This document shows positions 1 to 35,224 of a stretch of DNA of 35,224 bases, one piece after another. Origin of the DNA: an uncultured archaeon (GTDB lineage Archaea > Asgardarchaeota > Heimdallarchaeia > Heimdallarchaeales > Heimdallarchaeaceae). The first letter of the stretch is position 1. Each line of letters opens with the position of its first letter. Where the stretch lies: NCBI GenBank assembly GCA_964534625.1, contig CAZHRF010000016.1:23616-58839 (forward strand), in the 5' to 3' direction. The notes beneath the pieces were generated by a model. That model did not search any database. It was not told where the DNA came from and saw nothing but the letters and a program-made list of their open reading frames with translations. The position numbers and the translations under genes were made by a program.

Positions 1-154
1 CCGAACCTGAAGTTACTCCCACACCCGAACCTGAAGTTACTCCCACACCCGAACCTGAAGTTACTCCCACACCCGAACCTGAAGTTACTCCCACACCCGA
101 ACCTGAAGTTACTCCCACACCCGAACCTGAAGTTACTCCCACACCCGAACCTGA
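1..154 (+). repeat. Perfect 24-bp coding tandem repeat CCGAACCTGAAGTTACTCCCACAC, 6 full copies plus a partial copy, running off the window edge
   Basis: Identical units start at 1, 25, 49, 73, 97 and 121, with a partial unit at 145-154. There are no spacers. Confidence 0.98.
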
Positions 155-467
155 GAAGCCCACGAAACCCGTGAAACCTGAGCTGACAGAGGAGGAGCTT
201 GCTGAAAAAAGAAAACAAGAAATTATCCAAAAAATGTTAGCTGAAACAAAAGCACGAGAAGAAAAAGAAACTGTTAAGATAAGAAAAGTAGATGCTCATG
301 GAAAGAGGGCATATTCGGCGGTTATTTTTGGACAAGAATCGCAAAGAAACATCAAAAAATGGAAAAAACTTGAGAAGAAAAGACAAAGGAAAAAAAGAGG
401 AAACTTTTTCCAACGATTATTTGGACTAGGTAAAAATAAAGAAAAAAAATCTGATGAAGATAATTAA
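1..467 (+). CDS. Partial (5'-truncated) protein: (EPEVTPTP)n low-complexity linker, charged coiled region and C-terminal basic/amphipathic tail
   Basis: The frame of the 171..467 ORF is open back to the window edge. Codons from position 3 read GAA CCT GAA GTT ACT CCC ACA CCC = EPEVTPTP x6, then EPEKPTKPVKPELTEEE..., so the GTG at 171 is internal. Confidence 0.85.
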   Translation, partial: EPEVTPTPEPEVTPTPEPEVTPTPEPEVTPTPEPEVTPTPEPEVTPTPEPEKPTKPVKPELTEEELAEKRKQEIIQKMLAETKAREEKETVKIRKVDAHGKRAYSAVIFGQESQRNIKKWKKLEKKRQRKKRGNFFQRLFGLGKNKEKKSDEDN

Positions 468-626
468 AATTCAGAATTTGATACTCTAGAACCAATCATT
501 TTTGTATTTTACCTGTTTTTGTAATAAACTTCCAACTTCAAAATACTTAATAAAGAAAACAACATAAAATTAGTAGTCATATATTTTGGTTATTACTAAA
601 TTGGAAAAATAAATTGGTTGATAGAA

Positions 627-1706
627 ATGAATACTACAACTCTAAACTGGTCTAAGTTCATAGGTTTTTGTCTTTTTACATTAGAAGAAGAACTCATATT
701 CGATAAAGTAATAAATAGTCATTCGTCATTTTCAACAATATATCATATAATAGATACAAGTCAAGAAACAAGAGAAGAAGTAAATAAATCAGGAAAAGTA
801 ACAACTATAAATGAGATATTCAGAGTTGATTATTATCTTATCTATAATATTGTTTTTGGAGTTATGTTTCAGCCAGATGTAGATACGGAAAATGCTCATA
901 AAATTAGTGACATCATTAAAAGAGAACTGCTAAAACACTTGAAAGACTATGGTGCAGTAGAAAAAATGGAACCAGAATCACAAACTGCTCTTATAAAACG
1001 ATTAGGTAGTATGGTTGCAGAACGTACTAGTACTGAATTGAAACAAATGATTACGAGTCAGAAACAAAAAGAACAAGCATTAGAACAAGCAAAGACATTC
1101 GATAAATTGACTCAGCCAGAAAAGGAAGTAGATAAAAAAATCAAACATGTTTCTCCAGAAACAGAAAAAAAACAAATAAGCTATAAGGATCAAGAAAAAA
1201 GGAGAAAAACGGGGAGTGATTCTGACAAGTTAGGTGATGTCGGAAGTTTATTGGATTTTATAGGATACCAGAGTCAAGAAATTGCTGGGAAAGAAATAGA
1301 GAAGAAAAAAGCAGAATTAACAGAACAAGTCTTAGAAGAAACAAAAAAAGACTCGATTAAAAGGCTCTTGTCGTCCGTCATCAAGGGATTAGATGATAAA
1401 ACTGGCGTATGTTTTGTATATTTGGCGGTTTCAGGTAGTTTAGAAACATTAAGTTATGGGATGTCAGAAAAACACGCATCATTTGTTCTGGGAATACTAA
1501 GTAAATATCCAGAAATTATTCGGCAAATTTTACAAGGAGAAGATGAGAAGTCATTAGACGCTGGAGATGGATATGTTGTTTTAGAAGAAGCTGAAGTGGG
1601 AATTCTAGTGAGTATTACCAGACAAAAAGAAGAAATTAATGAAATTTCTAAAAGATTTAAAGTAGTTAAAACCATGATTAATGAATTCCTTAAATCGTCA
1701 TTTTAA
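627..1706 (+). CDS. Hypothetical protein: possible longin-like N-terminal domain, charged linker, C-terminal roadblock-like domain (paralogue A)
   Basis: Long ORF (ATG 627, alternative TTG 618). Its C-terminal LSKYPEIIRQILQGEDEKSLDAGDGYVVLE motif is shared with the two neighbouring ORFs. Confidence 0.7.
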   Translation: MNTTTLNWSKFIGFCLFTLEEELIFDKVINSHSSFSTIYHIIDTSQETREEVNKSGKVTTINEIFRVDYYLIYNIVFGVMFQPDVDTENAHKISDIIKRELLKHLKDYGAVEKMEPESQTALIKRLGSMVAERTSTELKQMITSQKQKEQALEQAKTFDKLTQPEKEVDKKIKHVSPETEKKQISYKDQEKRRKTGSDSDKLGDVGSLLDFIGYQSQEIAGKEIEKKKAELTEQVLEETKKDSIKRLLSSVIKGLDDKTGVCFVYLAVSGSLETLSYGMSEKHASFVLGILSKYPEIIRQILQGEDEKSLDAGDGYVVLEEAEVGILVSITRQKEEINEISKRFKVVKTMINEFLKSSF

Positions 1707-1849
1707 ATAAGATTGATTTGAAAGCATGAGACCACTAGTATTATGATAGATCTAATTTGATGATTACTTAATTCATCTAGTCAGTATCTAATTTGATCGT
1801 TCCTAATTGTTCTGTGGTATATCTATATAATAAAATAGAATTGTTTTCG

Positions 1850-2410
1850 CTAATTCTTTTTTAAGAGATAGTTGTCTTTAACTACTTTTTGCACGTGATT
1901 GAGACGTCTTGCCAACTCGTCTACATCCTTGTTTTTTTCAACTATACCTACAAGATAACTATCACTTCGACAGTTTTCAAGCACAACATAGCCTATTCCA
2001 CTATCTAAAACTTTGATCTCATCTTCGGATCCAAGTAAATCATTAATTACCGGAGGATATTTCCTAAAAATTTCTACAATTTTTATGGCTATTTCTTTTT
2101 TTAATGGTCCTCGAATAATTACTTTGGTATCTTTCGAATCAGGATGAGGAATTAGTGCAGCAGATGAGAGCGATTCAAAATCAGAGGCAATACTTTCAAG
2201 CAATGCATCTATTGTTAGTCTAATCGCTTTTTGTACATCTACTTCTGATGATGTTTGCGCTAGAAACTCTCTTAGATATTTACCAGATTCCAACTGGTCT
2301 TTAGATATTTGTGCTTGTTCGTATGATTCAGCTAATTCCAGAAGTTTGTCTTTTGGTGTTTTTCTTCTTTTCCTAGTACTGATGTTTTTTTTCGATAAAT
2401 TATCTACCAT
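1850..2410 (-). CDS. Hypothetical protein with C-terminal roadblock-like domain (paralogue B)
   Basis: FRKYPPVINDLLGSEDEIKVLDSGIGYVVLENC motif matches both neighbours. Likely start is ATG 2410 (MVDNLSKK); the track's GTG 2464 is an alternative. Confidence 0.7.
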   Translation of the reverse strand: MVDNLSKKNISTRKRRKTPKDKLLELAESYEQAQISKDQLESGKYLREFLAQTSSEVDVQKAIRLTIDALLESIASDFESLSSAALIPHPDSKDTKVIIRGPLKKEIAIKIVEIFRKYPPVINDLLGSEDEIKVLDSGIGYVVLENCRSDSYLVGIVEKNKDVDELARRLNHVQKVVKDNYLLKKN

Positions 2411-2542
2411 AGTGCTGTCAATCTGAAATAGGATAATTAGACTAAAAAATGTTTTGGAGCTCACTTGTAATTTTTGTAACCATTTGTGTACGCTTTACAC
2501 TATATTTATTAAACAAATAATATAACTATTATATTAGATTTC

Positions 2543-3598
2543 ATGTCTGACCTCAGAATTGTGCTTGATAATATTGATGGTAGTTCTCTAGATAGAATAT
2601 CTGGTATAATAGTATATAATAGGGAAGGAAAAATAATAGTAGAGAAATATTATGATATCTCTGAACTGGAGTATGAATTTATTGAAACCAACTTTAGAAA
2701 CATTACGGTAGAATTTTATAATTGGATAAACGGTTATGATGAGATAACCCTTTTCCGAGGGTTATTAAGAGCAACTTTTGTCAAAATGTTTGATTCAACT
2801 TTTTTATTCGTCTCCGATGCTAATGTGGACATCAAGAAAGTTCAATCTTGCATTAGTTCAACAATTAAACAAATTTGTTTAGAAATCTTGAAAGATGCAA
2901 AAAATAAACCTTACAACTTTAGAGAAATTGTAGGTAATATTATTACTGATTACGATAAAGTATTGAAGACTGTTGAGCATATTCTAAAAAGAATGAACAT
3001 TGATCCTAATATTATCCAATCGGATATAAACTCTATTTCTACTTCTATTACATCTGAAAAAAGTGAACAACCTCTTTCTTCTGCAAAAGAGATTGATTAT
3101 ATATCATCTGAGCGGAGAAAGAAAAGAGAATATGATAGTGTAATTTATGATACCATTAAGCCTTTTGACGAATCAATTGTTCCAACTGTTGAAAAAAATC
3201 AGATGTCAGAAGAAATACTTACAACTGCTTCAAAAAAAGCAATTAAATCGTTGCTCTTTTCAATAATAAAAGCAACTAAATATCCTTCTGCTGCTACATA
3301 TATATACCCAAAAAATCACGGTACAATTGCTGAGATTTATGTTGGTAATATTGCAGAAAAAAAAATTCTTTATGTTTTAGAAACCCTTTCTAAATATCCA
3401 AGAGTTATTAATGAGATTTTGGAATCAGAAGAAGAAAACAAAATTCTAAATGCGGGAGATAATATTGTACAAGTCATATTAGAAAACTGTAGAGAAGGAA
3501 AATTATTGATTGGGATAACATCACAAATAGAAGATGTATCTATCGTAGCCAAAAACATGAAAGTTATTAGAGAAATAATAATCGGATTTGGTTTCTGA
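2543..3598 (+). CDS. Longin-like N-terminal domain plus C-terminal roadblock-like domain protein (paralogue C)
   Basis: N-terminal ISGIIVYNREGKIIVEKYYD resembles the beta1-beta2 hairpin of longin domains (AP sigma/mu, zeta-COP type). C-terminal LSKYPRVINEILESEEENKILNAGDNIVQVILENC matches the neighbours. Confidence 0.7.
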   Translation: MSDLRIVLDNIDGSSLDRISGIIVYNREGKIIVEKYYDISELEYEFIETNFRNITVEFYNWINGYDEITLFRGLLRATFVKMFDSTFLFVSDANVDIKKVQSCISSTIKQICLEILKDAKNKPYNFREIVGNIITDYDKVLKTVEHILKRMNIDPNIIQSDINSISTSITSEKSEQPLSSAKEIDYISSERRKKREYDSVIYDTIKPFDESIVPTVEKNQMSEEILTTASKKAIKSLLFSIIKATKYPSAATYIYPKNHGTIAEIYVGNIAEKKILYVLETLSKYPRVINEILESEEENKILNAGDNIVQVILENCREGKLLIGITSQIEDVSIVAKNMKVIREIIIGFGF

Positions 3599-3642
3599 AT
3601 GTATAAAAGAGAATGAATTTGAAACGTTTTAATCTCTTTCAA

Positions 3643-4374
3643 TCAATAATTATTTTTATCTTCTACTATCTTACCATCTCTCATGAAAATTTGTCTAGGG
3701 GCTAGTTTTGCTTGATTTTGGTTATGGGTGACATAGACAAGTGTTTTGCCTTTTTTTTCACTCACTTCCAGTAATAACGACATAATTTTTCCCCCAGTTA
3801 CTGTATCTAAATTGCCTGTGGGTTCATCTGCCAATATTATTTTTGGTTCATTGGCGAGGGCTCTAGCAAATGCAACACGTTGTTGTTCTCCTCCACTTAA
3901 TTGATCTGGTTTGTGATCGCTTCTGTCTTCTAGTTCCACGAGTTTTAAAAGATCATTCACTCGTTTTATTCTTTTTTTCTTCTCGACTTTTGCTAGTATC
4001 ATTGGCATTTCTATATTTTTAGCCGCTGATAGTTCATCAAGTAGATTAAAACTTTGGAAAACATATCCAATTGTTTCTCTACGTAAATGGCTTAATTCAG
4101 AATCAGTCAATTTCTTAAGCTCTAAATCATGCACTTTGATACTCCCCTCATCAACATAATCGAGGGCACCAATAAGATTTAGTAGAGTGGTTTTTCCTGA
4201 TCCGCTAGGACCCACAATAGAAACGATTTGTCCTTGGTAGATTTGTAAATTTATGTTATTTACAGCTTTAACTTCGACTTCACCCATCATGTATCTCTTA
4301 GAAACGTTTTTGATTTCTATAGCATTCTTATTAATGTTAAAGGGAGCAAAGGGTATTTTTATATCTGTTTCCAT
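3643..4374 (-). CDS. ABC transporter ATP-binding protein, LolD/MacB/FtsE family
   Basis: Walker A GPSGSGKT, Q-loop GYVFQSFNL, signature LSGGEQQRVA, Walker B ILADEPTGNLD, H-loop VTH. Confidence 0.95.
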   Translation of the reverse strand: METDIKIPFAPFNINKNAIEIKNVSKRYMMGEVEVKAVNNINLQIYQGQIVSIVGPSGSGKTTLLNLIGALDYVDEGSIKVHDLELKKLTDSELSHLRRETIGYVFQSFNLLDELSAAKNIEMPMILAKVEKKKRIKRVNDLLKLVELEDRSDHKPDQLSGGEQQRVAFARALANEPKIILADEPTGNLDTVTGGKIMSLLLEVSEKKGKTLVYVTHNQNQAKLAPRQIFMRDGKIVEDKNNY

Positions 4375-4414
4375 GTAAAAACATCCTAATGTTTGCTTTA
4401 TTTATTTCTATTGG

Positions 4415-4720
4415 TTAATGAAATCTCTTTTTCATTCTTTTAAATTCTGATATCCAAGAGTTTTCCAAATCAATTTCTAATATTAAACATAACTGAAGAA
4501 ATAAAGAAAAAGCTTGCGCAATTTCTTGTGGTAATTCCTCTGTTTTAGGTTTTTTATGTCCCATCTCTTCTTTTTTATAACCTGTTTGAAAGAGTATGTG
4601 TTTACCAATCTCTCCAAGTTCTTCTTGTAAGTGAATAAAAACATCAGAAGGAGAAAAATTTAACCATCCTCTATCTTCTAAGAAGGCTTCTAAGTTTTCT
4701 TGTATTTCCTTTAATTCCAC
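4415..4720 (-). CDS. MazG-like nucleotide pyrophosphohydrolase
   Basis: About 100 aa, all-alpha, with HLQEELGEI and EIAQ motifs plus RGW and IDLE. Likely GTG start at 4720 just after the upstream stop. The second acidic motif (usually ExxD) is EIAQ, so activity may be altered. Confidence 0.75.
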   Translation of the reverse strand: MELKEIQENLEAFLEDRGWLNFSPSDVFIHLQEELGEIGKHILFQTGYKKEEMGHKKPKTEELPQEIAQAFSLFLQLCLILEIDLENSWISEFKRMKKRFH

Positions 4721-4730
4721 ATCTATCCCT

Positions 4731-6794
4731 CTAAGCAATTTTTTCTACAAGCAGTTCTTCATTTATTTTTTGCTTACATACCGGACATTCTTCTTTAATT
4801 TGTAACCATTGAAGTAGATGTCCTTTATGGGAAAGATTATCACAATTAGGACATTTATAGACTTTTTGATTTTTCTTTATAATCCCATTGCAAACAGTAC
4901 AAATTGGAGGCTGTTTTGAACAATTTGGACACATGACTCCTAATTGCTCAAGAGGATGACCACAAAATAAACATTTGTGCTTTTTAGCGGGAAGTATTAG
5001 ATCTCCATCTTTTTTAAATACTCTTAATGATATTTCGCCCTTATAATATCCAAACGCAAGCAGCTGACATATGATTTTAAAAACAGTTGATCTTGTTATA
5101 CCCAACGTATCAGATATATGTTTAATCTTTATTTTATTTCCTCTCTTCTCAATTTCATTGACAATATTCAAATAATAATTGCCTAAATCTCTTAGTTCCC
5201 TATTTGGTTTGAAATTGTATTGATGTAGCACCTTAACTCTAAATAAAGATAATTCAGTTGTTATTAATCCCGCTCCTGTTAGTTCATAGATAATATTTTT
5301 AACCGCCTTTCTAGATTTGTTCCAGATATGTTCTATTTTTATTATTGGCACCTTTTTATTGGAAATCAAAAACCCAAAAATTTCTTGATAATAGATGGGA
5401 AAATCTGTTAATTGATTTAAAATTGGTATAGAAGGGATATCCGTCGGAATAAGTTTATCACCTTCCACACGGCCTTTAATTATATCTTTACCTAAAAAAG
5501 AATACATCTTCTCTTTGGCAAAAAAACTATCAATACCCAAGGCCTCTGTAACATCTTTAGCTGAAATTTTCTTGTTTGCAATAACCATACCAAGTATTAA
5601 TTTTTCCCAACGTTCAAGTGAACCTTCAGTTCCTTTGGTATAACGTTTAACTTCTTCAACAATTACTTTTTTTCCATCTAAATAACAGGTAATAAATCCT
5701 TCAAAATGAAGATCAATCAAAGCTTCTACAACTTCGGAGGGAGTATTATTAACAACCATTGCAAGTTTTGATAGTTTAATACTATGAGTTGTATAAAGGA
5801 CCCCCATAATTGCTTGGTAATTAATCATTGATAATGTTCCAATTTCATCAATGGTTTTAGTTGGTGTGAATGTTGGGATATGTAAAGGAACTATTTCTTC
5901 TTTTTCATTAAAAACGCATTGAAATGACCCTTGAGCAGTGTATCTTGATAATATTTTAAGGGTGTAATTAGGTGATAAATTAAGAAAGAATGAAAGTTCA
6001 TTTAGTTTGACTTTTCTTTTTATGACAAGATATCCAATTAAAAGTTTATTTTCTCTTGTTAATTTGTCTAACTCCAGTTTTTTTGGTTTGATTAGGAAAC
6101 GCAATATTGTAAAATGGACTGTGCTTTTTCTAAAAAATCGAGCCTCTAATTTTACCTCGCTTTCAAGTTGTCTATGCAATATTAAATGAGATAACTTCAT
6201 TAATATAACATCAGATTGGATCTTAGTATACTTGGCGATTTCATGTAAATCAGTCTCTCTAAGCATCATAGAAACTCCAACAATAAATAAATCATCATCA
6301 GAAACAGCTAATCGTGTTTTTGGATCCCACACCCAATCCATTAATAATATATTTTCACTTAAGCGCCCTATAAATAACCCATTACATATTAACTTTTGCA
6401 GTATAATATTCATTTTTTCTTTAGATATATCTAGAACATTTACTAAATCTGTAAGTAAATGTTTTTTATTGGCAACAAAAAATCCCAAAATTGTTTTTTC
6501 TTCATCAGATGTGTTTTTACTATGAATAATCGGGTGTTTCATAATAGATCCTACGATGAACATCTTTCCTTCATAAAACCCTCTTAATACCATAGCTTTA
6601 ATTAATAATTGAATAAACTCTTTCAAATCATTTTCTGTAATATTGAGATCTTTGGAGCATTTGCTTACATCAAGTTGTCTGTATAATAAAAGTCGTGTTA
6701 TTATGATTGATTTAATAGCAGTAGATAGTTGGAAAATCGACCCATTATAGTTTGAATAATTAATATGGTATATGTCATCTCTGGTATATTGCAT
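4731..6794 (-). CDS. Tandem winged-helix (PCI-like) repeat protein with C-terminal zinc finger + RING, putative E3 ligase/scaffold
   Basis: Repeated ~75-aa units ending in PCI/WH-like motifs (LICNGLFIGRLSENILLM, LHFEGFITCYLDGKKVIV, FLGKDIIKGRVEGDKLI, LLAFGYYKGEIS). C-terminus has CxxC-CxxC, then CxxC...CxxC-x4-HxxH-x3-W-x6-CPxC. Confidence 0.75.
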   Translation of the reverse strand: MQYTRDDIYHINYSNYNGSIFQLSTAIKSIIITRLLLYRQLDVSKCSKDLNITENDLKEFIQLLIKAMVLRGFYEGKMFIVGSIMKHPIIHSKNTSDEEKTILGFFVANKKHLLTDLVNVLDISKEKMNIILQKLICNGLFIGRLSENILLMDWVWDPKTRLAVSDDDLFIVGVSMMLRETDLHEIAKYTKIQSDVILMKLSHLILHRQLESEVKLEARFFRKSTVHFTILRFLIKPKKLELDKLTRENKLLIGYLVIKRKVKLNELSFFLNLSPNYTLKILSRYTAQGSFQCVFNEKEEIVPLHIPTFTPTKTIDEIGTLSMINYQAIMGVLYTTHSIKLSKLAMVVNNTPSEVVEALIDLHFEGFITCYLDGKKVIVEEVKRYTKGTEGSLERWEKLILGMVIANKKISAKDVTEALGIDSFFAKEKMYSFLGKDIIKGRVEGDKLIPTDIPSIPILNQLTDFPIYYQEIFGFLISNKKVPIIKIEHIWNKSRKAVKNIIYELTGAGLITTELSLFRVKVLHQYNFKPNRELRDLGNYYLNIVNEIEKRGNKIKIKHISDTLGITRSTVFKIICQLLAFGYYKGEISLRVFKKDGDLILPAKKHKCLFCGHPLEQLGVMCPNCSKQPPICTVCNGIIKKNQKVYKCPNCDNLSHKGHLLQWLQIKEECPVCKQKINEELLVEKIA

Positions 6795-6871
6795 TGAAAC
6801 CCCCTTTTACTAAGAAAAAGACTTCAGATTATTTAAAAGTTATCTAATAGAAAAGAAAAATCAAAAAAGAG

Positions 6872-8167
6872 TTAAGCTCTGAGTAAGTATTTAGTTAGTT
6901 CCCACTCATATTCTTGTTCTTCTCCTTGTTTTTTCACTTTTTTATATTCCTCTAGTTCTTTCTTTTTGTTAGCAATAAATAAATCAACAATATCTTTCCC
7001 TATCGCCTTTTTGACAAAATCACTTTGTTCAAGATATCCAATCGCCTCTTCCAAACTTTCTGGGAGTTGTACTATACCTAACTCATTTTTCTCTTGTTTG
7101 GTCATTTTTTCAACATTTTTGATAGTTGGTGCAATTGGTTCTATTTTATTTTTTATACCCTCAAGACCAGCTTCGAGCAATAAAGCTTGTACCAAGTATA
7201 TGTTAGCTGAACAATCTGCTGCTCTATATTCGATTCGAGCATCATCTTCGTAACCCGGAACACGTATTAATGCCGTTCTATTACCTATCCCCCATGCTTT
7301 ATGAACGGGTGCTTCATGACCTGGCACGAGCCTTTTGTAAGAGTTAGTTGTTGGATTAAAGAAAGCGGTCATCTCATCAACATATTTTAAAATTCCTCCG
7401 ACAAAGTAGCGTAATAAATCGCTAATTCCTTTTTCTTTATCTGAAAAGATATTTACACTGTTTTTGGTTAAATATTGGTGAACATGTAGACCACTACCAG
7501 CTTGATCTGGGAAAGGTTTTGCCATAAAAGAGCAAATTATTCCTTCGAAGGCTGATTCTGTTTTTGCAATTATTTTAGATGTTTGAACGTTGTCTCCATG
7601 TATTAAGGCATCAGTGGGAGTAAATTCGATTTCTTGTTGACCATATCCACATTCGTGATGGATGGTTTTTACTCCCATTTCCATATCCATCATATCTTCA
7701 GCAATAAGCCTTCTTAAATAGCCATATACATCTAATGGGGCTGTGTCCATATATTCTCCATCATCGCTTGGTAATCCATCTTCATCTATGAAAAACCATT
7801 CTAGTTCTGGTCGGGTTTTATATTCATACCCCATCTTTTTAGCTTTAGCAATTGATCTCTTTAATATCCCTCTAGGGCATGTGGGATGAGGGTTTCCATT
7901 GTTATCTAACATATCACAGATGAACCTCCCCACTGTTGGTTCCCATGGTAAGATAGCAAATGTATCTAAATCAGGTTTCACTCGCATATCGGATTGTTCT
8001 GTTGAGAGAAAACCAAGTGACGATCCATCTACACCAGTACCTTGTTGCATTTTTGGCCAAATCTCTGCTGGAAATTCAACTGATTTTAGTTCTCCAAGTG
8101 CTGTTGTAAATTGAAATTGGATGAATTTTACACCTTTCTCTTTAAAAAAATCTACATTAAAAGTCAT
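6872..8167 (-). CDS. glnA: Glutamine synthetase type I family protein
   Basis: DGSS, QSDM, PELEWF, HHECGYGQQEIEF, FMAKPFPDQAGSGLHVHQ, NSYKRLVPGHEAP, NRTALIRVP and RIEYR motifs. A GS-like gamma-glutamyl ligase cannot be excluded. Confidence 0.88.
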   Translation of the reverse strand: MTFNVDFFKEKGVKFIQFQFTTALGELKSVEFPAEIWPKMQQGTGVDGSSLGFLSTEQSDMRVKPDLDTFAILPWEPTVGRFICDMLDNNGNPHPTCPRGILKRSIAKAKKMGYEYKTRPELEWFFIDEDGLPSDDGEYMDTAPLDVYGYLRRLIAEDMMDMEMGVKTIHHECGYGQQEIEFTPTDALIHGDNVQTSKIIAKTESAFEGIICSFMAKPFPDQAGSGLHVHQYLTKNSVNIFSDKEKGISDLLRYFVGGILKYVDEMTAFFNPTTNSYKRLVPGHEAPVHKAWGIGNRTALIRVPGYEDDARIEYRAADCSANIYLVQALLLEAGLEGIKNKIEPIAPTIKNVEKMTKQEKNELGIVQLPESLEEAIGYLEQSDFVKKAIGKDIVDLFIANKKKELEEYKKVKKQGEEQEYEWELTKYLLRA

Positions 8168-8391
8168 GATTAATATTCAACTCTTTAGAAGTATTTAAGA
8201 ATTCTAATATGTCAGCTTTAAAAATTCTTTTGTTATATTCCTAAAATTAGACTTAAAATTATTGTACAAATGAGTATTCTGTAAGCTCAATAAAGTTAAG
8301 ATACACAACACATAAAAATGTTATAAGGAATTGACACACAAGCCATAAATAATAAAAACATATTAGAAATAACAAACAAAAGTGAAGAGTC

Positions 8392-10248
8392 ATGATGAAA
8401 AGAAAAACGATCTCATTATTTATACTATCCTTATTTTTCTTATCTATAGGAATAAATGAAATGTCTCTCAATATGATATCAGCAGAGACAAACAAGCCCC
8501 CTGCACCTGAAATTATTGAAATTGATCCCCCTGGCTATTATTTTGCCAATGAGACTAATATTACTGTTTATTATTCAGTTGAACGTTTTAAAGGCGTAAA
8601 TGGAATTCTACTTGTGGGTGAAGGGTCTAATCTTACAATAAATCTAAACCACGCTTTACAGCTTAATTTTTCACACTCATTACGAGATCGTTCTTATTAT
8701 AATGGAACATTTACACTTACGAGTAATACAAAATTCAAGGCATATTCTTGGAGCCAAGAAATAACAAATGGAACATATGAAGATCTGGATCCATTTAATC
8801 ACCAAGATGGGTGGCATTATTTATATGCAAGAACTGACCGTTTCACCCCTCAGTTATATTTTATTAATGCCACTGAAACACAAGCTGGAAGTGGGATTTA
8901 TTATGCAAAAGAAAATGCAACTATAAATGTGAAATATGTAGTAAATAATGGAAATACAACTAATCCTGAATCTGTTACATTGGCATATTCGGTGCATAGA
9001 GACAAAATTAAGAATGGATCATTAGTGAACATTGATGATGATACTGGCATTAATTTTATAGAAATGGAATTTGAAGAATTAGAAGAAGGTACAGATTATC
9101 CTATTTATCAAACGACATTCAATTTCACATGGAGAACAATTTATTTCTGTGCTAATAACTCAGAAGGGTGGGATTTACATCCTCAAACAGGCGAGTTGAA
9201 TATTTATGAGATAAATAATGGTTTTTCATTTAGTTCAAAACCAGCAATTAGTGAACTTTATACTGATATTGATGATGTGACAATATCAATAGTTGTAAAA
9301 AATGCAACAGAAGAAGACAGTTTTGGAATTGGATATAGTGTAGAACAAAGCAAAGATAATGATACAGTGATTAAAGAATGGGAAGAAATAATGGTTAGTT
9401 CTTATACTGAAGCAAATCAAACGAGTGAAGAAGGATACAATACAACAGTAAGAACCTATACTGCTAATTTGGGGAAGTATGATCTTGACAACCTAATCTA
9501 CTATAAAGCCTTTAATATATACCATGGCGAAATCTACAATGAGACACAAAGCCATACAATAATAGTTTATGATTCCAAACCAAGTCTATCACTAAAACCT
9601 ACAGATGGTAGATATTTAAATAATGCCACTGTAAACTTCAGATTTGAGATAGAGATGATTAAAGGAAATGTATCGGAGATATTGTTCAATTTTGGAGATG
9701 GAAATATGGCCAATATTCAAGATCTTGAAAGCAATTCAACTATCCATTATTATGATGCTAATGTATCACGAGATTATAATGTGACCCTGTCTGTTATTGG
9801 TACAATCAACACAACAACAGATGGAATAGTCAATACAACACGTAATGTAACGCATACAATTTACTTGGATTTCATCACTCCAACATGCGAGATAACATGG
9901 GCTACTAATGATTCAGTAAGCACAGATGGATATATTAGTATGAATTTCACATATGGTGATGCTTATGGTAAGATAAAAAGAGTATGGATTTATTGGGGTG
10001 ATGGTGTGGTTGAAAATATTACTAGTGCTAATTCAAGAACTCATCGATATCTAGAAGATGGCGAGTATGAGGTTATAATTCAAGTAGTTGACTACGCAGG
10101 AAATGAATTCAATGTGTCAATAGTCTTTGAAGTAGAATATGAAATCGAAACTCCTCAAGAAACAAGTTTTGGTGCAATAGTACCAATTTTATCGTTTATG
10201 ACTTTAGGATTGATACCTACTTTTATGAAAAAGAAAAAAGAGAGATAA
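8392..10248 (+). CDS. Secreted, membrane-anchored surface glycoprotein with two PKD-like domains
   Basis: Signal peptide (KRK plus hydrophobic stretch), many N-x-S/T sequons, PKD motifs FNFGDGN and IYWGDG...HRYLEDGEYEV, and a C-terminal TM helix followed by KKKKER. Confidence 0.8.
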   Translation: MMKRKTISLFILSLFFLSIGINEMSLNMISAETNKPPAPEIIEIDPPGYYFANETNITVYYSVERFKGVNGILLVGEGSNLTINLNHALQLNFSHSLRDRSYYNGTFTLTSNTKFKAYSWSQEITNGTYEDLDPFNHQDGWHYLYARTDRFTPQLYFINATETQAGSGIYYAKENATINVKYVVNNGNTTNPESVTLAYSVHRDKIKNGSLVNIDDDTGINFIEMEFEELEEGTDYPIYQTTFNFTWRTIYFCANNSEGWDLHPQTGELNIYEINNGFSFSSKPAISELYTDIDDVTISIVVKNATEEDSFGIGYSVEQSKDNDTVIKEWEEIMVSSYTEANQTSEEGYNTTVRTYTANLGKYDLDNLIYYKAFNIYHGEIYNETQSHTIIVYDSKPSLSLKPTDGRYLNNATVNFRFEIEMIKGNVSEILFNFGDGNMANIQDLESNSTIHYYDANVSRDYNVTLSVIGTINTTTDGIVNTTRNVTHTIYLDFITPTCEITWATNDSVSTDGYISMNFTYGDAYGKIKRVWIYWGDGVVENITSANSRTHRYLEDGEYEVIIQVVDYAGNEFNVSIVFEVEYEIETPQETSFGAIVPILSFMTLGLIPTFMKKKKER

Positions 10249-10250
10249 AA

Positions 10251-12176
10251 CTATAATTCTTTTTCTTTTCCTTCTTTTACTCCATTTTTACCATTTGTTA
10301 ATTTAAACTTATAACTAACAGTTTCTTTGGATTTTAGATTGGGGATGTCTATATGAAAGTTTAAACGAAGATCTTTAAATCTTTTAGTGACTTCCCAACG
10401 AACAGAAGAAGGAATTTCTATGTATACTTTTTGGTTTAATTGTTTATTAATGATTGAAAAATTTGTCATATCTTTATTACTAGCGTCAAAGTCATACCAA
10501 ATATCTTGTTTGGTAATTTGTGGGCTTACTTCTGTACCCGTATTAAAGATTGACAAAGAGTAAATATCAACGTCTTCGATGTCTTTTCCATCGTTTTCAA
10601 TTGAATAAACAATGTCAATGCTATTTTGATTATTGTTAAAAATGTAAGATTTGTAGAGTTTAAGCCCTCGATAAATGTAATTGATGAAAGTAAATTTATC
10701 AAAATCTTGGTGGTGTTCAATTTTTAAAGTGTACCATTCATTAAAAAGATTGAATTGTCCTTGGTATTTTTTTGAAACTATGTCATACATAATTCCATAC
10801 CTGGGTTCGGGTGTGTCAGAAACACATTTTTCGCTTATGGGGGACGAACAGAGAATTTCACCTGTTTTTGGATGGAAAAGATCCATTATTTTTCCTCCTC
10901 TGTGAGAAAATTTGGCAAAATACTCTTTACCCCAATAAATGATATTTGAGCCTTTCTCAACCAATTCAACAAAAGGTGCATGTTCTATAGTATTTGGGGA
11001 CAATAAGCCCTGTAATAATTTGAATATTAAATCCAAATACGTGATATTATTCCACGTGTTGATAATATTCTCAATATTGATATCTCTATATTGAATGGTT
11101 CCACAATTTGCAAAACCAACATTTTGATAACATTTGAGCATGACATTCCAGCAATACATTATAAATTGTTCAATAGAAGAATCTTTTATTTTCCCATTTT
11201 TTCTATTCTTTTCTTGAAAATAAAGTATTTTTGTAAGATAATTGCCAAATAATGTAGTAAAATACTGACAATTGAGATTAATATAATTACTACTCGACTG
11301 CTTCATCATATGTGCTATCTCTAGGCTATAACCTGATTGTAGATCGATAGTCTCAAATGAATCTCCGTTCTCTTTAATTAAAAGTGAAGGAAGGATGTTG
11401 TCAAATTGAGGGTTGTATTGCATGCTAGCAGTATGGAAAAAATTTGACCATTTGATGCTTTCAATAGCTGGTGAGTACTGAATGGGATTAAGATCAATAA
11501 TAAGGGATAAGTAATTGTCAAAATCTGAAGTTTCACCTATAATCTTTTCTATTTTTTTGTAAATATAACTAAAATCACCTGTATTTATAGTGTCTCTGAG
11601 AACATCTGGAAATAAACGAAAGATCGTACTTAGGCTAATCGAGGGAAAAACACTTATTTGTTCGTTTTCTAGTTTATATGGGCGTAAAATTGAAGATGGG
11701 ATGGTAGTTGTATTTATTTGTAAAGTATCAGCAATTACTTTCCAATCAACATAAACATATTCACAATTGTTGTTAGTTAATACTGGCTTAAAACGATTAT
11801 CCCAGCATCCGAATGAATCATAGAATCCCTTTATGTAGCTGTTTGGATATGTTTTTTTTAACTGTTTATAAGACCGCTGAAGTTGTTTTTCAATAATCTG
11901 ATCCTCAAAATCTTTAAAAAATGGTATAAAACTAGAATAACTTGATGCACAAATCTCATTTCTTTTAGTTAAACAAAGTTTTGAGATGGACTTTAAGATT
12001 GTTTCATCTTCCCATAGAAGAGTTTCTAAGAACAAATTGTTGAATGAAATTGTATTTCTAGCCTGTTTATTTTCCCGTATCCATTCAACCATACGCTGAT
12101 ATTGTAGCCTCTCTTCTTGTGTTAAAGGTTTTCTCTCTCTAGATATATTATAGTGATTCGTAAAGTGTATTGGCAT
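10251..12176 (-). CDS. Divergent glycoside hydrolase family 57-like protein (4-alpha-glucanotransferase-like architecture), probably inactive
   Basis: GFYDSFGCWDNRFKPVLTNNNCEYVYVDW aligns by eye with the GH57 GxWLxERVWxPxLxxxLxxAGIxYVxVDD region, and EICASSY aligns with EIxxxGFY. The C-terminus is beta-rich (DUF1926-like). Confidence 0.55.
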   Translation of the reverse strand: MPIHFTNHYNISRERKPLTQEERLQYQRMVEWIRENKQARNTISFNNLFLETLLWEDETILKSISKLCLTKRNEICASSYSSFIPFFKDFEDQIIEKQLQRSYKQLKKTYPNSYIKGFYDSFGCWDNRFKPVLTNNNCEYVYVDWKVIADTLQINTTTIPSSILRPYKLENEQISVFPSISLSTIFRLFPDVLRDTINTGDFSYIYKKIEKIIGETSDFDNYLSLIIDLNPIQYSPAIESIKWSNFFHTASMQYNPQFDNILPSLLIKENGDSFETIDLQSGYSLEIAHMMKQSSSNYINLNCQYFTTLFGNYLTKILYFQEKNRKNGKIKDSSIEQFIMYCWNVMLKCYQNVGFANCGTIQYRDINIENIINTWNNITYLDLIFKLLQGLLSPNTIEHAPFVELVEKGSNIIYWGKEYFAKFSHRGGKIMDLFHPKTGEILCSSPISEKCVSDTPEPRYGIMYDIVSKKYQGQFNLFNEWYTLKIEHHQDFDKFTFINYIYRGLKLYKSYIFNNNQNSIDIVYSIENDGKDIEDVDIYSLSIFNTGTEVSPQITKQDIWYDFDASNKDMTNFSIINKQLNQKVYIEIPSSVRWEVTKRFKDLRLNFHIDIPNLKSKETVSYKFKLTNGKNGVKEGKEKEL

Positions 12177-12340
12177 CAAAGGTACAAAAATCTAACACTT
12201 TTTTAACTTGTTTATTAAGTAAAACAAATACTTGATTAACTATAATTGCTGTCAGTTATTGTTTTGTCCATCTAATATGGCTTTTCTTACTTTTTTTTAT
12301 ATATGTTGTACGTACTTTGACACATATTAATTTGGATACC

Positions 12341-12348
12341 TTTATATA
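12341..12348 (+). promoter_or_regulatory. Probable archaeal TATA box for tfb
   Basis: TTTATATA lies about 35-40 bp upstream of ATG 12383. Confidence 0.45.
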
Positions 12349-12382
12349 TCGCCAATGGTTTACTCTCTTAGTGGTAACTTAT

Positions 12383-13348
12383 ATGAACCAGTATGATAGT
12401 GAAACTGTTTGTCCCAATTGTGCTTCCTCAGAAATAGTTTTTGATTATATTAGAGGAGAAAAAATTTGCCGAAATTGTGGAGTAGTGATGTCAAAAATTA
12501 TCGATAAATCACCAGAATGGCGAGCATTTACAAAACAAGAAAAATCAAATCGTTCTAGAGTTGGATCACCTATTTCAGCCTTAAAGTCAGATTTTGGTTT
12601 GAGTTCTCAAATCTGTTTTGCTCGTAAAGACAGTTATGGAAGAAATCTATCGCCATCAACAATTTCTAAAATGCGTAGATTACGTTGGTTAAATAGGAGT
12701 ACCACTAGATCTCATATCAGAAATCTGCGTATTGCATTAAGGCAACTTAAACGAATGATTAGTCAGCTGGAAATTAGTGATGAAGTAGCAGAAACTGCTG
12801 CAACAATTTATAGAAAAGCTTTGAAAGCTGATCTTATACGTGGTAGAAGTATTGAATCTATGGTCGCAGCTGCGGTATATATCGCCGCAAGACAACACCA
12901 TATCCCTCAAACGCTAAAAGATGTAGAAATTACAGTTGGCGTTAATAGAAAGATTATTGCGCGTTGTTTCCGACTTTATGTGCAAGAACTAAACATAAAA
13001 CCAGCAAGAATTAATCCAAAGGTGTTGCTTAGCAAACTTTGTGATAAACTTAAGTTAACAACAAATACTCAAAATGAAGCAATGAAAATACTTGAAGAAG
13101 CATGTAATCAAAAATTGAACGTAGGAAAAAATCCAATGAGTATAGCGGCTGCAGCTATTTACATAGCAGGAATAAGAACAGGTGAAAGAAGAACACAACA
13201 ACAAGTAGCCAAAGCAGCAAAAACAACTCCTGTAACTTTAAGAAATAGATTTAGGGAGATAGTTGATAACCTAGATCTTGCAAATGTGGTAGTAAAGAGA
13301 GGGGCAGCTTCAGCTCCAGTATATGTTCGGGATCCTTGGAAATTTTAA
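12383..13348 (+). CDS. tfb: Transcription initiation factor IIB (TFB)
   Basis: Zn ribbon CPNC...CRNCG, B-reader IDKSPEWRAF...RSRVG, and cyclin repeats LIRGRSIES..AAAVY and GKNP.SIAAAAIY. Start is ATG 12383 rather than the track's TTG 12317. Confidence 0.96.
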   Translation: MNQYDSETVCPNCASSEIVFDYIRGEKICRNCGVVMSKIIDKSPEWRAFTKQEKSNRSRVGSPISALKSDFGLSSQICFARKDSYGRNLSPSTISKMRRLRWLNRSTTRSHIRNLRIALRQLKRMISQLEISDEVAETAATIYRKALKADLIRGRSIESMVAAAVYIAARQHHIPQTLKDVEITVGVNRKIIARCFRLYVQELNIKPARINPKVLLSKLCDKLKLTTNTQNEAMKILEEACNQKLNVGKNPMSIAAAAIYIAGIRTGERRTQQQVAKAAKTTPVTLRNRFREIVDNLDLANVVVKRGAASAPVYVRDPWKF

Positions 13349-13375
13349 TATTTCTCCTTTTTAGTCTTTTTATCT

Positions 13376-14756
13376 ATGCTTAGCCAGAAGTCCCACTCCT
13401 TGAGGGGTGAGATGAATGGCAAAAAAAACACAACAAAAGTCAGTTTTAGTATACAAACATTTTTGAACAAAAAAAACCAAGAGAAGGATGAGATGAAGGT
13501 CAACAGAGCATATAAAGTAAGGATATACGCTACAAAAGAACAAGAACACATGCTCATAAAGACCTTCGGGTGTTGTAGGTTCCTCTGGAATAACATGCTA
13601 GCGGAACGAAAAGAGATATACGAAAAACTAAAAGACAACAAAGAAGAACTGTACGAGTACACCTATAAAACAGAAAAGGAGTATAAACAAGCGTATACGT
13701 TCCTGAAAGACGTGGGGAGTAGGGCGTTACAAGAAGAACGAATACACCTAGAACGGGCATTCAAAGAGTTTTTCAAAGGAACACGGGGATACCCCAAGTT
13801 TAAGTCCAAGAAACACCCTCGTCAAAGTTTTACGACCTACAATGTTAACAACAACGTAAAGATAGATTTTAAGAAAAAGAAGATTAAAGTACCCAAAATT
13901 AAGCAATGGTTCAAGTATAGAGACAACAGAATCTTTACTGAACCGATTAAAATTAGTACCATCTCGAAAACCAAGAGTGGAAAATAGTATATTTCACTAG
14001 TAATAGAAAAGAAGATCGAGATACATCCTAAAAACGAAATTAAAGCGTTTAAAATTAGAGCATTTGACATGTCAACTACATACTTCCTCGTTTCAGAGGA
14101 GGATGAAACTTACTAGCCCCCGATTCTACCGAAAAGAAGAAAAGAAACTTAAACGTTTACACCGCTGGGTATCGAGGAAGAAGAAGGGGTCGGAAAACAG
14201 GAAAAAAGCCAAGAAAAGACTAGCCCGTTTCTATGATAAAATAAATAACAGACGCAAAGATTGGGTGCATAAAACGACCACAAAGTTAGCCGAGTTATAC
14301 GATGCTATTATCCTCGAAGACCTGAATGTTAAAGGTATGCAACAGTTTACTATAGGGGTAAGTAAATCGGTGACCTTAGACTTTTCTTGGAGTGAGTTTG
14401 TAAGATTAGTAGAGTACAAACTCGAAGAACGGGGCAAGTATGTGATAAAAGTTGATAGGTTTTTTCTTTCCAGTAAGCAGTGTTCGACATGTGGCTATAC
14501 ACACACCACGTTACGATTATCTGAACGGGAGTGGACGTGTTCTTTATATGGTGCCGTCCATGACCAAGATGTTAACGCTTCCCGTAACGTATACTCTGAG
14601 GGATGTAGAACCCTCGACGAGCTTGGTGTCTCCATACAATGTACCGTCGGGACGAAGGGACCTATAGACGACGCTTGTGGAGGAGAGGTAAGTCCTCATT
14701 TTGAGGCCACTTCGTTGAAGCAAGAAACCATCTGCCTGTAGGCAGTGGTAGTTCAT
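13376..14756 (+). mobile_element. IS200/IS605-family, IS1341-type (tnpB-only) insertion sequence, decayed
   Basis: Left-end hairpin gcca-gaag-tcccactcc-ttga-ggggtgaga-tgaa-tggc (13383-13420). Right-end GAAA plus hairpin acca-t-ctgcc-tgta-ggcag-tggt, then AGTTCAT ending at 14756. tnpB lies between them, with no tnpA, and is visibly more GC-rich than the flanks. The left boundary is approximate. Confidence 0.88.
13493..14741 (+). pseudogene. tnpB: TnpB RNA-guided endonuclease pseudogene (nonsense mutation plus frameshift)
   Basis: N-terminal RAYKVRIY...FGCCRFLWN and GYPKFKSK. In-frame TAG at 13985 (KSGK*YIS, usually KYY). RuvC-I AFDMS at 14060 is in the same frame, then a 1-nt frameshift near 14100 leads into the frame carrying ILEDLNVKGM, SSKQCSTCG and HDQDVNASRN. 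About 415 aa when reconstructed. Confidence 0.9.
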
Positions 14757-14831
14757 TGTATTACTCTGATGTTTTCACGGTATTAATTTTTATTATAGAA
14801 TAGAAAAGAAATTTGAGTATGGTGTTCATGT

Positions 14832-15191
14832 ATGTTCTTTAAAAAATGGCGATCCGATAATGAAGAAAAACCAATTAATGAAAGCACAGTAATTACAAAT
14901 AGAAAACCTTCGGGAATTAAATTCTACAGATTATCTGACATTGTAAAAACTGATAGAATAATGGGCGAAGTAAATGATGGAAATGTAATCTTCTTGAATA
15001 TTGGAGAAATATTGACCTATCCTGATAGAAAACATAACTTTTTACAAGCCTTAAAAACTTGCTCTAATGATAGTAAGGCTTTTCTAAGGATGGTTTCAGA
15101 TGATACTGTTATGATAGCACCTCCAGAAATGCCTATTGAAATAAATACACTTCTACCAGAAACTGTGTTAATTGAAAAAGATCAACAATAA
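14832..15191 (+). CDS. sepF: Cell division protein SepF homologue (archaeal type)
   Basis: N-terminal amphipathic MFFKKW. Core DRIMGEVNDGNVIFLNI...LQALK...VSDDTVMIAP matches the archaeal SepF pattern. The usual GG of GGDI is absent, so it is divergent. Confidence 0.65.
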   Translation: MFFKKWRSDNEEKPINESTVITNRKPSGIKFYRLSDIVKTDRIMGEVNDGNVIFLNIGEILTYPDRKHNFLQALKTCSNDSKAFLRMVSDDTVMIAPPEMPIEINTLLPETVLIEKDQQ

Positions 15192-15265
15192 TTTAACGTA
15201 AAGTTAAAAATGTACACCTCAAAAATTTGAACTAGAAAAAACAAGACATACTAAATACTATAAGA

Positions 15266-15466
15266 TTAACCACCAGTGATAGCTGGTAAAATTAGCACTT
15301 TATCGTCTGGTTTAATAACTGTTTTAAGATCAGAAACAACATCGCCATTCATAACCACAACTATTCCCTCGGAAGTGAGATTGTGTTCAAGTAACATTTT
15401 TTCTAAAGTAGTCTGTTTTTGTGATATAACAGTTAACAATGCACCTTTTTGTTCGGAATTATTCAT
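15266..15466 (-). CDS. ThiS/MoaD-family ubiquitin-like small archaeal modifier protein (SAMP)
   Basis: 66 aa beta-grasp pattern VVVMNG...IKPDDKVLILPAITGG with a C-terminal diglycine. Confidence 0.9.
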   Translation of the reverse strand: MNNSEQKGALLTVISQKQTTLEKMLLEHNLTSEGIVVVMNGDVVSDLKTVIKPDDKVLILPAITGG

Positions 15467-15618
15467 TATGTATCATGATAACATAGATTCCCAAATTGAT
15501 AAAGTTTTTTCTTTGGAAAGAATTGTAATTCTAGTTGTCTAATCATCACATTGACTTTTTCACTATACATTTGATAATGCTTTCTGACAGTTTTTGATAT
15601 TAATTACCTTTCTTCTTT

Positions 15619-16599
15619 TTATTTAATTACGTCCCAAACTGTTTTAACTTTAAAAGGATCAAATTTTATAATATCATCAATTTCTATTGCAATATTCCCT
15701 GTTTTACCATGAATGGAAAGTGGCATTCTGCTGACTCTTCTAGTATCCATGGTAACTTTTCTATCTATTCTTGGATAACGACACAGAATAATTTCATTGG
15801 ATAACTTTGCTCTTATTTCGGGTTTAATAGGTACAATTTGATTATATGTTAAATGATCAAATTCTTTAGAATTTCTTACTCTCTCAATTATATATTTGGC
15901 TTGTTGGGCAGAAAGTCCTATCGTTTTTAGTTCTTTTTGCGTTACATTAAGAAAATAAGCTTTAGCAATAATAGAATAGATTCGGTTTCTTAATGATTTT
16001 GCTGAATCTGGTATCTCATCAATTGATTGGCTACGTTTTTTATCATGAATAAATCCTAGATAATTGAGTATAGCAGTGCGTATCTTTTGATCATATGTTT
16101 GTGCTCTCTTATCTATAATCCACCCATGGACGCCTCTTCGCCCTGAAAAAAGCCATCTTATGTCAGTATATCCAAAATCTTTTTTCATGGTTTCATCAAT
16201 AAAAATAACGGCGTCTTTTATTAGTGACCAACAATCAAAACAAAACTCATAACCTTTGCAACCACAAGTACGTACGAGGTCGTATTCATCAATATCTAAA
16301 TCAAAGATGAATTCTCTGTATTTCCATTCTATTTTTTGGATAGGATTGTCTCTAGAGGGAGACGTACTATATACAGCTCCAATATATGCATGTAAAACAC
16401 TATTTTCCACCATGAACTGTCTTAATGCATTAGTATTTGGAAATGAGATGTTTCTGATAAATCTACCACTAGGGACTACAAAACCAAATTCGCGCTTGTT
16501 AAAGTTAGTTAGACCAATATAGGATAAAAGAGTACTAAAATCAAAGTGATCTTTATAATATTCAGAAATTATTCCTGTTGTTAATTCTTTTTCTGACAT
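15619..16599 (-). CDS. priS: DNA primase small (catalytic) subunit
   Basis: REFGF, EFIFDLDIDEY (DxD), Zn knuckle RTCGC..FCFDCW, FSGRRGVH and YPRIDRKVT..R..RMPLSIHGKTG. Confidence 0.96.
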   Translation of the reverse strand: MSEKELTTGIISEYYKDHFDFSTLLSYIGLTNFNKREFGFVVPSGRFIRNISFPNTNALRQFMVENSVLHAYIGAVYSTSPSRDNPIQKIEWKYREFIFDLDIDEYDLVRTCGCKGYEFCFDCWSLIKDAVIFIDETMKKDFGYTDIRWLFSGRRGVHGWIIDKRAQTYDQKIRTAILNYLGFIHDKKRSQSIDEIPDSAKSLRNRIYSIIAKAYFLNVTQKELKTIGLSAQQAKYIIERVRNSKEFDHLTYNQIVPIKPEIRAKLSNEIILCRYPRIDRKVTMDTRRVSRMPLSIHGKTGNIAIEIDDIIKFDPFKVKTVWDVIK

Positions 16600-16615
16600 T
16601 TTTCACCATCTTCTG

Positions 16616-18007
16616 TTAATTGTCTTCATTAAATGATTTATCTTCATCTTCGCGTTCTTTTTGTGTCCTTTGTTGCTCTTTTTGGTTATCAGTTTTTTTT
16701 TCTGACTTCTTAGGATATTCATGAAAACGTTTGAAAGCTGCTTCGGTATATCTAAGCATGTGACCCATGGGGTATTTATTAGTCCACCCAGTATGAAGAT
16801 TAAAATATCTTGAGCAAGCCTTTCTATATCTCCCATTTATAATTAACAATGAAATATCTTCTATTGCTTGTTGAACTTTTTCCTCCTGCTTTTCACTAAA
16901 TCGCTCTTTGATATCTTCAGTCAGCATTTTGACATTGCGGTGGGCAAAATAACAATAATATCCTTCAATACAGGTTTTACACTTAGGCGGATCATAATCA
17001 GTACCACCCCCCGTTTCTCCATAAATGTGTTTAATTTGATATCCTATTTTGCTACTAAATTCATCAAAATCTATACCTATATTATCAACAGAATTTTCAT
17101 ACCAAAAACGTAATTGCTGTTCTACTGACATCCCGACACGTTTAAGAAAAGTTCCTAATTGCCAATTCTCTGCGTGAGATAAATGTCCTTTTGATTGTAG
17201 AATGGATATAAGTTCACGTATACAAGGGGGAAAACAGTCAATTTTATTATAGATCTTCTTACCAGAAGCAACATCACTTGAAAGAATACCGTCTTTAAAT
17301 GAAGTTTTCCGTGCAATTCGTGTAATTTTTTCTTTGAAAGGTTTAATTGTAGTTTCCAATTGTTTATTGTTTTTTAATAATTCTTTGGATTTATCAATAG
17401 TTTCTTTTAAAATCTTTTCAAATTTGCGTTTTACTTCTAATCTAATTGTATAAAGTTGAACAATTGCCCATCCTCTAAAAAGTAAGGCTTTTTTTGCACC
17501 AATTGTATCAGGAATTTGATCAAACCAAACAGCAATATGTTTTTGAAGATCAGGGTTTTTTCTTCTTTTTTTTCTTCTACTACTACTCTCTGTAATGTTA
17601 AATGTAGTATAAATATCAATGTCATGGATACGGTGGATTTCATCTAAGGTTCTAATGTGATTTTTCCCATATAAATGCTTTAAAACCGAAATTTTTTCAT
17701 TGAAATTAATGCTATTTATAAAACGAAATTCAAATAAATCGCCTTCAACCTCTACAAGCCAAGACATAAGTCTAGGATCTTTGCATACAGCTAGTCGTAA
17801 TAGAAAATGTCCGCCATATTCTTTTGCTAATTCTTTGTGCCATTCGGCAGGTGTCATCCAAATTGGTTTATTAATAAGCCAATAATTATTTTCAATCAAA
17901 CTATTCAAACGTTCTTCAGCATATTCATACCAATCGTGAGTATTAATTGAAATGTCTCCTGGATCACTTAAAATATACCAATCGGGAAGCTCGGTCATAA
18001 ACATCAT
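16616..18007 (-). CDS. priL: DNA primase large (Fe-S) subunit, eukaryote-like
   Basis: FPPCI...HLSH...LGTFL...YQIKHIYG...YDPPKC...C Fe-S domain, immediately upstream of priS. Confidence 0.93.
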   Translation of the reverse strand: MMFMTELPDWYILSDPGDISINTHDWYEYAEERLNSLIENNYWLINKPIWMTPAEWHKELAKEYGGHFLLRLAVCKDPRLMSWLVEVEGDLFEFRFINSINFNEKISVLKHLYGKNHIRTLDEIHRIHDIDIYTTFNITESSSRRKKRRKNPDLQKHIAVWFDQIPDTIGAKKALLFRGWAIVQLYTIRLEVKRKFEKILKETIDKSKELLKNNKQLETTIKPFKEKITRIARKTSFKDGILSSDVASGKKIYNKIDCFPPCIRELISILQSKGHLSHAENWQLGTFLKRVGMSVEQQLRFWYENSVDNIGIDFDEFSSKIGYQIKHIYGETGGGTDYDPPKCKTCIEGYYCYFAHRNVKMLTEDIKERFSEKQEEKVQQAIEDISLLIINGRYRKACSRYFNLHTGWTNKYPMGHMLRYTEAAFKRFHEYPKKSEKKTDNQKEQQRTQKEREDEDKSFNEDN

Positions 18008-18052
18008 TAAGTATTTGTTTGTTAACAGATAAACTGTTTTTTAAGATATTAA

Positions 18053-19186
18053 TTATTTGTCACTTTTAAAGAATTGTGTGAGTGTTAACTGTTTTTCTGC
18101 AATTTTGGTTAGATTGGATATCTTTACACCCAGTAAGCGTATATCATTAATTTTGATATTTTTATATTCATTCAATAGCTCTTGAATGGTTTTTTCAACA
18201 ATTGTTTGTGAAGACGAATTGCAAGATACTGAATGGGAACGAGTTTCTGTTTTAAAGTCTCTAAATCTGATTTTCAAAGTAATGGTTTTAAAGAGAAAGC
18301 GTTTTTTATGTGCTTTAGTAACAATAGTATTGATAGAGTCATGTAATTCAGTCAATACCTGTTCCCAGCTTGATAGAGCATTAAAGAACGTCTTTTCATC
18401 ACTTATCGATTTACGTTCACTAGATAAAAACTTGCTCTCAACATCTTGTGTGTTTAAACCATTGGTTAGCTTCCAAAGACTTAGAAACTGGGCATAATCC
18501 TTTTTAGAAGGATCAAAAGCAGCTAGATCACCACAAGTGTGTATTCGTTTATTATTAAAATATTCTGTAGTCTTCTTACCTACACCAGGAATTCTATTGA
18601 TTGATAACGGAGAAAGAAAAGATTTGATTTCTGAGGGTTTAACGATTGTTAATGCGTTTGGTTTATTAATACCCGATGCTATTTTCGCTAAAATAATATT
18701 AGGCGCTATCCCTATTGAACAAGTAAGGCCTTCAGAACCATAAATATCGTCCTTAAGCTCAATTGCAAGTTTCTTTGCATTCTCATAATTGCTAACAATG
18801 TTAGTAAAATCAAGGTAAGCTTCATCAATACTCCTGATTTTAAATCTAGGCGCATATCGTTTAATAATATCCATGATCCTCCTTGATTTTTTTGAATATA
18901 ATTTATAAGAGGGATTAACAATTTTGGCTTTAGGACATAATTTTAATGCCTTGATAATGGGCATACCTGAATACACACCAAACTTGCGTGCTTCATACGA
19001 ACAAGTAGCAACAACACCTTTCTTTGTTTGTGGATCTCCTCCCACAATTAAGGGTAAACCAGCTAAACTAGGATTTTTTTGAATTTCTACCGACGCATAA
19101 AAAGCATCTAGATCCATGTACGCAACAATATGATTAAATGTTTTCTCTTCTTTTTTTGCATATTCTAGAGGATCTACTAAGGGCAT
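18053..19186 (-). CDS. dinB: DNA polymerase IV (Y-family, DinB/Dpo4) with C-terminal PIP box
   Basis: MDLDAFYASVE, CSYEARKFGV, SIDEAYLD, LAKIAS..NKPN, IPGVGKKT; ends QLTLTQFF. Confidence 0.96.
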   Translation of the reverse strand: MPLVDPLEYAKKEEKTFNHIVAYMDLDAFYASVEIQKNPSLAGLPLIVGGDPQTKKGVVATCSYEARKFGVYSGMPIIKALKLCPKAKIVNPSYKLYSKKSRRIMDIIKRYAPRFKIRSIDEAYLDFTNIVSNYENAKKLAIELKDDIYGSEGLTCSIGIAPNIILAKIASGINKPNALTIVKPSEIKSFLSPLSINRIPGVGKKTTEYFNNKRIHTCGDLAAFDPSKKDYAQFLSLWKLTNGLNTQDVESKFLSSERKSISDEKTFFNALSSWEQVLTELHDSINTIVTKAHKKRFLFKTITLKIRFRDFKTETRSHSVSCNSSSQTIVEKTIQELLNEYKNIKINDIRLLGVKISNLTKIAEKQLTLTQFFKSDK

Positions 19187-19329
19187 ACTTATACATTAAT
19201 AGTAAATATATTTTAATATAAAAACCCGAAAAGAATGTAAATGAACTTAAAATGTCGTTTTAAGTCTTGAAAAACAATCCCTTCATACATTAATATTAAA
19301 GTTATCAAACTTCTTGGTTGCTTTTTTTG

Positions 19330-21606
19330 CTAGCGTTGGTGGTGTGAAAAGAATTCTTTTAACCTCTTCTCAATTGTTTCTTGATCTGGTTGGATAACTC
19401 TCATGTTATCAGTTAACCAATTTGGTAAATGTTTTCTGTAATAGGACCAAGCAAATCTATAATCACACAAAACAATCGTAGCATAATCTTGTAACCCTCT
19501 TATGGGTCTACCCGCAGCTTGTGATGCACGAATTAGTGCAGGTAAAACATATCCATATTCTCTCCCCTTTTTAGGAAACTGTTTCTCTAAATATTCAATT
19601 GAAGCTTGAACTGATGGGGATGGGCGTGCATAGGGTATTCCAACAATAATTACGCTATGCATCTGTTCAGCTGGGTAATCTGATCCTTCACTGCTTCTTC
19701 CCCCCAAAACAGAAAGTAGCACACCACCTTCACCTCGAGATGCATCCTTGAATTCTTGGATCATTTCATCATTTTCTTGGGATGACATTCCTCTATACGC
19801 AATATACATTGGATTAGCAATGGCTTTTTCTAGTCCATGATTCAGCAAATCATCTATGACTGAATAGCTCGCACAAAAAATACCCACATTTTTAGGAGTA
19901 GCTTTGACTACAGCTTGTATTGTACTAATGATTAACTGGTAATTTTGCGGAGTACGATCTTTCAGTTTTGACGAAACTTTTTGTACAACTAATGCTTGAA
20001 TGTTTTCATTGTCATAAGGTGATGGAAGATTGATGAATTTACTTTTCTTAGGTAATCCAGTTAAAGAAATATAGGAATCTATAGGATCAATAGTACCTGA
20101 CATTGAAACAGACAGATATGCACCCAAGAGAACTTTTTCAGTAACGACTCGCGGATCAAGACATTGACTAATGAGTTTTGGAATTCTATTTTGAGATGTT
20201 TCATAAACAGAATAAAAATAAGCATAATCTCCTCTCCCCTTTGTTTCTAAAATAATTGAAAGAAATCGTGCTACTGCAGATGAATAAGCCAAAGGTGCTT
20301 TATTACGTTTGGATTGTTGCTCTTTAACCATCTCGCCCAGACCTTCTAAATTATTGATAAAACGTTCATCAATCTTAAATCTGCATTTATCTTCAACTTT
20401 TTCCAAAAAGTCCATAATATTAGCTGGTATCTCATCATTGGAACGGATATTATTTGTCTCTTCTTCTAAAACTGCATATAAAGAATCAAGTACATCATAC
20501 TCTGTTCCCATTTGAAATTTGTTAGCTTCGCTCATAGCATTATTCAAACTAAAAGCAGATAAGCTTGTGGTGTTTATATCAACGGCAGTAGAAGGAAGAT
20601 TATGGGCTTCATCAATTACTATTATTAAATCATGTAGTGATTTTTCTAATGCTGTGAGAAAAGAATTTTGTATGCTCGGATTAAAAAGATATTGATAAGA
20701 AGCTGCAACAACATTAGTCTTTTTTAGAAATTTTTTAGATAATTCAAATGGACAAACTTCATATTGCTGTCCGATTTCAAGAAGTTCATCGCTGTCTAGA
20801 ACATAATGATATAAGTGTTCTTCAAGATCACTCATAAGATTACGGTTGGATAAATTGTTGAAATATTGACATTTACCGTCTTTCTTAAGAAATCTGCAAA
20901 TGTCAGAAGCGTTGGCTGAATCCATGGCAAATTTTTTTATTATGGGATGAAGACATAACTGTTTTCTCCCCTTAAGTGTAAACCCAGATACTTCTGAAAG
21001 TTGTTGAATTAGTTTAAGCTCATCAATGACACGAGCCATCTGTTCATGGGTTCTACAACAGTATACAATTGTTTTCCCTTTTTCTTTAGAAATAGGTAAA
21101 AGAGCTGATAAAACAGAAATAGTTTTACCAACTCCATTAGCTGCTTGAACAATAACATGATTGCCACTTTTAGCTGATAAGCTTATTTCTTCAATTATCT
21201 TTTGTTGTTGTTTTCGTATCCTAAGATAGGGAAAATACTTCTGCCATTCGGAGTCGATATTATCGGGGATCTTATCTCTAATTTGATATCTAACGGTCTT
21301 GGAATTGGATGATTCATTATTGGGTTGCCGTTCATTTTCAATGAAAGATTCTAAGCTAAAAGAAGTTATTTTTTGTTTATCTTCTTGTTGATCCTTCTGT
21401 TTTACTTTTTTTGGGCGTAAAGATGAACTATTACTTGATCTTGATAAAATATAAGTCGGTTTGGATGGAGGATTTTTTGGTTTGACTCTTTTGTATGGTT
21501 TTTTTCTTTGATTTTTACCATAGTTACACTTATCGCACTTTAATCCATTATTTGTTTTTAAGAGCAGCTTACCACAGTTGGGACAAAAAACCATCTTGTC
21601 TGTCAT
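19330..21606 (-). CDS. xpd: XPD/Rad3-family Fe-S 5'-3' DNA helicase with extra N-terminal Zn ribbon
   Basis: Q motif FPY..IRKQQ, Walker A AANGVGKT, Fe-S Cys in RKQLC/DIC/KCQYF/VCPF, IDEAHNL, SGT, SEGSDY and QAAGRPIR. Confidence 0.92.
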   Translation of the reverse strand: MTDKMVFCPNCGKLLLKTNNGLKCDKCNYGKNQRKKPYKRVKPKNPPSKPTYILSRSSNSSSLRPKKVKQKDQQEDKQKITSFSLESFIENERQPNNESSNSKTVRYQIRDKIPDNIDSEWQKYFPYLRIRKQQQKIIEEISLSAKSGNHVIVQAANGVGKTISVLSALLPISKEKGKTIVYCCRTHEQMARVIDELKLIQQLSEVSGFTLKGRKQLCLHPIIKKFAMDSANASDICRFLKKDGKCQYFNNLSNRNLMSDLEEHLYHYVLDSDELLEIGQQYEVCPFELSKKFLKKTNVVAASYQYLFNPSIQNSFLTALEKSLHDLIIVIDEAHNLPSTAVDINTTSLSAFSLNNAMSEANKFQMGTEYDVLDSLYAVLEEETNNIRSNDEIPANIMDFLEKVEDKCRFKIDERFINNLEGLGEMVKEQQSKRNKAPLAYSSAVARFLSIILETKGRGDYAYFYSVYETSQNRIPKLISQCLDPRVVTEKVLLGAYLSVSMSGTIDPIDSYISLTGLPKKSKFINLPSPYDNENIQALVVQKVSSKLKDRTPQNYQLIISTIQAVVKATPKNVGIFCASYSVIDDLLNHGLEKAIANPMYIAYRGMSSQENDEMIQEFKDASRGEGGVLLSVLGGRSSEGSDYPAEQMHSVIIVGIPYARPSPSVQASIEYLEKQFPKKGREYGYVLPALIRASQAAGRPIRGLQDYATIVLCDYRFAWSYYRKHLPNWLTDNMRVIQPDQETIEKRLKEFFSHHQR

Positions 21607-21996
21607 ATTTTCAACTCACTTTAATTCTTTTTTTAAAGTTGTGATACTGCGTGATAAACAATAATTGAAAACCTTGCTTACTTAAATTCAAGATATTTGA
21701 GTAAATTTAGCACTAAAATTAAGGATAATCATTGATTATATAATTATACGGATTCAATTTGACATAAAACGTATAAACCAATATTGATTTATTACTCATA
21801 TTTATCCTAGTCGCGTATTGGTTGATGAAAATATCTATTACATAAATGGACAACTGAAAATGTTTAAATATATCCTCCAATAGTATATTAAAATAACAGA
21901 CTGGTGAAGTATAATACCCATCTGTTAATCTACAAGGGGTTAGCTGTTAAAGAGTCAAGTGGGTATAATAAAATGAGAGGTAGCAGCGATAAACAG

Positions 21997-23754
21997 ATGA
22001 AAGACATTGATTTAAACATAGATTTAGATTTATTAGTGTCTACGCTAGCTATTGATCTTATCAAGTCCTCAATTAAAATATATGCCTGTTATCCACTTGG
22101 GGAATTGTCTGGTTCTCTGTTTTCATTTAATTCAGATGATTATTTAGATACGTTGAAGGCATATATAAGAAGTAATCAGAAATTAATAAAAGAAAATATT
22201 GATGATTTACCATATTATAAAACAGAACATGTGTTGATTCTTGCAAATGTGTATTGTGAAATTAATGATTTTGAAACAGCGGAGATACTATATAAAAAAA
22301 TAATAGAAGAAGATCCCAAATATGTCTTTGCATGGGTTAATCTGTTAGCTATATATATGAATCAGCATAGGATATCTGAAGCAATGAATTGTTATATGCA
22401 TATTGACCCGGATTTCCAAAAATATGCGGAAAAAGAAAAACTCAACCCAAAAGATGATGCTTATCGAGTATTGAATATTACGAAACTATATGCAGAACAT
22501 CAATCTCTAGATTCATTTCGTGATACATCAAATCTTTCAAAATCGTTACGCACAGAATATGAAGCAGAATTAAGGGAATTGTACAGTTTTGCAGAATTTC
22601 GAGAAGCACAAGAGGCATTATCTAATGAACTCTATGATGAATCTCTTATCAATTTTTCAAGGGTAACCGAAAAAGTACCAAAAAGTGATGTTTTATGGTA
22701 TCTTACAGGGAAAACTGCTTTGGAAGGAAAGCACTACATAATAGCACAAGAGTATTTGAAAAATGCTATACAAATAAGAAATAATGTACCAGAATATTGG
22801 GTTGAGCTGGCTAAGAGTTTTTATCATGAAAATAAAAACGAAGCAAGTATAAAGGCTTTAAAGACTGCTTTATCATTAGATTCTAGCTATGTTGAAGGTT
22901 GGAAATTAGCAGGTGAAATGATCCTTACAATAGAATCTCAAAATGAATATGAACATTTCTTAGAACATTTACAGTTAACCCCCTCCTCATCCGCTTATCT
23001 AGCGTTTGCAAAAGGATTAATGAAAAAAAAACGTTTTGACAAGACATTAAGTATTTTACGTGGAGGAGTAGACCTTTTCCCTGAAAATGAGCGATTATTG
23101 GAAATGTTAGCTAGTGTTTATGAACATATGATGAGGTTCGATGAAGCAGTTTCAATTTATGAGCATTTGATAATGGAAGGAAAAGATGTTCAGAAGTACT
23201 TGAAAAAGATTGTATCTATCCTATCTGTGTTACATGATGATAAAAGATTGGTAAAAATTCTAAAAATGGTTACTTCTTATCTACCTTGGGATGAAGCAGG
23301 ATTGTGGAACAAGATAGGAGATTTGCTCATGAGGGCAAAAGATTATCTTGGTGCAAGTGAGGCTTTTCGTAAAGTTGCATCCTTTAATAATGAAGATCCA
23401 AAAATTTTGTTCAATTTAGCATTAGCTTATCAAGAATTAAAATTGTTCAAAAAAGCTGAAGAAACCTATAGAAGTGTCTTAGAGTTGACTCCCAAAGATC
23501 ATGCTGCATTAAATAATCTAGGAAACGTATTGAAAGAGTTAAAAAAATATGAAGACGCAATAGAGTTTTATCAAGAAGCAATAGAATATGAACCCGAAAA
23601 AGCGATTTCTTGGGCAAATTTGGGGATTTTGTATGAAGAATTGAAACTGAGAAATGAAGCAAAAGAGTGTTTTAAAAAAGCAAAAGAAATAGCGTTAAAA
23701 AACAAAGATTTTAAATCTGCAGCAAAGTTTGAAGAATGGTTTAATTCATTATAG
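21997..23754 (+). CDS. Tetratricopeptide repeat protein
   Basis: Multiple TPR consensus units (ILFNLALAY...AEETYRSVLELTP, ALNNLGNVL...AIEFYQEAIEYEP, SWANLGILY). ATG 21997 preferred over GTG 21904. Confidence 0.9.
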   Translation: MKDIDLNIDLDLLVSTLAIDLIKSSIKIYACYPLGELSGSLFSFNSDDYLDTLKAYIRSNQKLIKENIDDLPYYKTEHVLILANVYCEINDFETAEILYKKIIEEDPKYVFAWVNLLAIYMNQHRISEAMNCYMHIDPDFQKYAEKEKLNPKDDAYRVLNITKLYAEHQSLDSFRDTSNLSKSLRTEYEAELRELYSFAEFREAQEALSNELYDESLINFSRVTEKVPKSDVLWYLTGKTALEGKHYIIAQEYLKNAIQIRNNVPEYWVELAKSFYHENKNEASIKALKTALSLDSSYVEGWKLAGEMILTIESQNEYEHFLEHLQLTPSSSAYLAFAKGLMKKKRFDKTLSILRGGVDLFPENERLLEMLASVYEHMMRFDEAVSIYEHLIMEGKDVQKYLKKIVSILSVLHDDKRLVKILKMVTSYLPWDEAGLWNKIGDLLMRAKDYLGASEAFRKVASFNNEDPKILFNLALAYQELKLFKKAEETYRSVLELTPKDHAALNNLGNVLKELKKYEDAIEFYQEAIEYEPEKAISWANLGILYEELKLRNEAKECFKKAKEIALKNKDFKSAAKFEEWFNSL

Positions 23755-23757
23755 AGC

Positions 23758-24291
23758 GTGAAAAAACTGAATTATAATTCAATGGAATGGAAAAAAGCCC
23801 AAGAAAACATCGGGATCCTACTTTCTAATAATGGTTTTTTAGTTTGGCATGAAAAGAAAATAGGACATAACAGAGTGGACATATTAGCTAAAAGACAAAT
23901 AGGCGATTCTGTTTATAATTTGATTTTTGAAGTTAAACATTATATGAATGTTAGTGGAAGACAAGAAATAGAATTCGAAAAACAACTTCAAGGATATCTT
24001 AAAGCCATGATCAAAAGAGAAGTAAAGCGCTATTCTCTTAAGTATGTATATGAATATATGAAATTTATTGGTTATCTAGTATTCACGAAAGATTATGGTA
24101 TTCATCAGAATAATGTGAAAAATTACGCAAAGAAACAACCATTTAAAGAAGAGGATTCTCATTTTTTAAGAAGAATTTGGGAAAGAAATGTATATGGGTT
24201 TTTTTCTAGACCGGTGTACATTGCAGAGAATCTAAAAACAGTGGGTCTCCCATTCTATCGACAAACTAAAATGACTGATTTTTTGGATTGA
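23758..24291 (+). CDS. PD-(D/E)XK restriction-endonuclease-like nuclease (Mrr/Hjc-like) with C-terminal PIP box
   Basis: ENIGILLSNNGFLV...RVDILAK...IFEVKH catalytic pattern; ends QTKMTDFLD. ATG 23782 is an alternative start. Confidence 0.75.
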   Translation: MKKLNYNSMEWKKAQENIGILLSNNGFLVWHEKKIGHNRVDILAKRQIGDSVYNLIFEVKHYMNVSGRQEIEFEKQLQGYLKAMIKREVKRYSLKYVYEYMKFIGYLVFTKDYGIHQNNVKNYAKKQPFKEEDSHFLRRIWERNVYGFFSRPVYIAENLKTVGLPFYRQTKMTDFLD

Positions 24292-24346
24292 AACAATAAA
24301 TAAAAATTTAAAGTATCATCTGGAAATAAGTGTTAAGGTTTGTTAA

Positions 24347-25285
24347 ATGAGTTTAGATATTAATTCCATTAAGCAATATATTTTTAGTATCACTGTTATA
24401 GATGAAGGTATCAATGTCTATAAAGAAATTCTTTCTGATGAATTTAAAATAGATGATCATCTCTTGTCTGGTTTTATTTCATCTTTGTATAACTATACAT
24501 TTGCTATGGGACATGAAATAATAGAATCTATTGATTTTACTAGCCATCAATTTTTTTTTGCTTCAACCTATGATGATAAATTACTTATATTGATAGCATC
24601 TAGTGATTTGGAAGAAGAAGAAGGAAAAAAATTACTTGATGAATTAAATTTGCGTTATGAAGTCTTAAGTCAAGATTATGACATTTTACAAATGCCTTCA
24701 CTTTTAGAAAAACAAGATAGGCTTATACCAATAGAAATAGTAGCTCAAATAAGAAGAAAAAAGAATTCAAAAGAACTTATTGAAAGCAAAATGAAAAATG
24801 AAATATCAAGCGAAACAATAAACCAATCACCACAAACAGCAATTCCTGAGATTGTAACTACCAACTTTTATCTGGTTCCATTAACAGGTGAAAAATATAT
24901 TTCAGAAAAAAGTATAACAAAAGCAAAAAAAACCCTCTCAAACTTTTTTCTAGGATATAGAAGTATTATTCTACTAATAATGGTTATTCCTTATTTAGAC
25001 GATTTTGTATCGTTTGTATTCTCAAGAAAGAGAGCTGAAGAGGTCCTACCAATGGTAAACAAGATTATCCTAGGTCTTGAATTAACAGAATTCCGTTCAA
25101 AAGACACTAATGATGTAATTGAACCCTTTGAGATAGACAATAATAAAATGTGGGTTTTATCTAGTAAGATACAGCAAAACAACGTAGCATCTGTAGTATT
25201 GAGCAAAACGAAAAATGATTTGAGGGCTATTTCCCCCCATCTAAAAAGAATTATGCGTTTCATGGATAAATTAATAAAAGACTAA
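24347..25285 (+). CDS. Asgard longin-like domain protein with probable second (roadblock-like) C-terminal domain
   Basis: IFSITVIDEGINVY...DDHLLSGFISSLYNY..AMGHEIIESIDF fits the Asgard longin-like pattern. Confidence 0.65.
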   Translation: MSLDINSIKQYIFSITVIDEGINVYKEILSDEFKIDDHLLSGFISSLYNYTFAMGHEIIESIDFTSHQFFFASTYDDKLLILIASSDLEEEEGKKLLDELNLRYEVLSQDYDILQMPSLLEKQDRLIPIEIVAQIRRKKNSKELIESKMKNEISSETINQSPQTAIPEIVTTNFYLVPLTGEKYISEKSITKAKKTLSNFFLGYRSIILLIMVIPYLDDFVSFVFSRKRAEEVLPMVNKIILGLELTEFRSKDTNDVIEPFEIDNNKMWVLSSKIQQNNVASVVLSKTKNDLRAISPHLKRIMRFMDKLIKD

Positions 25286-25358
25286 AAATAACTTAATAAG
25301 AGATTAATAAAGTTGAAATAGGAGAACCATAAATAATTCATATAAAAGGTGTAGATTA

Positions 25359-25733
25359 ATGAGTATATCTGGTGAAAGAATAGAAACTATTTTACAAGAG
25401 TTTGAAGCGAACACAGAAGGGGTATTAGGTTGTTCGATTATCACGGCAAGTGATGCACTTTTATTAGCAGAATCATCTCAAAAATATGACAGAATGGTTA
25501 TTGGATGGCTCGGTGAAAAAGTATTATCATTGGCCAAAGAATCATTAGAACAGTTGTTAGGTAAATATACATTGAAGAGTGTCACTATAGAAGAAGGTGC
25601 GCACATAATTTACCTAAGGCCAATTAATAATGCTTACTATGCTGTGATTATAACTTCTCTTGAAGAAAATAAGGGGTTAGTTGAGTTTAATCTTAAAAAA
25701 TTACTAGAGAAATTGCAACTTATTCTAGTATGA
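25359..25733 (+). CDS. Roadblock/LC7 (MglB/LAMTOR-like) protein
   Basis: 124 aa: IETILQEF...GVLGCSII..SDALLLAE...LKSVTIEEG..IIYL...AVII. Confidence 0.85.
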   Translation: MSISGERIETILQEFEANTEGVLGCSIITASDALLLAESSQKYDRMVIGWLGEKVLSLAKESLEQLLGKYTLKSVTIEEGAHIIYLRPINNAYYAVIITSLEENKGLVEFNLKKLLEKLQLILV

Positions 25734-25785
25734 ACTAATAAATTTATAAAAGCAAATGAAATGAAACGTACAAGGGGTTTAAATA

Positions 25786-26160
25786 GTGGATGTCTCAACA
25801 TTAAAAATTTTAGCTAATAAAGCAACAGATGAAACAAATGTCATGTTCAAGTTTTTTTCATCTGAAACAAATAAGGTATTATGCTCTGCATCAACACTAG
25901 AAGAGATATACGAGTGTGTTTTATCTCTTGAACCAGAGATAATAAAAGACCATGTGTGTTCTTGTGATGAATCAGAAGATATTATGAGAGATCTAGGGTT
26001 TTGGGTTCATTATATATTAGCCGATACAGAATTATCAATGAAAATTTACACAGTAGCTGAAAGATACGAAAATGAGCCAGAAAAACTAAAAGTTGAACTC
26101 GTGAACCTTTTGTTTACAAGATTACTAAATTTTAGTGAAATAGCATTAATACCCGATTAA
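25786..26160 (+). CDS. DUF5752-like hypothetical protein
   Basis: FKF...ASTLEEIYE......EIIKDH...DLGFWVHYILADTELS pattern; GTG start. Confidence 0.55.
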   Translation: MDVSTLKILANKATDETNVMFKFFSSETNKVLCSASTLEEIYECVLSLEPEIIKDHVCSCDESEDIMRDLGFWVHYILADTELSMKIYTVAERYENEPEKLKVELVNLLFTRLLNFSEIALIPD

Positions 26161-26254
26161 TCAATTTTTGAAATTAATTATTGTTTGTTGTTTATCACTA
26201 AATTTTATAAGTGATATTAAAAAACAAATTAGAAAATAAAAAAGGTGTATTTAA

Positions 26255-28372
26255 ATGGCACAACGTTGTCCAAAATGCAAAGGTAGAGGTAAAGTAGTTA
26301 AAGAAACAGCTAGTTGCCCTACATGTTTAGGTATTGGAAAAACAACTTTTCAGATAGGCCAAAAGGGTGGCGAAATTTGTCAAAAATGTAATGGAAAAGG
26401 TAAAATAAAAATTTTTGAAACCTGTCCTGTCTGTGAAGGTAAGAAACAAGTATATTATTGTGATAATTGTAAAAAAACTATGACAGAAAAGGATGAAAGT
26501 GGATTATGTTTAACTTGTAGATCACAAGAAAATCCCACAGTTTATGTTCTCAAACCACCAATCGATCCAGATTTGATAAGATTAAATATGTTAATGTTGG
26601 GGCGGGTTGATGCACAGAAAAGTGTTGGTGTTTTTGTAGATCTGTCAGATAAGGTTAACCTACTAATAGGAAGCAATGATGTTACTAACGATTATGCATG
26701 GGATAGAGGAGAAGAAGTTATTGTAAGAGTAAAAAATATCAAGAGTGGTAACAAGATTTATGGAGAACCCGTTGTTTTAGAAGATTACTCTCTGGAATCT
26801 CTCAGAGGTACTGTAACTACGATTTCAATCGCTGAGTTACAAAAAAGGCGTATGGGGTCTTTTATATCATTTAAAGGACAGGTTGTTTCTGTACTTCAAA
26901 CATCGGGGCCAACAAGATTTACTATTGTAGATGAAACAGGCTCAATTAATGGAGTTGCATTTGTAAAAGCAGGAGAAAGAGCCTTTCCAGAAATAAAAGA
27001 AGATGCTGCTGTGCAAGTATTTGGTGAAATATCAAAATTTAAAGAATCCGTTCAGATTGAAATTAGTGATATTGAAAGATTGAAAGAAAAAGAAGCTATG
27101 GAGATCTTGAATAAAATAGCTAAAGCAATAGATATAAAGGCAAAACCCGCTCAAATCAATTATTCTATTAAAAGTAAATTATTAGAAAAAATAAGACCAG
27201 AACTGGAAAAAGCAGCGAAGAGAATACGAAAGACCATCTATACAGGACAACCAATACTTATTAGGCATCATGCAGATGCAGATGGAGCAGTAGCTGGTTT
27301 TTGTCTTCATTATGCTTTAATGAAGATGATGGAAGAGGAAGAAGGCTTTGATTCAGATACTATACGATTACGAATTAAACGATTGCCAAATAAACCTCCG
27401 TTCTTTGAATTAATTGATGCAGTAAAAGATTTAGAGTTTGCATTAAGCGATAAGGAAAGATTTGGAGATAAATTGCCTTTGTTTGTGTGTATGGACTTTG
27501 GATCATCAACGGAATCTATTGTGGCATACAAGAAAATAAAAGCTCTGGATCTTGATATTGTAGTCATCGATCACCACTTTCCGGATGAAGAGATAAGAGC
27601 ACTGGTAGATGTTCATGTAAACCCCTATTGGCAAGAAGGGGGATATGAAATTTGTGGGGGTATGCTAGGTTACGAATTAGCCCGATTAATTTATCCAAAC
27701 ATTAGTGAAGATCTAAAGCATTTACCCGCTGTAGCAGGATTGATGGATAGGGTAGAGGGAGAGGAAATTGGAAAATATCTAAAACTCGCGAAAGAAAAAG
27801 GGTATAGCAAAGAAGAGTTAAAAAAAATAGGTATGGCAACAGATTATGAACTCTATCAATTAAGATTTTCTGAGGGTACAAATCTCTTGAAAATACTTTT
27901 CAATGTTGATACAAAAGAAGGATGGCATACAAAAATGTATAAATTATTAGGTGAAGAAGCACAGAACTTGTTTGATGAAGCTTTAAGGGCGACTTTACCG
28001 CATGTAGAAGAAAAAACACTAACTAATGATATTTTGTTAACAACAATTGATGTGGACCTTTATACAGCCAGATTCAGTTTTCCAGCACCAGGTAAATTGA
28101 CAGGGCTATTATTCGATGAATTCTGTAAAAAGAATCCTGAGAAAGCTGTAGTAACCTTAGGATTAGGACCTGACTTTATGATCCTCCGATCAAAAGATGT
28201 AAAAATTAACTTTCCAGAAGCAGTGAAAACAATGCAAGAATCTATGCCTGCGAGTGGTGTAAATGGAGGAGGACATGAAGTCGTCGGATCATTGAAGTAT
28301 TACGAAGGAGTAAGAGACCAAGTCATTAGTTTCTTTATTGACTATTTATCTAAACTGGATATAAAAACGTAA
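26255..28372 (+). CDS. Archaeal RecJ-like DHH exonuclease with DnaJ-type Zn finger, S1 and OB domains (HAN/COG1107 type)
   Basis: Four CxxCxGxG-like repeats, OB QTSGPTRFTI, RHHADADG, MDFGS, IDHH and DHHA1 GGGHE. Confidence 0.92.
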   Translation: MAQRCPKCKGRGKVVKETASCPTCLGIGKTTFQIGQKGGEICQKCNGKGKIKIFETCPVCEGKKQVYYCDNCKKTMTEKDESGLCLTCRSQENPTVYVLKPPIDPDLIRLNMLMLGRVDAQKSVGVFVDLSDKVNLLIGSNDVTNDYAWDRGEEVIVRVKNIKSGNKIYGEPVVLEDYSLESLRGTVTTISIAELQKRRMGSFISFKGQVVSVLQTSGPTRFTIVDETGSINGVAFVKAGERAFPEIKEDAAVQVFGEISKFKESVQIEISDIERLKEKEAMEILNKIAKAIDIKAKPAQINYSIKSKLLEKIRPELEKAAKRIRKTIYTGQPILIRHHADADGAVAGFCLHYALMKMMEEEEGFDSDTIRLRIKRLPNKPPFFELIDAVKDLEFALSDKERFGDKLPLFVCMDFGSSTESIVAYKKIKALDLDIVVIDHHFPDEEIRALVDVHVNPYWQEGGYEICGGMLGYELARLIYPNISEDLKHLPAVAGLMDRVEGEEIGKYLKLAKEKGYSKEELKKIGMATDYELYQLRFSEGTNLLKILFNVDTKEGWHTKMYKLLGEEAQNLFDEALRATLPHVEEKTLTNDILLTTIDVDLYTARFSFPAPGKLTGLLFDEFCKKNPEKAVVTLGLGPDFMILRSKDVKINFPEAVKTMQESMPASGVNGGGHEVVGSLKYYEGVRDQVISFFIDYLSKLDIKT

Positions 28373-28476
28373 AAACGTATTATATCTAATTTCATACTCT
28401 TTTTGAAAAAGTTTTTAATTAAGCATATCAATAGATTAAAGTATAATAATCTAACTTGTAGTGAGGAAATGATATA

Positions 28477-29910
28477 ATGAGTTATGTAGAAAAAGCATTC
28501 TATAAATATATTAAAGATATCTTTACATCTGGTTTAACAACGCTATTTAGTAAAAAATATTTTGCTTATACTGTTTCTTTTATTCTAATGACAGTGAGTT
28601 CTACTGTTTTTTATTATCTTAAAAACAATCAAGATTCAGCCACTTTAAGCATGATATCAGAAATACTTCTATATATGGAACTTAGTTTAGCTGTTACATA
28701 TATAATCTTTGGAATATTTTTTGCAAAATATTCACTCAAATATTGGATGGGACCTGCATTTGTAGTTGGAGCAGGAGGAACTGCACTACTTTATTTCTTT
28801 GAGGAAATTAGTGGTGGATATGAATTGGCTCCATATGTTGCTGCATTCTGTTATCTGGCTTGGATTGTTGTTTCTATGTTCCTAACATTTTCATTGTCAA
28901 GAAATTTCTGGGGAAACAAAGTTTTGGGAAGCATAATGTTTTTAGGAAAAAAGGCAGACGAAGGATCTATTCTATTTAGTGGTGTTGTGTTTCTATTGTC
29001 GTTAGTGAATGGAGCAATGAGCATTTATCTAACATATAAGGCATTAACTGATTCGACATTGAACCGTCTATTATTAGGTTCAGCGCTCTTTTCGTTATTG
29101 GCAGTGATAGCAGTAAATATCATCGTGTTCTCCCTTGGATATAAAGATGATGTCTTTTATACTATCTTAGCTTTTTATTATGTATTTTCAAGTGCAACTT
29201 TATGGAAAATAGTGTACTATACATACCAAGGAAATCCTCCCCGTGATAATATAGGCAGTATGGTAGTTACTTTATTCTTCGTTCTTTATACTGTTTCAGG
29301 ATATGGTAAAAAAGTGAAAGGTATTAAAGAAAATAGAGTGGGAATAATTGAAGCAGAAATGCAAGAATATACCACTAATAAAAAAGAAAAAAAACAAGAG
29401 GAAGAAGAGGAAGAGAGCAATTGGTTTCTATTAGGCATTCCAAAAAATCTAGGACCGCTAGGTGTTTTGATGGTCGTCATGGGATTGGTAATGGGATATC
29501 ATGTGACCCAAATACAATTTTTATCAAGAGATGATATTTTTAGCCAGTTATTTTTGTCAAGTGACGTACTAGTAGGGATACGCGATAAATTTGGTGTAAT
29601 ATTTATCTCCTTTTTGATGCTCTTTTTCATGACAAGTTATAAATGGTCAAATGAATTTAGGATATACGCTTCACCTGAATTGTATAGATTTGAGTTTTTA
29701 CCTCCATTTGAAGAGCTCATGGACAAATTTGAAAAAATCAGAACGGGTGAAGAATCTTGGAAATCTTATGCCAAAACCTTCTTGCTCCAAGGGGTGAAAA
29801 TAGGGGCAAAGAGTGCAGCCAAAAAAACCATCATCAATCCCTCAAAGAAGGTTGCTGGCTGGACAAAAAGTGGTTTCAAAAAATTATTTGGTAAAGATGA
29901 TAACAATTAG
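28477..29910 (+). CDS. Polytopic membrane protein of unknown function (about 10 TM)
   Basis: Series of long hydrophobic segments, an acidic/lysine-rich loop and a basic C-terminal tail. Confidence 0.8.
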   Translation: MSYVEKAFYKYIKDIFTSGLTTLFSKKYFAYTVSFILMTVSSTVFYYLKNNQDSATLSMISEILLYMELSLAVTYIIFGIFFAKYSLKYWMGPAFVVGAGGTALLYFFEEISGGYELAPYVAAFCYLAWIVVSMFLTFSLSRNFWGNKVLGSIMFLGKKADEGSILFSGVVFLLSLVNGAMSIYLTYKALTDSTLNRLLLGSALFSLLAVIAVNIIVFSLGYKDDVFYTILAFYYVFSSATLWKIVYYTYQGNPPRDNIGSMVVTLFFVLYTVSGYGKKVKGIKENRVGIIEAEMQEYTTNKKEKKQEEEEEESNWFLLGIPKNLGPLGVLMVVMGLVMGYHVTQIQFLSRDDIFSQLFLSSDVLVGIRDKFGVIFISFLMLFFMTSYKWSNEFRIYASPELYRFEFLPPFEELMDKFEKIRTGEESWKSYAKTFLLQGVKIGAKSAAKKTIINPSKKVAGWTKSGFKKLFGKDDNN

Positions 29911-29944
29911 TCTCTTTTTTTCTTTTCTTTTCCTTTTCCTTTTT
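29911..29944 (+). terminator. Oligo-T archaeal-type terminator tract
   Basis: tctctttttttcttttcttttccttttccttttt directly follows the stop codon. Confidence 0.55.
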
Positions 29945-30118
29945 AAAGCATGAATAAAATTTAACTTACAATGTTTATTCTGTTTTAATCTTATTCTATA
30001 AGATTGTGTTTCATATTTAATTTTTTTTAAGATCAGTTAAAAATTGATTCAAGCTAAAAGTTATATTATAGCAATACAAGTAATATGTATTAAAAGCTCA
30101 AGAGGAGTTGAAAAATAA

Positions 30119-30838
30119 ATGAATATTGATGAAGTATATGTAATTGAAGATAGTGGTGTTCCCTTATACTACTATCGCGGACAAGTTACAATGTTGGATG
30201 AAAACATATATGCCTTACAATCTGGCTTTTTTACAGCTTTAGCTTCCTTTGGTAATGAGATTGGAGAAGGCGAACTCAAACTAATTGCTTTCGAAGAGAA
30301 AACATATGCTCTTAGCCAAACAGGTTATGTACTTGTTATTTATGGCCTCAAAGGTAAGTTTGATGAAATAGAAATAAATGAAATAGGCGACGAATTATTG
30401 AAAACGACTAATCATGTAGCTGAATTGTTGCCTACTGAAGAATCAGATATAGGAAACAGATTAGGTAAAAGAAAAATGGATAATTTTATTGATAGTTTTG
30501 GAAATTTTTTGGTAAGAGAGGGAATTATAGATGAACCAGTAAAAGAAAAAGCAAAAGATTTCAAAACACAATTACAATCTTTACTCTATAAATCGATTGG
30601 TTACCAGCCTGGTGTATGCAATATTGGACGTAGTGAAAGATTAAAAAGATTAACAAATGGACTTTTGATGTACATTCTAACCCTTGTATTATATGGGTTT
30701 ATAATTTTCTTGGAATGGCCTACCTGGTTAGTCTTTTTTCTATTGTTTCCATTATTAATTGCGTTCATGCAGCTGTTTCAATACTCATTCAAATTCTGTG
30801 TAAAGAATGCATTATCAAGGCAATATAATATGAATTAA
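30119..30838 (+). CDS. Longin-like domain fused to C-terminal two-TM (YgaP/DUF2892-like) membrane module
   Basis: IDEVYVIEDSGVPLYY...LQSGFFTALASFGNEIGEGELKLI (longin-like), then YQPGVCNIGRSERLKR, two hydrophobic helices and FC. Confidence 0.65.
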   Translation: MNIDEVYVIEDSGVPLYYYRGQVTMLDENIYALQSGFFTALASFGNEIGEGELKLIAFEEKTYALSQTGYVLVIYGLKGKFDEIEINEIGDELLKTTNHVAELLPTEESDIGNRLGKRKMDNFIDSFGNFLVREGIIDEPVKEKAKDFKTQLQSLLYKSIGYQPGVCNIGRSERLKRLTNGLLMYILTLVLYGFIIFLEWPTWLVFFLLFPLLIAFMQLFQYSFKFCVKNALSRQYNMN

Positions 30839-30851
30839 AGGAGATAAAAAA

Positions 30852-31028
30852 ATGAGTTCAATAGAATTAAAACTAGATTATGCAGGTGCAGTCAATGATC
30901 CGGACAATATTAAAAGGGATTTGAGAAAAGCATTAAGAATAGCTACATATTCTATGCTTTCAGCAACAGTTTTTACCGTTGCATTATACTTTTTAGCTGG
31001 TTATCTGCAATCTTTAATAACTGGATAA
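30852..31028 (+). CDS. Small 58-aa single-TM membrane protein (not in the ORF track)
   Basis: AAGGAGA Shine-Dalgarno at 30838-30844, ATG 30852, TAA 31026-31028. Sequence MSSIELKLDYAGAVNDPDNIKRDLRKALRIATYSMLSATVFTVALYFLAGYLQSLITG. Confidence 0.7.
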   Translation: MSSIELKLDYAGAVNDPDNIKRDLRKALRIATYSMLSATVFTVALYFLAGYLQSLITG

Positions 31029-31174
31029 AACTAAAACTTGTTACAAACTTCCTAAATCTTTTGGAGAATTATTCTCCTTTTTATTTTCTTAAAAATGCTC
31101 TTTTTTGAATGTATGGTGATATTACCATTTACATGATTTAAATTTATGAGTCTCCTAATCTTTTTTGAAATTAA

Positions 31175-32023
31175 TTATCTCTCTAAAAGGTCACTAAGCT
31201 TTGAAATAACCATGTCTGGTTGATATTTCTCTGGCATTTCTGCGAGTTCTTTATGACTAGAAACACCTGTGCTAATGAACACGGATTGTATACCCACTTT
31301 CTTAGCTCCTATTATGTCGGTTTCTAATCTGTCTCCGAACATTAATGTTTCTTCTGTATTAGCTTTAGCTAGTTCTAGGGCCATTTGAAACATCAATGGT
31401 TTGGGTTTACCTACAATTATGTTCACTTTTTTATTTGACAATGTTTCAAGAATATTAATCATGGCACCTCCACCAGGAACTAAACCATTTGGTGTGGGAA
31501 ATGTGATGTCTGCATTAGTAGCAATAAATTGTATCGTTTCTTTTGTCAATATATTCATGGCACGAGCTAATTTAGTATAGGTGAGCTGGCGATCCATGCC
31601 AACGATTAAACATTGAACATCATTAAGGGGAAAATCAAAATAATCTTCTGTGTTTTTTTCTTGCCAAGGATTAAGTACTTCTAAGTTTTTGTTGGTTAGT
31701 TCTTCTTTCAATCCTTGTTCGCCAACAACATAGACTTTAGCATGAGGATAGTTTTTGGCGACAACTTTAGAAGTTAAATAAGCAGAACTTAAGATATTCT
31801 CAGGTTTTAAAGGGATGCCAAAAGAATTAAGCTTATCAGATAATTGTTCACGTGTTTTTGTGCTATTATTAGTAAGAACAAACACTTGTTTTCCTTCTTC
31901 AACGAGGAGGTTAATAACCTTATTAGCACCAGACAAAACGTGATCTTCTTTATAGAGAACGCCATCAGCATCAAATAAAACTAGTTTAATTCCATCATGA
32001 AAAATTTCGTTGAATAAATTCAT
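31175..32023 (-). CDS. HAD-IIA family hydrolase (NagD-like phosphatase)
   Basis: FDADGVLY, LTNNS, ATNAD, GKP and GDRLETDI motifs. Confidence 0.95.
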   Translation of the reverse strand: MNLFNEIFHDGIKLVLFDADGVLYKEDHVLSGANKVINLLVEEGKQVFVLTNNSTKTREQLSDKLNSFGIPLKPENILSSAYLTSKVVAKNYPHAKVYVVGEQGLKEELTNKNLEVLNPWQEKNTEDYFDFPLNDVQCLIVGMDRQLTYTKLARAMNILTKETIQFIATNADITFPTPNGLVPGGGAMINILETLSNKKVNIIVGKPKPLMFQMALELAKANTEETLMFGDRLETDIIGAKKVGIQSVFISTGVSSHKELAEMPEKYQPDMVISKLSDLLER

Positions 32024-32112
32024 ATGTCTCTACAACAAAACTAGAACAAATTATTTATTAGTTCTTAGTTCTTGATATATTATAACCAAGAGTTTACAAG
32101 GGATAGTATATT

Positions 32113-34938
32113 ATGTCTAAAGCTAGAAAGATAACAGCAATAATAATGATTTTTTTATTTACAATTGTTACATTATATAGTATAAGCGTTCGTTCTAAAA
32201 AGACAGAAATAAGTACTAAATCATATCCTAGCCCTAGCATATATGGAAAAATAAAGTCCATAATCAAGGAAGATTCACTATATGAGGATTTGATTAATAA
32301 CGATTACTATAATACATTTGATGTGATTTTGAAAGCGCAAAATAATCATTATGATGCTATAATCACATTGGCAGAAAGTGTAGAAACACTTGATTCATAT
32401 GCCGGTCTTAGAGCGACTATTAGTAAAAAAAGTATACTAGACCTTATTGCCCAGAATAAACTCATTGAAATTTGGAATAACTCTGAAATATCATACGTCA
32501 CTCCACAATATACTACTAGTGCTACACTTAATTCATCTCGTACTGTTTATAATTATACTTCAGAAATGGGTGTTTCCGATATGTGGGAAAGAGGATATTA
32601 CGGAAATAATACAAAAATAGCTATCTTGGATACTGGATGTACAACTACACATCCTGCCTTAGCTACCACAATGGAAGGTGATCCCCGTATCAATTTAACA
32701 TGGAACTTTCTAGACAATTCACCAAACGTTAAAGATGATAATGGACACGGTACAGCTATTGCAGGTATAATAGCTAGTAATGGTATGGATGGATATATGA
32801 CTGGTGTTGCTCCCAATTCCCACTTATTAATTGGTAAGGCTTTGAATAGTCAAGGTATAGGAACTCGTTCAACTATGATTCAAGCAATAGATTGGGCATT
32901 AGAAAATGGAGCTGATATAATTAATCTCTCAGTTGGAGAAAAGGTTGATTCTTTGTCCTCTCCCTTAGTAGAATCTGTTAACTATGCAATGGAACAAGAT
33001 GTAATAATATGTGTGGCAGCTGGTAACTTAAGGAACAAAAATACGTTTGGGTATAATGATCTTTATACTATCCTTAGTCCGGGAATTGCAAATAAAGCTA
33101 TAACTGTAGGAGCTGTAGATAATAACCATATACTTTATGAACATAGCAGTGCAGGCCCAGTAGTTAAAAACTATCATACAAACACTATGCAATCAATTTA
33201 TGATAGTGTTGATGATAGTCATACATGGTTGAAACCGGATCTTGTAGCACCTGGTGTCCTCTTAAACACTACAAGTTCAACGATTGGTTTAACATCTAGA
33301 GTAACAGGAACAAGTTTTTCTACTGCAGTAGTGACTGGTTTGTGCAGTTTACTTATTCAAGCTTTTCCTGAATCTCATTCATCTACGATTAAAGCAGGAT
33401 TGTTAAATGGGACAGAAAGCCTCAATATACATTTAGATTCACCTACAAGCGATACTATTGCCTATCAACCTTCTCATCTGTATCAAGGACAAGGATTCCC
33501 TAATCTTATTTCTTCATATGATTTTTTGAAAGCCCCTCCTGAATTAGTAATTTATCCAACTGCTGTTCCCTTTGTATCTTCATACTTATTCGTTAATACG
33601 GAACAATCCTTTTTGATACATCTTTATGCAATACATGATTTGTCATCGGTAAGCTATGAAATTAGAAGCTCAAAAACAAATATGTTCAAAATTAGCAATC
33701 CCAAATATAGTTTATCTGTAGGACAGCATGATCAACTAGTAAATATAAGTACAAAAGATAGTATGCCTGGTACATATAAGTGTTCAATAAAGATAGAAAC
33801 ACCATCTAATGTGTATCTTTTTAGTTTCCAAATTATTATCAAGTCTTGTTATGGTCGTGTTTTGATAGATAGTTTCGAACAAGGAGACCAGTATTATTAT
33901 TCCCCTTATGGCTCGCTCTTTAAATTACTGGAAACAGCTAAATTTATGGGGATTAAACCTGTTATCAATACACGTGATATGAATTTTAAGAAAATTGATG
34001 ATAGAAACTTGAATGATACAGAAATACTTCTTGTTATTAATCCAAATGATAATTCCTTACGCCCAGATTATACTGAAGACGAATTGTTAAAATTAAAAGA
34101 TTATCTTACTCCAAAAGGCAATTATAAAGGTGGAACAGTAATTCTTTTCCCATCCTATGGTAGTAATTTAGATTTAGTAAACAATCTCACATCACCCTTT
34201 GGTATTACTTATTCTTCGTCTATCTATGATTATCAATTAGTCAATGTACAATACTTTTCTAACATTTTGAGCAGGTCACCCTATTCAGTTGAAAAAATAT
34301 TCATTGATAATCCACTTACTCAAACATATCAAAACACTTCAGTTAGTAGAATATCAAATTATGTTTCATATGTAGATAAAAGACAGAATAACGGTTCATT
34401 GCTTATAGCTGGTAATAATATAGATATGTTTCAAATGACCCCTTATTTCTATAGTTCTAGTACTTCAAAATATGATGGGAACAAGGCAAATTATCTTTAT
34501 GCAGATAATAAATTATTACTACGAAATATGTTTTCTATGGGCACAAATAAAAACCTTGATTTGAACTATTCGATTGCCAATAGCATAATTTATCCAGATG
34601 ATAATCTGAAAATAAGAATTGATGTATTTAATTCATATAAAAGCTTGTCTGGTATAGAATTTACTTTTGATTTTGTTCATCGTGATAGAAGTTATCTTGT
34701 AAAACAAGATGTTTTGGATTTTGGTAATGGTACATATCTGTTTGTTCTTTCCCCCTCACAATATGATTTACCTACCACAGACTTTACAGTTTATATTAGA
34801 TCAATATTTGACACAAAGAAATTCAATATTTCTTTCTTTGCTCGTATCTCATATGGGCCAATTATAGTACATATGTCTATTATATCTAGCATCCTTGTCA
34901 TCATTCTTATGAAACCAAAAAAAGAACCTAAAAAATAA
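32113..34938 (+). CDS. Membrane-anchored S8 subtilisin-like serine protease
   Basis: Signal peptide, catalytic triad ILDTG / NGHGT / GTSFST, oxyanion AAGN, KPDLVAPG, and a C-terminal TM helix with KPKKEPKK. Confidence 0.93.
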   Translation: MSKARKITAIIMIFLFTIVTLYSISVRSKKTEISTKSYPSPSIYGKIKSIIKEDSLYEDLINNDYYNTFDVILKAQNNHYDAIITLAESVETLDSYAGLRATISKKSILDLIAQNKLIEIWNNSEISYVTPQYTTSATLNSSRTVYNYTSEMGVSDMWERGYYGNNTKIAILDTGCTTTHPALATTMEGDPRINLTWNFLDNSPNVKDDNGHGTAIAGIIASNGMDGYMTGVAPNSHLLIGKALNSQGIGTRSTMIQAIDWALENGADIINLSVGEKVDSLSSPLVESVNYAMEQDVIICVAAGNLRNKNTFGYNDLYTILSPGIANKAITVGAVDNNHILYEHSSAGPVVKNYHTNTMQSIYDSVDDSHTWLKPDLVAPGVLLNTTSSTIGLTSRVTGTSFSTAVVTGLCSLLIQAFPESHSSTIKAGLLNGTESLNIHLDSPTSDTIAYQPSHLYQGQGFPNLISSYDFLKAPPELVIYPTAVPFVSSYLFVNTEQSFLIHLYAIHDLSSVSYEIRSSKTNMFKISNPKYSLSVGQHDQLVNISTKDSMPGTYKCSIKIETPSNVYLFSFQIIIKSCYGRVLIDSFEQGDQYYYSPYGSLFKLLETAKFMGIKPVINTRDMNFKKIDDRNLNDTEILLVINPNDNSLRPDYTEDELLKLKDYLTPKGNYKGGTVILFPSYGSNLDLVNNLTSPFGITYSSSIYDYQLVNVQYFSNILSRSPYSVEKIFIDNPLTQTYQNTSVSRISNYVSYVDKRQNNGSLLIAGNNIDMFQMTPYFYSSSTSKYDGNKANYLYADNKLLLRNMFSMGTNKNLDLNYSIANSIIYPDDNLKIRIDVFNSYKSLSGIEFTFDFVHRDRSYLVKQDVLDFGNGTYLFVLSPSQYDLPTTDFTVYIRSIFDTKKFNISFFARISYGPIIVHMSIISSILVIILMKPKKEPKK

Positions 34939-35224
34939 TTACTCTTTTTCTAATACCTCATTTACTTCAACTGAATATCGAGAAAGAATGTTCATTGATA
35001 AGGCTAAGCCATATGTGTCCCTTGATGCTGCCAAGAGAATAACGGGTCCCACATTCTGAAGGATCAAGAACCCTTCAGTACCCTTCAAAATAAGCTGATC
35101 TAACTCACCATATTTTATCTGTTTTACTGCCTGTTTCCCTGCAGAATTAAGTGCTGAAGTTAAGGCTGCCATGATACTGTGATCGGTGCCTTTATCCGCG
35201 AAAAAAGCCACTTCACGACCTTCA
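34939..35224 (-). CDS. Roadblock/LC7 domain protein, partial (5' end beyond window)
   Basis: Frame is open to the edge (EGREVAFF...). IMAALTSAL...GELDQLILKGTEGFLIL..VG..ILL is a typical roadblock motif. Confidence 0.88.
   Translation of the reverse strand, partial: EGREVAFFADKGTDHSIMAALTSALNSAGKQAVKQIKYGELDQLILKGTEGFLILQNVGPVILLAASRDTYGLALSMNILSRYSVEVNEVLEKE

Follow-up and report, generated by a model that had tools for sequence, protein, structure and literature searches.

In bacteria as in eukaryotes, small GTPases dock on platforms formed by the roadblock fold, and roadblock/longin dimers underlie eukaryotic regulators of Rab, Rag, and Arf GTPases (Ragulator, TRAPP, Mon1-Ccz1, and GATOR1/FLCN). 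The characterised roadblock and longin proteins pair side by side via helix alpha2 and strand beta3. Known roadblock/LC7 proteins with a C-terminal helix are single domains of about 100-140 aa. Tri-longin-domain (TLD) Rab GEF subunits (Mon1-Ccz1, HPS1-HPS4/BLOC-3, and Fuzzy-Inturned) carry several longin/roadblock domains per chain, three in a packed core, and have paralogous partners. In Rag/Gtr proteins, a GTPase domain precedes the roadblock domain, and Ragulator consists of single-domain subunits and a LAMTOR1-like wrapping subunit. Few archaea are as closely related to eukaryotes as Heimdallarchaeia. In Asgard genomes, roadblock-superfamily orthologous groups number about 130, with a patchy, lineage-specific distribution and unusual domain fusions, and proteins of the longin and roadblock superfamily abound there in architectures specific to single lineages (bioRxiv 10.1101/2020.10.19.343400; PMC10933270). 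Such architectures are thus already known, so that the proteins described here are known in kind even if their family is not.

We compared these systems with three adjacent genes, A, B, and C, of a Heimdallarchaeaceae archaeon (assembly GCA_964534625.1, contig CAZHRF010000016.1). The window, that is, the whole stretch of DNA analysed, spans 35,224 nt (contig positions 23,616-58,839, forward strand). A, B, and C are real, unannotated, lineage-restricted new members of the roadblock/longin superfamily, their newness being judged by Pfam/NCBIfam, public records, and literature descriptions.

Three neighbouring genes with a common C-terminal domain

The initial annotation had placed three open reading frames on strands +, -, + at this locus, and the ORF list agrees.

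3-467, + strand: 3' end of the gene for an acidic tandem-repeat protein, upstream of A
627-1706, + strand: gene A, 359 aa (ORF list and translation)
654-1064, + strand: A residues 10-146, longin-type domain (AF2/DSSP and VIA-align)
1101-1295, + strand: A residues 159-223, low-complexity linker, predicted disordered (pLDDT <50)
1287-1688, + strand: A residues 221-354, roadblock-fold domain (AF2, VIA-align, Foldseek)
1850-2410, - strand: gene B, 186 aa (ORF list and translation)
1853-2248, - strand: B residues 55-186, domain with paralogues at the C-terminal ends of A and C (BLASTP, hhalign)
2411-2542, no strand: AT-rich spacer of 132 bp between the divergently transcribed B and C
2543-3598, + strand: gene C, 351 aa (ORF list and translation)
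2543-2917, + strand: C residues 1-125, roadblock/longin-type domain with short N-terminal helices (AF2, VIA-align)
3206-3595, + strand: C residues 222-351, roadblock-fold domain (AF2, VIA-align, Foldseek)

The ATG start of B is backed by the N-termini of its orthologues, and the 2411-2542 spacer is probably a promoter region shared by B and C. As had been claimed for the last ~120 aa, the C-termini of the three proteins align: about 130 residues are common to all of them, with 21 invariant columns (including KYP, I..L, E.EK.L..G, V.LE, and L..I) and pairwise BLASTP E values of 2e-20 (A/C), 5e-15 (B/C), and 5e-12 (A/B), values far outside what chance would produce. When the orthologue sets were compared as profiles (hhalign), the E values were 1e-18 for A-C and 1.1e-11 for A-B. 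The shared domain bears a K(Y/F)P...E.K.L(D/N).G motif of its own, and the residues invariant across the paralogues include P286 in alpha2 and K300/L302 in beta3; in LD/RD proteins, it is alpha2 and beta3 that make up the dimer interface and the face to which GTPases bind (PMC3747258). Eight positions are strictly shared across the paralogues; they are scattered over the domain, and conservation is only mildly concentrated in alpha2-beta3. A and B each have 16 orthologues (49-55% and 54-62% identity, respectively), and the alignment of C holds 17 rows at 34-39% identity plus one 90% relative; a word-based homologue search with C returned only C itself and one 90% relative. Mean column identity in the three orthologue sets is 60-77%, which suggests that purifying selection acts on them.

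In the AF2 models, the C-domains of A (221-354) and C (223-349) show the element order alpha-beta-beta-alpha-beta-beta-beta-alpha (DSSP), with about 120 residues folded as a five-stranded sheet with one helix on one face and two on the other, as in roadblock proteins. Confidence is medium for the whole models (pLDDT 71.6 for A and 66.6 for C) and mostly between 64 and 91 by ten-residue block in the globular domains. The best structural matches of the shared domain are MglB/MglC, LAMTOR2/3, Rag C-terminal domains, Mon1 LD3, and Asgard roadblocks (Z 9-10.6; roadblock rmsd 2.7-3.1 Å over 100-116 residues), and the closest solved structures are roadblocks (MglC Z 10.6, MglB Z 9.9-10.1, CvnB Z 9.7-10.3, and MK-D1 roadblocks Z 9-10.1; Foldseek probability 1.0). 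For the C-domain of A, VIA-align gave CvnB 3leq and Mon1 LD3 (both Z 10.3), MK-D1 Roadblock3 (Z 10.1), and MglB (Z 9.9), and Foldseek gave LAMTOR, Rag CRD, and MglB at probability 1.0. The corresponding matches of C were MglC (Z 10.6), Mon1 LD3 (Z 10.5), MglB (Z 10.1), and CvnB (Z 9.7), with TLD GEF subunits, LAMTOR2/3, and Rag CRD at Foldseek E values of 1e-5 to 1e-3. Given its paralogy to these two domains, the B domain presumably has the roadblock fold as well. A weak sequence-level link may point the same way: a 30-row alignment of the domain matched the six Robl_LC7 proteins of the genome in hhalign (probability 76%, E 2.3e-5, 123 columns), and HMMER comparison with CvnB5 gave a weak E value of 0.02-0.13. 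Topology and structural matches uphold the initial reading of the shared domain as roadblock-like, and the weak Robl_LC7 link would fit it.

The N-termini do differ, as had been noted, and that of B is short and basic, its residues 1-54 forming a conserved basic tail and a helix (STRKRRKTPKDK). The clear longin N-domain, however, is found in A and not, as first proposed, in C. It has the order beta-beta-alpha-beta-beta-beta-alpha-alpha without an N-terminal helix (DSSP: E11-18, E23-28, H46-55, E57-61, E66-72, E75-81, H87-106, H116-161), and both this order and its closest structures are those of longins, namely, COPI delta 5mu7_B (VIA-align Z 10.7, rmsd 2.9, 117 aligned), VAMP7 longin (Z 9.7), AP-3 mu/sigma (Z 9.4-9.5), AP mu/sigma (Z 9.1-9.5), and Fuzzy LD1 (Z 9.1); a Pfam scan gave no longin family match. 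A long helix follows, and then the linker, which varies in length among orthologues and ends in a conserved LL(D/E)FIG motif. In C, the N-domain carries an additional helix at its N-terminus and fits roadblocks (LokiRagO C-terminal domain Z 10.4, MP1 Z 9.3, LAMTOR2 Z 9.0, and MK-D1 roadblock Z 9.0) slightly better than longins (Z 8-8.9), and a helical segment and a low-complexity disordered linker separate it from the C-domain. With hhalign, the N-domains of A and C gave no signal against each other, the C-domains, or Robl_LC7 (probability ≤1%), so that an internal duplication cannot be demonstrated by sequence; the N-domain of single-copy relatives carries a weak roadblock signal (E 5e-4).

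Comparison with described systems

In topology and size, the shared C-domain is like MglB/MglC, LAMTOR2/LAMTOR3 (p14/MP1), Streptomyces CvnB, MK-D1 Roadblock 1-3, and Thor-RB. In contrast to the single-domain roadblock/LC7 proteins, it lies here at the C-terminal end of two-domain proteins of 351-359 aa or behind a basic tail. A PF03259 (Robl_LC7) search of the genome picked up six canonical roadblock genes but none of the trio, and A, B, and C do not match this family even at an E value of 10. Pfam and NCBIfam scans of the trio gave only noise far below the cut-offs (EFP, DUF5830, Lrs14, and mCpol), and public records of the family say "hypothetical protein," in keeping with the initial reading, which recognised no described family in it. 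An exhaustive profile search yielded nine cluster representatives of 59-366 aa, with no longer or GTPase-fused forms among them. In an ESM Atlas feature search, all scores were below 0.9, one lead being a 333-aa Asgard cluster with Robl_LC7, and our literature search found no description of the family, the longin-linker-roadblock architecture, or the syntenic trio.

TLD GEF subunits are the top Foldseek matches of C (E 9e-6 to 4e-4). They differ from A and C, which have two domains and a long disordered linker, and from B, which has one; three consecutive domains are seen in none of the trio (AF2 models of A and C). Superposition of full-length chains on TLD GEF subunits is poor (rmsd 17-20 Å, TM 0.2-0.27), Pfam gave no match to Mon1, Ccz1, HPS1/4, or Fuzzy/Inturned, and identity in the structural alignments is 7-12%. 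We rejected a specific kinship with Mon1/Ccz1, since the per-domain Z scores equal those of MglB/MglC; the high Foldseek rank arises because two domains are matched at once.

Ragulator/EGO and the Rag C-terminal roadblock domains, including those of Asgard LokiRagO/LokiRagM, are likewise sets of diverged roadblock paralogues for which pairing is expected; the best match of the N-domain of C is the LokiRagO C-terminal domain, and Rag CRDs are among the matches of both A and C. In the AF2 models, however, the N-domains of A and C are longin/roadblock domains rather than P-loop GTPases, and a Pfam scan of the trio found no Gtr1_RagA or Ras match. Moreover, A and C are two-domain proteins, unlike Ragulator subunits, and no counterpart of LAMTOR1 was identified, the acidic repeat protein being only a speculative candidate.

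Distribution, synteny, and origin

Within Heimdallarchaeia, the family occurs in one order only. The analysis confirmed that the genome belongs to Heimdallarchaeaceae. The domain is present in all 30 Heimdallarchaeaceae genomes, 25 of which have four or five matches (the trio and a D copy) and five only one to three. A check for synteny, proposed at the outset for Heimdallarchaeia, found the trio syntenic across Heimdallarchaeaceae, with the same +,-,+ order in 15 loci and B and C divergent in 15/15 loci compared (spacer 86-252 bp). Genus g3 (genome G002, 91% complete) lacks C in a locus otherwise intact with A and B.

The acidic repeat protein gene lies directly upstream of A on the same strand, an arrangement kept in relatives, and a Pfam search with an orthologue gave no family; speculatively, this protein might be a fourth component of the set. 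In relatives, one side of the trio carries an AIR-synthase-like gene, Bud32, a B12 radical SAM gene, and Kae1, and the other the acidic repeat protein, an unknown 348-aa gene, and a JAB gene. The trio is kept although the flanks of this genome differ: an ABC ATPase, MazG-like, WH-RING, and GlnA genes follow C here and in no other genome, and a functional link to them was rejected on this ground.

Other families of the order have a single two-domain copy, and this genome has a fourth, two-domain copy, D, elsewhere. A duplication before Heimdallarchaeaceae radiated would fit the tree, in which the B sequences form one clade (support 99/100), and so agrees with the local duplication first suggested. 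An order-wide two-domain gene was probably duplicated locally in the stem of the family to give A, B, and C, with the original surviving as D. D-type copies adjoin a radical SAM gene in what looks like a conserved gene order beside archaeosine genes; the orientation is convergent, and a functional link was rejected.

Possible pairing and GTPase docking

The best explanation, to which we assign a probability of about 0.5, is that duplicated roadblock/longin paralogues pair into GTPase-docking platforms. By analogy with the characterised systems, dimerisation, a hetero-oligomer, and a link to GTPases are all plausible. A (longin plus roadblock), C (roadblock-like plus roadblock), and B (basic tail plus roadblock) would most likely pair side by side through alpha2 and beta3. 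The most natural arrangement would set A with C, domain by domain, in the manner of Mon1-Ccz1 or of Rag heterodimers; B would either join as a third roadblock subunit or form a homodimer, and the platform might dock one or more of the ~45 Ras-superfamily GTPases as scaffold, GEF, or GAP cofactor. Among the genes of the host genome, 45 code for Ras-like and about 4 for Rag-like GTPases. The 58.8-kb contig of the trio carries no small GTPase gene, and none lies beside a family member in the other families examined. As a rule, Asgard GTPases do not share an operon with their roadblock/longin partners (PMC10933270). Three C-domains and two N-domains make an odd number of pairing units, which counts against a platform, and complex prediction with full-length A, C, and B (B as partner) scored 0.00, below the mark, in a run without controls, which is evidence neither way. 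The conserved, co-located trio offers defined candidates for testing heteromeric platforms in an archaeon and could be of use in finding regulators for some of the many orphan GTPases of Asgard archaea. For the present, the Asgard roadblock/longin repertoire, already large and patchy, gains a further unannotated family restricted to one order.

Alternatively, A, B, and C may be sub-functionalised paralogues that act singly, for example, as homodimers on different partners. Their adjacency would then go back to tandem duplication, and the promoter between the divergent B and C would be a convenient means of co-regulation rather than a sign of a common complex. We regard this alternative as unlikely, yet it deserves serious attention, as the absence of C from G002 makes an obligate A-B-C complex unlikely, a zinc-ribbon gene sits between A and B in most genomes, the solved MglB and MK-D1 Roadblock2/3 structures are homodimers (by their titles), and each orthologue group is well conserved while the groups are 65-72% diverged from each other. 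Against it, four genera preserve the trio's order and orientation, even at loci with rearranged flanks, and eukaryotic multi-paralogue LD/RD sets (Ragulator, Mon1-Ccz1, and Rag) are heteromeric (PMC3747258).

A more elaborate form of the platform appears doubtful, namely, a two-layer A-C heterodimer (longin/roadblock pair atop roadblock pair), joined by B, as an archaeal Mon1-Ccz1/Ragulator-like GEF or scaffold for a specific Heimdallarchaeal Rab/Rag/Arf-like GTPase. If true, this assembly would represent, in a living organism, the kind of multi-domain longin-roadblock heteromer that could have given rise to eukaryotic TLD GEFs.

Similarly improbable is a role apart from GTPases, with the domains serving as small-molecule or peptide sensors like GAF/IclR-effector domains or as cytoskeleton or membrane adaptors like dynein LC7/profilin, and the B tail and the acidic repeat protein perhaps mediating other contacts. 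GAF and IclR-effector domains do score nearly as high in the structural search (Z 8-9.9), profilins are also among the fold matches, and the contig without a GTPase neighbour, the conserved basic tail, and the acidic repeat protein kept upstream of A would all suit such a role. The size of ~125-135 aa and the exact element order, however, fit roadblock domains, the GAF fold being larger, the top structural matches are roadblocks and longins, and sequence-level links lead only to Robl_LC7 proteins.

An origin of the similarity in chance or composition, in AT-rich, low-complexity ORFs that would be no real genes, as the G+C content of 31% and the linkers of A and C might suggest, is refuted by BLASTP E values down to 2e-20 and by three orthologue groups with intact frames in up to 30 genomes, and the globular domains are modelled with fair confidence. 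The sequencing runs that contain the stretch are DNA runs only and come from a microbial mat metagenome, probably the source sample.

Paralogy and predicted fold of the three genes

Three adjacent genes, here called A, B, and C, are paralogous over a C-terminal domain of about 130 residues:

627-1706, + strand: gene A, ORF of 359 aa from ATG
1850-2410, - strand: gene B, ORF of 186 aa from ATG
2543-3598, + strand: gene C, ORF of 351 aa

In the alignment of this domain 21 columns are invariant, among them those of the KYP, E.EK.L..G, and V.LE motifs by which the initial annotation had recognized it, and both pairwise BLASTP (E of 2e-20 for A/C, 5e-15 for B/C, and 5e-12 for A/B) and profile-profile comparison of the orthologue sets (1e-18 and 1e-11) establish that the paralogy is real.

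AlphaFold2 models of A and C, built with orthologue alignments, are of medium confidence (pLDDT of 71.6 for A and 66.6 for C, with globular parts mostly at 64-91 by ten-residue block) and place the elements of both C-terminal domains in the order alpha-beta-beta-alpha-beta-beta-beta-alpha. In an exhaustive structural comparison, the best matches of the C domain were MglC (Z 10.6), Mon1 LD3 (Z 10.5), MglB (Z 10.1), and CvnB (Z 9.7), and those of the A domain were CvnB and Mon1 LD3 (both Z 10.3), Prometheoarchaeum Roadblock3 (Z 10.1), and MglB (Z 9.9). Foldseek returned LAMTOR2/3, Rag C-terminal domains, MglB, and Asgard roadblocks at probability 1.0, and a shape search of the ESM Atlas agrees with these roadblock matches. 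The roadblock fold initially proposed for the shared domain is thus borne out by element order and top matches. Because GAF and IclR-effector domains likewise reach Z 8-9.9, the assignment rests jointly on topology, size, top ranks, and a weak sequence link. Two such links to a known family were found, both weak: one to the Roadblock/LC7 protein CvnB5 (E 0.02) and one, by hhalign of a 30-row domain alignment, to the six canonical Robl_LC7 proteins of the source genome (probability 76%, E 2.3e-5, 123 aligned columns).

Ahead of the shared domain, A and C carry an additional domain, joined to it by a predicted disordered segment of 55-65 residues that varies in length among orthologues. The N-terminal domain of A (residues 10-146), which lacks an N-terminal helix and has two terminal helices, is closest to longins (COPI delta, Z 10.7; VAMP7, Z 9.7; AP mu/sigma, about Z 9.4; Fuzzy LD1, Z 9.1). 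That of C (residues 1-125), with short N-terminal helices, matches roadblocks (LokiRagO C-terminal domain, Z 10.4; MP1, Z 9.3; LAMTOR2, Z 9.0) slightly better than longins (Z 8-8.9). This reverses the earlier view of C as the longin-like protein, a description that fits A. We put the probability that the assignment of the trio to the roadblock/longin folds and family is right at about 0.9.

Relation to described families and systems

The suspicion that this is not a named family was well founded. Pfam and NCBIfam scans of the trio gave nothing meaningful, and a shared-domain profile run against 1.84 billion cluster representatives retrieved nine proteins only; all public records of family members are "hypothetical" or "uncharacterized" proteins of Candidatus Heimdallarchaeota, Heimdallarchaeaceae, or Heimdallarchaeum aukensis. 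Neither the family nor the trio was found described in the literature searched. As modeled, the domains themselves are structurally ordinary roadblock and longin folds. C ranks high in Foldseek against Mon1/Ccz1, BLOC-3, and Fuzzy/Inturned (E 9e-6 to 4e-4), a rank that reflects two domains matched at once and no special likeness, with a full-length rmsd of 17-20 Å and per-domain Z scores equal to those for MglB/MglC. A and C are not members of the TLD family, which has three domains where they have two, nor are they Rag-like, because they lack the GTPase domain that Rag GTPases carry. Around 130 orthologous groups of the roadblock superfamily are known from Asgard genomes, and their architectures are patchy and differ by lineage (Liu et al., bioRxiv 10.1101/2020.10.19.343400), and one class of Asgard longins has been linked to FLCN/NPRL2-type GAPs (PMC12290439). 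The trio is a well-conserved, unannotated, order-restricted member of this known superfamily.

Synteny, distribution, and history

Conservation of the trio in relatives, which the initial annotation named as a check, is seen in 15 loci from four genera that keep the order A(+) B(-) C(+). In these loci B and C are always divergent, with a spacer of 86-252 bp; A and B are convergent, 25-143 bp apart in three genera and about 700 bp apart in the others, with a small zinc-ribbon ORF between. This ORF of about 190-220 aa, with a C-terminal zinc-ribbon/RING-like motif, is present in most relatives (4835-5500, + strand, in locus L030, with equivalents in genera g4 and g2) and absent from the source genome, where the gap is 143 bp. 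Genus g3 (genome G002, 91% complete) keeps an intact locus apart from C, which was not found elsewhere in that genome; there (L025 5058-5229, on contig C80) an AIR-synthase-like gene, B, an acidic repeat gene, and A are present, with the A segment in the opposite orientation to that of other genomes.

The source genome (3.37 Mb, 90% complete) carries the window on contig C16 and a fourth member elsewhere:

L004 1012-1926 (source genome G000, contig C9), + strand: D, a distant two-domain paralogue of 304 aa

Related loci come from Candidatus Heimdallarchaeota, the closed genomes of Heimdallarchaeum endolithica and H. aukensis among them. When the 30-row profile was run against 400 genomes of the phylum, the domain was found in all 30 other genomes of the same family (4 or 5 matches in 25, 1 to 3 in 5) and, usually as one copy, in other families of the order (f2, 1/1; f3, 11/12; f4, 1/3 genomes). 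The class's next family had no match to this profile in any of 22 genomes, and the remaining phylum gave marginal matches only (E about 1e-4), several to ORFs of canonical roadblock size. Judged by these profile matches, the family is restricted to one order.

In a maximum-likelihood domain tree, D clusters with the single-copy genes of the order's other families, and a split with 100/100 support sets the trio apart from them. Each of B (support 99/100) and C (98/97) forms a clade containing all sampled genera, and the duplications therefore occurred ahead of the family's radiation; A is a short-branched, unresolved grade. D appears orthologous to the order-wide gene and is the probable ancestral form, a direction of change that we infer from a tree whose root is not established. 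D is convergent to a radical SAM gene beside an archaeosine-type gene, as in one f2 relative (locus L040). About 4 kb from its single-copy family member, that relative has a canonical 132-aa roadblock gene and a 302-aa ORF (353-751 and 821-1729, both - strand); no GTPase gene was seen in this 7.6-kb locus.

Proposed role and flanking genes

Solved complexes have yielded a general rule: roadblock and longin domains associate laterally via beta3 and the single top helix, giving a dimer on whose top face a small GTPase docks (Levine et al. 2013, PMC3747258). By analogy, we favor as a plausible mechanism that A and C would form a two-layer heterodimer, with B as an additional or alternative roadblock partner, and that this longin/roadblock platform would dock one or more small GTPases, a proposal to which we give even odds. 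Among the residues strictly common to all three groups of paralogues, P286 lies in helix alpha2 and K300/L302 lie in beta3; the enrichment in alpha2/beta3 is mild (8 strict positions across the domain). The source genome has 45 Ras-superfamily matches and about four long Rag-like proteins, and none of these Ras- or Rag-like genes lies on the contig of the trio or near D. Such a missing neighbor is the typical Asgard pattern, as GTPase and roadblock/longin genes are rarely in operons in these archaea (Tran et al. 2024, PMC10933270). The heteromeric complex first envisaged, if read as an obligate three-way A-B-C assembly, seems to us improbable because one genus lacks C and the domain number is odd.

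The gene immediately upstream of A, in the same orientation in every locus examined from relatives, encodes an acidic tandem-repeat protein whose termini are conserved:

3-467, continuing upstream in L050 5861-7083, + strand: 3' part of the acidic repeat gene (PEPEVTPT units, basic C-terminal tail)

In the source genome an N-run (assembly gap) immediately ahead of the window interrupts this gene, and its orthologue matches no Pfam family. The protein could be a further component of the system; a LAMTOR1-like wrapping role is pure speculation. Beyond it the flanks are not conserved. The genes after C adjoin the trio in no relative:

3643-8167, - strand, source genome only: ABC ATPase, small MazG-like ORF, 687-aa winged-helix/PCI protein ending in a RING finger, GlnA (glutamine synthetase)

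Relatives instead have an AIR-synthase-like gene, Bud32, a B12 radical SAM gene, and Kae1 after C, and because of this difference a nutrient-signaling locus around the trio is unsupported by conservation.

Two further features of the window were observed. A canonical Robl_LC7 (PF03259) gene, one of six such genes in the source genome, is truncated at the very end of the contig (about 35029-35190, - strand); two of the others are near Ras-like GTPase genes, one adjacent on C9 and one about 3 kb away on C34. An IS605 OrfB/TnpB-like element (13376-14741, + strand) is split in two ORFs and probably represents a transposon-associated nuclease gene that was disrupted or frameshifted:

13376-13987, + strand: ORF with the HTH_OrfB part
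14064-14741, + strand: ORF with the OrfB_IS605 and Cas12f1-like TNB part
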